Assembly: GCA_905215765.1 (NCBI GenBank) | Contig: CAJMRP010000001.1 | Location: 1-53,188, forward strand | Reading direction: 5' to 3' | DNA length: 53,188 bases | From: an uncultured bacterium | Lineage (GTDB): Bacteria > Actinomycetota > Coriobacteriia > Coriobacteriales > Coriobacteriaceae | Part shown: piece by piece, positions 1 to 53,188 of the stretch | How the letters are laid out: each line of letters starts with the position of its first letter | Numbering within the stretch: the stretch's first letter is position 1 | Position numbers and translations under genes: made by a program | The notes under the pieces: model-generated | What the model saw: only the letters and a program-made list of their open reading frames with translations | What the model was told of the DNA's origin: nothing | The model's database searches: none

Positions 1-327
1 TATGACGTCGAAGATGCGGCCGTGGGTGAACGACTGGATCTTGGTGGAGTACATCTCGCCGTCGAGGTTGATGGACTGGGCCTTCTTCGCGAACACGACG
101 GGCGCGTTGCCGAAATGGCGCGCGACCAGACATGCGATGCCGATGCCCGACGCCTCGATCGTGAGGATCTTGTTCACGGGCGCATCCGCGAACAGTCGGG
201 CGAACTCCGCGCCCATCTCGTCGATCAGGTTGACATCGATCTGGTGGTTGAGGAAGCTATCGACCTTCAGCACGCCTTCCGACTTGACGACGCCATCACG
301 CTTGATGCGTTCTTCCAAAAGCTTCAT
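1..327 (-). CDS. xpt: Xanthine phosphoribosyltransferase (5' part; runs off window edge)
   Basis: Not in ORF track. Manual translation from ATG at 327: [34 protein letters not shown]...[12 protein letters not shown]...VFAKK, matching Xpt motifs; GAAAGGG RBS upstream. Confidence 0.9.
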
Positions 328-385
328 TCCGTGCCCTTTCGTGCGCTTCCGAACCAATGAATCATGCTCGAACAGTGTAGCAGAA

Positions 386-1342
386 TTAGAACACGATGCC
401 CGCAGCAGAGACAATCGCTCCTGCCACAATGCCGACGACAAGGAGTATCACCACGATGATGAGGTTTTGCTTAGGACGGCGGTTCGCTCGGAAGAGGACA
501 AGCAGGCCGACGCCCGCCGAGACGAGCAGGCCCGCGAACATGGCCCCCGCGCCGAGCACGCCTTCCACATACAGGTCGGCGATAACGACGCTCGCTGCGC
601 AGTTCGGGATGAGGCCCACGATGGCCGCCACAACGACCGAAAGCGCGCTATTCGAGCCGAGAATCTGTGCCAGCGCGTCCTCGCCTACCGTTTCGAGCAC
701 CACGTTCAAAAGCAGCGTGACGATGAAAATGAAGACCGTGACCTGGGCAGTGTGCTTGAGCGCGCTCTTCACGATGGAAGCGCCCGCATGGTCGTGATGG
801 TGTTCCTCGTCCTTTTCCGCCTCGTAGACAAGCTCGGGATTCTCCTCGCAGGCGTGACATTCGCCGTTGCAGTGGCAGTGATCGCGCTGGCAGAGCTCGT
901 GGATGCGTAGATGCTCTTCAGGACGATGGAGCAAGCGGAGCACGCCGTCGAGCGCAAGGCCCGCGACAATGCCCACGACCACCTTCGCACCCAGGATAGC
1001 GCCCATGGTGGAAAGGGGCACCTGAGCCGCGAGGAAGATGGGGATCATCTCGTCGGATGTGGACAGAAGCACAGCGATGAGCGTGCCGACCGTGATGACG
1101 CGGCCCGCATAGAGCGTCGACGCAGCCGCCGAAAAGCCGCATTGGGGCACGACGCCGAGCACCGCGCCAATGACGGGGCCCGCCTTCCCCGCGCGCTTGA
1201 TGGCGTTTTGCGCCTTGTCGCCCGCCTTGTGCTCGAGCCATTCCATAGCCAGATAGGTTACGAACAAAAACGGGATGAGGTAAAGTGTGTCTTCAATTGA
1301 GTGTTCGAGGACATGCCCCGCGATATGCATGATTTCTTCCAT
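386..1342 (-). CDS. Putative metal (manganese) transporter-family membrane protein with His/Cys-rich loop
   Basis: Multi-TM protein with [14 protein letters not shown] and GLIPNCAAS motifs and a central [12 protein letters not shown]...HHHDH loop; start moved to MEEIMH. Confidence 0.65.
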
Positions 1343-1435
1343 AGCGAGGTATTCTAACGCAGCGGCATTCGCGCAGGCGGCAACGTGGGCGCAGTTTCGC
1401 CAAGCGACAAGAAAAACAGAAGGAGCAGCGCATAT

Positions 1436-2146
1436 ATGATCGGAACCATCGTCAACACCGTGGCCATCGTCGTGGGAAGCGCCATCGGAAGCCTTGCGAA
1501 ACGCGGACTTGGCGAGAAATACCAGAACATCCTGTTCTGCGCGATGGGCCTTGCGGCGACAGGCCTGGGTCTTCATTCCGTTGTCGAGGGCATGAGCGAA
1601 AGCGTCTATCCCGTGCTGTTCATTGCGAGCCTCGCCATCGGCGGCGTCGCGGGCACGGCGATCGACATCGAGGGACGCTTCGACCGCCTGACCGAGCGCC
1701 TGTCGAAATCGAAGGTGGACGAAAGCAGCGGAACAAACCTCTCACGTGGTCTTTCGACCGGCATCGTGCTCTTCTGCTTCGGCACGCTTTCCATCTTGGG
1801 GCCGATCAATAGCGCGCTTTACGGCGACGAGACGTTTCTGCTCACCAACGCGACACTCGACTTCGTGACTTCAATGGTCTTAGCGTCGTCATTCGGCATC
1901 GGCATGGCGCTCGCGGGCGTGGTGCTCTTTTGCTGGCAGGGTTCGATCTTCCTTTTGGCGCAGTGGCTCGAACCGCTTATGACCGCGAACCTGATGTGCG
2001 AGATCACCATCGTCGGCGGTTTTCTGATTCTCGCATCGGGCCTGTCCATCTTGAAGATCAAGGAGATTTCGGTCATGAATCTCCTGCCCGCGCTCTTGGT
2101 GCCGCCCGCCTGGTTTGCCATCCTGCCGCTTTTGCCCCTTGGGTGA
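1436..2146 (+). CDS. DUF554 (YdfK-like) membrane protein
   Basis: MIGTIVNTVAIVVGS start, LFCFGTLSILGP and NLLPALL motifs; AAGGAG RBS. Confidence 0.8.
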   Translation: MIGTIVNTVAIVVGSAIGSLAKRGLGEKYQNILFCAMGLAATGLGLHSVVEGMSESVYPVLFIASLAIGGVAGTAIDIEGRFDRLTERLSKSKVDESSGTNLSRGLSTGIVLFCFGTLSILGPINSALYGDETFLLTNATLDFVTSMVLASSFGIGMALAGVVLFCWQGSIFLLAQWLEPLMTANLMCEITIVGGFLILASGLSILKIKEISVMNLLPALLVPPAWFAILPLLPLG

Positions 2147-2204
2147 GTTATCTTTGACATCGAGCATAAGTCACTCGTGCCTTGCGGGAGGTGTCTTAAG
2201 CGCC

Positions 2205-2858
2205 TCATTCCCCTTTGCCGGATGCGATTTCCCCAATTGTTTTTTCCAGCTTACGCTTGTAAACAGAATCGGCGGCATAAAGCACTGAACAGGGGTTATG
2301 CACCGTCATAAAATCCTTTGCAACCAAGGTCACTGCGGGCGCATTTGAATATTTGCAGAAAAGCGCATCGTGTCCTACGCAAATTCCCATCAGGATATTC
2401 AGATCCGTCTTTGCATCGTTGAGCAACAGAGCCTGCATGATCGGATTGCAGATAACACTATCTTCTGCCAACGAAGGCGCGTCAATGTTCAGGTCGGCTT
2501 TCATGTTGCTTTCCAACTTGCAGCCAACTACCTGCACTTCAAACCCGGCCTTCCTGAGAAGCTCTGTCAGGATACGCGTTTCCCTCAACATTGCCGTGCA
2601 GGTTGCTATGCCAACAAGAGACGCCCCCATGAAGGACGCAAACTTGATCGTGTCCTGAACGCGTGTCGAATTAACCGTTTCAGCGCTGACTATCGCGGCA
2701 GATTCCATTATGAGATGGTTCTCGGGTTCGTTGTAGAGACGCAGCGCCTCGTCATGCATTTCTTTGGTAATTGATGTTTGAACACAGAAATCAGGCGCCG
2801 TCTTGTCCAGGTGTTCGCAAGCTATAACCCGGCAACTCTCGCAAGCAATATCGCTCAT
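2205..2858 (-). CDS. DUF1847 domain Cys-rich (metal-binding) protein
   Basis: CESC near N-terminus; TRVQD, GIATC, CNPIMQA, GICVGHD and KDFMTVHNP motifs; lower GC than neighbours. Confidence 0.75.
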   Translation of the reverse strand: MSDIACESCRVIACEHLDKTAPDFCVQTSITKEMHDEALRLYNEPENHLIMESAAIVSAETVNSTRVQDTIKFASFMGASLVGIATCTAMLRETRILTELLRKAGFEVQVVGCKLESNMKADLNIDAPSLAEDSVICNPIMQALLLNDAKTDLNILMGICVGHDALFCKYSNAPAVTLVAKDFMTVHNPCSVLYAADSVYKRKLEKTIGEIASGKGE

Positions 2859-2910
2859 CGTCCTCAACGCCTTTCGATTCCGCATTGCACTCAATTCCGC
2901 AAGGGAGCGA

Positions 2911-3162
2911 AGATGCCCCGTCTTGCGTCGTTACGCTCAGCCACAAAATAACACCCAGCAAGAGGAAAGGCAATTCTTGACAAGCGCTCCGACCAGGGCA
3001 CCCTGCGCATGGGGGAAGTGCGAAGCGCCACGCTCGCTCCGAAGACAGCGAGGGCCCGCCTGGCGAGGTCAGGTGGCGCGAAAGGTTGAGGACGCGTACT
3101 TCGGTACGCGAGCGACGGTTTGAACGGCAAGATGGGGTGCTTGCGGCCCGCGCAGCGTCGAG
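2911..3162. repeat. Structured intergenic palindromic element (REP/MITE-like)
   Basis: GCCCCGTCTTGC (2915-2926) is an imperfect inverted repeat of GCAAGATGGGGT (3127-3138); internal CGCGTAC-TTCG-GTACGCG hairpin at 3093-3110. Confidence 0.5.
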
Positions 3163-3164
3163 TA

Positions 3165-3192
3165 GTTACGCGGTTTGGTAAAACCGCGTAAC
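3165..3192 (-). terminator. Hairpin just downstream of ettA
   Basis: GTTACGCGGTTT-GGTA-AAACCGCGTAAC, perfect 12-bp stem. Confidence 0.6.
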
Positions 3193-3195
3193 AAA

Positions 3196-4875
3196 TTAGT
3201 CGCGCGTCAGCTTGCGGTGGATACGATGCGGCTGGGCTGCGTCCTCGCCCAGGCGCTCGATGCGGTTGGCCTGATAGGCCTCAAAGTTGCCCTCGAACCA
3301 ATACCAGTTGCCCGGATTCTCGTCGGTGCCCTCCCACGCCAGAATGTGCGTGGCGACGCGGTCCAGGAACATGCGGTCGTGGCTAATGACCACCGAGCAG
3401 CCCGGGAACTCGAGCAGCGCCGCTTCGAGCGAGGACAGCGTCTCGACGTCGAGATCGTTCGTGGGCTCGTCGAGGAGCAGCAGGTTGCCGCCCTGCTTGA
3501 GCGTGAGTGCCAGGTTCAGACGATTGCGCTCACCACCGGAGAGTACGCCAGCGCGCTTCTGCTGGTCCTGGCCCTTAAAGCCAAAGCTCGCCACATAAGC
3601 GCGGCTCGGAACCTCGGTCTCGCCGACCATCATGTGGTCCAGGCCATCCGAGACGACCTCCCACAGGTTCTTGTCAGGGTCGATGCCAGAACGGTTCTGA
3701 TCGACATAGGAGATCTTGACGGTCTCACCCACCTCGAGCTCGCCCGAAGTCAGCGGCTCCAAACCCACAATCGTCTTGAACAGCGTGGTCTTACCGACGC
3801 CGTTGGGACCGATGACGCCCACGATGCCGTTGCGCGGCAGGGTGAATGATAGGTCGTCGATGAGCACACGGCCATCGAACTCCTTGTGCAGGTGATGGGC
3901 CTCGAGCACCTTGTTGCCCAGGCGCGGTCCGACGGGAATGCGGATGTCGGTCCAGTCGAGCTTCTGGCTTGCGCGGGCCTCGGCCTCCATCTCCTCGTAG
4001 CGAGCCAGACGGGCCTTGTTCTTGGCCTGGCGAGCCTTGGGCGAGCTGCGTACCCACTCGAGCTCGGCCTCCATGCGCTTGGCGAGCTTGGCGTCGCGGT
4101 TGCCCTGCGCCTCGATACGGGCGGCCTTGGTCTCCAGATACGTGGAGTAGTTGCCCTTGTAGGGATAAAGGTGACCGCGGTCGACCTCGCAGATCCACTC
4201 GGCAACGTTATCCAGAAAGTAGCGATCGTGCGTGACGGCAAGCACCGCGCCCTGGTAGTTGTGCAGGAAGTGCTCGAGCCACAGGATCGACTCGGCGTCC
4301 AGGTGGTTCGTAGGCTCGTCGAGCAGCAGCAGGTCGGGAGCCTCGAGCAGCAGCTTGCACAGGGCCACGCGACGGCGCTCGCCGCCGGAAAGCACATTAA
4401 CCGGCATGTCAGAATCGGGCAGCTGCAGGGCGTCCATGGCCTGGCCGAGCTTGGAATCGATATCCCAGCCGTCAGCGGCGTCGATCTCGTCCTGGAGCTT
4501 GCCCATCTCGGCCATGAGGGCGTCCATGTCGCAATCCGGGTCGCACATCTCCTCGCCGATCTTATTGAAGCGATCGACTTTGGCGATCATATCGCCAAAC
4601 GCCATGCGCACGTTCTCGATGACGGTCTTGTCGTCGTCGAGCGGCGGCTCCTGCTGCAGGATGCCCACAGTGTAGCCGGGGGTGAGCCTGGCATCGCCGT
4701 TGGAGACCTCCTCGATGCCGGCCATAATCTTGAGCAGGGTCGACTTACCCATGCCGTTGGGACCCACGACGCCGATCTTGGCACCGGGGTAGAAGCTCAG
4801 GGTCACGTCGTCAAGGATTACCTTGTCGCCATGGGCCTTGCGAGCCTGATACATCTGGTAGATAAACTCTGCCAT
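3196..4875 (-). CDS. ettA: Energy-dependent translational throttle protein EttA (ABC-F)
   Basis: MAEFIYQM start, two ABC cassettes (GPNGMGKS, GPNGVGKT, LSGGE), ELEWVRSSPKARQAKNKARL linker. Confidence 0.95.
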   Translation of the reverse strand: MAEFIYQMYQARKAHGDKVILDDVTLSFYPGAKIGVVGPNGMGKSTLLKIMAGIEEVSNGDARLTPGYTVGILQQEPPLDDDKTVIENVRMAFGDMIAKVDRFNKIGEEMCDPDCDMDALMAEMGKLQDEIDAADGWDIDSKLGQAMDALQLPDSDMPVNVLSGGERRRVALCKLLLEAPDLLLLDEPTNHLDAESILWLEHFLHNYQGAVLAVTHDRYFLDNVAEWICEVDRGHLYPYKGNYSTYLETKAARIEAQGNRDAKLAKRMEAELEWVRSSPKARQAKNKARLARYEEMEAEARASQKLDWTDIRIPVGPRLGNKVLEAHHLHKEFDGRVLIDDLSFTLPRNGIVGVIGPNGVGKTTLFKTIVGLEPLTSGELEVGETVKISYVDQNRSGIDPDKNLWEVVSDGLDHMMVGETEVPSRAYVASFGFKGQDQQKRAGVLSGGERNRLNLALTLKQGGNLLLLDEPTNDLDVETLSSLEAALLEFPGCSVVISHDRMFLDRVATHILAWEGTDENPGNWYWFEGNFEAYQANRIERLGEDAAQPHRIHRKLTRD

Positions 4876-5059
4876 TTGCCTGTTCTATCCTTTCTACCTG
4901 CTGTTTCCCTATTCTTGATTCGCTTTAGTGGAAACGAAATGAGGGAACCAGCTCTGAAACGTAACGAAAAAGGGGCATGGTTGCCCACACCCCCTAATAC
5001 TACCTGGGAAAAGTCCCCCGGAACATACTATGAACTGCGTACGCTAGTTTTCCGCAACC

Positions 5060-5764
5060 TTAACGAGCGGCTCGCTGCGATTTGCGCCACAACAGATACG
5101 AGTAGACGTAAACGGCTCCAACCGAACCAAACGCCAGAGCCGCAATCACCGCGGCGACGACTTCACTCGAAAGCACGCTGCCTGCCACGCCCATCACAAT
5201 CAGGCCAATACCCAGCACCATAAAGCAGGCGCCGCCAAAACGCTGCGTACGGCGCCAGTTCTCGGGATCGGCAAGCGCCCAGGGTGTCTTGATACCGAGC
5301 GTATAGTTCTGCTTCACACGCGGCAAGTAGTTGCCTACGCCGATGAACAGCAAACCGACAACACCGGAAATCAGCACGTTAACCGAACCGACCGCCGGCA
5401 CTACGCCCCAGACCGTAAGCTCTCCCAGCCAGCTTATGGCGCACATGAACAAGGTGAAGGCGATTACGAAGCCCTGGTAGAACTTGCCCGAGGTTCGATA
5501 TGCCTCACCTTTGGGGTCGATGCGCGGCACCATGCAGAACATTGCGAGAAGCGCCAGAGGCAGCACGCCGAGCGCGGAGGCCATCCAACTAGGACCCCAA
5601 CCGTCGACGGCGCCGTTCGCGCCCCAGTGCGTGGGAATCTGTGCAGGCAGGCTCGGCATCACCATGAGGTGCGCTACAACATTAATAGCGCAGACCACAA
5701 CAAGCATGGCCCACACGCGCGACGATACCCCCGTGGCGTGAATGCCCTTGTTTTCGTTATTCAT
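5060..5764 (-). CDS. sdpI: SdpI-family immunity membrane protein (DUF1648)
   Basis: LPAQIPTHWGANGAVDGW and GNYLPRVKQNYTLGIKTPWAL...NWRRT motifs; overlaps the sdpR stop. Confidence 0.8.
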   Translation of the reverse strand: MNNENKGIHATGVSSRVWAMLVVVCAINVVAHLMVMPSLPAQIPTHWGANGAVDGWGPSWMASALGVLPLALLAMFCMVPRIDPKGEAYRTSGKFYQGFVIAFTLFMCAISWLGELTVWGVVPAVGSVNVLISGVVGLLFIGVGNYLPRVKQNYTLGIKTPWALADPENWRRTQRFGGACFMVLGIGLIVMGVAGSVLSSEVVAAVIAALAFGSVGAVYVYSYLLWRKSQRAAR

Positions 5765-6035
5765 CCTTATCACCTTCCGTGTTTGTAAAGCCCATAAACC
5801 AACCGATCAAGTCCTGCATGACGGTGGTGTTTAAGCTGTATACGATGTTTTGGCCATGGCGCTCGTCGGTCACCAACCCGGCGTTTTTGAGCGTCGCCAA
5901 GTGATGGCTCAGCGACGGCTTACTGATATCGAAATGCTCGGCAAGCTCCCCCGCCGTGCAATTGCCCTCGCGCAGCAACTCCAAAATGCGCCGTCGCGTT
6001 GGATCGGCAAGCGCCTTAAAACCCTCTCCCGGCAT
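5757..6035 (-). CDS. sdpR: ArsR-family autorepressor, SdpR-like
   Basis: FKALADPTRRRILELL...AGELAEHFDISKPSLSHHL...YSLNTTV; upstream of sdpI. Confidence 0.8.
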   Translation of the reverse strand: MPGEGFKALADPTRRRILELLREGNCTAGELAEHFDISKPSLSHHLATLKNAGLVTDERHGQNIVYSLNTTVMQDLIGWFMGFTNTEGDKDE

Positions 6036-6069
6036 AAGACCTCCTCTCATCATCTCTCATGACGTGCAC

Positions 6070-6108
6070 ACTATACTCAATATTTAGATGTTTGTCTAAC
6101 TATCTAAT
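6070..6108 (-). promoter_or_regulatory. Putative sdpR promoter with overlapping operator
   Basis: Minus strand TAGACA-N17-TATAGT; imperfect palindrome TTAGATG-TTT-GTCTAA over the -35. Confidence 0.45.
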
Positions 6109-6214
6109 CGCAATGCTTCAAACCACATCAAAGCAAACGCCATCGCAACCTATGGGCGATTACCTATAATGGCGATAGCTAAAACACGACCTGCTTCCCC
6201 ATCGGAGGATATTT

Positions 6215-7012
6215 ATGACCGAAACCACAGCCGCAGCCGCCATCGAGACACGCGACACCAAGCTCGAGATTATCATGGGCCGCGAGGCACTCGATAAGCT
6301 CGCCGGTGCTACGGTGCTAGTGCTCGGCTGCGGAGGCGTGGGCTCCAACTGCTGCGAGGCACTCGCCCGCGGCGGCATTGGTCATTTCGTCATTCTGGAT
6401 AAGGACATCATCGCGCCCAGCAATATCAATCGCCAGGCCATCGCCTTTCACAGCACCGTCGGCAAGCGCAAGGTTGACGTGATGGAGGCCATGATCCACG
6501 ACATCAATCCCGCCGCCACCGTCATCAAACGAACTGAATACCTGTTGAGCGATAACATCGACGAATTCTTTGCGAGCGTTTTTGAGCAGACGGGCGGCAA
6601 GCTCGATTACGTCATCGACGCCATCGACACCATCTCGGCCAAGCTCGCCATTGCGAAATATGCTCAAGACCACGACATCCGCTTGGTTAGCTCCATGGGC
6701 GGGGCCAACAAGCTCCATCCCGAGTGCCTCCGCTTTGCCGACATCTTCGATACGGTACGTGACCCCATGAGCCGCATTATGCGCAAAGAATGCAAGAAGC
6801 GCGGAATCAAGAGTCTGCATGTACTGTTTAGCTGCGAGGAATCGGTTAAGACGCAGCCCCGCGACCCTTCCAATATCCACGAGCGCACCGAGCTGGGAAC
6901 CGCCAGCTTTATGCCGCCCATCATGGGCCAGATGATCGCCGGAGAGGTTATCCGCCAGATCAGTGGCCGCGGCACCGAGCGCGTGCGCGCCGATGGCCAG
7001 CGCCTAGACTAG
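6215..7012 (+). CDS. tcdA: tRNA threonylcarbamoyladenosine dehydratase (ThiF family)
   Basis: VLGCGGVGS, SNINRQ, IDAIDT, SSMGGANK and VLFSCE motifs. Confidence 0.85.
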   Translation: MTETTAAAAIETRDTKLEIIMGREALDKLAGATVLVLGCGGVGSNCCEALARGGIGHFVILDKDIIAPSNINRQAIAFHSTVGKRKVDVMEAMIHDINPAATVIKRTEYLLSDNIDEFFASVFEQTGGKLDYVIDAIDTISAKLAIAKYAQDHDIRLVSSMGGANKLHPECLRFADIFDTVRDPMSRIMRKECKKRGIKSLHVLFSCEESVKTQPRDPSNIHERTELGTASFMPPIMGQMIAGEVIRQISGRGTERVRADGQRLD

Positions 7013-7026
7013 CGGAGCGCACCGAG

Positions 7027-7809
7027 ATGGAGCCCCGGTTATTTGATGCACACTGCCATCTTGATTTAATGGCTCACCCGGACGCCGTTGCCGATGAGGC
7101 GACGGCGCTGGGCTTGGGTCTATTTGACTGCGGCGTCAATCCGCGCGACTTTTCGGCCGCAAACGAGCGCGCCTGTCGCCAACCAGGCATCATCGCCGGC
7201 GTTGGGCTTCACCCCTGGTGGCTCGCCGATGGTCACTGCGGTTTTGTCGAAGTCAATCTGCTTTGCGAAGTTGCTGCCCAAGAACGCTACATCGGCGAAG
7301 TCGGACTCGACTTTTCCGCGCGCTTTGCTGGAAGTGAGCCGCTACAAATACAGGCACTTAACCGGCTCTGCGATGCGCTCGTGCAGCATCCTCTTACCGG
7401 GCGCGTGATATCAATTCACGCCGTTCGTTCGGCAGGAGCCGTACTGGACGTCCTCGAATCGCATGGACTACTCATCCCAAACCCCGACTCCCCCGTTATC
7501 ATCTTCCACTGGTTTAGCGGTACTTCGGACGAACTCGTCCGCGCGCGTAATGCGGGCTGTTATTTTTCCGTCAACGAACGCATGCTCGCATCTAAACGAG
7601 GACGCGAATACGTACGACAAATTCCACTCGATCGTTTACTGCTCGAGACCGATGCACCAGCGGAGGCAAACGCAGAAATAAGCGCACAGTCACTCATCAG
7701 ATCGCTCGAAAGCGCCTCAGAACACGTCGCCTCGCTCAAAAAATGCGACGCAAAGCATATTGAGTCGGCGGTTTTAGCGAATGCACACTCTGTTTTTAGC
7801 CTTCGCTAA
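7027..7809 (+). CDS. TatD-family hydrolase
   Basis: DAHCHLD, GLHPW, IGEVGLDF, IFHWFSG and LLETDAP motifs. Confidence 0.85.
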   Translation: MEPRLFDAHCHLDLMAHPDAVADEATALGLGLFDCGVNPRDFSAANERACRQPGIIAGVGLHPWWLADGHCGFVEVNLLCEVAAQERYIGEVGLDFSARFAGSEPLQIQALNRLCDALVQHPLTGRVISIHAVRSAGAVLDVLESHGLLIPNPDSPVIIFHWFSGTSDELVRARNAGCYFSVNERMLASKRGREYVRQIPLDRLLLETDAPAEANAEISAQSLIRSLESASEHVASLKKCDAKHIESAVLANAHSVFSLR

Positions 7810-7814
7810 CCCCT

Positions 7815-8043
7815 GTGGTCAAAAAACGTCAAATATGAGTACTGCTAGCGAAATGGATACATTACTCTGAGCTTTCCGACCACCAGAATAATCTACGATT
7901 GTCCATTAACTAACACTTTTACAGTCACTCATCCTGCATTTTCGCAATCTTAAACCCCTCCAAACGCTCAAATCACGTCTGAAGGGGTCGATTTTGCTGC
8001 GACTAAATTAGTCACAGTACTCATATTTGGCTTTTTTGACCAC
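7815..8043. mobile_element. MITE-like non-coding element with ~30-bp terminal inverted repeats
   Basis: GTGGTCAAAAAACGTCAAATATGAGTACTG (7815-7844) versus reverse complement of 8015-8043, GTGGTCAAAAAAGCCAAATATGAGTACTG; AT-rich interior. Confidence 0.55.
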
Positions 8044-8087
8044 CGAGTCACGGGAAGGCACCAATACAGCTCCCCGGGACAGCTCGG

Positions 8088-8951
8088 CTATTCGACGATT
8101 GGTGCTCCGTGGCCCCAAGAACCTTCCATGCCGCACACGGTCGAGGCAAACCCGGCAGCAAAGTCGAGCGCGCGCTCGATGGCCTCGGCGCCATCCTCAC
8201 CACGCTTGGCGGAATCGAGATAGCACATCAAAAACGAGGTGAGGAACGAGTCGCCCGCCCCCATGGTGTCCTTCATGTCCGTTACCGGTTTAGCCAGCTG
8301 GCGGTAATAACGCTCGCCGTCGTAAGCAATGCAGCCCTCGGCGCCCGCCGTAGCCGACACAAAACGCGGACCCAGGCCCTTCACCCATGCCAGACGCTCG
8401 CGAATCTCGTCCTCACTCGCGGCATCCGCCGCACTAAAGAAAGCGAAATCGACGTAGGGCGCAATCTGCTCGTAATACTCGTCGGTGGAGTCATCCGAAA
8501 AGTCAAAAGAGACCGTGACGCCCGCAGCCTTCAGCTTGGGCAGCTCGCGCTCGGTAAAGCAATAGTTGCCCGAATGAACCACATCGAACTGCTTCATGTA
8601 CGAAAGGTCAAAGCGATCGAGGACATAGCGCGCATCGCCACGGATACCGCCCTCGTTGGAGCCAAGGAAGACACGGTCACCGTCAACGACGGTCACGCGA
8701 GCCGCTCCGTTCTCGCCAATCATCTGCTCGCACTTGTCAAGCTCGATACCTTCATCCTCGAGGCTTGCAATGACATGCTCGGCAGCGGCGTCATTGCCAA
8801 AAATGCCCATGTATGCGGAGCGTGCGGCACCGCATTTCTTGGCATAAACGGCGAAGTTCACCGCATTGCCGCCGGGATACATGGTGTGGATATGCTCGTA
8901 GCGATCGACGACGTTGTCGCCAAATCCGAGCGCGTTAACGTTAAATGCCAT
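8088..8951 (-). CDS. frlD: Fructoselysine 6-kinase (PfkB family)
   Basis: GDNVVDRY...YPGGNAVNFAV and DTMGAGDSF motifs; next to frlB/frlC. Confidence 0.85.
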   Translation of the reverse strand: MAFNVNALGFGDNVVDRYEHIHTMYPGGNAVNFAVYAKKCGAARSAYMGIFGNDAAAEHVIASLEDEGIELDKCEQMIGENGAARVTVVDGDRVFLGSNEGGIRGDARYVLDRFDLSYMKQFDVVHSGNYCFTERELPKLKAAGVTVSFDFSDDSTDEYYEQIAPYVDFAFFSAADAASEDEIRERLAWVKGLGPRFVSATAGAEGCIAYDGERYYRQLAKPVTDMKDTMGAGDSFLTSFLMCYLDSAKRGEDGAEAIERALDFAAGFASTVCGMEGSWGHGAPIVE

Positions 8952-8965
8952 GGCCTTTGCCCCTT

Positions 8966-9934
8966 CTAGTACTCGACAACACCCATATAGCGACGGAAAT
9001 CGGGATCGTGATCAAACACCTTGCCGCGTGCAGCACGCAGCTCGCAGTTCATGGCGTAGAACAGCACCGGGTCCAGATAGGCACGGACGCTCGCCGGCAC
9101 GGCTTCCATACCGTACTCCTTGGCATCGAGCACCATCAGCGTATCGGTATGCGTCTTAAGGAACGCCAGGGCGCGCTCGTCCATGGCACGGTACTCGCTG
9201 GAGCCCATCTGCAGGAAGTAAAAAACGCCATCCTGAGTAGCCTCGAAGGGGCCATGGAAGTACTCGGCAGAGTGGATGTAGCTGCAGTGCTGCCACTGCA
9301 TCTCCATAAGAGAGCAGATAGCGAAACCGTAGGTCTGGCTAAAGTTGGGACCGCTGCCCAGAATGTAGAAGAACTCGTGCTCCTGGCAAAGCTTGGCAAA
9401 ACGATCGCCCAGCTCGGCATTTACCTTCTCGCGTGCCGGGGGAAGAATCTTATCCATCTCGGCGATACCGGCATACATATCGGCAAGATCGGCGTAGCCC
9501 TCCTGCTGATCGAGCAGCTCGGCCGCAAGCGACAGCGAAATGCCAGCGGGGACCTCGGCCTGCGGCACGCCCTCGCCCCACGGGTAGACCCACGTGGTCC
9601 ACTTGCCGGAGTCAATCTTGGATCCAGCGTTGTCGGTCTGGGCGATCACCGTAGCGCCGGCAGCAAGGGCAATCTCGCAGCCCTCGACGACCTCGGGGGT
9701 GTTGCCGCTGTGGCTACAAGCGATGACCAGGGACTTCTCGCCCAGACGACGCGGACGCATGATATCGAACTCGCGAGCCGTATAGATATACGAAGTGAAG
9801 GTGGTTGCCTCGCGCTGCAGAAGCTCATGAGCCGGGATCAAATCGATCATGGAGCCACCGCAAGCAATCCAGCAGACGCTGTCGAACTTGCCCTTCTCGG
9901 CAATTGCCTCTTTGATCAGATCGTGTGCGTTCAT
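8966..9934 (-). CDS. frlB: Fructoselysine-6-phosphate deglycase (SIS domain)
   Basis: ACGGS, SHSGNTPE, ICSLMEMQW, EYFHGPFE and RRYMGVVEY motifs. Confidence 0.9.
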   Translation of the reverse strand: MNAHDLIKEAIAEKGKFDSVCWIACGGSMIDLIPAHELLQREATTFTSYIYTAREFDIMRPRRLGEKSLVIACSHSGNTPEVVEGCEIALAAGATVIAQTDNAGSKIDSGKWTTWVYPWGEGVPQAEVPAGISLSLAAELLDQQEGYADLADMYAGIAEMDKILPPAREKVNAELGDRFAKLCQEHEFFYILGSGPNFSQTYGFAICSLMEMQWQHCSYIHSAEYFHGPFEATQDGVFYFLQMGSSEYRAMDERALAFLKTHTDTLMVLDAKEYGMEAVPASVRAYLDPVLFYAMNCELRAARGKVFDHDPDFRRYMGVVEY

Positions 9935-9996
9935 ATCCAGTTCCTTTCTTGTTTGGCCCGCAATCAATGACGTTGGTTGCGTGGCCGATGGTTGTT

Positions 9997-10848
9997 TTAG
10001 TCAATCAGATATTTCTCGAATGCGGCCATGTTCTTGGCATCTGCCGCCGCCGGATCATCGTAGTAACGACCGTCCGTGATTTCCTGGCCCAGCATGCCGT
10101 CGAAACCATGGGCGTTGAGCGTGGCGACGAAGGCGTCCATATCGTGCTTGCCATCGCCCCACACCAGATGGCCATACGGGTCACCGTCGATAAAGTGCAT
10201 CTCGTGAATTGCCCCATCACCAAAGGCGGCAAACCAGTCCTCGAGCGTCTCGCCTGCAACGCCCATCGCGGTTGTATCAACCATGGGCTGTAAGTACGGG
10301 CTCGCGACCTCGTCAATCATGCGCTTCGCATCGGAAACCGTCGTCACAAGGTTGCTCTCCTCGGGACGCAGGCTTTCCATCGTAAGCACCAGACCGTGCT
10401 CGCCGGCATACTCCGCCAGAATGGACAAGTGCTCGCGGCTGCGCTTCCAGGCTTCCTCGCGGTCCTCGTCCCAGTCGCCCCAGCCCGAGTTGATGGACAT
10501 GCGGTCGCACCCAAGTACCTCGGCAAGCTCAATGCCGTGCTTAAAGTACGCCAGGCTGCGCTGCTCATGCAGCGGTTTGCGTGCGCAATACTGCCAAGGA
10601 TAGACAACATTCTCGGGGCACAGAGTACGATACCTAAGCCCACGGTCTGCAGCCTTTTTCGCCAGGACCTCAGCCTCAAAGTAGCCCGTGTGGTCGAGCG
10701 TCACATGCGGCTCTGCACACCACAGCTCAATGGACTCAAAGCCCAAGCGCTGCTGCACATCAAGGAAGTAATCGAGCGACCACATGATGTAGTGGATATT
10801 CATGCCCGCAATCTGTTCGCGGTGCAGCGTCGGTTTGGATTCAGACAT
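9997..10848 (-). CDS. frlC: Fructoselysine 3-epimerase (xylose-isomerase-like TIM barrel)
   Basis: GFESIELW...PH, MESLRPEESNLV, HFIDG and HLVWGDG motifs; operon context. Confidence 0.75.
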   Translation of the reverse strand: MSESKPTLHREQIAGMNIHYIMWSLDYFLDVQQRLGFESIELWCAEPHVTLDHTGYFEAEVLAKKAADRGLRYRTLCPENVVYPWQYCARKPLHEQRSLAYFKHGIELAEVLGCDRMSINSGWGDWDEDREEAWKRSREHLSILAEYAGEHGLVLTMESLRPEESNLVTTVSDAKRMIDEVASPYLQPMVDTTAMGVAGETLEDWFAAFGDGAIHEMHFIDGDPYGHLVWGDGKHDMDAFVATLNAHGFDGMLGQEITDGRYYDDPAAADAKNMAAFEKYLID

Positions 10849-10849
10849 C

Positions 10850-12442
10850 TTATGCCTCCTTATTTCGATCGAACACGATTTGTCCGTCCGACATCGTCAT
10901 GTCAACCGCAAGATCGCGTGCGTCGCGATAATCGAGGTCGAACACATCCCGATCGAGCACGCAGATATCGGCAAGCTTGCCAACCTCGAGCGTACCCAGC
11001 TCGTCTTCGCGCATCAGGTCGTACGCGCCCCCGGCAGTCCAAGCGCGCAAGAGCTCGACAAGCGTCAGCGTGTTGACCTCATTCACGGGCAGTCCGTCGG
11101 CGAAGAATCCGCCGCACGCGCTGTAGATTGACTCGCCCAGGCTCGGAATCAGCAGCGGCAGATCCGTGCCGCAGCACACTGTGCATCCGGAATCTTCCAT
11201 GCCGCGGCGATTCCAGCTGTGCAAAAGTCGCGTCTCGCCAATTTGTCGACGCATCATCGACAGGCAATCCTCGCGCCGGTCCAGCGTCAGAATCTGCGGA
11301 TAGACCTCGCAAATTCCACCTAACTTGCCAAACTCGACAAGATCGGTCGGGTCAGAGTTCTCGAGATCGGTAATCGCATGGCGGCGAAGCATCCGTCCAT
11401 GCTCGTCTCGAGGCAGCGAGGCATAGAGCGCCACGGTGCGACGAACGGCGCCATCGCCCTGGCAATGCAAGGAATATCGGAAGCCGTCAGCATCAATTGC
11501 ACGCAGCTCGTTCTCAATCAGATCCCACTCTGGCTCCTCGACGACCGTCTTACCGGCAGCGCCCGCATCGGCCGAGTCCGCATAGGGGTCAATCATCTCG
11601 GCAAGCCCCGCCCATACGCCGCGATCGGTCATACGGTTGAAGCCAGAAAAACGAACGAACGGTCCCCGGAAGCGCTCTCGCGCCTCGCGGGCATATGCCA
11701 GATTTGCACCGGCACCCACCGGCTGCGACATCATAGAGACGCGAACCGTCAGCTCACCAGATTCCTCACGGCGAGCCATTTCGTCGGCAAAGCCGTAGTA
11801 GTCATCAAACGCCATCTCCTTGATGGCGGTAACGCCGCGCTCGTTAAGCATGCTCATGTAGTCCGAATACCCGGCACGCACCTCGGGCAGCGCGAGGAAA
11901 TCGCTCATCATGCGCCAGATCTTCTCGGCATAGCACGCCTGGGGTGTAAAGCCGTATCGCGCACTGGCGGCAGCATTGAGAACGCAGGTCTCCGCACCCG
12001 GTGTAAAGCAGACGACAGGGATATCGCCAAAACAATCGTCAAACACAGCTGCCGTATTTGCGTTCTCGGCATCCGATGCCAACGTTTCGGGTAGGTTGTG
12101 GCCAAAAGCCGCCGCGCAATCCGGATGATCTTCTTTCCATGCACGCAAGAGCGACACGGCCTCTTTGGCATCATCGATGCCGGACAGATCAGTCCCCAAC
12201 GTCCGCAGCGCCCAACCTGTATAGAAGGTATGCACATCGATCAGGCCGGGCATGACAGTGCGGTCGCCCAGGTCAACTACCTCGTCCGCCTGGGTCAAAT
12301 ACGAAGCTACCTCACACTTGGTGCCAACAGCCTCAATTCGATTGCCACGGACCGCTACGAAACCTTCAAACGGCAGGTCCCCCGTACCGGTAAAGACGCT
12401 CTTAGACGTCAGGACCGTCAAACGATCAGACATCACAACCAC
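10850..12442 (-). CDS. Amidohydrolase-3 (YtcJ-like) family protein
   Basis: DLGDRTVMPGLIDVH, LHCQGD, GTDLP and GTLEVGKLADICVLD motifs. Confidence 0.8.
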   Translation of the reverse strand: MVVMSDRLTVLTSKSVFTGTGDLPFEGFVAVRGNRIEAVGTKCEVASYLTQADEVVDLGDRTVMPGLIDVHTFYTGWALRTLGTDLSGIDDAKEAVSLLRAWKEDHPDCAAAFGHNLPETLASDAENANTAAVFDDCFGDIPVVCFTPGAETCVLNAAASARYGFTPQACYAEKIWRMMSDFLALPEVRAGYSDYMSMLNERGVTAIKEMAFDDYYGFADEMARREESGELTVRVSMMSQPVGAGANLAYAREARERFRGPFVRFSGFNRMTDRGVWAGLAEMIDPYADSADAGAAGKTVVEEPEWDLIENELRAIDADGFRYSLHCQGDGAVRRTVALYASLPRDEHGRMLRRHAITDLENSDPTDLVEFGKLGGICEVYPQILTLDRREDCLSMMRRQIGETRLLHSWNRRGMEDSGCTVCCGTDLPLLIPSLGESIYSACGGFFADGLPVNEVNTLTLVELLRAWTAGGAYDLMREDELGTLEVGKLADICVLDRDVFDLDYRDARDLAVDMTMSDGQIVFDRNKEA

Positions 12443-13906
12443 CTACACCGGAAGCATGCCAGAGATTGCCGTTACAATCACGCCAAAGACGACCATGAAA
12501 ATGAAGAACTTCCAAATGGTCTTCCACCATTGGCCAAACGAAATCCTAGCCACGGCAAGACCGGCGACCGTCATGCCCGCCACGGGGCTGATGGTGTTGA
12601 TGGTCTGGTTGGCAAACTGGAGCGCGGTGACGGCCGCCTCGGGATTGAGGCCCATGAGCTCGGTCAGGGGGCCCATAACGGGCATGGTGAGCGCCGCCAG
12701 GCCAGAACTCGAGGGAACCAGCAAAGAGAGCAGGCCAAGGACGATATACATAAACGTGGTGTAGACGGCGGCGGGTGCACCGGCGAGCGCGGTAGCGAGC
12801 GCCTGGAGGATGGTGTCGATGATCATGCCGCCCTCGGCGATGACCAGAATACCGCGAGCGATACCGATAACGATGGCAGCGTACGCAAAGTCGGCGAGAC
12901 CCTTAACGAACTCCTCTGCGATTGTCTGCTGGTCAAGACCGCCCAGGATACCGGCAAGCAAGCCCATGCCAAGGAACACGGCGGAAATCTCATTCATGTA
13001 CCAGCCCTGGGTAACAAGACCCCAGACGATAATGCCCATACCGCAAGCAAAATCGATAAGCACGAGCTTCTGACGGATAGTGAACTCTTCCTCGATGGAG
13101 GCATCGGTCACGGAAAACTCAATACGCTTGAGCTTATCGTCCTCGTACACAATGGACGACTCGGGGTTTTTCTTGACGCGCATGGCGTATCGCATGGCCC
13201 ATGCGATACCGACGGCAGTGAAGATGACCCAAGAAACGGCGCGCAGCCACAGTTGCGGATTACCCTCGATGCCAATGATGCCTTGGGCGATCAAAACATT
13301 AAACGGGTCGATGGTCGAAGCACAATATCCCAGGTTAGGACCAAGGAAGCAGATGATGAATGCCGTCATCGAGTCATAACCGATACCCATCATGATGGGA
13401 ATGAAGATGGCATAGAACGGCAGGGCTTCCTCAGACATACCAAACGTAGTGCCGCAAATGGACAGCAATGTCATCGTGATGGGAATGATGAGGATGTCCT
13501 TGTTCTTGAGCTTTTTAATCACACGGCTCATGCCGGCATTCAAAGCGTTGGTCTTGGTGATGATCGCAAACGATCCGCCAATCAATAAGACGAACGCAAC
13601 GACGTCGGCAGCCTCTTGGATACCCTTGGTGGGCGCTTGCAGAACCGCGAAGATATCCTGGCCCAGATTGATGGTCTCGCCGGTCTCGGAATCGGTGTAG
13701 TTCTTATCGACCTGTTCATAGGTTCCAGCAACGGCGACTTCACGCTCGCCCGCCGCTGTCGAAATCGTCTTGCGCTGATACTGACCAGAGGGAACGATCC
13801 AAGTCAGGACCGCAAAGACAACGATCAGCAAGAACATGATCGTATAGACATGCGGTAATTTGAACTTAAAACGTCTGTTTGTCTTCTTCGCCTTCGTATC
13901 TGACAT
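12443..13906 (-). CDS. YfcC-family carrier (putative basic amino acid antiporter)
   Basis: LPHVYTI, GTTFGMSEE and PSSSGLAALTMP motifs, many TM segments; GGAGG RBS before MSDTK. Confidence 0.85.
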   Translation of the reverse strand: MSDTKAKKTNRRFKFKLPHVYTIMFLLIVVFAVLTWIVPSGQYQRKTISTAAGEREVAVAGTYEQVDKNYTDSETGETINLGQDIFAVLQAPTKGIQEAADVVAFVLLIGGSFAIITKTNALNAGMSRVIKKLKNKDILIIPITMTLLSICGTTFGMSEEALPFYAIFIPIMMGIGYDSMTAFIICFLGPNLGYCASTIDPFNVLIAQGIIGIEGNPQLWLRAVSWVIFTAVGIAWAMRYAMRVKKNPESSIVYEDDKLKRIEFSVTDASIEEEFTIRQKLVLIDFACGMGIIVWGLVTQGWYMNEISAVFLGMGLLAGILGGLDQQTIAEEFVKGLADFAYAAIVIGIARGILVIAEGGMIIDTILQALATALAGAPAAVYTTFMYIVLGLLSLLVPSSSGLAALTMPVMGPLTELMGLNPEAAVTALQFANQTINTISPVAGMTVAGLAVARISFGQWWKTIWKFFIFMVVFGVIVTAISGMLPV

Positions 13907-13948
13907 AGATACCTCCAAAGAACTCGAGACTGCATCGCATCTCGCTTC

Positions 13949-13980
13949 AACGTTTGCATAAGGCAAACGTTCTATGACGT
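13949..13980. promoter_or_regulatory. Candidate GntR (FrlR) operator palindromes
   Basis: AACGTTTGC-ATAAG-GCAAACGTT overlapping ACGTTCTATGACGT (GT-N2-TA-N2-AC), upstream of the first operon gene. Confidence 0.4.
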
Positions 13981-14074
13981 CCCATAGATTACCAGCAGCT
14001 TTTTCCTTCATCAAGATAATTTCAAACTGATTGCCGCAACGCGGTTGAACGGTTGTGTTCGCGCCGTGAACGGT

Positions 14075-14114
14075 ATGGAAGCGCCCGGTGAGATGATCCA
14101 CCGGGCGCTTCCAT
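14075..14114 (-). terminator. Hairpin downstream of the GntR gene
   Basis: ATGGAAGCGCCCGGTG-N8-CACCGGGCGCTTCCAT, perfect 16-bp stem. Confidence 0.6.
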
Positions 14115-14124
14115 TCGCAATGTC

Positions 14125-14868
14125 CTAGATGTCAAAAACGTAGCGAGACCCAACGATCCGCTGACGACCGATGATAAACGGCCGCCGCTGCTCATCGAAA
14201 AAGAAGGCTTCCATATAAAACAAGGGTTCGCCAACGGGAACTGCCAACAGCCGAGCGACCTCGGGCGACGCGCACGCGATCTCGAGCGTGCACGGGTCGG
14301 TAAACGCGGGCGTGCGGCCCGTCCGGTTGCGCACGAACTCAAAAATGGATTGGTTAGATAGAGGTGCCGTTGATAGATAGGCGTTGTCCTCGTAAACGTA
14401 TATGTTGTTCTCGAGCATGACGGGGACTCCATCGGCAGTACGTACACGCTCAACGCAAATCAAATCAGTTCCAACGGGAACACCAAAGAACTGCGCTTCG
14501 GTAGAATCTGCTGGCAGTATCTTTCTCGAAATGATGCACGCCCCCGGTTCCATTCCGTTAACGCGGCATGCGTCCGAAAAACTCTGGACGTCATCCTTCT
14601 GGCGAATCTTGCGCTTGAGCTTGGGGGCATTGACGAACGTGCCTTTCCCCTGTCGCTTCGTTAGATAGCCCTGCTGGACGAGCTCCTCAATAGCACGTCG
14701 CACGGTAACGCGGCCAACTTTATAGCTCTCAGCCAATTCGAATTCGTTGGGTATCCGCGCGCCTGCCTTGTAGGCGCCGGAGTTGATTTCGTTTTTAATG
14801 ATATCGATAACCTGTTGGTACAGCGGTATCGCTGCTTTACCGTCAGTTAGCCCTTCAGTCGGTGGCAT
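14125..14868 (-). CDS. frlR: GntR/HutC-family regulator with UTRA domain (FrlR-like)
   Basis: PLYQQV...IPNEFELAESYKVGRVTVRRAI...QGKGTFV plus UTRA region; adjacent to the frl genes. Confidence 0.75.
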   Translation of the reverse strand: MPPTEGLTDGKAAIPLYQQVIDIIKNEINSGAYKAGARIPNEFELAESYKVGRVTVRRAIEELVQQGYLTKRQGKGTFVNAPKLKRKIRQKDDVQSFSDACRVNGMEPGACIISRKILPADSTEAQFFGVPVGTDLICVERVRTADGVPVMLENNIYVYEDNAYLSTAPLSNQSIFEFVRNRTGRTPAFTDPCTLEIACASPEVARLLAVPVGEPLFYMEAFFFDEQRRPFIIGRQRIVGSRYVFDI

Positions 14869-15018
14869 ATACCCTCTCCAAGCACAATTAAGTCTAAAAC
14901 GGGCTTAAGGGCATTCAACAAGTCCTTAAGCCCGCATTAGCTTAAAGTATGCTAGGTGCCGCACCAAAATGTCGGGTATTTACTCATCAGACCCGAAAAA
15001 CGCGCAACTACCGCACTC

Positions 15019-15678
15019 CTAAGAAAGCGCGAGCAGCTCCGGCAGCTGGTCGATGATCTTGTCCGCGGCATCCTGGCTAAAGCCAAAGCGCTCCTCGCGC
15101 TTGGCAATGACTGTCAGGCCAGCTCGCTTACCCGCGGTAATGCCCGGAACGGAATCCTCAACGCAGCAGCAGCGATTCGCGGGCAGCCCCAGCAGGTCCA
15201 GCGCATGCAGGTAGATGTCGGGCTCGGGCTTGCTCTCCTTAAACTGCTCGCCGCTCACCACATACTCAAAGGCATCCGACAGTCCGCATGCGTTGAGCAC
15301 TTCCTCGATGCTAACCATGGGAGACGAGCTGGCAAGCGCCACGCGAACGCCACGGCGCGGCAGCTCTCGAATCGTATCCACGGCGCCTGGGTTAATCAAA
15401 GCCTGATAGTCGCGCGGACGCTTATGAGCCCATTCGTCCCAACGGGCCAACGCTTCATCGCCAGTGAAATGCCCCTTACCGGCGCGCTCAAACCAATCGA
15501 CCAGCATATGCAGGAAGAACTGATGCGAGGTACCGACCTGCCCATTCAACTCCTCTTGAGTCAGATTAAGCCCAAGCTCCTTGGCAAACGCGGCAGTCTC
15601 GCCCAGGTAGTAATACTCGGTATCGACGATGACGCCATCCATGTCAAAGATAACGGCGTCGAACGGAAATGCGGACAC
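15019..15678 (-). CDS. HAD-family phosphatase (beta-phosphoglucomutase-like)
   Basis: FDMDGVIVDTE, LASSS, SKPEPDIY and VEDSVPGI motifs; GTG start after GGGAGGG. Confidence 0.85.
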   Translation of the reverse strand: MSAFPFDAVIFDMDGVIVDTEYYYLGETAAFAKELGLNLTQEELNGQVGTSHQFFLHMLVDWFERAGKGHFTGDEALARWDEWAHKRPRDYQALINPGAVDTIRELPRRGVRVALASSSPMVSIEEVLNACGLSDAFEYVVSGEQFKESKPEPDIYLHALDLLGLPANRCCCVEDSVPGITAGKRAGLTVIAKREERFGFSQDAADKIIDQLPELLALS

Positions 15679-15741
15679 GGCACCCTCCCTAACAAAAGGG
15701 CGCCCGCAAGCGGACGCCCGAACCATGCACTATCGGCGATT

Positions 15742-16584
15742 CTAACCCAGTAGCTGGTCAAGTGCCACCGCGATACCGTCTTCGTTGTTGTTGGCGGTCA
15801 CCATCTGGGCCACGGCCTTGACTTCATCGACAGCGTTACCCATGGCGACGCCGGTACCAGCCCACTCGATCATGGACTTGTCGTTCTGGCCGTCGCCAAA
15901 CGATACGACCTCGCTGGCATCGATGCCGAGCTTGGGCAGAGCACCCTCGAGCGCACGGGCTTTGTCGATACCGGGCGCCGTGTACTCAAAGTACCAGTCG
16001 GCCGTAAACATGCCCGAAAGCGTCTGCTTAAAGGGCGCGTACATTTCCTCGTAATGTGCCTGCAGGTAGGCCGGATCGCCCGCCGTCAGCAGCTTGTCCA
16101 CGGGATAAGTGTCCACGACCTCATGCAAGCTCTCGACCTCGCGGATCTTAAGGTCGCAGGCATCGCGCTCGTATTTGACAATGTTTTTCTGCGAGCCATC
16201 CGGCAGCGTAATCATGCAGTGGTACGAGTCCTCGACATGCAAGTCGCGACCGAGCGAGATCATGGGGATCACATCATAGTTTTGCAGATGATCAATCAGA
16301 CGGTGCAGCTCGTCAGCCGGCATGGCCTGGTCAAAAAGAACCTCATCGGTCTGAGCGTCGACCACATGCGCGCCATTGAAAGCGACTAGCAGACCGTCAT
16401 GGTTTTGGAGGTCGAGCTCCTGTGCCAGAGCATGTAGCCCCCATGCGGGACGGCCCGAAGCCAAGATGAGCTTAATACCCGATTCCTGCGCCGCGAGCAG
16501 CTTCTCGCGCGTACGCGGGCTGATCACCTTCTGATCGTTGGTAAGCGTACCGTCGATATCCATTGCGATGGCTTTAATTGCCAT
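15742..16584 (-). CDS. Cof-type HAD-IIB hydrolase
   Basis: DIDGTLT, ASGRP and FGDGQNDKSM motifs. Confidence 0.9.
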   Translation of the reverse strand: MAIKAIAMDIDGTLTNDQKVISPRTREKLLAAQESGIKLILASGRPAWGLHALAQELDLQNHDGLLVAFNGAHVVDAQTDEVLFDQAMPADELHRLIDHLQNYDVIPMISLGRDLHVEDSYHCMITLPDGSQKNIVKYERDACDLKIREVESLHEVVDTYPVDKLLTAGDPAYLQAHYEEMYAPFKQTLSGMFTADWYFEYTAPGIDKARALEGALPKLGIDASEVVSFGDGQNDKSMIEWAGTGVAMGNAVDEVKAVAQMVTANNNEDGIAVALDQLLG

Positions 16585-16990
16585 ATGTGCCTCCTTGCAT
16601 CGTTTTTATCGCGCACTATCTTATCCGAGCCGGGGCACGTTCGCACAGCGCGCGTATGACGGTTGCAAAACCACCCCATTTGAAACAAAGGCAAAAAAGT
16701 ACTTGCAAAGACGCGTTCCGACATATAAGTTGATAAAAGACCCCCGTTGCGGTTTTAAGTAGATCGAGCATATGAAGTTTGAGTTTTAGCGTGTAAGAAA
16801 AGGAAGATCGGCAAAGTACAACCCCAAACGCAATGACAACTTAATGAGGTAACTGCCACATGTGAGGCACCCAGGGCATTGCTGTCTCGATTTTGAGCAC
16901 GATGGCTTCCGCCTTGCATGGGCCGTTCCATCCCACCCCTGCAGCAACTGCCTCACGGGCTCATTGAAAACCGCATAGCACCCCAACGTC

Positions 16991-17026
16991 AGCACATCAC
17001 CCACGGCAAGCACATCACTCACGGCA
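16991..17026 (+). repeat. 18-bp tandem repeat (2 copies plus degenerate CA-rich tail)
   Basis: AGCACATCAC(C/T)CACGGCA twice, followed by ACATCAAC motifs up to the RBS at about 17065. Confidence 0.6.
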
Positions 17027-17073
17027 ACCAACACATCAACAAACAGCACGAACATCAACCGATTGGAGAAGCT

Positions 17074-17964
17074 ATGACAAACCACCGCGCTGAAGACGGC
17101 GATAAGAAAAGCATTCTGGATGCCCGAATTGAGCGAGCATATGCAAACGAATATGACACCGCCTTTGCCGCCGCGACCATCAAGAACTACGCGTCGCTAC
17201 CGCTCGCGACGATCTTGGCCGACCACCCTCAACTGCTGAAGCGCTGCACAAAGATCATGGGCGACCCCGACATTCGCAAGCTGACAGACCCCTATGCCCC
17301 AAAACGCGACAACGATTCGTGCGTTCTTACCGTAGGCTGCCTAGCCCATATGCTTACGGCGCTCGACACGAAACTCAAGCTCGAATGGGAACCCGACGAG
17401 CGTCATGAACTCGAAAGCAAGCGGAACACCCTGCGCACCGCACTGTTCCTTCCGTTGGACGGCCTCAAGCGCTGCAACGTCGAGCTCAATACACAGGCGC
17501 GGCAAAAGCCCGGGACCACGGGGCAGAAAACTCCAAGACCCCATGCGGCCATCGTCGACCGCAACCGATATAACCGCATGACCGCGCACTTTTCCGCCGA
17601 GGGAGCAGCCATAAGGACGCTGATCGACCTGCTGTGCCTCCTGAGCATCAACGAGCTATTTGAGGGCTATCTCGCCCTTGTTCCCGCGACGGCACCCAAG
17701 TCGGTAGCAAAGATCATTGAGACCTGCAGACGCCAGTTTGAGCGCCATCGCAATGGCAGCGAGATGAACGCCAGCATCGCGCAGTACTACGCGGCTCATT
17801 ACAAAAATGACGGATGTGCCCCTGTCGAGCATCAGCTGCGGCTCGCCTACACCACGCCCGTCGCAACGCTCCATCGCTTTGGAGCCCTTGGCGCTTGCGA
17901 GCCGCACGAACGGGCAGCCTGCCCCACAACCGAGCTCGATCTCAGGCTCGGACGAACCCTGTAG
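17074..17964 (+). CDS. Hypothetical protein (296 aa, probably helical, no family recognised)
   Basis: Long ORF with GGAG RBS before MTNHRAEDG; same strand and directly upstream of the ClpP-like gene. Confidence 0.7.
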   Translation: MTNHRAEDGDKKSILDARIERAYANEYDTAFAAATIKNYASLPLATILADHPQLLKRCTKIMGDPDIRKLTDPYAPKRDNDSCVLTVGCLAHMLTALDTKLKLEWEPDERHELESKRNTLRTALFLPLDGLKRCNVELNTQARQKPGTTGQKTPRPHAAIVDRNRYNRMTAHFSAEGAAIRTLIDLLCLLSINELFEGYLALVPATAPKSVAKIIETCRRQFERHRNGSEMNASIAQYYAAHYKNDGCAPVEHQLRLAYTTPVATLHRFGALGACEPHERAACPTTELDLRLGRTL

Positions 17965-18027
17965 CCCGCCAGCCCCTCCGCGGGCAACAATCCTATTCCA
18001 CAACACAACCAACAGAATGGAGTCCTC

Positions 18028-18645
18028 ATGGACACCAATCATTCCCCCATCATCAGCCCCCTCACCATGCGTGAATCCGCCCGAGGTATCACGCTCACCA
18101 GCATTTACGATGAGATGCTCGCCCGTCGCGAGCTCTCCGTCATGGGAAACATCGAAACCCCGATGGCCCACGACCTATGCCAGCAGATTCGTCTGCTCGA
18201 TGCCACCGACCCCAGCCGCCCCATCACCATATTTGTCGCCAGCGCCGGCGGAAGCGTGCGATCGGGTCTTGCGATCTATGACGCCATGCGCCTCGCATCG
18301 TGCCCCATCCGCACCGTCTGCCTGGAATTCGCCGCGTCCATGGGCGCCGTGATCTTTATGGGCGGCGACGATCGCCGTATGGCGCCCCATGCAGAGCTCA
18401 TGATTCACGACCCGCTGATTCCCCAGGGGGCAGGCGGCTCGGCACTTGCGCTGCAGGAAACCAGCCGGCGTCTCATGCAGACCCGCAAGACCCTCACGCA
18501 AATCCTCTCGGACCGCAGCGGCCTCACGCCCAAGCGCATCCAGTCCCTCACTGCAAAAGACACCTACCTTTCGGCCGAGCGCGCCGTCGAGCTCGGCTTT
18601 GCCCACGAAATCCTCTCGACCACCAAGGAGGTCGCCCATGTCTAA
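18028..18645 (+). CDS. ClpP-family serine protease (accessory paralog)
   Basis: SAGGSV, AASMGA (Ser), MIHDP (His), KDTYLSAERAVELGF (Asp). Confidence 0.9.
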   Translation: MDTNHSPIISPLTMRESARGITLTSIYDEMLARRELSVMGNIETPMAHDLCQQIRLLDATDPSRPITIFVASAGGSVRSGLAIYDAMRLASCPIRTVCLEFAASMGAVIFMGGDDRRMAPHAELMIHDPLIPQGAGGSALALQETSRRLMQTRKTLTQILSDRSGLTPKRIQSLTAKDTYLSAERAVELGFAHEILSTTKEVAHV

Positions 18646-19942
18646 CCTCGCCAGCCGCCTCGCCGCATCTGAGTCCGCATCGTCCACCATCCTCGCCAAG
18701 GATCGAACGCTTTCCTGCGACACCCGCCAAACGGGACTCAACAACAACGCACTTGTGATCGGCCCCTCGGGAGCCGGCAAGACCCGAAACGTCCTCAAGC
18801 CCAACCTGCTGCAAATGAACGCAAGCTACATCGTGCTCGACACCAAAGGCACGCTCTGTCGCGAAGTGGGACCCGTGCTGGCAGCCCACGGCTACCGCGT
18901 GCAATGTCTCAACTTCGCCGACCTCAACACCGTCCCGGCCCTTGCGCCCGGCATCGAGCGCTGCGGCTACAACCCCCTGAGGCACATTCGCCGCAAGGCG
19001 GACGGCAGGCCCAACCAGCAGGACATCCTCTCGGTGGCAAAGGCCATCTGCCCCATCGAGGACAACAACCAGCCTTTTTGGGATCATGCGGCGGCAAACC
19101 TGCTGTCGTGTCTTATCGCCTACGTCACCGAACAGCCACCCGCCGACGAGCAGACGATCAGCTCGGTCATCAAGCTGATCGAGCACCTGCAGGACGGTGC
19201 CACGGGTCGATTGTTTGACGACCTGATCACGACCGACCCCCAAAGCTATGCCCTCTCGCTATGGCGGCGCTACGCCATTACGCAAAATGCCGAGCGCATG
19301 CACGCGAGCATCGTCGGCATCCTTGCCGAAAAGGTCATGTGTCTGGGATTCGACGGTGCGGCACAGCTCTATCGTGAGTGTCATCAGGTGGACTTCGCTT
19401 CCATGGGACACACCCCCTGCGCCCTGTTTGTAACCGTGAGCGATATTGACCGCAATCTCGATCCGCTGACCGGCCTCTTTATTTCGCAGGCGTTTATGGG
19501 CCTCATTCGTGAGGCCGATAGGCAGCCCGACGGCAGCCTGCCCGTGCCCGTGCGCTTTATGCTCGATGACTTCGCAAATCTGCAGATCCCCCAGATCGAC
19601 AACGTGCTCTCGATTATCCGAAGCCGCAACATCTGGGCAACGCTGCTGCTGCAGTCGACCAACCAGCTCGATGCGCTCTATGGCGAGGCACGCGCACGCT
19701 CCATCATGGGCAACTGCGACACGCATCTGGTGCTGGCGTTCCAGGATCCCGAGAGTGTCCGGGTGTTTTCCGACCGCGCCGACGCGCTGCCCAGCACGCT
19801 CATGGCGACGCCGATCGATCGCTCGTGGCTCTTTGTGCGCGGTCGCACTCCCGAACAGGTCGAGCGCTTTAGGCTCGAAGACCATCCGCTCTACGGGGAG
19901 TTGCCCGAGGCGCAGCGAGACCATGCGGAGGCCGAGATCTAG
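18638..19942 (+). CDS. VirD4/TraG-like coupling-protein-family ATPase without N-terminal TM anchor
   Basis: NNALVIGPSGAGKT (Walker A), VLDTKG, YNPL, PFWD, FMLDDFAN, RSRNI, QSTNQL and IMGNCD motifs; AAGGAGG RBS; 8-nt overlap with the ClpP gene. Confidence 0.85.
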   Translation: MSNLASRLAASESASSTILAKDRTLSCDTRQTGLNNNALVIGPSGAGKTRNVLKPNLLQMNASYIVLDTKGTLCREVGPVLAAHGYRVQCLNFADLNTVPALAPGIERCGYNPLRHIRRKADGRPNQQDILSVAKAICPIEDNNQPFWDHAAANLLSCLIAYVTEQPPADEQTISSVIKLIEHLQDGATGRLFDDLITTDPQSYALSLWRRYAITQNAERMHASIVGILAEKVMCLGFDGAAQLYRECHQVDFASMGHTPCALFVTVSDIDRNLDPLTGLFISQAFMGLIREADRQPDGSLPVPVRFMLDDFANLQIPQIDNVLSIIRSRNIWATLLLQSTNQLDALYGEARARSIMGNCDTHLVLAFQDPESVRVFSDRADALPSTLMATPIDRSWLFVRGRTPEQVERFRLEDHPLYGELPEAQRDHAEAEI

Positions 19943-20017
19943 GCGCAGGGTTCTCGCGGCGCGCGGCGCCCCAGCGATGTTCCACAAAGGCCGTGCGCCC
20001 CGGGACTACGGCAAAGC

Positions 20018-20051
20018 AAAGGGGCCCGCATCCGATAGGATACGGGCCCCT
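20018..20051 (-). terminator. Terminator between pgi and the VirD4-like gene
   Basis: GGGGCCCGCATCC-GATA-GGATACGGGCCCC with short A-tract. Confidence 0.65.
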
Positions 20052-20083
20052 GACTATAAGGCGCGATGCGTTAACAGCAGCGA

Positions 20084-21778
20084 CTACTTGCGATGCGCGC
20101 GGTAGAACTCGATGAGCGCCTGGGTCGAAGCGTCCTGCTCGGCCTTGGCGGCGTCATCGTGGAAGGCCGGGGTAATCTGCTTGGCAAGCTGCTTGCCCAG
20201 CTCGACGCCCCACTGGTCGTAGGAGTCGATGCCCCAGACCGTGCCCTCGACAAACGTGATGTGCTCGTACAGGGCGATGAGCTCGCCGAGTGCGAACGGG
20301 GTCAGCGTGTCGCCGAAGATCGAGGTCGTCGGGCGATTGCCCTCAAAGCAACGGGCCGGGACGATCTGCTCGGGCGTGCCCTCGGCACGAACCTCATCGG
20401 CCGTCTTACCAAAGGCGAGCGCCTTGGTCTGGGCCAGGAAGTTGCCCAGGAACAGCTCGTGGACATCCTGGCCGCCGTCGGTCGCAGGGTTGGCGGTATT
20501 GGCGAAGGCGATGAAGTCGGCCGGAACCACCACAGTGCCCTGGTGCAGCAGCTGATAGAAGGCATGCTGGCCGTTGGTGCCGGGCTCGCCCCAGAAGATC
20601 TCACCGGTGTCGGAGGTCACGGCGCTGCCGTCCCAGCGGACATGCTTGCCGTTGGACTCCATGGTGAGCTGCTGCAGGTAGGCCGGGAAGCGGTGCAGGT
20701 ACTGGCAGTACGGCAGCACGGCGTGGCTCTTGGAACCGAAGAAGTTGACGTACCAGACATTGAGCAGGCCCATCAGCGCGACGGCGTTGTTCTCGAGCGG
20801 GGTGTTGCAGAAGTACTCGTCGATGGCGTGGAAGCCCTCGAGGAACTGCTGGAAGCGCTCGGGGCCGAGCACGACGATCAGCGACAGGCCCACGGCGGAG
20901 TCGACGGAGTAGCGGCCACCAACCCAGTTCCAGAAACCGAAGGCGTTGGCAGGGTCGATGCCGAAGGCCTCGACCTTCTCGAGTGCGGTGGAGACGGCGA
21001 CGAAGTGCTTTGCCACGGCCTCGGCGTTCTGCTCATCGGAGCCGTCGATGGCGCCCTGAGCCTTGAGCTGCTCGAGCATCCAGGTCTTGACCTCGCGAGC
21101 GTTGGTGAGGGTCTCGAGCGTGGTGAAGGTCTTGGAGACGATGATCACGAGCGTAGTCTCGGGATCCAGGCCCTTGAGCTTCTCGGCCTGGTCGTTGGGG
21201 TCGATGTTGGAGATGTAGCGGCAGTCGATACCGGCGTCGGCATAGGGACGCAGGGCCTCGTAGGCCATGACCGGGCCCAGATCGGAGCCACCGATGCCGA
21301 TGGACACCAGGTGCTCGATCTTCTTGCCGGTAACGCCCTTCCACTCACCGGAGCGCACGCGCTCGGCGAAGGCATACATGCGATCGAGGACCTCGTGCAC
21401 GTCGGCGACGACGTCCTGGCCGTCGACGATGAGCTGGCCCTTCTCGGTTACCGGGCGGCGAAGCGCGGTGTGCAGGACGGCGCGGTCCTCGGTGGTGTTA
21501 ATGTGCTCGCCGGAGAACATGGCGTCGCGGCGCTCCTCGAGCTTCACCTCGCGGGCAAGATCGCACAGCAGCTTGACGGTCTCATCGGTCACCAGGTTCT
21601 TCGAAAGATCGAAGTGCAGGTCACCGGCGTCAAAGCTCAGCTTGTTCACGCGGTCGGCGTCAGCAGCGAACCAGGCCTTGAGGTCGATACCTTCGGCCTC
21701 GAGCTTCTCCTGATGAGCCTCGAGCGCCTTCCAAGCGGCAGTCGACGTAGCATCGATAGGTGCGGCAACAGTTGCCAT
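20084..21778 (-). CDS. pgi: Glucose-6-phosphate isomerase
   Basis: [31 protein letters not shown] and DQWGVELGK motifs. Confidence 0.97.
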
Positions 21779-21903
21779 AGAGTCCTCCTCAGCATACGGG
21801 CGCACGCCTCCATGCGCCCGGACATTCAGATGCCACTATTCTAGCGCAGGTCAAGACTACAATCAGCGAGCGTTGCCAATCGGCCCCCAAACGGCAACCG
21901 ATT

Positions 21904-21967
21904 AAAAAGGGACAGGCTTATTTTGGCAGGTCAAACGCTTTACCAACCAAAAATAACCCGTCCTTTT
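21904..21967. repeat. REP-like hairpin (AAAAAGGGACAGGCTTATTTTGG family)
   Basis: Imperfect inverted repeat 21904-21931 / 21942-21967; a further inverted copy lies at 22630-22657. Confidence 0.55.
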
Positions 21968-21977
21968 ATGGCAAATA

Positions 21978-22502
21978 TTAGGCCGCAGCGCAGACGCTAC
22001 CGAGCAACTCACGCAGAGGAGACCCGATGCCCTCCAGCAGTTCGGGCGCGATAATGGCAAAAACGGGAACCTCACCGGTGCCCACGACAGCAGGCGCCTT
22101 GCCCTCCGAGAGAATGCATCCATAAGGGACAAAACCGTCTTCGCCGGCATCGAGCGCCGCCATGCGACGCGCGAGCTCGCGCGCAAAGCCGGCAGTATCG
22201 GCATCGCCAATCGCCAGGACAAAGTCCACGCCTTCGTCGGTCGCCAGGGCCACGGCTTCGTCGATCAGTTCGTCTCCCCCGTCGCCCCCAACCGAGCCGC
22301 AGCGGAAAAGTACGCGCTCGAGCAGGGCTCGATCAAGCGAGCCAAGTGCCGCCGAGACAAGCTCATCGCGCGTATGCTTGTCACCGCCCAACACGACCAG
22401 CGCCTTGGTGCCACCGTAGTGAGCGACCAATCGTCCGCACCAGCGAGCCACGTCTCCATCCACAACAAGGCGCGTCGGCATACCAAACCCGTAATTGACC
22501 AT
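21978..22502 (-). CDS. Truncated or degenerate iron-containing alcohol dehydrogenase-like protein (N-terminal part only)
   Basis: NYGFGMPTRLV...KALVV...VDFVLAIG resembles the Fe-ADH N-terminus, but GGGS is replaced by GDAD and there is no metal-binding C-domain. Confidence 0.5.
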   Translation of the reverse strand: MVNYGFGMPTRLVVDGDVARWCGRLVAHYGGTKALVVLGGDKHTRDELVSAALGSLDRALLERVLFRCGSVGGDGGDELIDEAVALATDEGVDFVLAIGDADTAGFARELARRMAALDAGEDGFVPYGCILSEGKAPAVVGTGEVPVFAIIAPELLEGIGSPLRELLGSVCAAA

Positions 22503-22665
22503 CTTTCCCACAACCCTTCCGTGCACATAGGCGGTATCAATCGTTAGGCTCATGCTACGAAGCGAGCTTTTCCGAGCTGTTTCGCACTCTTTAGAGCTGC
22601 GTTAAAACCCAATCCAACCGCACGACCATACCTATCAAAACAAACCAGTCCCTTTTTGACAGGTT

Positions 22666-22724
22666 TTGACGATGTCCGGACGAGCGGGTATTATCGAACA
22701 GATATTCGATAAGAACATGTGTTT
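22666..22724 (+). promoter_or_regulatory. Sigma70-type promoter followed by two LexA (SOS) boxes
   Basis: TTGACG-N17-TATTAT (22666-22694); CGAAC-AGAT-ATTCG (22695-22708); GAAC-ATGT-GTTT (22713-22724). Confidence 0.75.
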
Positions 22725-22737
22725 GATGGGAGGACGC

Positions 22738-24243
22738 GTGGGGCACGAGCGTCACACCTATATCTGCATCGACCTCAAGACGTTTTACGCTAGCGTCGAG
22801 TGCGTCGACCGCGGACTCAACCCGCTCACCACCAACCTGGTCGTTGCCGACGAATCGCGCGGGCGCACGACCATCTGCCTCGCCATCACACAGGCCATGA
22901 AGGACCTCGGGATACACAACCGCTGCCGTCTGTTCGAGATTCCCGACGGCATCGACTACATCAAGGCCGTACCACGCATGCAGCACTATATGGAGGTGTC
23001 GGCGAAAATCTACGGCATCTATCTGGAATACGTCAGCCCCCAGGACGTTCACGTCTACTCAATTGACGAGTGCTTTATCGACGTGACACCCTATCTGGAC
23101 CTCTATCACACAGATGCGGAAGGGCTCGCCTGCACGCTGCGCGACGAGGTCTTGGCGCGCACCGGCATCACGGCGACGGTCGGCATCGGCCCCAACCTAT
23201 TCCAGGCCAAGGTGGCGCTCGACGTCACCGCCAAGCACGTACCCAGTCGCATCGGCAAACTCGACGACGAGACCTTTCGCAAGGAGATCTGGCCCCATCG
23301 CCCCATCACCGACATCTGGGGCATCGGCCCCGGTGTGGCAGCCCGACTCGAAAAGTATGGCGTCTACGACCTGATGGGCGTCGCCGCGCTCGACGAAAAC
23401 CTGCTCTACGACGAGCTCGGCGTCAATGCCGAATATCTCATCGACCACGCCTTTGGGCGCGAGCCGACAACCATCGCCGATATCCAAGCCTATCGCCCGC
23501 AAGCGACCTCGACCACCACAGGACAGGTGCTCTCGAAGGGCTATGCCTACGAGCAAGCCTACACCGTCTTGCGCGAGATGGTCGACAGTGCCGTGTTGGA
23601 CTTGGTCGATAAGCACGTGGTCTGCGACAGCATCTCGCTCTTTGTGGGCTACGCGAGCGAGCGCGCTGACATACGCCGCCTCGACGCCAGCGGTACAGCG
23701 CAATATGTGGACGGATGCGGCCACCTGCGCTCGAGCACATCGAGTATCGAACCCACCGCAACCGCCGGCCCCGAGCTCGCGCCCCGTGCTCCCAAGCCCG
23801 TCCAGTGCGATGACGAAAGGCGCCGCCTGGTACGCGAAGCGCAGGCAATCGATGGCATCTTTGTGGGAGAGCATGGCGGCAAACCGCGTGGCGGCTATGC
23901 CTCACTCTTTGCGCACTCCAACGCCTCGCGCAAGCTGCCCGAGCGCACCAATTCGTTTAAGAAGATCATGGGGTATTTCGATGACCTTTGGGCACAAACG
24001 GTCGACCCCAAGCGACCGGTCAAGCGTATCAATCTGGGATTTGGCAACCTCATGCCCGAGGAATTTGCCACCATCGATCTGTTCAGCGATATCGAGGCCG
24101 ATGAGCGCGAGCGCGACCTGGCGCGCGCCGTCCTGGCCGTGAAAGGCAAGTACGGCAAAAACGCGCTCGTCAAGGGATTAAGCTTTACCGCCGGTGCCAC
24201 CGCACGCGAACGCAACGATCAGGTAGGAGGACACCGTGCCTAA
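22738..24243 (+). CDS. Y-family translesion DNA polymerase (UmuC/ImpB/MucB-like)
   Basis: IDLKTFYASVEC, YSIDECFID and DIWGIG motifs, C-terminal KYGKNAL...RNDQVGGHRA; GTG after GGGAGG. Confidence 0.9.
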   Translation: MGHERHTYICIDLKTFYASVECVDRGLNPLTTNLVVADESRGRTTICLAITQAMKDLGIHNRCRLFEIPDGIDYIKAVPRMQHYMEVSAKIYGIYLEYVSPQDVHVYSIDECFIDVTPYLDLYHTDAEGLACTLRDEVLARTGITATVGIGPNLFQAKVALDVTAKHVPSRIGKLDDETFRKEIWPHRPITDIWGIGPGVAARLEKYGVYDLMGVAALDENLLYDELGVNAEYLIDHAFGREPTTIADIQAYRPQATSTTTGQVLSKGYAYEQAYTVLREMVDSAVLDLVDKHVVCDSISLFVGYASERADIRRLDASGTAQYVDGCGHLRSSTSSIEPTATAGPELAPRAPKPVQCDDERRRLVREAQAIDGIFVGEHGGKPRGGYASLFAHSNASRKLPERTNSFKKIMGYFDDLWAQTVDPKRPVKRINLGFGNLMPEEFATIDLFSDIEADERERDLARAVLAVKGKYGKNALVKGLSFTAGATARERNDQVGGHRA

Positions 24244-24661
24244 CCCCAAACACCAGCCCATGCGCCCGCCGACCGCCTTCGAGCGCCTGGCGGACCCCGA
24301 GGGCAGACGCCGCGCAGCCGACCCCAACCTCACTGCCAACGGTGCCGTGCGCGCCAACCGCGCCGCACAGTTTATGCCCTTTGCCGCCCTCACGGGATAC
24401 TACGAACTCGTGCGCAAGCAGGAAATCACCATCGAGCAAAAACGTGAGCTCACGGAAGAAAAAGCCCTCGAGCTTTCGCAAAAGCTCGAGGGCCTCAAAC
24501 GCGGCGACTTGGTGCGCGTCACCTATTACGATACGTACGGCTATCGTAGCCGCACGGGCATTCTCGACGAAGCGTTACCCGCATTCAAGCTGCTCAAACT
24601 CAGGGATATCGCCATCAACTTCGACGATATCCAGGACATTGAGCTACGCGGACGAGCCTAG
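24236..24661 (+). CDS. YolD-like protein
   Basis: RAAQFMPFAALTGY motif; overlaps the Y-family polymerase stop. Confidence 0.75.
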   Translation: MPNPKHQPMRPPTAFERLADPEGRRRAADPNLTANGAVRANRAAQFMPFAALTGYYELVRKQEITIEQKRELTEEKALELSQKLEGLKRGDLVRVTYYDTYGYRSRTGILDEALPAFKLLKLRDIAINFDDIQDIELRGRA

Positions 24662-27210
24662 CGACGAGAACGCTTGCGCAAGACGAGAGCAATGCCAAGC
24701 ACTGCGGCAGCTGCAACCAGCAATCCCAAGACCAGCGTGAGGGTCGAGTCGCCAGCGCGAGGCAGCGAGCCGTCCTTCGGAGTCTTCTTAGCGGTCGTCG
24801 TGACGGTGGTCGTGGTGCTGCTCGACTGGTCGTTGCCACCCGTCTGGCTGCCGCCAGGCTGATCGCCGCCACCCGGCTGCGAAGGATCGGTGGGTTCCGT
24901 CGGATCCGGAGTACCGGGATCAACCGGATTCTCCGAATTCTCCTTGCGCTGGATCCAGACCTGGCAACCATAGAACGGGTTGGCGGTACCAAGGCACAGA
25001 CCCTGGTTGGTCACCGCAAAGGTGCGCAGACCATGGTTATACGGATCGTTAAAGCCATTGGTCGTCAGCGTCGTAAAGTTCACGCCGTCCTCGGTCACAT
25101 ACATATCAAAGCCGCGCTCGGCATCGCGCAGGTAACACATGCACGTAAGGACACTCTGCAACTTCTTGAGGTTCTCCTCGCTCAGCAGCTTATCGAGCGC
25201 ATCCTGAATATCGCTCGGCAGCTCGGTGCCATAGGCATCCTCGTACTGCTGCTTAAGGCTCTCATAGCTATCGAGCATGTCCTGATACTGGTCGGCAAAG
25301 GACTTGAAGTACGCGATCTCGCCATCGATCTTCTGGACATAAGCGGCGTCGTCCTCAAAGTCCTGGGACATCGTCGCGGCCTGATCGCAAAGACCGCCCG
25401 CGGCATCCTCCAGCGCATCGCTCAGATCGCCAAAGCCCTTAGCAACCTCGGTCTTCTCGTCATCGACATCGACGGCCTTGTTTGAATCATCAACCTCAGC
25501 AGCTTCGTTCGAATCATCGACCTCGACGGCCTCGTTTGAATCATCGTCCGCAAGCGTGTTCACGGGAACGATGGGGTCGTCAGGCGATTTCTTGTCGAGC
25601 AGGTGATCGAGCAGGTCCCTAAGGCGCTGAACCTGAGAGTCCCACTCCTCGGGCGTCATATCGATAATGTCGCCATTGGAGAACTGGCCGATCGGCTCAA
25701 GCAGGCTCGCGGTATCAAAGGTACCGATATACAGCTTGCCGTCGAACTTCTGCATGCGCCAAATGTACTGGTTCTCGTTTCGGCCAAAGCCCGAAGTCAG
25801 GCCGGAAATACCGCCCTCGGGGAACATGTCGGTGCGATCGCCAACGACGAGCTCCATGTTCTCGTCCTTGTCCATGCGATAGATGTTAACCGACTGCTCA
25901 AGATTGGCATTCACAAACGAGCAGTCAACGCCACCCATGCTGCTCTTGCCGCCCTCTTCGGTGTTGGATTTGTTGAACAGGATGCGCTCGAGGGCAATCT
26001 CCTCGTCGTTGTATTCACCGATATAGAGGTAGTCGTTGTAGACGATGAGGTTGGCAGCGCCAGAACGGGTACGGGCAGGATCGATGCCAAAGCAGTACTT
26101 TGCACCGTCCGTCTTCTGATCGCCGACAATGGGAGTCCACGAATAGCTGCCGTCGGCATTCTTGTCGCCACGGACCATGGCAAACGACTGCATGGAATTA
26201 TCATCGGGAGCGTTCTCGGGCGTACCGGTGCAGATGGTCGCATAGAGATGGCCATTGTACGAGACCATATCCCAAATGGCGCCGCCGTAGATGCTGTCCT
26301 GATAGCGAATCGCCGGATAGCCAAACAGCGTCTCCGAGTTGGCAATCTCGGTGAAGCTGTCCTGGCCCTTCGAGGGGTCAGACGACGTCAGGATTGTCGA
26401 CACAAAATTACCGTTCGCGTCTTTACCCACATTACTGATGACGAGCTGGCCATCATGGACGCACATGCCGCGGATACCGGTAGAAATGCCCTGCTTGTAG
26501 GCAGCACCGTAATCCTGCATGCTCGAAAGGCCCTGATAGACAACTTTGTACTCATCCGTCTTAGGATCGATCTCGTATACAGCAGGCAGGCCGCCTTTGC
26601 CGTCATTGGTCCTGACGCTGCCGCAGAAATAGAGCTTACCCTTATAGCTCACGGCATTGCGGAACAAAGGAGCGACGCCGTTGAGCGATTCAGAGAGTAG
26701 CAGCTTGGTCTCACCGGTCTTGGTATTGATCTTGACCAAGATGCCGCCGCTGTCCTTGTCGGCCGTGCCGTCCTCCTTCTGCTGTCCATAGAAGAAGGTA
26801 CCGTTAAACATGGCCTCCAGCGTCAGGCGCATGGTTTCGACATCAAAGGAATCGCCCAGCGTGCTGTTCATGAGCGTCAGCGTGTTGCCCATCGCCGCAT
26901 AGCAGGTGCCCACATAAAGCCAGTCACCATAGCTCGCAGCCGCCCAAGTGTAGCTCTGGCCGCGATCGCCTTCGTTGTTGGCCGTATTACCATCGGCGCC
27001 CGGAACGGCAACGGCACCGTTACCCTGGTAGTCGACGATGCCATCCGGCTGCGACGTTCCTACCGTAGGATGCGAGAGCTTCTCAAAGGAATACCCATTT
27101 CCCGCATTGTAGGTAACGGCACCCGATGCGTCTTCGGCGTGCGCCGGCAGCGGCGATACCAAGATAGCGGCAAGCGCTGCCACCAAGCCAAGTGTTCCCA
27201 CTCGTCTCAT
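24658..27210 (-). CDS. Large secreted, sortase-anchored surface protein of unknown function
   Basis: Signal peptide ending AHA, Pro/Thr-rich linker, LPRAG motif, hydrophobic segment and RKRSRR tail. Confidence 0.8.
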   Translation of the reverse strand: MRRVGTLGLVAALAAILVSPLPAHAEDASGAVTYNAGNGYSFEKLSHPTVGTSQPDGIVDYQGNGAVAVPGADGNTANNEGDRGQSYTWAAASYGDWLYVGTCYAAMGNTLTLMNSTLGDSFDVETMRLTLEAMFNGTFFYGQQKEDGTADKDSGGILVKINTKTGETKLLLSESLNGVAPLFRNAVSYKGKLYFCGSVRTNDGKGGLPAVYEIDPKTDEYKVVYQGLSSMQDYGAAYKQGISTGIRGMCVHDGQLVISNVGKDANGNFVSTILTSSDPSKGQDSFTEIANSETLFGYPAIRYQDSIYGGAIWDMVSYNGHLYATICTGTPENAPDDNSMQSFAMVRGDKNADGSYSWTPIVGDQKTDGAKYCFGIDPARTRSGAANLIVYNDYLYIGEYNDEEIALERILFNKSNTEEGGKSSMGGVDCSFVNANLEQSVNIYRMDKDENMELVVGDRTDMFPEGGISGLTSGFGRNENQYIWRMQKFDGKLYIGTFDTASLLEPIGQFSNGDIIDMTPEEWDSQVQRLRDLLDHLLDKKSPDDPIVPVNTLADDDSNEAVEVDDSNEAAEVDDSNKAVDVDDEKTEVAKGFGDLSDALEDAAGGLCDQAATMSQDFEDDAAYVQKIDGEIAYFKSFADQYQDMLDSYESLKQQYEDAYGTELPSDIQDALDKLLSEENLKKLQSVLTCMCYLRDAERGFDMYVTEDGVNFTTLTTNGFNDPYNHGLRTFAVTNQGLCLGTANPFYGCQVWIQRKENSENPVDPGTPDPTEPTDPSQPGGGDQPGGSQTGGNDQSSSTTTTVTTTAKKTPKDGSLPRAGDSTLTLVLGLLVAAAAVLGIALVLRKRSRR
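25465..25545 (-). repeat. In-frame 27-bp tandem repeat, 3 copies
   Basis: Encodes DDSNEAVEV / DDSNEAAEV / DDSNKAVDV. Confidence 0.8.
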
Positions 27211-27482
27211 AAGGTTATAGCCTCCCCTGTCCTAAAGCCCAGTTTTAGCATTCTTCATTTCTGTCCACGGTTAATTGCAATCTGAGCACAGCAATAATCA
27301 GTGTATAAATATACACCTGTAATTTTTTGGACGGGTTCATAGATGCTCGATTGGTAGCGAATTCCGCGCAAACCGTCACCAAACTCCACTTTTGCCGCAT
27401 CTAAAGGTTATTTTTGCGCAAATTTTTGGATGCCGATAGTCACAATGGGCAGGAGGCTGGTACCCACCGGAGAGGGCAACGC

Positions 27483-27866
27483 CTACATTTTCATAACGTA
27501 ATAGCCCGCACCCCTCACTGCCGTCTCGAGTGTGTCGCGATCAACCGGGCGCTTCGAGCGCACGCGTGCCGTGTGGTCCGCGTACGTTACCGTAGCCCAC
27601 ACGCCATCAAGCGCATTGAGGGCATTCGTCACATTCCGGGCGCAGCCGTCGCAACTCATGCCGCCGATAAGGAGTTCCTCACGATAGGGGTAGTGGGACT
27701 CGTCGGTGTCTGCCACCACAACCTTCTTGGCTTTCTTGCCGCTCGCGCCATCACTGCAACAGCTCTTTCCATGCGTCGACGCCGCAATGCGACGCAGTCC
27801 AAAAAACATGCCGACGGCAATGACGGTCAGCACGATGATATTTGCAGGATTTAGCAAGTCACTCAT
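27483..27866 (-). CDS. Membrane-anchored heavy-metal-associated (HMA) domain protein
   Basis: N-terminal TM, KSCCSDG, then GMSCDGC HMA motif. Confidence 0.8.
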   Translation of the reverse strand: MSDLLNPANIIVLTVIAVGMFFGLRRIAASTHGKSCCSDGASGKKAKKVVVADTDESHYPYREELLIGGMSCDGCARNVTNALNALDGVWATVTYADHTARVRSKRPVDRDTLETAVRGAGYYVMKM

Positions 27867-27893
27867 GCGTTCCCCTTTCAGTAGCACTATCTA

Positions 27894-27912
27894 GATACCC
27901 CCATGGGGTGTC
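27894..27912. promoter_or_regulatory. CsoR-like operator
   Basis: GATACCCCCATGGGGTGTC, a C-tract/G-tract pseudo-palindrome upstream of the HMA gene. Confidence 0.55.
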
Positions 27913-28000
27913 ACCATCTTAACCCAAAATCATGTCCGTTCGGTCAATTAGTTTCCCTCTTCAAACTTTTTTGTTGACCATTGCTTACTTTCGTGTATAA

Positions 28001-28016
28001 GTTTTCCTAGGCTAAC
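28001..28016. promoter_or_regulatory. DtxR/IdeR-like operator after a TTGACC...TATAAG promoter
   Basis: GTTTTCCTAGGCTAAC (near-palindrome of GTTAGCCTAGGCTAAC) upstream of DUF3793-flavodoxin. Confidence 0.5.
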
Positions 28017-28039
28017 AGTCTAGATCCGTAAGGGGCGCC

Positions 28040-28744
28040 GTGACCCGAACCATAGACATTCCAACGTTTCAGGCAGCGATCGTGCGCAACTGCTCTCCCA
28101 CGCTCGCGGGCATCAAGCCGGCATCGCTCTTTACCTATCCAGGCACCTACGCCCACGGGGACGGCTCGACCGCAACCGAAACCATCGCAGAACGCCGAGC
28201 ACGCCTGCTCAACGTTATCGCCCAGTGCAATCGCGAGCTTGACCCGTTCGGTATCCACCTGAGTGTTTTGGTCTGGCGGCCCTGCGGAGCGCTCGTGTAT
28301 ATGTACCGAGCCAAAAGCCTCACCACCTATTTCGCAGACCCTCGCGCCCAAACGGCGCTCGCCTCGGAAGGCTACGACACGAGAGACCTTTCGACATGCC
28401 TTGTGCATTTGGCATCACGCATCACGCTCGCGAGCAATAACGTCGCGGAATGCGCCTGTAGCCAGACTCGATGCGCACTACCCCAGCAAGCTAGCTGCAG
28501 CAACGACTGCACCTGCGAGTTTCCGCACGAAATAGGCTACTTCCTAGGATATCCCTACGACGACGTGCACGAGTTTATCGTCCAGCGCGGCGAGAACTAC
28601 AAGGTCTTTGGAGCTTGGAAGGTCTACACGAATGTCGAGCAAGCGCTTGCGATGTTTGACGCCTACCGCGCTTGCACTCAATACCTCACCTTTGTCTATC
28701 AGCAGGGCTGCAGCCTGGCGCAACTTGCCCAGGCAACCCGATAG
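28040..28744 (+). CDS. DUF3793 family protein
   Basis: CSPTLAGIKPASL, FPHEIGYFLGYP and GAWKVY motifs. Confidence 0.85.
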   Translation: MTRTIDIPTFQAAIVRNCSPTLAGIKPASLFTYPGTYAHGDGSTATETIAERRARLLNVIAQCNRELDPFGIHLSVLVWRPCGALVYMYRAKSLTTYFADPRAQTALASEGYDTRDLSTCLVHLASRITLASNNVAECACSQTRCALPQQASCSNDCTCEFPHEIGYFLGYPYDDVHEFIVQRGENYKVFGAWKVYTNVEQALAMFDAYRACTQYLTFVYQQGCSLAQLAQATR

Positions 28745-28790
28745 AACATAGAAGCCGCGGCAACCTGCCGCACAACTGAAAGGACTCAAC

Positions 28791-29210
28791 ATGAGCAAGA
28801 TCGCCGTCGTCTACTGGAGCGGCACGGGCAACACCGAGGTCATGGCAAACTTCGTTGCCGAAGGTGCAACCGATGCCGGTGCCGAGACCGAGGTCATCCC
28901 CTGCGCCGACTTCTCTGCCGACAAGGCCACCGAATATGATGCCTTCGCCTTCGGCTGCCCAGCCATGGGCTCTGAGGAACTCGAGTACGATGAGTTCCAG
29001 CCGATGTGGGACGAGGTTAAGGAGGCTCTCGGCGACAAGAAGGTCGTCCTCTTTGGCTCCTATTCGTGGGCCGAGGGCGAGTGGATGGACAACTGGAAGG
29101 GCGACGCCGACGAGGCCGGCGTCAACGTCGTAGACTCCACCATCTGCTACGACGCGCCCGACGACGAGGGCGAGGCGGCCTGCCGCGCCCTTGGAGCCGA
29201 GCTCGTCTAG
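28791..29210 (+). CDS. Short-chain flavodoxin
   Basis: VYWSGTGNTE, GCPAMGSEELE and LFGSYSW motifs. Confidence 0.92.
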   Translation: MSKIAVVYWSGTGNTEVMANFVAEGATDAGAETEVIPCADFSADKATEYDAFAFGCPAMGSEELEYDEFQPMWDEVKEALGDKKVVLFGSYSWAEGEWMDNWKGDADEAGVNVVDSTICYDAPDDEGEAACRALGAELV

Positions 29211-29266
29211 CGGCAATGAGCTCCGCCCGTAACGCGCTCTGCACCAAAACACATTCGCGTCCCAAC

Positions 29267-29302
29267 AAAAACGGGAGCCGGATCACATCCGGCTCCCGTT
29301 TT
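29267..29302. terminator. Bidirectional intrinsic terminator
   Basis: AAAAACGGGAGCCGGAT-CAC-ATCCGGCTCCCGTTTT between convergent genes. Confidence 0.8.
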
Positions 29303-29327
29303 CTGCTATGTCAGTCATATAAAACGG

Positions 29328-30080
29328 CTACGAAATATTGCCCAAGAACGCCTTGGTGCGCTCGCTCTTAGGATGGTCGAAGACCTCGCTCGGCGTACCC
29401 TCTTCCACAATGACGCCTCCGTCCATAAAGACGACGCGGTCGGCGACATCGCGGGCAAAGCCCATCTCGTGCGTCACGACGATCATGGTCATACCGTCGT
29501 GCGCCAGGTCGCGCATGACGCCCAAGACGTCGCGCACGAGCTCAGGGTCGAGCGCCGAGGTGGCCTCGTCAAAGAGCATGACGTGCGGGTTCATCGACAG
29601 GGCGCGGGCGATGGCAACGCGCTGCTGCTGGCCGCCCGAGAGCTGGCTCGGCATAAAGTCGATACGCTCGGCAAGACCGACCTTGGTCAGCTCCTCGACG
29701 GCGATCTTCTCGGCCTCTTCCTTGCTGCGCTTGAGCACCTTCTGCTGCGCGAGCATGACGTTCTTTTTGACTGAGAGGTGCGGGAACAAATTGAACTGCT
29801 GGAACACCATACCCAGATGCGTGCGCACCTTGTTAAGGTCGACGCCCTTGGCGCACACGTCCACACCCTCGACGATAATCGAGCCGCTCGTGGGATGCTC
29901 CAGACGATTGATGCAGCGAAGCATTGTCGACTTGCCCGAGCCCGAGGGGCCCAAGACCACAACGACCTCACCCTTGTGCACATCCAGATCGATATCGCGC
30001 AGGACCACGTTGTCGCCAAAGGCCTTCTGGAGGTTCTTGATACTGACGACGACCTCGTTCGAGTTATTGGTTTCGCTCAT
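29328..30080 (-). CDS. Polar amino acid ABC transporter ATP-binding protein
   Basis: [34 protein letters not shown] and VTHEM motifs. Confidence 0.93.
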
Positions 30081-30092
30081 GATAGGACCTCC

Positions 30093-31454
30093 TTACAGAC
30101 CGGCGATGTGATCGGCAGGCGTCGCGACAACCTGTCCGGCGCTCTTGGCGGGACGCTTCTTCTTGGTCTCGGTCGTGCCCAAAAGCCTCGCCTCAAGACC
30201 GCTCACCAAGCGAGCGAGCGGCAGGGTGATGACCAGATAGAACAGGGCGGCAACCACGTACGGTGTAATGGAGCCCGTCGTGGCCACGATGGTACGGGCG
30301 TTCATGACGATCTCGACCACACCCACGGCGGCAAGCAGCGACGTATCCTTGTAAAGCAAGATAAACTCGCTGGTCAGCGTAGGCAAAACATTGCGGAACG
30401 TCTGCGGAATCATAACGTAGAGCAGCGTCTGGAAGGCATTCATGCCCAGAGAGCGAGCAGCCTCGTTTTGGCCCTTGGGGATTGATTGAATACCGGCACG
30501 GAAGATCTCGCACAGATAGGCAGACGAATTCATGGCCATGACGATGACGCCGAGCACGTAGTCATCAACCTTGACGCCGGCCAACGGCAGACCGAAGAAC
30601 GCGATATAGATCTGCAGGAACGCCGGCGTACCGCGAATGATATTCACGTAGATACCGGCAAGGCAGCGCAGGATGCGCGACTTGGAAATGCGCATGAGCG
30701 ATAGGGCGAAACCGAAGGGAATTGCCAGCGGAAACGCCACAAGCACGATCGAGAGCGACATGAGGAAGCCCTTGAAGACGATCGGCAGGCTCTGGACCAA
30801 AATGACCGGGTTCAAGAACAGGCGCAGGAACATATTGGAGTTCCAAGCCTCGACCCACGGCTGCTCCTTAAGGTCGGCCAAGAAGTTATCGAAGGCCGTC
30901 ACGCCCTTGATCTCCACCGACGGAATCTTGGAGATCTTCTTGGTCGAGCCATCGGCCAAAGTGTAGGTGCCGCTAAAGGCCTCATCGCCGCCCTCGACGG
31001 GAAACGTCACACCATAAACCTCGACACGGAAAAAGCCGCCGGCAGGCGCCGTCTCGCCAAAGTCAATCTTGAGCGTCTGGCCGTCAGCCTTGCACGTGGG
31101 TTTCATGGGCGTACGATCCATGAGGTCCTCGCCCGAGAGCATCGTCAATCGCGTGTCATCGGTACCAAATGTCGTGCCGTCGACAAACGTCAAAGAAAGA
31201 CCGCTCAGCTCCTCGTCGGCATCGGCCTGAACTTCCCAGGTAATGCGCGTCTCGGTGCCGCCGACCACATCGCTGCCCGAACCGGTGTTGGGTCGGGCGG
31301 TAATCTTTGCGGTCTCAAGCGCCTGGGCGGTCGTGGGCGCATATGCCCCCGCGCACACCAGCGCGAGCGCCACGGCCATGACGCAGACTAGCTTTTGGAG
31401 CAAGGCGGGCAGTGGAAAACGCTGCTCCGCGGCCCCTTTGTTCAGTCGAGACAA
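30093..31454 (-). CDS. Polar amino acid ABC permease with N-terminal extracytoplasmic domain
   Basis: RGTP, SSAYLCEIFRAGI, GQNEAARSLG and KDTSL motifs; start uncertain (TTG after AGGAG). Confidence 0.85.
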   Translation of the reverse strand: MSRLNKGAAEQRFPLPALLQKLVCVMAVALALVCAGAYAPTTAQALETAKITARPNTGSGSDVVGGTETRITWEVQADADEELSGLSLTFVDGTTFGTDDTRLTMLSGEDLMDRTPMKPTCKADGQTLKIDFGETAPAGGFFRVEVYGVTFPVEGGDEAFSGTYTLADGSTKKISKIPSVEIKGVTAFDNFLADLKEQPWVEAWNSNMFLRLFLNPVILVQSLPIVFKGFLMSLSIVLVAFPLAIPFGFALSLMRISKSRILRCLAGIYVNIIRGTPAFLQIYIAFFGLPLAGVKVDDYVLGVIVMAMNSSAYLCEIFRAGIQSIPKGQNEAARSLGMNAFQTLLYVMIPQTFRNVLPTLTSEFILLYKDTSLLAAVGVVEIVMNARTIVATTGSITPYVVAALFYLVITLPLARLVSGLEARLLGTTETKKKRPAKSAGQVVATPADHIAGL

Positions 31455-31571
31455 GGTGGCTCCTATCGTAGAAGTTGCCGGCAAAACGAGACGGAAACGC
31501 TCTCCGTCAAGAGAAGCGCAAAGGCCCTCTCCGCAAAACGGAAAGGGCCCGCGCGCAATCAAGTAGTTATT

Positions 31572-32432
31572 TTACTTGATGTTGTACTTAGCCATGAGGG
31601 CGTCGACGGTACCGTCGTCGGTCAGGTCCTTGATGGCCTGGTTGATGTCATCCTTGAGCTTGGTGTTGCCCTGGTTGATGGCAATGGCGTACTCCTCGCC
31701 GGTGCTAATCTGCTTGATGGTCTGGCAGGTGTTGAACTGCTCGGCGGTCAGCTGGCTGGCAACGGAGCGGTTGGTGACTACAGCGTCGCCCTTATCGGAC
31801 TGCAGGGCGCTGAAGCACTCGGTAGCGTCCTTGTAGGGGACAATCTTGGCCTTGGGGAAGTTCTCCTGGGCAAAGGACTCGGCGGTCGAGCCAGACTGGA
31901 CGATGATGGTAGCGTCGGAATTGTTGAGCTTCTCGCTGTAGTTATCGGCCGTGATGTCGGTGTTATCGACCTTGGTCACGATAGCCTGATCGTCCATGTA
32001 GTAGGAATCAGAGAAAGTGACTTCCTTCTCACGCTCGGGCGTGTCAGTGATAGCCGCGATGGAAACGTCATACTTGGCGCCCGAAGCGACGCCCGGAACC
32101 AGCGTGTCAAAGTCATTGTTGACATACTCGACATCCAGGCCCAGCTTGTCGCCGATAGCCTTGATGAGCTCAAGGTCAAAGCCCTGATAATCGCCGTTGT
32201 CATCTTTGTACTCAAACGGAGCGTACTCGGCAGAGGTGCCGACGGTGAGCGTACCGTCCTTGACGAGCGCATACTCCTTGGAGCCGTCGACCTTCTCGAC
32301 CTTAGCGTCGTCAGAGCTGCTGGAACCGGCATCAGAACCAGAGGTGGCGTTGGACGAGCCGCAGCCCGTCAGAGCGAGGGCGAGCGCCATAGCACCCGTG
32401 GCGGCAAATGCGCCAAGCTTCTTCAGCTTCAT
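31572..32432 (-). CDS. Polar amino acid ABC substrate-binding lipoprotein
   Basis: Lipobox LTGC; YAPFE, GFDLEL and FSDSYY motifs. Confidence 0.92.
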   Translation of the reverse strand: MKLKKLGAFAATGAMALALALTGCGSSNATSGSDAGSSSSDDAKVEKVDGSKEYALVKDGTLTVGTSAEYAPFEYKDDNGDYQGFDLELIKAIGDKLGLDVEYVNNDFDTLVPGVASGAKYDVSIAAITDTPEREKEVTFSDSYYMDDQAIVTKVDNTDITADNYSEKLNNSDATIIVQSGSTAESFAQENFPKAKIVPYKDATECFSALQSDKGDAVVTNRSVASQLTAEQFNTCQTIKQISTGEEYAIAINQGNTKLKDDINQAIKDLTDDGTVDALMAKYNIK

Positions 32433-32579
32433 AATAAATCTCCTTCCGGTGACCTCGTTTGATTCAGAGGTCTGCAAAAACTGTTGGCTATTATGCACCC
32501 GGAATTACGAATCTGCAATGAGAAAACTGATTGAAACAAACCCATAACGTGAATTGAATACTCTACTTTGTGACAGTCG

Positions 32580-33446
32580 TTACTGCTGCAATGACCTTAA
32601 TAGTCTAATTTCAGCTGCATAACCTGCAAGTTCGTTCGGAGTCTCCAAAATAAACGGCAGCGAACGCAAACGGCCATTAGATACAATATTCTGCATAACC
32701 TGCATACCGCCACCAAATTCCTCGCTGCCAAGGTATCCCTTGCCGATGCACTCGTGACGATCTTTATGGGCGCCACAAGGGTTCTTCGAATCGTTGATGT
32801 GTACGGCATGCAAGCGATCGGTACCCACCACGCGGTCGAACTCGTCGAGTACGCCGTCCAGATCATGGATGATGTCGTAGCCGGCATCGCTCACATGGCA
32901 GGTGTCCAAACAAACGCCCAGCTTATCGGACAGCTCTGGGCGCTTGGCGGCAACGCCCTCGATAATGCACGCCAGTTCTTCAAAGCTACGGCCCACCTCG
33001 GTGCCCTTGCCCGCCATGGTCTCGAGCAATACCGTCGTCTGCTGTCCCTCAAACATCACCTGGCACAGCGTGTCGACAATCATCTGAATGCCGGCGTCTG
33101 CCCCCTGTCCCACATGCGCACCGGGGTGGAAGTTGTAGTAGTTGCCGGGCAGTGCTTCCAGACGCTGCAAGTCCTCGGCCATTGCCTCCAAGGCAAACTC
33201 GCGCGCCCGCTCTTTGGCAGAACAGGGGTTGTAGGTATACGGGGCATGCGCCACCAGCGGTCCAAAGTCGTTTTGCGCCATAAGCTCGCGCAGAGCCGCC
33301 ACGTCATCCATGTCAAGTTCTTTTGCCTTGCCACCGCGCGGGTTGCGCGTAAAGAACGCAAAGGTATTGGCGCCAATGGACAGCGCCGTCTCCCCCATTG
33401 CCCGATAGCCCTTCGTCGTCGAAAGATGACACCCGATCGTCAGCAT
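32580..33446 (-). CDS. nfo: Endonuclease IV
   Basis: [37 protein letters not shown] and ILETP motifs. Confidence 0.93.
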
Positions 33447-33461
33447 CTCCAGCTCTCCCTT

Positions 33462-33541
33462 ATCAGTTGCGGTGAAATACGGTCTATTGGTGCCCTATTT
33501 TGGCGCAAACAGACCGTATTCCACCGCAAGTTATAAAAGGG
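33462..33541. repeat. 80-bp hairpin repeat, copy 1
   Basis: TTGCGGTGAAATACGGTCT...AGACCGTATTCCACCGCAAGTTATAAAAGGG; homologous to 34630-34709. Confidence 0.8.
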
Positions 33542-33598
33542 GCATCAGGGGCAAAGGCCTCCAAGGCATTCCAGGCGCTGGCGCCATGCCCCCACGCA

Positions 33599-34618
33599 CT
33601 AAAGTTTCAAGCGAATCGCATCGATAATGCGCGCGCAGCGCTGCGTGGCGGCAAGGGGCATGACGGGACTCTCGAGTTTCCCCGCCCGGATGAGCTGGGT
33701 CGCATGCTGGATTTCGCCGTAGAAATCATCGATCTCAAACGGGGCATTTATTTCGAGCGTTCGACCGTCGGAATACTTCACATGGGCGAGCTCGGGGCGA
33801 TGGAGACGCTCGATTTCCAACAAGCCTCGCTCACAGACAATCGTTAAGCGGCTTTCATATGTTGCTTTGCCGTCGCACACCATATGAATGGGTATACCGC
33901 CGACGCTCATACGGATCTCGTCGGCCCAATCGACGCGGCCGCCCGATACGTCACGCCAGCGAACTTCACGGGATGAAACCTCGCACGCGCCCGCGAGCAA
34001 ATCCTCAAACCAACCGACCGCATAGCAGCCCATGTCATATAGACAGCCGCCCTGCAACGAATCAAGCAGATAGCCCGAAGGAGGCTCGCCGTAATCGAGC
34101 TTTTGCACGCTTTCAATCGAGACAATACGGCCAAGCTCACCCGACGCAAGCAAGTCCTTCACGCGAGTGCGCATCGGGCAAAACCGATTCTTCATCGCCT
34201 CCATAAACAGCACGCCGCGCTCACGAGAGGTGGAGACAATCGAGAGAGCCTCTTCCTCACTCAAAACGGCCGGCTTTTCGCACAGCACGGCCTTTCCGGC
34301 GCGCAGCGCGCGACAGGCCCAACGCGTATGCATGCCATGCGGAAGAGCCAAGTAGATTGCGTCGACATCGGGGTCGGCAATCAGCGCGTCATAAGCCGCA
34401 TTGCCGTTATCGTCGACCGAGGCGTGGCCATGCGCAGCATCGATCGAAAACGCTCGGCAAAATTCCTCGACATGTGCAGGAGTGCGACCGGCCGCAGCCA
34501 CCAGCCGTGCCCCGTCGACCTTCTTGAGCGACGATGCAAATCGATGAGAAATGTGTCCGGCACCCAAAATGCCCCAACGAACCTCACGCGAATCATTACG
34601 TAAACCTCGGTCACCCAC
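33599..34618 (-). CDS. Gfo/Idh/MocA-family oxidoreductase
   Basis: WGILGAGHIS, VLCEKP and GGCLYDMGCY motifs. Confidence 0.88.
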   Translation of the reverse strand: MGDRGLRNDSREVRWGILGAGHISHRFASSLKKVDGARLVAAAGRTPAHVEEFCRAFSIDAAHGHASVDDNGNAAYDALIADPDVDAIYLALPHGMHTRWACRALRAGKAVLCEKPAVLSEEEALSIVSTSRERGVLFMEAMKNRFCPMRTRVKDLLASGELGRIVSIESVQKLDYGEPPSGYLLDSLQGGCLYDMGCYAVGWFEDLLAGACEVSSREVRWRDVSGGRVDWADEIRMSVGGIPIHMVCDGKATYESRLTIVCERGLLEIERLHRPELAHVKYSDGRTLEINAPFEIDDFYGEIQHATQLIRAGKLESPVMPLAATQRCARIIDAIRLKL

Positions 34619-34629
34619 GATAGCCTCCC

Positions 34630-34709
34630 ATCAGTTGCGGTGAAATAGTTCCTGTTTGGCCCCTATTCTGCCGCAAACAGGAACTATTCCACCGCAAGTT
34701 ATAAAAGGG
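34630..34709. repeat. 80-bp hairpin repeat, copy 2
   Basis: TTGCGGTGAAATAGTTCCT...AGGAACTATTCCACCGCAAGTTATAAAAGGG. Confidence 0.8.
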
Positions 34710-35900
34710 TCATGAGGAGCGCGTTTTGCCGAAGGCCTTAAGCACCGCCGTCACGGGACCAGGCTGGAAACGTCGGCGCACATCGTCGAGACGCTCGGGA
34801 ATATCGATGTGCTGCGGGCAGTGCCGCGCGCATTTGCCGCATTTGACGCAATTGCTCACCAACTTGGGCTCGCTTGTGCGCACCGCGCTCGCCGTAAAGT
34901 ATTGAGACAGCCCCGTAAACCAGCTGTGCGCATAGCTTGCGTTGTAGGCGGTAAAACATCCAGGGATATTGATGCCTTTAGGGCACGGCATGCAATAGCC
35001 GCATCCCGTGCAGGGCACGCGATTCGATTTTTCAAACTCATCCAGCACGTGCGCGATCGTGTCGAGCTGGTTGGCAGTCATCGAATTCGGCAACGCGAGG
35101 TCTGCCAGTGACGAATTCTCATCCACCTGCGCGGTATCGGTCATACCCGAAAGCAGCATCGTCACCTGAGGATGATTCCACACCCACGAAAGACCCCAGG
35201 CGGCAGGAGTGAGCAAATGCGGGTCACGGGCACTATCGAGCACAGCGCGGGCCCGTGGCGGCAGCTTGCCCGCTAAACGCCCGCCCAGCAGCGGCTCCAT
35301 CACAAACACCGCGAGCCCGCGCTCCGCGGCCGCCATGAGTCCTGCCGTTCCCGCTTGGTAACGCTCGCCGGCATAGTTGTACTGTATCTGGCAAAAATCC
35401 CAGTCATATGCGTCAAGCATCGTCAGGAAATCCACCGCGCTGCCGTGGTACGAAAAACCAATCTGGCGAATGCGCCCCGCCGCCTTTTGACACGCGATCC
35501 AGTCCTCAATGCCCAACGCCACCACACGTTCCCACTGGGCGGGCGAGGTAATGTTATGCATGAGGTAATAGTCGATATGGTCGGTCCGCAGGCGCCGCAG
35601 TTGCTCATCGAAGAACCGGTCGAAATCCTCCGCGCACTTGCACGAAGCATGCGGCAACTTGGTCGCCAGCAACACCCGGTCACGCAGCCCCAAGCGCTCA
35701 AGCGAGGCGCCCACGCACGCCTCGTTACCGGGATAGAGATACGCGGTGTCCAGATAATTAATCCCCTGCTCCACCGCACGGGAAATGATGGCATCGACTG
35801 TCTTCGCATCGGGGTGTCCCGGCGCACCGGGAAACCTCATGCAGCCCAGACCCAGAGCGGATATTCGGTTACCACTTTTGGGGTCAACGCGGTATTGCAC
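34710..35900 (-). CDS. Aldo/keto reductase with C-terminal 4Fe-4S domain
   Basis: LGLGCMRFP, LDTAYLY, CTGCGYCMPCP and CVKCGKCARHCPQ motifs; GTG after GGAGG. Confidence 0.88.
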   Translation of the reverse strand: MQYRVDPKSGNRISALGLGCMRFPGAPGHPDAKTVDAIISRAVEQGINYLDTAYLYPGNEACVGASLERLGLRDRVLLATKLPHASCKCAEDFDRFFDEQLRRLRTDHIDYYLMHNITSPAQWERVVALGIEDWIACQKAAGRIRQIGFSYHGSAVDFLTMLDAYDWDFCQIQYNYAGERYQAGTAGLMAAAERGLAVFVMEPLLGGRLAGKLPPRARAVLDSARDPHLLTPAAWGLSWVWNHPQVTMLLSGMTDTAQVDENSSLADLALPNSMTANQLDTIAHVLDEFEKSNRVPCTGCGYCMPCPKGINIPGCFTAYNASYAHSWFTGLSQYFTASAVRTSEPKLVSNCVKCGKCARHCPQHIDIPERLDDVRRRFQPGPVTAVLKAFGKTRSS

Positions 35901-36225
35901 GGCCCCTCCCCTCCCATCGAAGCCCTGACAAGGCGAAACAAACCCGTCACGCCATCGAAACACATCGGAATCGCAATTGAGAACGTATCGTAACGCAGCA
36001 GAAATCGAGCCGTCACGGCACCGCTTTAACATCAGCAAAAAGCCCAATGAAAGGAGCCGGGCATGACCACGCGCATGTCTTTGCGGTCTGCCCCGCGGCA
36101 TAAGCGCACAGCGCAATAGTTTCTTTTTATAACAGCCGCCCCGCGCACCCATCAATCACCCCGGCAGCATACAATCCATCAGGCGCCCCTTACGCGGGCG
36201 CCTTTTATATGGGGAGATGATTCAC

Positions 36226-37140
36226 ATGCAGATCAACAAGGTCGCCTTTATCGGCAAGGGCGGCGTCGGCCTGCTCTACGGCAGCATGATTGCCAAGGCC
36301 CTCGGCAATGACGCCGTCCAATACGTTATGGATGACGCCCGTTTTGAGCGTCACGCGGGCGATGCGCTCACCGTCAACGGAAAGCCTTGCGATCTCACGT
36401 CCGTCCGTGCCAGCGAGGCAGCGCCCGCCGATCTGGTCATCCTGACGGTCAAGACCACCGGTCTCGACCAAGCACTCAAGACTATGGAGCGTGTCGTGGG
36501 GCCCAACACGCTCATCGCCTCGCTGTGCAACGGCATTACGAGCGAGCAAAAGATTGCCGAACGCTTTGGCTGGGAGCATACCGTTCTTGGTATCTGCCAG
36601 GGCATGGACGCCGTGTTCCTCAACGGCGCGCTCACCTTTACCAATGCGGGCGAAATCCGCTTTGGCGCGGCGGCCGGCACGGACCCCGCAACCATCACCG
36701 CGATCGACGAGCTCTATACGCGCTGCGGCATCGCCCATACCGTCGAGCGCGATATTGCGCACCGCATGTGGGCCAAACTCATGCTCAACGACGGCATCAA
36801 CCAGACCTGCATGGCCTACGGCGGGACCTACGGAAGCGCCACGGAGCCGGGCTCCGAGCAGCGCCGCTGTTTTGTCTCCGCCATGCGCGAGACGCTTGCG
36901 GTTGCCAACGCCGAGAGCGTTGAGCTGACCGAAGCAGACCTGACGCAAATGGTGCACCTCATCGAGGGAATCGACCCCGCCGGTATGCCCTCAATGGCTC
37001 AAGACCGCATCGCGCAGCGCAAAACAGAGGTCGAGGAGTTCGCGGGCACCGTCCGCCGCCTCGCGGCCAAGCACGATATCCAGGTTCCGCAAAACGAGTG
37101 GCTCTATCGGCGCATCCGCGATATCGAGAAAAGCTGGTAG
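36226..37140 (+). CDS. panE: Ketopantoate reductase family protein
   Basis: IGKGGVG, LCNG, MWAKLMLN, PSMAQD and TEVE motifs. Confidence 0.8.
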   Translation: MQINKVAFIGKGGVGLLYGSMIAKALGNDAVQYVMDDARFERHAGDALTVNGKPCDLTSVRASEAAPADLVILTVKTTGLDQALKTMERVVGPNTLIASLCNGITSEQKIAERFGWEHTVLGICQGMDAVFLNGALTFTNAGEIRFGAAAGTDPATITAIDELYTRCGIAHTVERDIAHRMWAKLMLNDGINQTCMAYGGTYGSATEPGSEQRRCFVSAMRETLAVANAESVELTEADLTQMVHLIEGIDPAGMPSMAQDRIAQRKTEVEEFAGTVRRLAAKHDIQVPQNEWLYRRIRDIEKSW

Positions 37141-37173
37141 CGCCAACGCGCCACATTCAACAGCCTTAACAGC

Positions 37174-37212
37174 AAAACCGCCGCAAGGGAACCTTTCCCC
37201 TGCGGCGGCCTT
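37174..37212. terminator. Terminator hairpin between convergent genes
   Basis: AAAACCGCCGCAAGGGAA...TTCCCCTGCGGCGG. Confidence 0.6.
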
Positions 37213-37249
37213 CATCTTCGTCTATGACCGGCGGCCGATCTCACAACAG

Positions 37250-37456
37250 TTAGCGTTGCGACCCCGGCACCTCGTCCTCATCGTCGCGGCAAAGAACCAC
37301 GCCCGCGCTTCCCAGCAGTGCGGCCGCGATCAGCGCGCCGACCACGATAGGAGCAGTCCCGCATGTCCCCTGCATGCCCGCGACGAGCGCGACCGTGGGA
37401 CCAAGGCAGCCAAGCATCAACGCGACGGCGGCAACGGCAATATCTCGAGCATTCAC
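37250..37456 (-). CDS. Small two-TM hypothetical membrane protein
   Basis: GTG start after GAGGA; two hydrophobic segments and an acidic tail. Confidence 0.5.
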   Translation of the reverse strand: MNARDIAVAAVALMLGCLGPTVALVAGMQGTCGTAPIVVGALIAAALLGSAGVVLCRDDEDEVPGSQR

Positions 37457-37642
37457 AAGACCACTTCCTCCAAGAGAAAGACCTTATTTCTCAAGAACCA
37501 GTGTGCCCCGCATCCATACGCCCAGCGTACCGCCACGGTAAGGGCTCTGTTAACTCAAACGCATACATAGAACGGACGTCCTTACGTTGCCCTAAAGCTC
37601 GGTAAAGACGCCCGTCCGCCAAATATCCGTGATGCAGAACAA

Positions 37643-38419
37643 TTACCAGCCAGTGTAGTAGTCGGTGGTTCCGGCTGCGCAGCCGGAGTCATAGACCTTG
37701 CACTCGCCCTTGGAACCGGTAAACGTGGAACCCTGAGCCTTATCGCCCGCGGCCACGACATAGTAACCATCGGAATCGCGCCAAAAGCCCTCGGAATCCT
37801 GAGTCCACTCGCCCGTGCGGTGGTGATACAACACGTTGCTGCTGTAATAGGTCTCACGGCGGCCGTTATAGTTATTGACGCCGGTCGAGCGCGTCAGGCC
37901 CGAGCCGTTCGCGTAATACGCAGCAGGCGCGTAAGACGAACCGGAGCCGGCGTTGTAATACGAAGCCTGAACGGCCTCAGCGGCCTCGGCTTCGGCGGCC
38001 GCAGCCTCGAGCGCTTCGCGCTTGGCATCCTCAAGCGCAGTGCGCAGCTCATCGAGCTCGGTCGACTTGGCGTCGACCTCCCCCATCGTCAACAGGCTAC
38101 CCGCACCGTCGATACAGCCCTGCAGCACAGCGCGCTCGTCATCGGTGGCATAGTCGCCATACATATTCATGATGATCTGAGCGCGCATCTCCAGGGAATC
38201 GCGCTTGGCCTCCATCGAGGCGTTCCACTCCTGCATGGAACCATAACCATCGCCGCGATAGTCAACGGGCTGTACCAGCGTCGTCTCGGACGGCGTAGAT
38301 CCAACCGTATCGGACAATGTTGCCGCGTGGGCATCGGTTGCGCCGGCGCCCGCCAAAAGTGCCACGGTCAGAGCGGCGGAAAGGGCGGCGGCTTTCGGTT
38401 TTCGTGAATCGATCCTCAT
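37643..38419 (-). CDS. Secreted protein with helical stalk and C-terminal 3D-like domain
   Basis: Signal peptide (AHAA), Ala/Glu-rich linker, C-terminal VVAAGD...VYDSG...TDYY. Confidence 0.6.
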   Translation of the reverse strand: MRIDSRKPKAAALSAALTVALLAGAGATDAHAATLSDTVGSTPSETTLVQPVDYRGDGYGSMQEWNASMEAKRDSLEMRAQIIMNMYGDYATDDERAVLQGCIDGAGSLLTMGEVDAKSTELDELRTALEDAKREALEAAAAEAEAAEAVQASYYNAGSGSSYAPAAYYANGSGLTRSTGVNNYNGRRETYYSSNVLYHHRTGEWTQDSEGFWRDSDGYYVVAAGDKAQGSTFTGSKGECKVYDSGCAAGTTDYYTGW

Positions 38420-38630
38420 GTAGCTGGAAACCTCCGTAGTGCGTTTTTGCTGCGTTTGAGCTGCGTGTGATTCGATTGCGCTGCATAGTACCCCGAGCAA
38501 ATCGCGACCTGCAGTTTTACTCAAAAGGCGCACGTCAATTGCGTAAAACTCACATCCTCTCAACAGGAGTTTTCCACAACTCGAATGCATAAAGCGTGTC
38601 AAAAACCCTGTTTTTGCACCCTCTCTATAC

Positions 38631-38671
38631 AAAAAAGGCGCCTGTGCAACCATTGTTCGCACAGGCGCCTT
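38631..38671 (-). terminator. Intrinsic terminator of metY
   Basis: AAGGCGCCTGTGC...GCACAGGCGCCTT stem with U-tract on the minus strand. Confidence 0.75.
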
Positions 38672-38731
38672 GAGCAGGCATTTTATGCAGTTATACCTAT
38701 CGAGTCGCAAGGGGTCCTTGCACAAGTCGCT

Positions 38732-40042
38732 TTACTCGTCCAGCGCGGCGAAGGCCTGCTTCAGGTCCCAAATGATATCCTCGGCGTTCTCGGTACCGAT
38801 GGAAAGACGGATCGTGGAGGGCGTGATGTTCTGCTCGGCGAGCTCCTCGGCAGACAGCTGGGAGTGCGTGGTGGTAGCCGGGTGCACGACGAGCGACTTG
38901 ACGTCGGCCACGTTGGCGAGCAGCGAGAACACCTGCAGATGATCGATGAACTTCCAAGCTGCCTCCTGGCCACCCTTAATCTCAAAGGTAAAGATCGAGG
39001 CACCGCCGTTGGGGAAGTACTTCTGATAGAGCTCATGATCGGGGTGCTCAGGCAGGCTCGGGTGGTTCACCTTGGCGACGTGGCTGTCACCAGCCAGGAA
39101 CTCAACGACCTTCTTGGTGTTCTCGACATGACGGTCAACGCGCAGCGACAGAGTCTCGGTGCCCTGGAGCAGGACCCAGGCGTTGAACGGGCTGATGCAG
39201 GCGCCCTCGTCACGCAGCAAGATAGCGCGGACATAGGTTGCGAAGGCGGCGGGACCGGCAGCCTCGGCAAACGAGACGCCATGGTAGGAGGGGTTGGGCT
39301 CGGCGATCTGCGCATACTTGCCGCTCGCCTTCCAATCGAAGTTACCGCCGTCGACGATCACACCGCCCAGCGAGGTGCCGTGGCCGCCGATGAACTTGGT
39401 TGCGGAGTGGACGACGATGTTGGCACCATGCTCCAGCGGACGGAACAGATACGGGGTGCCGAAGGTGTTGTCGACGACAACCGGTAAACCGTGCTTCTTG
39501 GCGATCTCGGAGATGGCGTCGATATTGGGGATGTCGGAGTTGGGGTTGCCGAGCGTCTCGAGGTAGATGACCGTGGTGTTGTCCTTGATGGCGCCCTCGA
39601 CCTCGTCCAGGTTGTGGGCATCGACGAAGGTGGTCTCGACGCCAAACTGGGAGAGCGTATGCTCCAGCAGGTTGTAGGAGCCACCGTAGATGGTCTTCTG
39701 AGCCACCACATGGTCGCCGGCCTGAGCGAGCGCCTGCAGGGTATAGGTGATGGCGGCGGCACCAGAGGCGACGGCAAGACCTGCCACGCCACCCTCGAGG
39801 GCGGCGATACGGTCCTCAAAGACGCCCTGGGTGGAGTTGGTCAGACGGCCGTAGATGTTACCGGCGTCGGCAAGACCAAAGCGGTCGGCGGCGTGCTGGG
39901 AGTTGCGGAACACATAGCTCGTGGTCTGGTAGATAGGCACGGCACGGGAGTCGGATGCAGGATCGGCGCTCTCCTGGCCAACGTGAAGCTGCAGGGTGTC
40001 GAAACCAAAGGTGTGCTCGGGGTTGTTGATGAACTGGCTCAT
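38732..40042 (-). CDS. metY: O-acetylhomoserine aminocarboxypropyltransferase / sulfhydrylase
   Basis: PIYQTTSY, GNIYGRLTN, HSATKFIGGHG and LANVADVKSL motifs. Confidence 0.9.
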   Translation of the reverse strand: MSQFINNPEHTFGFDTLQLHVGQESADPASDSRAVPIYQTTSYVFRNSQHAADRFGLADAGNIYGRLTNSTQGVFEDRIAALEGGVAGLAVASGAAAITYTLQALAQAGDHVVAQKTIYGGSYNLLEHTLSQFGVETTFVDAHNLDEVEGAIKDNTTVIYLETLGNPNSDIPNIDAISEIAKKHGLPVVVDNTFGTPYLFRPLEHGANIVVHSATKFIGGHGTSLGGVIVDGGNFDWKASGKYAQIAEPNPSYHGVSFAEAAGPAAFATYVRAILLRDEGACISPFNAWVLLQGTETLSLRVDRHVENTKKVVEFLAGDSHVAKVNHPSLPEHPDHELYQKYFPNGGASIFTFEIKGGQEAAWKFIDHLQVFSLLANVADVKSLVVHPATTTHSQLSAEELAEQNITPSTIRLSIGTENAEDIIWDLKQAFAALDE

Positions 40043-40103
40043 GATGATCTCCTTGATCGAATATAAGTAATAAGAGTAAGAGAAGTAAGTGGCTGTCTCC
40101 TGA

Positions 40104-40157
40104 TCACGCCGACGGGCGCAAACAGGAGCCCGGCATTCGTCTTGGTAAGCAGTTCAT
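40104..40157 (-). CDS. Putative leader peptide MNCLPRRMPGSCLRPSA upstream of metY
   Basis: AAAGGAGG RBS upstream of ATG; 17 codons; below ORF-track cutoff. Confidence 0.45.
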   Translation of the reverse strand: MNCLPRRMPGSCLRPSA

Positions 40158-40274
40158 ATGCGGGCCTCCTTTCGCATCCCGGTTCCGTGGTCGGCTTAAT
40201 TACCTACTGCCTTTGTGTGTTTTGAATAGTACGAGCATTGTTTCCCTCGGTCAATCACTTAAAAGCGCTAACTT

Positions 40275-40295
40275 GTTATCGGTTTTATAGATAAC
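40275..40295. promoter_or_regulatory. Candidate LysR-type binding palindrome
   Basis: GTTATC-N9-GATAAC between the divergent metY and LysR genes. Confidence 0.45.
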
Positions 40296-40315
40296 ACTCG
40301 AAAGGACGGGCGCCG

Positions 40316-41254
40316 ATGACCCTCCAGCAGCTTCGCTTTTTGATCGCCGTGGCAGAGTCCGGTTCGATCAACGCCGCAGCCCAGCGCCTCTATACGGCAC
40401 AGTCCAATATCTCCAATGCCGTCAAAAGCCTGGAGCAGGAACTTCATATCGAAATCTTTACGCGCTCCAGCCGCGGTGTTGCACTCACCAACGACGGCAC
40501 CGAGCTTTTGGGTTATGCGCGCCAGGTCGTAGAGCAGGCCGACATGCTCGAGGCCCGCTACGAGGACGGCGGTACCCCGCAAGCCCGCCTCGCCATTTCC
40601 GCCCAACACTACGCCTTTTCGGTCGAGGCCTTTGTCAACGTAGTCGAGCGCTGCCGCGACAGCAAGTTCGAGTTCATCATGCGCGAGACCACCACAGCGC
40701 AGATTATCGACGACGTGCGCGCGTTTCGCAGCGATATCGGCATCCTCTATCTGGATGACTTTAATACCCGTGTCTTGCAGAAGGCCTTTACCGATGCCCG
40801 AGCGAGCTTTCATCCCCTCTTTGATGCAAAAGTCCACGTGTTCGTCAGCGAACGCCACCCGCTCGCACGCCGTTCGCAGCTGTCCCTTGCCGACCTCACG
40901 CCCTATACGCGCTACAGCTTTGAGCAAGGCACCTCGAACTCCTTCTATTACGCCGAGGAACCGTTTAGCTATATTCCCTGCAACCGCAATATCCGCGTAT
41001 CCGACCGCGGGACGCTCACCAACCTACTTATCACCTCGAACGGCTATGCGCTGTCGACCGGCGTACTCTCCAGCGAAATGCAGTGGGGCATGGCCTCGAT
41101 CCCCCTGGCAGACGCCCCGACGATGCACGTAGGCTATATCATGCATGACGACCGCAAGCCCTCTCCCCTCTTGCAGCAATACCTCGACGAGCTCAACCGC
41201 ATCATCCATGCCAACCAACTGTCGGAAGACGGGGTAGAAATCGTAGATTGCTAG
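40316..41254 (+). CDS. LysR-family regulator (MtaR/CmbR-like, sulfur amino acid metabolism)
   Basis: MTLQQLRF...GSINAAA HTH, QHYAF, SFEQG and DRGT motifs; divergent from metY. Confidence 0.85.
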   Translation: MTLQQLRFLIAVAESGSINAAAQRLYTAQSNISNAVKSLEQELHIEIFTRSSRGVALTNDGTELLGYARQVVEQADMLEARYEDGGTPQARLAISAQHYAFSVEAFVNVVERCRDSKFEFIMRETTTAQIIDDVRAFRSDIGILYLDDFNTRVLQKAFTDARASFHPLFDAKVHVFVSERHPLARRSQLSLADLTPYTRYSFEQGTSNSFYYAEEPFSYIPCNRNIRVSDRGTLTNLLITSNGYALSTGVLSSEMQWGMASIPLADAPTMHVGYIMHDDRKPSPLLQQYLDELNRIIHANQLSEDGVEIVDC

Positions 41255-41317
41255 CCCCCGGCGGGCATGGCGCTACAATGGTCACTCACACGAAACGTAC
41301 CCAACGAAAGGAACCAT

Positions 41318-41803
41318 GTGAAGGTCCTCATCTATACCGACGGCTCGGCCCGATCAAATCCGGGACGCGGCGGCTACGGCGCCGTGCTCAAATACACCAA
41401 CCCCGCCGGCAAGACCTTCACCTCCGAGCTTTCGCGCGGCTACGCCAAGACCACCAACAACCGCATGGAACTCATGGCGGTCATCGTGGCACTCGAGGCG
41501 CTCAACCGCCCCTGCGACGTCGAAGTCCATTCCGATTCGCAGTACGTCGTCAACGCCTTCAACAAGCACTGGATTGACGGATGGAAAAAACGCGGCTGGA
41601 AGACCGCCAACAAGCAGCCTGTCAAGAACCGTGATCTGTGGGAGCGCCTGCTCACCGCCAAAAGCAAGCACAAGGTTGAGTTCATCTGGGTTAAGGGTCA
41701 CGCCGGCCATGAGCTCAACGAGCGCTGCGACGAGCTCGCCACCACGGCGGCCGACGGCAGCAACCTCGATATCGACACCGGCTTTAACGAGAGCGACCTG
41801 TAA
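41318..41803 (+). CDS. rnhA: Ribonuclease HI
   Basis: [20 protein letters not shown] and [15 protein letters not shown] motifs. Confidence 0.95.
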
Positions 41804-41876
41804 CGGCGTTTTCGCGCAGCTTTATATCCCCACGCGCTACACTCATCCTGTAGACCAAACAACGCAAGGGGGACGT

Positions 41877-42983
41877 ATGCTGCGCATCGCGACCATCGGC
41901 ACATCCATGATCACCGACGACTTTATCCAGGTCGTCAACGCCAACGACCAAGCCGCGTTTGTGGGCACGCTCTCGCGCGACGCAGATCGCGGCACCGCCT
42001 TCACCGCTAAGCACGGCGGCGAGCGTAACTTCACCGCACTTGACGAGCTTGCGTCCGCTGCCGACGTCGACGCCGTCTATATCGGCAGCCCCAACGCACT
42101 TCACTACGAGCAGGCCCTTGCCTGCATCGCCGGTGGCAAGCACGTCATCGTCGAGAAGCCCTTCTGCGCCACCGAGGCGCAGGCGCTGGAAGTCTTCCGC
42201 GCTGCCGAGGCAGCAGGTGTCGTGGCCCTCGAGGCCATGCGCCCGCTCCATGACCCCGCTTTCCACGCCATCGAGGACGCCCTGGGCGAGATTGCGCCCA
42301 TTCGTCGTGCCTCATTGCGCTTTGGCAAGTATTCCTCGCGCTACAACGAGATTCTCGCGGGGCGCTCCACCAATATCTTCGACTGCAATATGGCATCGGG
42401 TTCCCTCATGGACATTGGCGTCTACACCGTCGAGCCCATGGTCGAGATTTTCGGCATGCCCTCCGGCCTTACGAGCATGGCTACGCTGCTCGACCCCACC
42501 ACGCGACAGCTCACGCACGGCCCCATCGACGGCTGCGGTTCTATCCTCGCCAGTTACGGCGGTGGCCGCATCTCCGTCGAGCTCGCGCACTCCAAAATTA
42601 CGAATGACCTGCTGCCCTCGCAGATCGAAGGCGAGCGTGGCACTATCCAGATCGACCATCTGTCCACGCCCCGCAACGTCCGCATCGACTATCGCGGCGA
42701 TGTCGTACGCGGTTCAGCGACCGAGGCACCGCGCGGACAGGGCGACAACGGCCGCGTGCTCGACCTGCCCAAATCGAGCAACACCATGGAATACGAACTC
42801 ACAGACTTTATCACCGCCATCGGCGGCATCGATAACGTCAAGGAAGAGATTTGGGAGACCCCGGCGGGACGCCACGAGCTTGGCCACTACCGCGATGTCA
42901 CGCTCGTCTCACTGCGCATCATGGATGCCGTGCGCCAGCAGGCCGGCATAACCTTCCCGGCCGACGCAGGCAAGCAGGCATAG
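41877..42983 (+). CDS. Gfo/Idh/MocA-family oxidoreductase
   Basis: IATIGTSMI, SPNALH, VEKPF and GSLMDIGVY motifs. Confidence 0.88.
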   Translation: MLRIATIGTSMITDDFIQVVNANDQAAFVGTLSRDADRGTAFTAKHGGERNFTALDELASAADVDAVYIGSPNALHYEQALACIAGGKHVIVEKPFCATEAQALEVFRAAEAAGVVALEAMRPLHDPAFHAIEDALGEIAPIRRASLRFGKYSSRYNEILAGRSTNIFDCNMASGSLMDIGVYTVEPMVEIFGMPSGLTSMATLLDPTTRQLTHGPIDGCGSILASYGGGRISVELAHSKITNDLLPSQIEGERGTIQIDHLSTPRNVRIDYRGDVVRGSATEAPRGQGDNGRVLDLPKSSNTMEYELTDFITAIGGIDNVKEEIWETPAGRHELGHYRDVTLVSLRIMDAVRQQAGITFPADAGKQA

Positions 42984-42985
42984 CG

Positions 42986-43396
42986 ATGGGCTTCTTCGAT
43001 ACGTTCTTCTCCAGCGTCACCAGCGGCAGTCGAGAGCCTCAAAAGCCGTCAAACGTCGAGCTCGAGCTGCGCCGCAGGCTTACTGTGCTCGCAAGCGACG
43101 GGGTCACTCAAGACACTCCCCTGCGCTATTTCCTGCGCTGGGCGGGGCAAGTCCAAGGCGTTGGTTTTCGCTTTACCAACACCAACCTCGCGCAGGCACG
43201 CGCGCTCACCGGCTGGGTGCGTAACATGGAAGACGGCTCAGTCGAGATGGAGATACAGGGAGCTCCGGCAAACATCCTATCTCATCTCGAGGCGCTTCAT
43301 GCCTCCTACGAGCGCATGGGGACGCGTTTTCGCCTCGTAGACGCCCAGGTCCGAGCCCCACTTGCCAATGAAGACGGTTTCACTCCTCATTATTAG
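42986..43396 (+). CDS. Acylphosphatase
   Basis: GQVQGVGFR and LTGWVRNMEDGSVE motifs. Confidence 0.85.
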   Translation: MGFFDTFFSSVTSGSREPQKPSNVELELRRRLTVLASDGVTQDTPLRYFLRWAGQVQGVGFRFTNTNLAQARALTGWVRNMEDGSVEMEIQGAPANILSHLEALHASYERMGTRFRLVDAQVRAPLANEDGFTPHY

Positions 43397-43457
43397 TATT
43401 GTGTGCTAAATACGGTATCATTTACCTACGACCGTTAGTAGAAAAGAGGCGAGACGC

Positions 43458-43838
43458 ATGGCGGTGCAAAGAAGGAATACCAGGCAGCGAAAGCTGGTTC
43501 TTGACGCCGTGCGCCAAAGCTATAACCATCCCACCGCCGACGAAATCTACAACGTCGTGCGCGCGCAGGATGACAAAATCAGCCGCGGTACGGTCTACCG
43601 CAATCTTAATCTCTTGGCAGATGCCGGAGAAATCCTCTCGATCAAGACGCCGGGCGGGAGTCGCTTCGATCGCACCATCGAGCCGCACGCACATATCATC
43701 TGCACCTCGTGCAGCCGCGTCATCGACGTACCGCTCCCCTTCGATGCCCAGCTCGACGCCAAGGCGTCCGAGCAAATCGGCTGGCACGTCACGTCGCACT
43801 ACACCATCTTCGAGGGTCTCTGCCCTGACTGTCGGTAG
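43458..43838 (+). CDS. Fur/PerR-family transcriptional repressor
   Basis: HPTADEIY, GTVYRNL, HAHIICTSC and C-terminal CPDC motifs. Confidence 0.9.
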   Translation: MAVQRRNTRQRKLVLDAVRQSYNHPTADEIYNVVRAQDDKISRGTVYRNLNLLADAGEILSIKTPGGSRFDRTIEPHAHIICTSCSRVIDVPLPFDAQLDAKASEQIGWHVTSHYTIFEGLCPDCR

Positions 43839-43919
43839 ATGTTTGGAACATGCCTTAAAATCCACCTTTCCGCACTTTGCAGCAAAAAGTAGATTTCTAG
43901 ACATGTCCCAAATGTCTAC
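43835..43919. repeat. Long imperfect hairpin (~35-bp stem) between convergent genes
   Basis: GTAGATGTTTGGAACATGCCTTAAAATCCACC versus reverse complement GTAGACATTTGGGACATGTCTAGAAATCTACT. Confidence 0.55.
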
Positions 43920-44725
43920 TCAGCAAGTAGACGACGCAGCTCTTCTTCGACCGTGCGCACGTAGCGGACGCGGTCGTTAATGCCACGCATAGAGGGGTTG
44001 CAGCTCTCCATCAGATAGGGATGGCCCACGACGTTGAGCATGTCGCGGTCGTTTTCGTTATCGCCAAACGCCATCATCTCATCGGGCGAAATCCCCAGGG
44101 CACGACCGTAATCGGCAAGCGCGGAGCCCTTGCCCGAACCGAAACCGATAAAGTCCGTCCATTCGGTTCCCGACGTCATCACGTCGACACGGTCGCTAAA
44201 GAGGCGCTCAAAATGCTCCAGCGCCGCCGGCTGATCCACCTCGGGCGTCTGGAAGGCAATCTTAATGACGTCCTCGTCGATGTCCTCGGGACGGTCGACC
44301 ACCGCCACGTCGCAGTGGACCTCATAGCGCAAATGGTCGACGAACGCATCGTTGCCGCTCATGGTGTAGAGGTGTCCCTCACACGAAAGGGTCACGTCGG
44401 CATGGGGATACGCAACCACAGCATTCGCGATATCCATAGCAAGGCTACGCTCCATAGAGCGCTTGACCACGGCACGCCCCTCGCTCATCACCAGGGCTCC
44501 GTTTTCGCATACATAGGCGAGCTCATCGGCCACCGGGGCAAACAGGTAGCGCAAGCTCGCATATTGACGACCACTCGCCGGCATAAACACGATACCGCGA
44601 CGATGCAGCTCATCGATAAGCTCAAAGGCCTCGGAACGCGGCTCGCGCTCCCCCGGATGCAGCAACGTGCCGTCCAAATCGCATGCAATCAGCTTGATTC
44701 CCTCAAGACCCATACGCTTCCCCAA
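43916..44725 (-). CDS. Cof-type HAD-IIB hydrolase
   Basis: DLDGTLL, ASGRQY and FGDNENDRDML motifs; start may be ATG at 44713. Confidence 0.88.
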   Translation of the reverse strand: MGKRMGLEGIKLIACDLDGTLLHPGEREPRSEAFELIDELHRRGIVFMPASGRQYASLRYLFAPVADELAYVCENGALVMSEGRAVVKRSMERSLAMDIANAVVAYPHADVTLSCEGHLYTMSGNDAFVDHLRYEVHCDVAVVDRPEDIDEDVIKIAFQTPEVDQPAALEHFERLFSDRVDVMTSGTEWTDFIGFGSGKGSALADYGRALGISPDEMMAFGDNENDRDMLNVVGHPYLMESCNPSMRGINDRVRYVRTVEEELRRLLAE

Positions 44726-44795
44726 AGCCTCCTATCAACAGCAAGACGGACCTTGATTGGTCGCCCCTCAAAGCCCGTCTTGCGCATACGCGCGC

Positions 44796-45374
44796 TTAGC
44801 CGCGCGTCTTTTTTACAATGGTAAAGTCCGGAGCCATGCTAACGACGACCTCCGCCGCACTCGACGCAAAGCGCCGGTCCGTATCGAGTTCACGAGTAAC
44901 CACCGAGAGCCGAACACCCTCGACGCCCCGGAGCATGCGGCCCAAAACAGGCTGCACCGGCGTATACATGCGCACGGTATGCTCGTCCGAGTCGCCCCGG
45001 AAGAGCGGCGCATGCATGTTGCCGATCTCCCAGCACGCATGCGCGAGCGCAATCGGATCCATGCGGTCGACTTCGACCAAATAAACCTCGGCGCTGCACA
45101 GGCGCACGACAACCGCCACGGGCACCATGCCCGAACGGTCAATGGCGAGCACGTCGCCGTCGGCAAGACGACCACCGTCGGTAGCATCCAGCCGAACATC
45201 GATCGTGCGCCCCAACTCCGTCACGCCCGCAAACGCGCATACATCAGCCTGGTCCCAATCGAGCAGTAGCTCATCGACCTCAAAGACACCGCCCAGCTCC
45301 CGGCGAAGCAAAAGCTCATAGGACGGGTCGTTGAGATTTCCCAAACATGTCGTCGAAACCAAGCGTTCAGGCAT
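44796..45374 (-). CDS. UreE-like urease accessory (metallochaperone) protein
   Basis: LADGDVL and ACWEIGNMHAP resemble the UreE GNRH metal site. Confidence 0.7.
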   Translation of the reverse strand: MPERLVSTTCLGNLNDPSYELLLRRELGGVFEVDELLLDWDQADVCAFAGVTELGRTIDVRLDATDGGRLADGDVLAIDRSGMVPVAVVVRLCSAEVYLVEVDRMDPIALAHACWEIGNMHAPLFRGDSDEHTVRMYTPVQPVLGRMLRGVEGVRLSVVTRELDTDRRFASSAAEVVVSMAPDFTIVKKTRG

Positions 45375-45377
45375 GCT

Positions 45378-45806
45378 CTAGCCCTCGACCTCGACGAGCT
45401 CGATATCAAAGTTGAGGTCCTTGCCGGCCAACTCGTGGTTGGCGTCGAGCGTCACGGCCTCGGGCGTCACGTCGATGACCACGGCGGGGACGGGCATGCC
45501 GCTCGGCGTGGACAGGAAAAGCTTCATGCCCTTCTCGATCTGCTCGATGTTGGGAACCTGCTCGGCCGGGAAGGTAATAACCATCTCAGGATTGTGCTCG
45601 CCGTAGGCATCGGCAGCCGGGATGTGCACGGTCTTCTTCTCGCCCACCTGCATGTCGACAACAGCGGCGTCGAAGCCCTTGATCATCTGGCCGGCGCCGC
45701 AGGTGAACTCCAGCGGCTCGCCGCGATCGTAGGAGCTATCGAACTGCGTGCCGTCATCGAGCATGCCACGATAATGGGTCTTGACCTTCTTGCCCTGGTT
45801 GGACAT
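45378..45806 (-). CDS. FKBP-type peptidyl-prolyl isomerase (SlyD/FkpB-like, no His-rich tail)
   Basis: HYRG, FDSS, AYGE and DANHELAGKDLNF motifs. Confidence 0.9.
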   Translation of the reverse strand: MSNQGKKVKTHYRGMLDDGTQFDSSYDRGEPLEFTCGAGQMIKGFDAAVVDMQVGEKKTVHIPAADAYGEHNPEMVITFPAEQVPNIEQIEKGMKLFLSTPSGMPVPAVVIDVTPEAVTLDANHELAGKDLNFDIELVEVEG

Positions 45807-45926
45807 GGTAACCTCCGTGATAAGGGCGGCGCGCAACGCGGGCCGCCGTGAACATATGGCGCTAACTATACCCTAGTCATACAATTCAAAGACAGTTTGC
45901 AAAGAAACGCTGCAACCGGAGGAACC

Positions 45927-46940
45927 ATGGCATATCCCGTATTTGACCTACACTGCGACACCGCCGACCGCATCGGCTGGGCCACGCTCGATCTCGACCT
46001 GCGCTTTACCGCCGGCACCGACGGTTATTTCCCCGGCGACGAAACGCATCCGCAAGATTTCGATCTCATCGAGGGCAACGCCTGCGCCATCTCGCTCGCA
46101 AAGATCGGCAACACGCCGTGGGCACAGTGCTTCGCCACGTTTGTCCCCGACGAGATTCCCACCGCCCACGCCGCGCGCTTCCAGGCGCAAATCATGGCGC
46201 ATATGAGCGGCCAGGCAATGCTCAACCACGACCGCATGGTCAGCGTGCGCAGCGCCGCAGACATTCGCCCCGCGCTCAAGGACGGCAAGGTCGCCTGCAT
46301 CCACACCATCGAAAACGCCACGTTCTTTGCCGAGGACCCCGCGCTGATCGAGGTGCTCAAGAGCTTGGGCGTGCTTATGTCGTCACTCAGCTGGAACGCG
46401 CAGGGACCGCTCGCGAGCGGCCACGACACCCACGCCGGCCTCACCGCCGCCGGCATCGAGGCACTTACGCAGATGGAGCACGCCGGCATGGTACTCGACG
46501 TCTCCCACCTCAACGATGAGTGCTTTGACGAGGTTGTCGCCCACGCCACGCGCCCCTTCGTCGCCAGCCACTCCAACTCCCGTGCGGTTTGCGGCGTCAA
46601 ACGCAACCTTACCGACGACCAGTTCCGCACCATTCGCGACATGGGCGGTATCGTCGGCCTCAACTACTGCAGCGAGTTCCTTTCCAACGACGCAACCGAC
46701 AAGACCGCCGCAGACGTCACCTTCGACCAGCTGGCGGCACATATCGAACACTGGCTCGACCTGGGCGGCGAGGACGTCATCGCGCTCGGCGGCGACTGGG
46801 ACGGCGCCACGGTGCCCGCTTTCCTCTCCGATGCCAGCAAGATGCCCGAGTTCCAGAACATGCTTTCCAAGCATTTTGGCAAGACCGTGATGCAAAAGCT
46901 CTGCAGCGACAACGCGCTTGCCTTCTTTGAGCGTTATTAA
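45927..46940 (+). CDS. Peptidase M19 (membrane dipeptidase family)
   Basis: DLHCDT, DVSHL, ASHSN, RNLTD and LGGDWDG motifs. Confidence 0.88.
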   Translation: MAYPVFDLHCDTADRIGWATLDLDLRFTAGTDGYFPGDETHPQDFDLIEGNACAISLAKIGNTPWAQCFATFVPDEIPTAHAARFQAQIMAHMSGQAMLNHDRMVSVRSAADIRPALKDGKVACIHTIENATFFAEDPALIEVLKSLGVLMSSLSWNAQGPLASGHDTHAGLTAAGIEALTQMEHAGMVLDVSHLNDECFDEVVAHATRPFVASHSNSRAVCGVKRNLTDDQFRTIRDMGGIVGLNYCSEFLSNDATDKTAADVTFDQLAAHIEHWLDLGGEDVIALGGDWDGATVPAFLSDASKMPEFQNMLSKHFGKTVMQKLCSDNALAFFERY

Positions 46941-47014
46941 TTTCACATCCCTTGAGCGGGCCGGTATGCCGAACGGTCGACATGCCGGCCCGTCCCCAAT
47001 CTGAAGGACCGCTT

Positions 47015-47791
47015 TTGACGCAGCAGTTTACGATTTCCGTATCCCGACCGGATGGGACGCCCATCCCCGTCGTCGTTACCAAAAAGCACGTCAAGAACTT
47101 CAACCTACGCGTCACATCGAGCGGTGAGGTCCACGCCAGTGCACCGCTCGGCGCCAGCCGCGAGCGTATCGAAGCGTTTGTGAAGCGCAACAGCGCCTGG
47201 ATTATCAGCCGGCTTGCCCAGCGCGAGCAACGTCAGGCGACGGCGCGAGAGCCGCTCAGCCCCTCGTCCATCATTGCACTTTGGGGCAAGCCCATCACGG
47301 TACAGGATGCACTCGATCACAACTTTGCATCACCCGCACCGCAGCCCAAGCAGGCCACCTTCGCAAGTTTTATGGGTACCGACGAGCTAGACGAACGTCC
47401 GCAGGCCAAGTGGAACGCGACCCTCGACGGCTTAACGCCCAGTGAGATCCAAGCCCATATTGACCAGCTCTATACGTCCGAGGTCACATCGGCGCTGCGC
47501 GATATTGTGCACGCATACGAAATCGCAATGGGTGTCGCCGTTTCCCGCGTTTCCGTGCGCAGCATGAAAACGCGCTGGGGATCATGCACGCCCAAAACCG
47601 GCGCCATTCGCATCGCGCGCGAGCTCGCCGCCTACCCTGTCGAATGCCTCGACATGGTTGTCGCCCACGAGCTCGTCCACTTGCTCGAGCCAAGCCACAA
47701 TCAGCGGTTTCACGCCCTGCTCGACACGTACTGCCCCAACAATAGGGCTCTGTCGCAGCGGCTCAAGCGGCCACCCCTCAACAAGCTCTAG
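47015..47791 (+). CDS. YgjP-like (DUF45) metal-dependent hydrolase
   Basis: MKTRWGSC and VAHELVHLLEPSHNQRF motifs; start uncertain. Confidence 0.8.
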   Translation: MTQQFTISVSRPDGTPIPVVVTKKHVKNFNLRVTSSGEVHASAPLGASRERIEAFVKRNSAWIISRLAQREQRQATAREPLSPSSIIALWGKPITVQDALDHNFASPAPQPKQATFASFMGTDELDERPQAKWNATLDGLTPSEIQAHIDQLYTSEVTSALRDIVHAYEIAMGVAVSRVSVRSMKTRWGSCTPKTGAIRIARELAAYPVECLDMVVAHELVHLLEPSHNQRFHALLDTYCPNNRALSQRLKRPPLNKL

Positions 47792-47797
47792 CGTCGA

Positions 47798-48283
47798 CTA
47801 GCGCACGCGCTCGATCTCGACGCCGCAGCTTGCCAGGGGAAGACCGACGGGAGCCCAAGGCTTATCGAGCTTAACACGCACGCCAAGCAGCAGGGGGTAA
47901 CGACGCAGCAGCATCTGGGCCACACCCTCGGCTGCAGCCTCGATGAGCTTAAACGTATGCTCGCGCAGATATCCGTCGACATCGTGACACACCGAGCCGT
48001 AATCAATCGAGGCATCCAGGTTGTCGTGCTCCCCTGCTGCACGCAGGTCGGCATAGAGCACCAAGGACACGATGAACTTCTGGCCCAGCGCGTTCTCTTC
48101 GGGATACACACCGTGGTTGGCAAAGACCTCGAGACCGTCGATAGTAATGCGGTCAGCATGGCGCAGGTCGTCATAGCTCACGTGGGGCACCGCCGCTGCG
48201 GTGGATATTTCGCCCCTTCCACGGCGGGCGAGCTCGGCGCCTTCAGTCTTGGTTGCATTCTCGGGCAGTTTCTTGTTACTCAT
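47798..48283 (-). CDS. folB: Dihydroneopterin aldolase
   Basis: ANHGVYPEENALGQKF, IDYG, LIEA and KPWAP motifs. Confidence 0.88.
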   Translation of the reverse strand: MSNKKLPENATKTEGAELARRGRGEISTAAAVPHVSYDDLRHADRITIDGLEVFANHGVYPEENALGQKFIVSLVLYADLRAAGEHDNLDASIDYGSVCHDVDGYLREHTFKLIEAAAEGVAQMLLRRYPLLLGVRVKLDKPWAPVGLPLASCGVEIERVR

Positions 48284-48326
48284 CGCGATCGTCTCCTTCG
48301 TTTAGAACCCCGACCGCGCAAACTAA

Positions 48327-48908
48327 CTACACGCGAATCGACAGGTTCTTTTTATCATCGCTCCAATTGCAAGCATTGCGCGCGGGGCATGCAAAGCAGG
48401 CGCGCGACGCTTTGTCGGCTGCATAGAGCAGACGCTCGAGCGGTTGGCTGTTCACGCGCAGCTTTCGATGGCCCAGAATGGCCGTCTTAATGGCTGCGGC
48501 ATCGGCCGGCTCAAACGCTACGTCATCGGGCATACCGCCGAGAATCGCATCAGCGACGCGTTCACTTGCAACATCATGGGATATACCCGATTCATACTGT
48601 TCATCTTTGCCGATATCGTGAAGAAGTGCCGTGGCGTAGATGACCTCGCGGTCAAATTCGAGCTGTTCCTCGAGATTCTTGATCCACATAATGCGAGCGA
48701 CATCCAGCAGGTGGTCAATACCGTGGCGGCAGAAGATGCGCCCCGATTCCAACTGTGCAATGTTGCCCAGGTGCCGCCGGAACAGACCGTTGGCACAGAT
48801 GTAATCAATGCGAGGCATGGCACCAAAAGGCGCCAGGCCCGAAGCCATAAAACCGCGACGCGGCGTTCCCTCGTCAGTATTCGATGTAAAGTCGTTGACG
48901 ACTCGCAT
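48327..48908 (-). CDS. HD-domain phosphohydrolase
   Basis: RIFCRHGIDHLLDVARI, ALLHDIG, ADKASRACFAC and CNWS motifs. Confidence 0.8.
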   Translation of the reverse strand: MRVVNDFTSNTDEGTPRRGFMASGLAPFGAMPRIDYICANGLFRRHLGNIAQLESGRIFCRHGIDHLLDVARIMWIKNLEEQLEFDREVIYATALLHDIGKDEQYESGISHDVASERVADAILGGMPDDVAFEPADAAAIKTAILGHRKLRVNSQPLERLLYAADKASRACFACPARNACNWSDDKKNLSIRV

Positions 48909-48910
48909 AG

Positions 48911-49468
48911 TTAGCGTCCCAGCATCCTAAAGAATCGCTCCTCGAGCGCCGGATCGGCCTCAAAGACGCCGCGACGAGCGAGCGTCACGGTCTTGGTGCC
49001 AGGCTTTTGCACGCCGCGCATGGTCATGCACATATGCTCAGCTTCCATGAGCACAATCGCTCCCTGGGGAGCGAGATACTCCATGAGGGCATCGGCAACT
49101 TGTGCGCACAACTGCTCCTGCAGCTGCAGACGACGGGCATAGACCTCTACCGTGCGGGCAAGCTTAGAAAGCCCCGCGACACGGCCGTTGGGGATATAAC
49201 CAATGGCAGCCTTGCCGTAAAACGGCAGCAGATGATGCTCGCACAGCGAGTAAAACGTGATGTCGCGCTCGATAACCAAATCGTTCGAAGCGACGGCAAA
49301 GGTTTTGGACAGGTGCTCCTCGGCACTCTGGTCCATACCGCCGGCGATCTCACCATACATACGGGCAACGCGCGCCGGGGTCTCCAGCAGGCCCTCACGA
49401 GTTGGGTCCTCGCCTATGCCCTCAAGCAACAGCTTAATAGCGGCCTCGACTTTTTCCTGATCGACCAT
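48911..49468 (-). CDS. folE: GTP cyclohydrolase I
   Basis: [23 protein letters not shown] and HMCMTMRG motifs. Confidence 0.95.
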
Positions 49469-49534
49469 CTGGGCCTCACTTTTCCGATTTTGCGTTCGCG
49501 CTATGGTACCACGCCCTCCGGCATCGGCCACAAG

Positions 49535-50116
49535 CTACATAGTATGGGTCGAATAGACCGGATCATCACGCCAAAGCTCCACGGCGTCGCAAAGCGCAAC
49601 GTTCTCACGCTCGGCACGGGCACGCGTGGCGTTCATGTCAATCACGCGTTGATTGCTCGAGCCCCTAAAGCGCAACGAGATATCGTACAGATCCTGAACG
49701 AACGGGCCGTCCACCAACATGTCGAGGCAGGCTAGGATACGGTCCGTCGCCTCAGTATGGTGGCGGCCACCCGGCATAAGCTCCTCGAGCACGTCGCCGG
49801 TAAAGCACCAAATGGTCTTGCCCGACCCCGCAGGATAGGCCGCACGCACGCGTTCGATAAAGTCAACAAGCCCCGCCTGATTCTCGGGCTCCATGGGCTC
49901 GCCGCCCAGAATCGTCAGGCCATCGATAAAGGGATGGTCGAGACTCTCGATAATCTTATCCTCGACGGCGCGATCGAACGGCTCGCCCGCAGCAAAGTCC
50001 CACGCGACAGAGTTAAAGCAATTCTTGCACCCACGACGGCACCCGCTCACAAACAGAGAAGTACGAACGCCTTCCCCATCAGCAATATCGAAATACTTAA
50101 TGTTCGCGTAGTTCAT
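49535..50116 (-). CDS. nrdG: Anaerobic ribonucleoside-triphosphate reductase activating protein
   Basis: DIADGEGVR, CRRGCKNC (radical SAM), LGGEP and FRGSSNQR motifs. Confidence 0.92.
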   Translation of the reverse strand: MNYANIKYFDIADGEGVRTSLFVSGCRRGCKNCFNSVAWDFAAGEPFDRAVEDKIIESLDHPFIDGLTILGGEPMEPENQAGLVDFIERVRAAYPAGSGKTIWCFTGDVLEELMPGGRHHTEATDRILACLDMLVDGPFVQDLYDISLRFRGSSNQRVIDMNATRARAERENVALCDAVELWRDDPVYSTHTM

Positions 50117-50131
50117 AAGTAACTCTCCCGG

Positions 50132-50215
50132 GAGGCAGGGACATATCATCCCGTCCTCAAACATTCTCGGCCTTCGGCCTGCGAAACTGCGGGCGGGACG
50201 ATATGTCCCGGCCTC
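50132..50215. repeat. GC-rich REP-like hairpin
   Basis: GAGGCAGGGACATATCATCCCGTCC pairs with 50191-50215 (22/25 matches); inner GGCC-TTC-GGCC. Confidence 0.6.
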
Positions 50216-50533
50216 ATGCAAAGGGTAACTCAATGAACGAAGCGAACATCGAGCATAGGGTTCGAGGTCCAATAAAAACTGGGTTGCGGCTCAACCGCCA
50301 TCACAAGTAAATCGCAGCTGCAGCTCGAATTATTTCCGCTAAGAACTTCGAGGAGTGAGCAGACCGCATGCTGCATCTCAGCTACGTCAACTTGGCTGCC
50401 CCGTAGCGAGGCCCCGGACCTTTACTCGATATGAGTTCCGCACGAACAGGAGGCGCCAGTGGCGCCTCCGTCGTGAGTCAGGACTGTCCGAAATTGAGAG
50501 GCAAGGCCCTGCGCCCGGCCCCTCGGTCCCCGC

Positions 50534-52210
50534 TTACGAGAGCGACGTTCTCAGCAACTCGTTGAAGAGCTTCGGATTGCCCTTGCCGCGGCTCGCCTTC
50601 ATGCACTGGCCCACCAAAAAGCCGATGACCTTCTGGTTGCCGTCACGATACTGCTGCGCCTGATCGGCACAGTTTGCCAGCACCTCGTCCACGATCGGCT
50701 GCAGCGCGCCGGCGTCGCTCACCTGACGCATACCGCGCTCGTCGACGATCTTGTTGGGGTCGTCGCCGGTCTGGGCCATGGCCTCAAAGACCTCGTGCGC
50801 CTGGTTGGAGCTGATGGCATCGGTCGCCAGCAGCTTGGCAAGCGCCGCCACCTGAGCTGGCGCGATCCCAGACTCGGTCAGCGAGACGCCGGCGCCCTTA
50901 AGGTAGGCAATCATCTCGTTCACCAGCAGGTTCGCGACCGTCTGGGCCTCTTTGCCGGCCATGCCGGCAGCGGCGGCCTCAAAGAACTCGGCAAACTCCG
51001 GGTCGCCGGCAATCTGCTCGGCGTCCGCCGTCTTAATGCCAAAGTCGACCTCAAAACGGGCACGCTTGGCATCGGGCAGCTCGGGAATCTCGCCACGGCA
51101 GCGGTCGATGAACTCGTCGTCCAGATCGAACGGCGCCAGATCGGGGTCGGGGAACAGGCGATAGTCGTCGGCCGTCTCCTTGACGCGCATGACCACGGTG
51201 CGCTTGCGGCTGGGCTCCCAGTGACGGGTCTCCTGGTAGATAATGCCGCCCTCCTCGAGCACCTCGGCCTGGCGGCAGATCTCGTAGGCAAGGCCGTCGT
51301 GCAGGCTCTTAAACGAGTTGAGGTTCTTGAGCTCGGTCTTGGTGCCCAGCTTGGTCTCGCCGCGGCGGCGCAGCGACACGTTGCCATCGCAGCGCATGGA
51401 ACCCTTCTCCATGGAGCAGTCCGAAATGCCCAGCGTCACAAAAATGCGACGGAGCTTTTCCATAAACAGGCGGGCCTCCTCGGGCGTGCGCAAATCGGGC
51501 TCAGTCACGAGCTCGATGAGCGGCGTGCCGCAGCGGTTGTAGTCGACGAGCGACTCGGCCGCGGCGGTAATGCGGCCCTCGGCACCGCCCACATGGACCA
51601 TCTTGGCAGCGTCCTCCTCCATGTGGATGCGCAGGATGCGAATGGGCACCGTGTAGGAACCGTCCTCGCGACGCTCAGGCATCTGCAGGTTGGACGCATC
51701 ATAGCTGGCCAGATGGCCGGCGCGCTGGTTGCCCTCGCGCATGGTCGACGTCATGGACGTGGACAGGCCCTCGGCGTTGGCTGAGGCGCTCGCCAGACTC
51801 TGGGCCTCGGCCTCGCCAAATGCGCAGTCGGGGCGCTCGGCGGCACCGCGACCGGTCACGTCCAGGTCCAGGTGACCGTACATGGCAAAGGCGACCGGAC
51901 CCTGCGTGGTCTGGAAGTTCTTGGCCATATCGGGATAGAAGTAATGCTTGCGGTAGAACATCGAGTGGCGCTGGATCTCGCAGTTGGTGGCGAGACCGGC
52001 CTTGACGATGCTCTCGATGGCGCGCTTGTTGGGCACCGGCAGGGCGCCAGGCAGGCCTAGGCACACCGGGCACACGTTGGCGTTGGGCTCGTCATCGTGG
52101 CTGAGCTTGCAGTTGCAGAACATCTTGGTATCGAGTGCGGTGAGCTCGGTATGGATCTCCAGGCCGATCACGGCCTCCCAATCCTGCAGGACCTCGGAAA
52201 GCTCCTTCAT
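50534..52210 (-). CDS. gatB: Asp/Glu-tRNA amidotransferase subunit B
   Basis: IGLEIH, CLGLPGALP, RKHYFYPD, HMEEDA, RCDGNVS and YRLFPDPDL motifs. Confidence 0.96.
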   Translation of the reverse strand: MKELSEVLQDWEAVIGLEIHTELTALDTKMFCNCKLSHDDEPNANVCPVCLGLPGALPVPNKRAIESIVKAGLATNCEIQRHSMFYRKHYFYPDMAKNFQTTQGPVAFAMYGHLDLDVTGRGAAERPDCAFGEAEAQSLASASANAEGLSTSMTSTMREGNQRAGHLASYDASNLQMPERREDGSYTVPIRILRIHMEEDAAKMVHVGGAEGRITAAAESLVDYNRCGTPLIELVTEPDLRTPEEARLFMEKLRRIFVTLGISDCSMEKGSMRCDGNVSLRRRGETKLGTKTELKNLNSFKSLHDGLAYEICRQAEVLEEGGIIYQETRHWEPSRKRTVVMRVKETADDYRLFPDPDLAPFDLDDEFIDRCRGEIPELPDAKRARFEVDFGIKTADAEQIAGDPEFAEFFEAAAAGMAGKEAQTVANLLVNEMIAYLKGAGVSLTESGIAPAQVAALAKLLATDAISSNQAHEVFEAMAQTGDDPNKIVDERGMRQVSDAGALQPIVDEVLANCADQAQQYRDGNQKVIGFLVGQCMKASRGKGNPKLFNELLRTSLS

Positions 52211-53187
52211 TACAGCTCGCCTCCCTTCCCGGCAAAATGGGGCGCGACGGAAAGCGCGGGCGCACCCGTGGCAGCATCGGCAAAGCCGCGCTCCAGGGCG
52301 CGGGCAAACGTGAGCAGCTGACGGTCCTTAAAGGCCGGACCCACCAGCTGGGCAGAAACGGGCAGCTGAGTATCCTCGCCCAAGCCCAGCGGCACCGAGA
52401 TACCACCGTTGCCGCAAATGTTGAGCGAGATGGTGTACAGGTCCGAAAGGTACATCTGCGTGGGGTCGCTGATCTCGCCAAACTTAAAGGCCGTGCGCGG
52501 CGAGGCGGGCATGAGGATGGTGTCCACCTTGGCATACGCGGCATCGTAGTCCTGCGTGATGAGCGTGCGGGCCTTTTGCGCGGCGTAGTAATACTTGTCG
52601 TACACGCCCGAGCTCAGCAGGTAGGCGCCGAGCATCTGACGGCGCTTGGCCTCGGCGCCAAAGCCATGGGCGCGCGAGAGCGAGCTCTGGTCGGACAGGT
52701 TGGCGCAGCCCTCCTCCTGATAGCCGTAGCGAATGCCGTCGAAGCGGGCCAGGTTGGAGAACGCCTCGGCCGGGCCGATGACGTAGTAGGCGGCGATGGC
52801 GGCGTCCAGGTGCGGCAGGTCGACCTCGACCAGCTCGGCACCCTGGTTCTGCAGCTCCTGGGCGGCGCGCTGAACAGCGGCCTTGACCTCGGGCGTCAGG
52901 CCCTCGGCCTCCATAAACGCGGGGATGATGCCTACGCGCTTGCCCTCGATGCTGTCGTTGAGGTGCTCGGTAAAGTCGACGGCGCAATCCTGGCTGGTGC
53001 AGTCGTACGGATCGTGGCCCGCGCCGGCGAGCGCGTTCATGGCCAGCGCGACATCCTCGACCGTGCGGCCAAAAGGACCCACCTGGTCGAGCGACGAGCC
53101 AAAGGCAACCACGCCGTAACGGCTCACGGCGCCATACGTGGGCTTAAAGCCCACCACGCCGCACAGCGACGCCGGCTGGCGAATGGA
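52210..53187 (-). CDS. gatA: Asp/Glu-tRNA amidotransferase subunit A (3' part; runs off window edge)
   Basis: SIRQPASLCGVVGFKPTYG, SSLDQ and SNLARFDGIRYG motifs; abuts gatB. Confidence 0.95.
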   Translation of the reverse strand, partial: SIRQPASLCGVVGFKPTYGAVSRYGVVAFGSSLDQVGPFGRTVEDVALAMNALAGAGHDPYDCTSQDCAVDFTEHLNDSIEGKRVGIIPAFMEAEGLTPEVKAAVQRAAQELQNQGAELVEVDLPHLDAAIAAYYVIGPAEAFSNLARFDGIRYGYQEEGCANLSDQSSLSRAHGFGAEAKRRQMLGAYLLSSGVYDKYYYAAQKARTLITQDYDAAYAKVDTILMPASPRTAFKFGEISDPTQMYLSDLYTISLNICGNGGISVPLGLGEDTQLPVSAQLVGPAFKDRQLLTFARALERGFADAATGAPALSVAPHFAGKGGEL

Positions 53188-53188
53188 G

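Follow-up and report, generated by a model that had tools for sequence, protein, structure and literature searches.

To our knowledge, ClpP works only with AAA+ unfoldases, and the coupling proteins known to us are all gatekeepers of type IV secretion that sit in the membrane. VirD4 and TraG are members of the FtsK/HerA superfamily of ring ATPases, and coupling proteins read C-terminal signals of their substrates. In the Cagbeta-CagZ complex, CagZ is helical and binds the all-alpha domain of Cagbeta. Defence systems are also known that pair a ring ATPase with an effector (DUF4297-HerA), or an ATPase with a protease (IetAS; BREX, with its Lon-like BrxL).

Here, we analyzed a three-gene cassette that encodes a partner protein, a ClpP paralogue and an ATPase within a 53,188-nt stretch of DNA (hereafter the window) of a gut Collinsella genome. 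Like the type IV coupling proteins (VirD4, TraG, TrwB, and Cagbeta), the cassette ATPase has a nucleotide-binding domain and an all-alpha domain. Unlike them, it has no N-terminal anchor and no T4SS, relaxase or VirB4 genes around it; it invariably occurs together with ClpP, and it carries DD instead of DE in its Walker B motif. As in ClpXP, ClpAP and ClpCP, a ClpP with an intact triad and axial loop is translationally coupled to an adjacent ring ATPase. However, this ATPase is a coupling protein of the FtsK/HerA superfamily rather than an AAA+ protein and has no IGF-type loop, while the ClpP itself lies below the curated cut-offs and has a threonine for the first tyrosine of the YLYINSPGG motif.

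The cassette also follows the logic of SIR2-HerA-type defence, where an enzymatic effector and a variable component accompany a ring ATPase from the FtsK/HerA superfamily; it is likewise patchily distributed, and its relatives adjoin other defence genes. By contrast with the HerA and protease defence systems, the putative effector is a ClpP, which is in no PADLOC model, and the ATPase is a coupling protein, to which SIR2-HerA structures are weaker fold matches (E ~5e-8, TM 0.46-0.48). Lastly, as in the Cagbeta-CagZ and DotL adaptor complexes, a coupling-type ATPase is encoded together with a helical partner, here one with a conserved C-terminal motif. The title of a solved Cagbeta-CagZ entry describes the small partner as regulating the coupling ATPase. 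Unlike for those adaptors, no similarity in sequence or fold to any solved chain was found for the cassette partner.

Layout of the cassette and features of its products

A first-pass annotation of this DNA had described three co-oriented genes between a Cof-type HAD gene and pgi on the opposite strand, and both the open reading frames and Pfam agree with this layout: the flanking genes, on the minus strand, are Hydrolase_3 (Cof-type HAD) and PGI. On the plus strand, the partner gene (17074-17964) encodes a helical protein of 296 aa with a C-terminal LxxRL motif after a disordered linker. It is followed by the gene for the ClpP paralogue (18028-18645, plus strand, 205 aa), which has a GGAG 5 nt ahead of its start, and by that for the anchor-less, VirD4-like ATPase (18638-19942, plus strand, 434 aa). 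The 8-nt overlap between clpP and the ATPase gene (ATGTCTAA, 18638-18645, plus strand) and the AAGGAGG ribosome-binding site inside the end of clpP (18625-18631, plus strand), from which translational coupling had been proposed, were both read directly in the sequence. An upstream ATG at 16918 offers an alternative start for the partner gene (348 aa). Most diverged homologues have 296-300 aa, although some gene calls reach 352 aa, and their alignment begins at the 17074 start.

Upstream of the partner gene, and part of the 3.4-kb, three-gene inserted block, lies a non-coding leader or promoter region (16612-17073, plus strand) with an 18-nt tandem repeat (16991-17027). Rfam had no match in 16000-20500, and a consensus sigma-70 promoter was not found on the plus strand. 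Downstream, the right copy of an imperfect direct repeat of ~95 nt (20019-20113, no strand assigned) comprises a hairpin and the last pgi codons; the hairpin (20020-20051) is a terminator common to the convergent cassette and pgi. In three studies, contigs from RNA libraries span the cassette, but these libraries may include DNA, and the contigs are uninformative on transcription, operon structure or level; in one run, the cassette was covered by short pieces of low depth, next to a pgi contig of greater depth.

The cassette ClpP matches PF00574 (153 bits, E 1e-44), as against 273 bits for the canonical ClpP of the same genome. The first-pass annotation was right that the Ser/His/Asp motifs are retained: all 15 cassette ClpPs in an alignment share Ser104 and His127, 14 of them also have Asp178, and the N-terminal axial loop is conserved as well. 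The nearest solved structure is 6cfd (E 8e-33), and solved ClpPs align over residues 11-199. Nevertheless, the protein scores below every curated NCBIfam cut-off for ClpP (TIGR00493, 122.9 vs 308.6 bits), its best ClpP model being PRK00277 (150.5 bits vs a cut-off of 249). All cassette ClpPs have Thr at the first Tyr of the canonical YLYINSPGG motif, which we take to be a pocket residue of canonical ClpP. The gene is under strong purifying selection (dN/dS 0-0.08). As had been noted, clpX is not in the window; the canonical clpP-clpX pair of this genome lies on another contig. Plasmid matches to the cassette ClpP were canonical clpP genes at no more than 36% identity and are uninformative.

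The ATPase matches PF02534 (T4SS-DNA_transf), PF12696 (TraG-D_C), and PF10412 (TrwB_AAD_bind), and its AF2 model (pLDDT 91.7, pTM 0.90) retrieves coupling proteins as top Foldseek matches: Cagbeta (8dol, E 7e-16, TM 0.73) and TrwB (TM 0.67-0.70). HerA chains rank well under these (E ~1e-8, TM 0.46-0.54), and VirB4 also ranks below the coupling proteins. Walker A (GPSGAGKT) occupies residues 42-49, the all-alpha domain approximately residues 146-246, and Walker B (LDDF) residues 309-312, and the highest 19-residue Kyte-Doolittle mean is 1.30, so that the protein has no membrane segment; the start ~40 residues before Walker A, the missing TM segment and the LDDF reported earlier are thus all borne out. 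Five T4SS-type relatives of 589-620 aa reach a mean of at least 2.0 at residues 14-63, and alignment with them shows the cassette ATPase to be short of ~130 N-terminal residues, hence its lack of a membrane anchor. Across 34 orthologues, D310 and D311 never vary, whereas the second module of the same genome (see below) and two relatives of 595-602 aa have DE, unlike the DD clade to which the window ATPase belongs. Judging from the motif, DD in place of DE could make hydrolysis slow or abolish it. The Walker motifs are conserved and dN/dS is 0.18-0.28. Identity to plasmid coupling proteins is only ~30%, and of a phage collection 40 records match the ATPase, all at no more than 33% identity and most of those listed unannotated.

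No conserved IGF/LGF-like docking loop was found in the ATPase orthologues. An LGF at approximately residue 237 was considered as a ClpP docking loop and rejected, since orthologues have LSF, LAT, LTF, FVF or LSH there. Likewise, two 637-aa "ClpP-VirD4" proteins (P0004 and P0006) are not domain fusions: their ClpP reads are frameshifted mid-gene, and the frameshift runs from ClpP into an open frame upstream of the ATPase start. When ClpP, ATPase and partner were folded jointly and the partner was scored, the result (score 0.01, mark 0.32) spoke neither way.

The first gene had been called an orphan. Although it matches no Pfam, NCBIfam or PADLOC family, it is instead a member of a small family that accompanies the ClpP-ATPase pair. 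Homologues fall at 97%, 73-89% and 42-45% identity, and remote ones in other genera lie upstream of the pair; the family is collinear across genera. It is fast-evolving (dN/dS ~0.5) and all-helical, with an invariant C-terminal LxxRL (L288, R291, L292). Among five loci related to the second module, partner identity is 66-68% in four and 93% in the fifth, against 91-97% for the ATPase and 97.5-98.5% for ClpP. The AF2 model of the window partner (pLDDT 73.6, pTM 0.72) had a best E of 0.3 in Foldseek against the PDB and a best Z of 5.8 in VIA-align against 48,161 chains, below the meaningful level for helical proteins.

Recurrence of the ClpP-ATPase pair and the question of conjugation

The earlier reading of the cassette would have been undermined had the ClpP-ATPase adjacency failed to recur in other genomes. 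We examined 23 diverged loci (21 from Coriobacteriia, one IMG/VR contig and one Clostridia genome); ClpP adjoined the ATPase in all 23, with both gene orders and three families of Coriobacteriia represented. In each of the 21 Coriobacteriia loci, the two genes were neighbors on the same strand, with a spacing of -41 to +115 nt in 20 and of 1018 nt in one. The pairing was also present in 100 of 100 near-identical Collinsella loci. Adjacency held down to 27-31% identity and across two phyla, and the pairwise identities of ClpP and of the ATPase varied together over the 21 loci (r = 0.96, a descriptive value only because the loci are related). The genome that contains the window carries a second module (27-30% identical), which is among the diverged loci: it has exactly two VirD4-like genes and just as many non-canonical ClpP genes, arranged as two adjacent pairs, which is more than chance.

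Ten other VirD4-like loci had no ClpP, and five of these (L095-L097, L216, and L093, the last assigned through its flanking gene clusters) are located among conjugation genes. Two distant VirD4-like loci from Coriobacteriaceae (L109 and L110) had no ClpP within 4 kb, on contigs that end nearby. In a survey of Clostridia that scored four candidates per genome and listed matches at E 1e-82 or better, at least one locus among the matches listed was linked to ClpP, a floor rather than a frequency.

Turning to conjugation, we confirmed that the window holds neither a relaxase nor VirB4: across the whole assembly, which is 91% complete, AAA_10 (VirB4-like) had no match over the cut-off, and Relaxase and MobA_MobL had no match. 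An integrase, also reported missing, was equally absent, as the contig has no tyrosine recombinase. The gene maps of the 21 loci show no relaxase, VirB4, VirB6 or other T4SS gene, and the Clostridia locus is likewise devoid of T4SS genes. The first-pass annotation had further counted the lack of a TM segment against a conjugative role. This is insufficient, because one anchor-less relative is located in a relaxase/VirB6 cluster; a missing anchor alone is therefore not decisive.

Could the cassette be what is left of a decayed integrative conjugative element, that is, a leftover coupling protein with a passenger ClpP? In favor of this, the cassette is an insertion, and the ATPase reaches the cut-off of NF045973, a Firmicute CD1115 family, by one bit (251.0 vs 250, over profile positions 3-372 of 442). 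Yet in 100 loci the genes remain intact and evolve under purifying selection, the adjacency is kept to the low identities and across the phyla and gene orders given above, the pairs are never found with VirB4, VirB6 or a relaxase, and coupling proteins in conjugation clusters have no ClpP. Such a decayed remnant is already contradicted and is highly improbable. With ClpP adjacency recurring and conjugation-linked relatives free of ClpP, the earlier verdict stands: the cassette is neither a conjugation module nor a decayed remnant of one.

Insertion at the 3' end of pgi and candidate functions

The first-pass annotation had portrayed the cassette as quietly resident between housekeeping genes and had proposed comparing the cof-pgi locus among related strains. 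That comparison found the cassette at the same site in 100 Collinsella loci, and five cassette-free Collinsella genomes in which pgi adjoins HAD or GntR genes instead. Most genomes of the C. aerofaciens group carry the cassette, which is stable at its single site there. Synonymous divergence within it is 5-20 times lower than in the flanking genes (dS 0.02-0.03 vs 0.13-0.53), and the low-divergence block begins at ~16700. In at least 36 of 100 related loci, the cassette is flanked on both sides by the ~95-nt direct repeat, an imperfect duplicate of the pgi 3' end, with the left copy (72-76% identity) ~465-560 nt upstream of the partner gene. In other genomes, the sequence that corresponds to 16612 onward comes right after this left copy, which is likewise present in the RNA-library contigs and is missing from this window. 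Given the shared site, the low synonymous divergence and the bracketing repeat, the cassette looks like a recently spread insertion at the pgi 3' end, rather than a quiet resident.

We propose that the three genes make up one functional module that has spread horizontally. In it, a coupling-protein-type ring ATPase would have shed its membrane anchor and every link to conjugation, and, together with its own ClpP paralogue, may constitute a self-contained, ATP-dependent proteolytic unit. The fast-evolving helical partner would then be a specificity or regulatory subunit (adaptor, regulator or substrate) that engages the machine, probably by means of the conserved LxxRL helix at its C-terminus. 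The role would most likely lie in conflict with invading DNA, i.e., phage or plasmid defence. We put the probability of this combined reading, a self-contained ATPase-ClpP module with a variable partner that serves in conflict with phages or plasmids, at roughly 0.45; the physical coupling of ATPase and ClpP, the partner's role and defence as the function are all inferred. Its defensive part is suggested only by the evolutionary pattern and by the neighbors of relatives, which include a Mokosh-like helicase (E 2e-43), a DarT-like domain, a type I/IIG methylase, and AbiE. In the window itself, the immediate neighbors are housekeeping genes rather than a defence island, and defence genes usually turn over faster than the single-site cassette of the C. 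aerofaciens group. A comparison with PADLOC-DB v2, suggested by the first-pass annotation, identified no known defence system: ClpP and the partner matched no model, and the ATPase had a weak mad8 match only (E 2.7e-7). MAD7-MAD8 is termed an ATPase-nuclease module in a passage of PMC13662399.

In the literature, we found no published description of a module of ClpP and an anchor-less coupling ATPase, in line with the earlier statement that no characterized system has this architecture. A conserved module of this kind would point to a new way to power or target ClpP, and would give a coupling-type motor a new job independent of conjugation. It is found in two phyla of gut bacteria and appears to have spread recently in Collinsella, a very common human gut genus, to which a protease-based system would be added if the defence role is true. 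Its function is directly testable, because the module is small, has clear catalytic residues and has natural cassette-free relatives. A bolder version, which we regard as unlikely, assigns the role of substrate-selecting translocase to the anchor-less coupling protein itself: it would feed ClpP and would thus be the first non-AAA+ ClpP partner. The machine so formed would serve as a cytoplasmic decoy coupling protein that captures, directly or via the partner, proteins with conjugation-type or phage C-terminal signals (incoming relaxases, primases, phage proteins), whose destruction would block establishment of the invading DNA. Overall, the non-conjugative nature and the recurring adjacency of the earlier interpretation have held up; the orphan gene, the quiet residence and the anchor as a criterion have not.

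Other functions fit parts of the same evidence. The pair might be dedicated to regulated proteolysis in a physiological rather than defensive role, degrading the partner, or a target that the partner delivers, to control a stress response, competence or the state of the cell envelope. Of 121 Collinsella genomes sampled, 72 carry the cassette, at one locus beside sugar-metabolism genes, and purifying selection on ClpP and the ATPase is strong; moreover, the C-termini of the partners in three subfamilies read -LAAA, -IAA or -NAA, tails that presumably resemble ssrA-type degradation tags. We nevertheless consider a physiological role somewhat unlikely, in view of the patchy distribution with empty sites in congeners, the recent cross-lineage spread with a flanking direct repeat, the fast evolution of the partner, and the defence and mobile-element genes that adjoin relatives. 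Far less probable still is a remnant of phage morphogenesis, in which a ClpP-type prohead protease would sit beside an FtsK/HerA-type packaging ATPase. The cassette ClpP does match PHROG head-maturation protease families (phrog_94, E 2e-36), and one relative is on an IMG/VR contig. However, it does not reach the cut-off of the head-maturation protease model NF045542 (95.3 vs 120 bits), cellular ClpP models score higher, the ATPase has no PHROG match and the fold of a coupling protein, above HerA and VirB4, and no phage family was among the scanned neighbors.

A further alternative is that the cassette is selfish cargo or serves a mobile element, as an addiction (toxin-antitoxin-like) module, an anti-defence device or a tool of inter-element competition, and persists through spreading and not through protection of its host. 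We judge this unlikely: no integrase, relaxase or replication gene lies in or beside the 3.4-kb block in the 100 Collinsella loci or the window, and only one of 2.9 million IMG/VR viral contigs holds a relative. It would, on the other hand, be consistent with an insertion bracketed by a repeat of its target gene's 3' end and with a synonymous divergence far under that of the flanks. The relative on the predicted viral or mobile contig adjoins a DUF3991-Toprim primase and a PD-(D/E)XK transposase-like gene, and an IS3-like transposase adjoins one orthologue.

The cassette and its proteins

The window is one entire 53-kb contig from the 2.08-Mb metagenome-assembled genome of a Collinsella (91% complete, in 222 contigs). 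As the first-pass annotation had read, three plus-strand ORFs lie between a Cof-type HAD hydrolase gene and pgi, both on the minus strand: a 296-aa partner protein (17074–17964), a 205-aa ClpP with PF00574 (18028–18645) and a 434-aa VirD4-like ATPase identified by NCBIfam and structure matches (18638–19942). The overlap of clpP with the ATPase gene, ATGTCTAA, and an AAGGAGG just before it were also read in the sequence as described. A hairpin with a 14-bp stem (20020–20051) is common to the convergent cassette and pgi. A tandem repeat with an 18-nt unit (AGCACATCACCCACGGCA, 2.1 copies, 16991–17027) lies ~50 nt 5′ of the partner gene start, inside an alternative 348-aa reading of that gene; it may be an operator, or merely the origin of longer partner gene calls.

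The cassette ClpP genuinely belongs to the ClpP family (PF00574, 153 bits; E 8e-33 against a solved ClpP) and keeps the N-terminal axial loop, yet scores under all curated ClpP cut-offs. The Ser/His/Asp motifs seen earlier are conserved among 15 aligned cassette ClpPs, Ser104 and His127 being invariant and Asp178 nearly so. ClpX had been reported missing from the window; the canonical clpP-clpX pair was located on a different contig of the same genome, hence the cassette ClpP is a paralogue.

The ATPase barely reached the NCBIfam "VirD4-like, CD1115 family" cut-off (251 bits, cut-off 250). Its model (pLDDT 91.7) superposed best on Cagbeta and TrwB, with DotL, VirB4 and HerA ranking behind them. 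About 40 residues precede Walker A and no hydrophobic segment is present, in agreement with the earlier reading, whereas five relatives of 589–620 aa have ~130 additional N-terminal residues that include hydrophobic segments. The LDDF noted in place of LDEF is also borne out; DD at Walker B is invariant in 34 orthologues. An IGF-like loop was not found in the ATPase. In Faecalibacterium (locus L216, G374:C24), a 479-aa VirD4-like protein without a hydrophobic segment is part of a cluster with a MobA/MobL relaxase, a DUF3991-Toprim-AAA_25 primase and TrbL/VirB6; thus, anchor-less coupling proteins also exist within conjugation systems.

Recurrence of the ClpP-ATPase pair and its partner genes

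We fetched 14 further loci with ATPase orthologues (40–63% identity); they represent additional Collinsella species, further genera within the same family and two Coriobacteriia families besides it. ClpP adjoined the ATPase on the same strand in all 14, in the order ATPase-ClpP in one genus and ClpP-ATPase in the rest. Among 399 sampled Clostridia genomes, the only full-length anchor-less match at E ≤ 1e-82 is preceded by ClpP at a distance of 4 nt, and its surroundings are free of conjugation genes. The neighborhood check proposed earlier across Coriobacteriia and Bacillota thus recovered the pair in three Coriobacteriia families and one Clostridia genome. The first-pass annotation had allowed that the adjacency might be absent elsewhere; it was found in 23/23 diverged loci, as well as in 100/100 near-identical Collinsella loci, and the two proteins co-diverge (r = 0.96 for pairwise identities over 21 loci, a descriptive figure given that the loci are related). 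One IMG/VR contig carries the pair, and one relative lies near a DUF3991-Toprim primase. A contig labeled Sodaliphilus sp. (L052, CAVKNR010000010.1) has the cassette and Collinsella-like flanks at 97–100% protein identity, and is probably a mis-binned Collinsella contig rather than a transfer to Bacteroidota.

Ten other VirD4-like loci lack ClpP. Three are plasmid coupling proteins within PcfB-VirD4-VirB6-PrgI-VirB4 clusters, and another is the anchor-less protein of L216, clustered with relaxase, primase and VirB6 genes. The genome of the window gave no VirB4-like match above cut-off and no relaxase match, consistent with the initial view that this is not a conjugation module.

A second pair, only 27–30% identical to the cassette pair, is encoded elsewhere in this genome, on contig C20 (L094:3088–13693). 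Its genes encode a 305-aa unknown, a 517-aa VirD4-like protein, a 200-aa ClpP, and 297-aa and 169-aa unknowns, the first four in the order 305 aa-ATPase-ClpP-297 aa. The core is present in five other Collinsella genomes; four keep the full layout and one lacks the 297-aa gene. In four of the five, divergence is greatest in the 305-aa gene. A 779-aa HSDR_N/N6_Mtase (type I/IIG-like) gene follows the unknowns, and an AbiEii/AbiEi pair lies 2.7 kb from the module.

The partner protein matched no known family, and its all-helical model (pLDDT 73.6) resembles no solved fold. It had been called an orphan, a description that must be revised: homologues occur at 97%, 73–89% and 42–45% identity, and a profile ties it to ~300-aa genes that precede the pair in other genera, making it a member of a family that tracks the pair. 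With 47 clusters found in a set of 1.84 billion representatives, it is a small family. Eight columns are invariant across 40 sequences, among them L288, R291 and L292, which the model places in the C-terminal helix beyond a disordered linker. Some orthologous modules have unrelated small genes in the partner's place, or additional genes (a Mokosh-like SF1 helicase, a DarT-like domain protein, an IS3-like transposase). The helicase, 976–1015 aa, lies directly 3′ of the ATPase gene in three modules (L088:6791–9721, L089 and L091); the Mokosh models MkoC and MkoA of PADLOC match it at E 2e-43, and DUF2726 matches weakly (E 0.0025).

Insertion and spread at the pgi locus

We compared 80 loci picked for highest similarity with 20 picked for lowest similarity from the cassette carriers in an evenly sampled genome set, and all had the cassette at one and the same site. 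Synonymous divergence from the window was 0.02–0.03 for the cassette, 0.13–0.16 for the flanking HAD gene and pgi, 0.30–0.34 for the Y-family polymerase and 0.52 for Cof. The low-divergence block extends from about 16700 to 19900. dN/dS was ~0.5 for the partner, 0–0.08 for ClpP and 0.18–0.28 for the ATPase. At least 36 of the 100 loci have a second copy of the hairpin and pgi 3′ end (72–76% identical) upstream of the cassette, so that imperfect direct repeats flank the 3.4-kb block, an arrangement also seen in RNA-library contigs. In five cassette-free Collinsella genomes, HAD or GntR genes adjoin pgi. No integrase is present. Collectively, the same-site low-divergence block, the repeat and the cassette-free genomes mark the cassette as having inserted at the pgi 3′ end and recently spread across lineages.

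Many Collinsella genomes have, between cof and the cassette, a 224-aa DeoC-like ORF and a displaced pgi pseudo-3′-end with a terminator copy (L010:4988–5972 and equivalents; window counterpart 16585–16612). The window lacks both the DeoC-like gene and the left repeat copy, which indicates that a ~1.1 kb deletion removed the latter. Beyond pgi, a 191-aa ORF (21978–22553) matches the 168-position profile of an iron-containing alcohol dehydrogenase over its first 105 positions alone, hence a truncated gene; it had no match in five loci spanning its site, so this far side is also variable. A divergent allele (L121, G136:C46; partner and ClpP ~82%, ATPase 91% identical at the DNA level) has one in-frame TAG in the ATPase gene and could represent an older version or one turned pseudogene. 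Locus L120 has a mosaic ClpP (dS 0.23).

A putative ATPase-protease unit

The strict, co-diverging linkage irrespective of gene order, together with translational coupling and intact catalytic motifs, shows that the ATPase and ClpP form a functional unit and not a relic. The decayed remnant of a conjugation system, which the first-pass annotation had named as the alternative, is contradicted by this linkage and by the intact motifs. On the simplest reading, a hexamer of the coupling-type ATPase would dock on, or feed, the ClpP barrel.

We favor phage or plasmid conflict as the role because of the patchy presence, recent spread, fast-evolving partner and defence-type neighbors of relatives (AbiE, type I/IIG methylase, Mokosh-like helicase, DarT-like protein). 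Against this role count the unusual stability of the cassette within the C. aerofaciens group and the result of the PADLOC search suggested earlier, in which ClpP and the partner had no match. Among the entries listed by full-text literature searches, none describes a ClpP plus coupling-type ATPase module. A paper on MADS calls MAD7-MAD8 an ATPase-nuclease module (PMC13662399).

Lastly, two database proteins (P0004 and P0006), 637-aa gene calls that look like ClpP-VirD4 fusions, arise from a clpP frameshift that runs into the open frame 5′ of the ATPase start. Such calls form one cluster of 47 members; they reflect sequencing errors or, alternatively, ClpP knock-outs that arose naturally.
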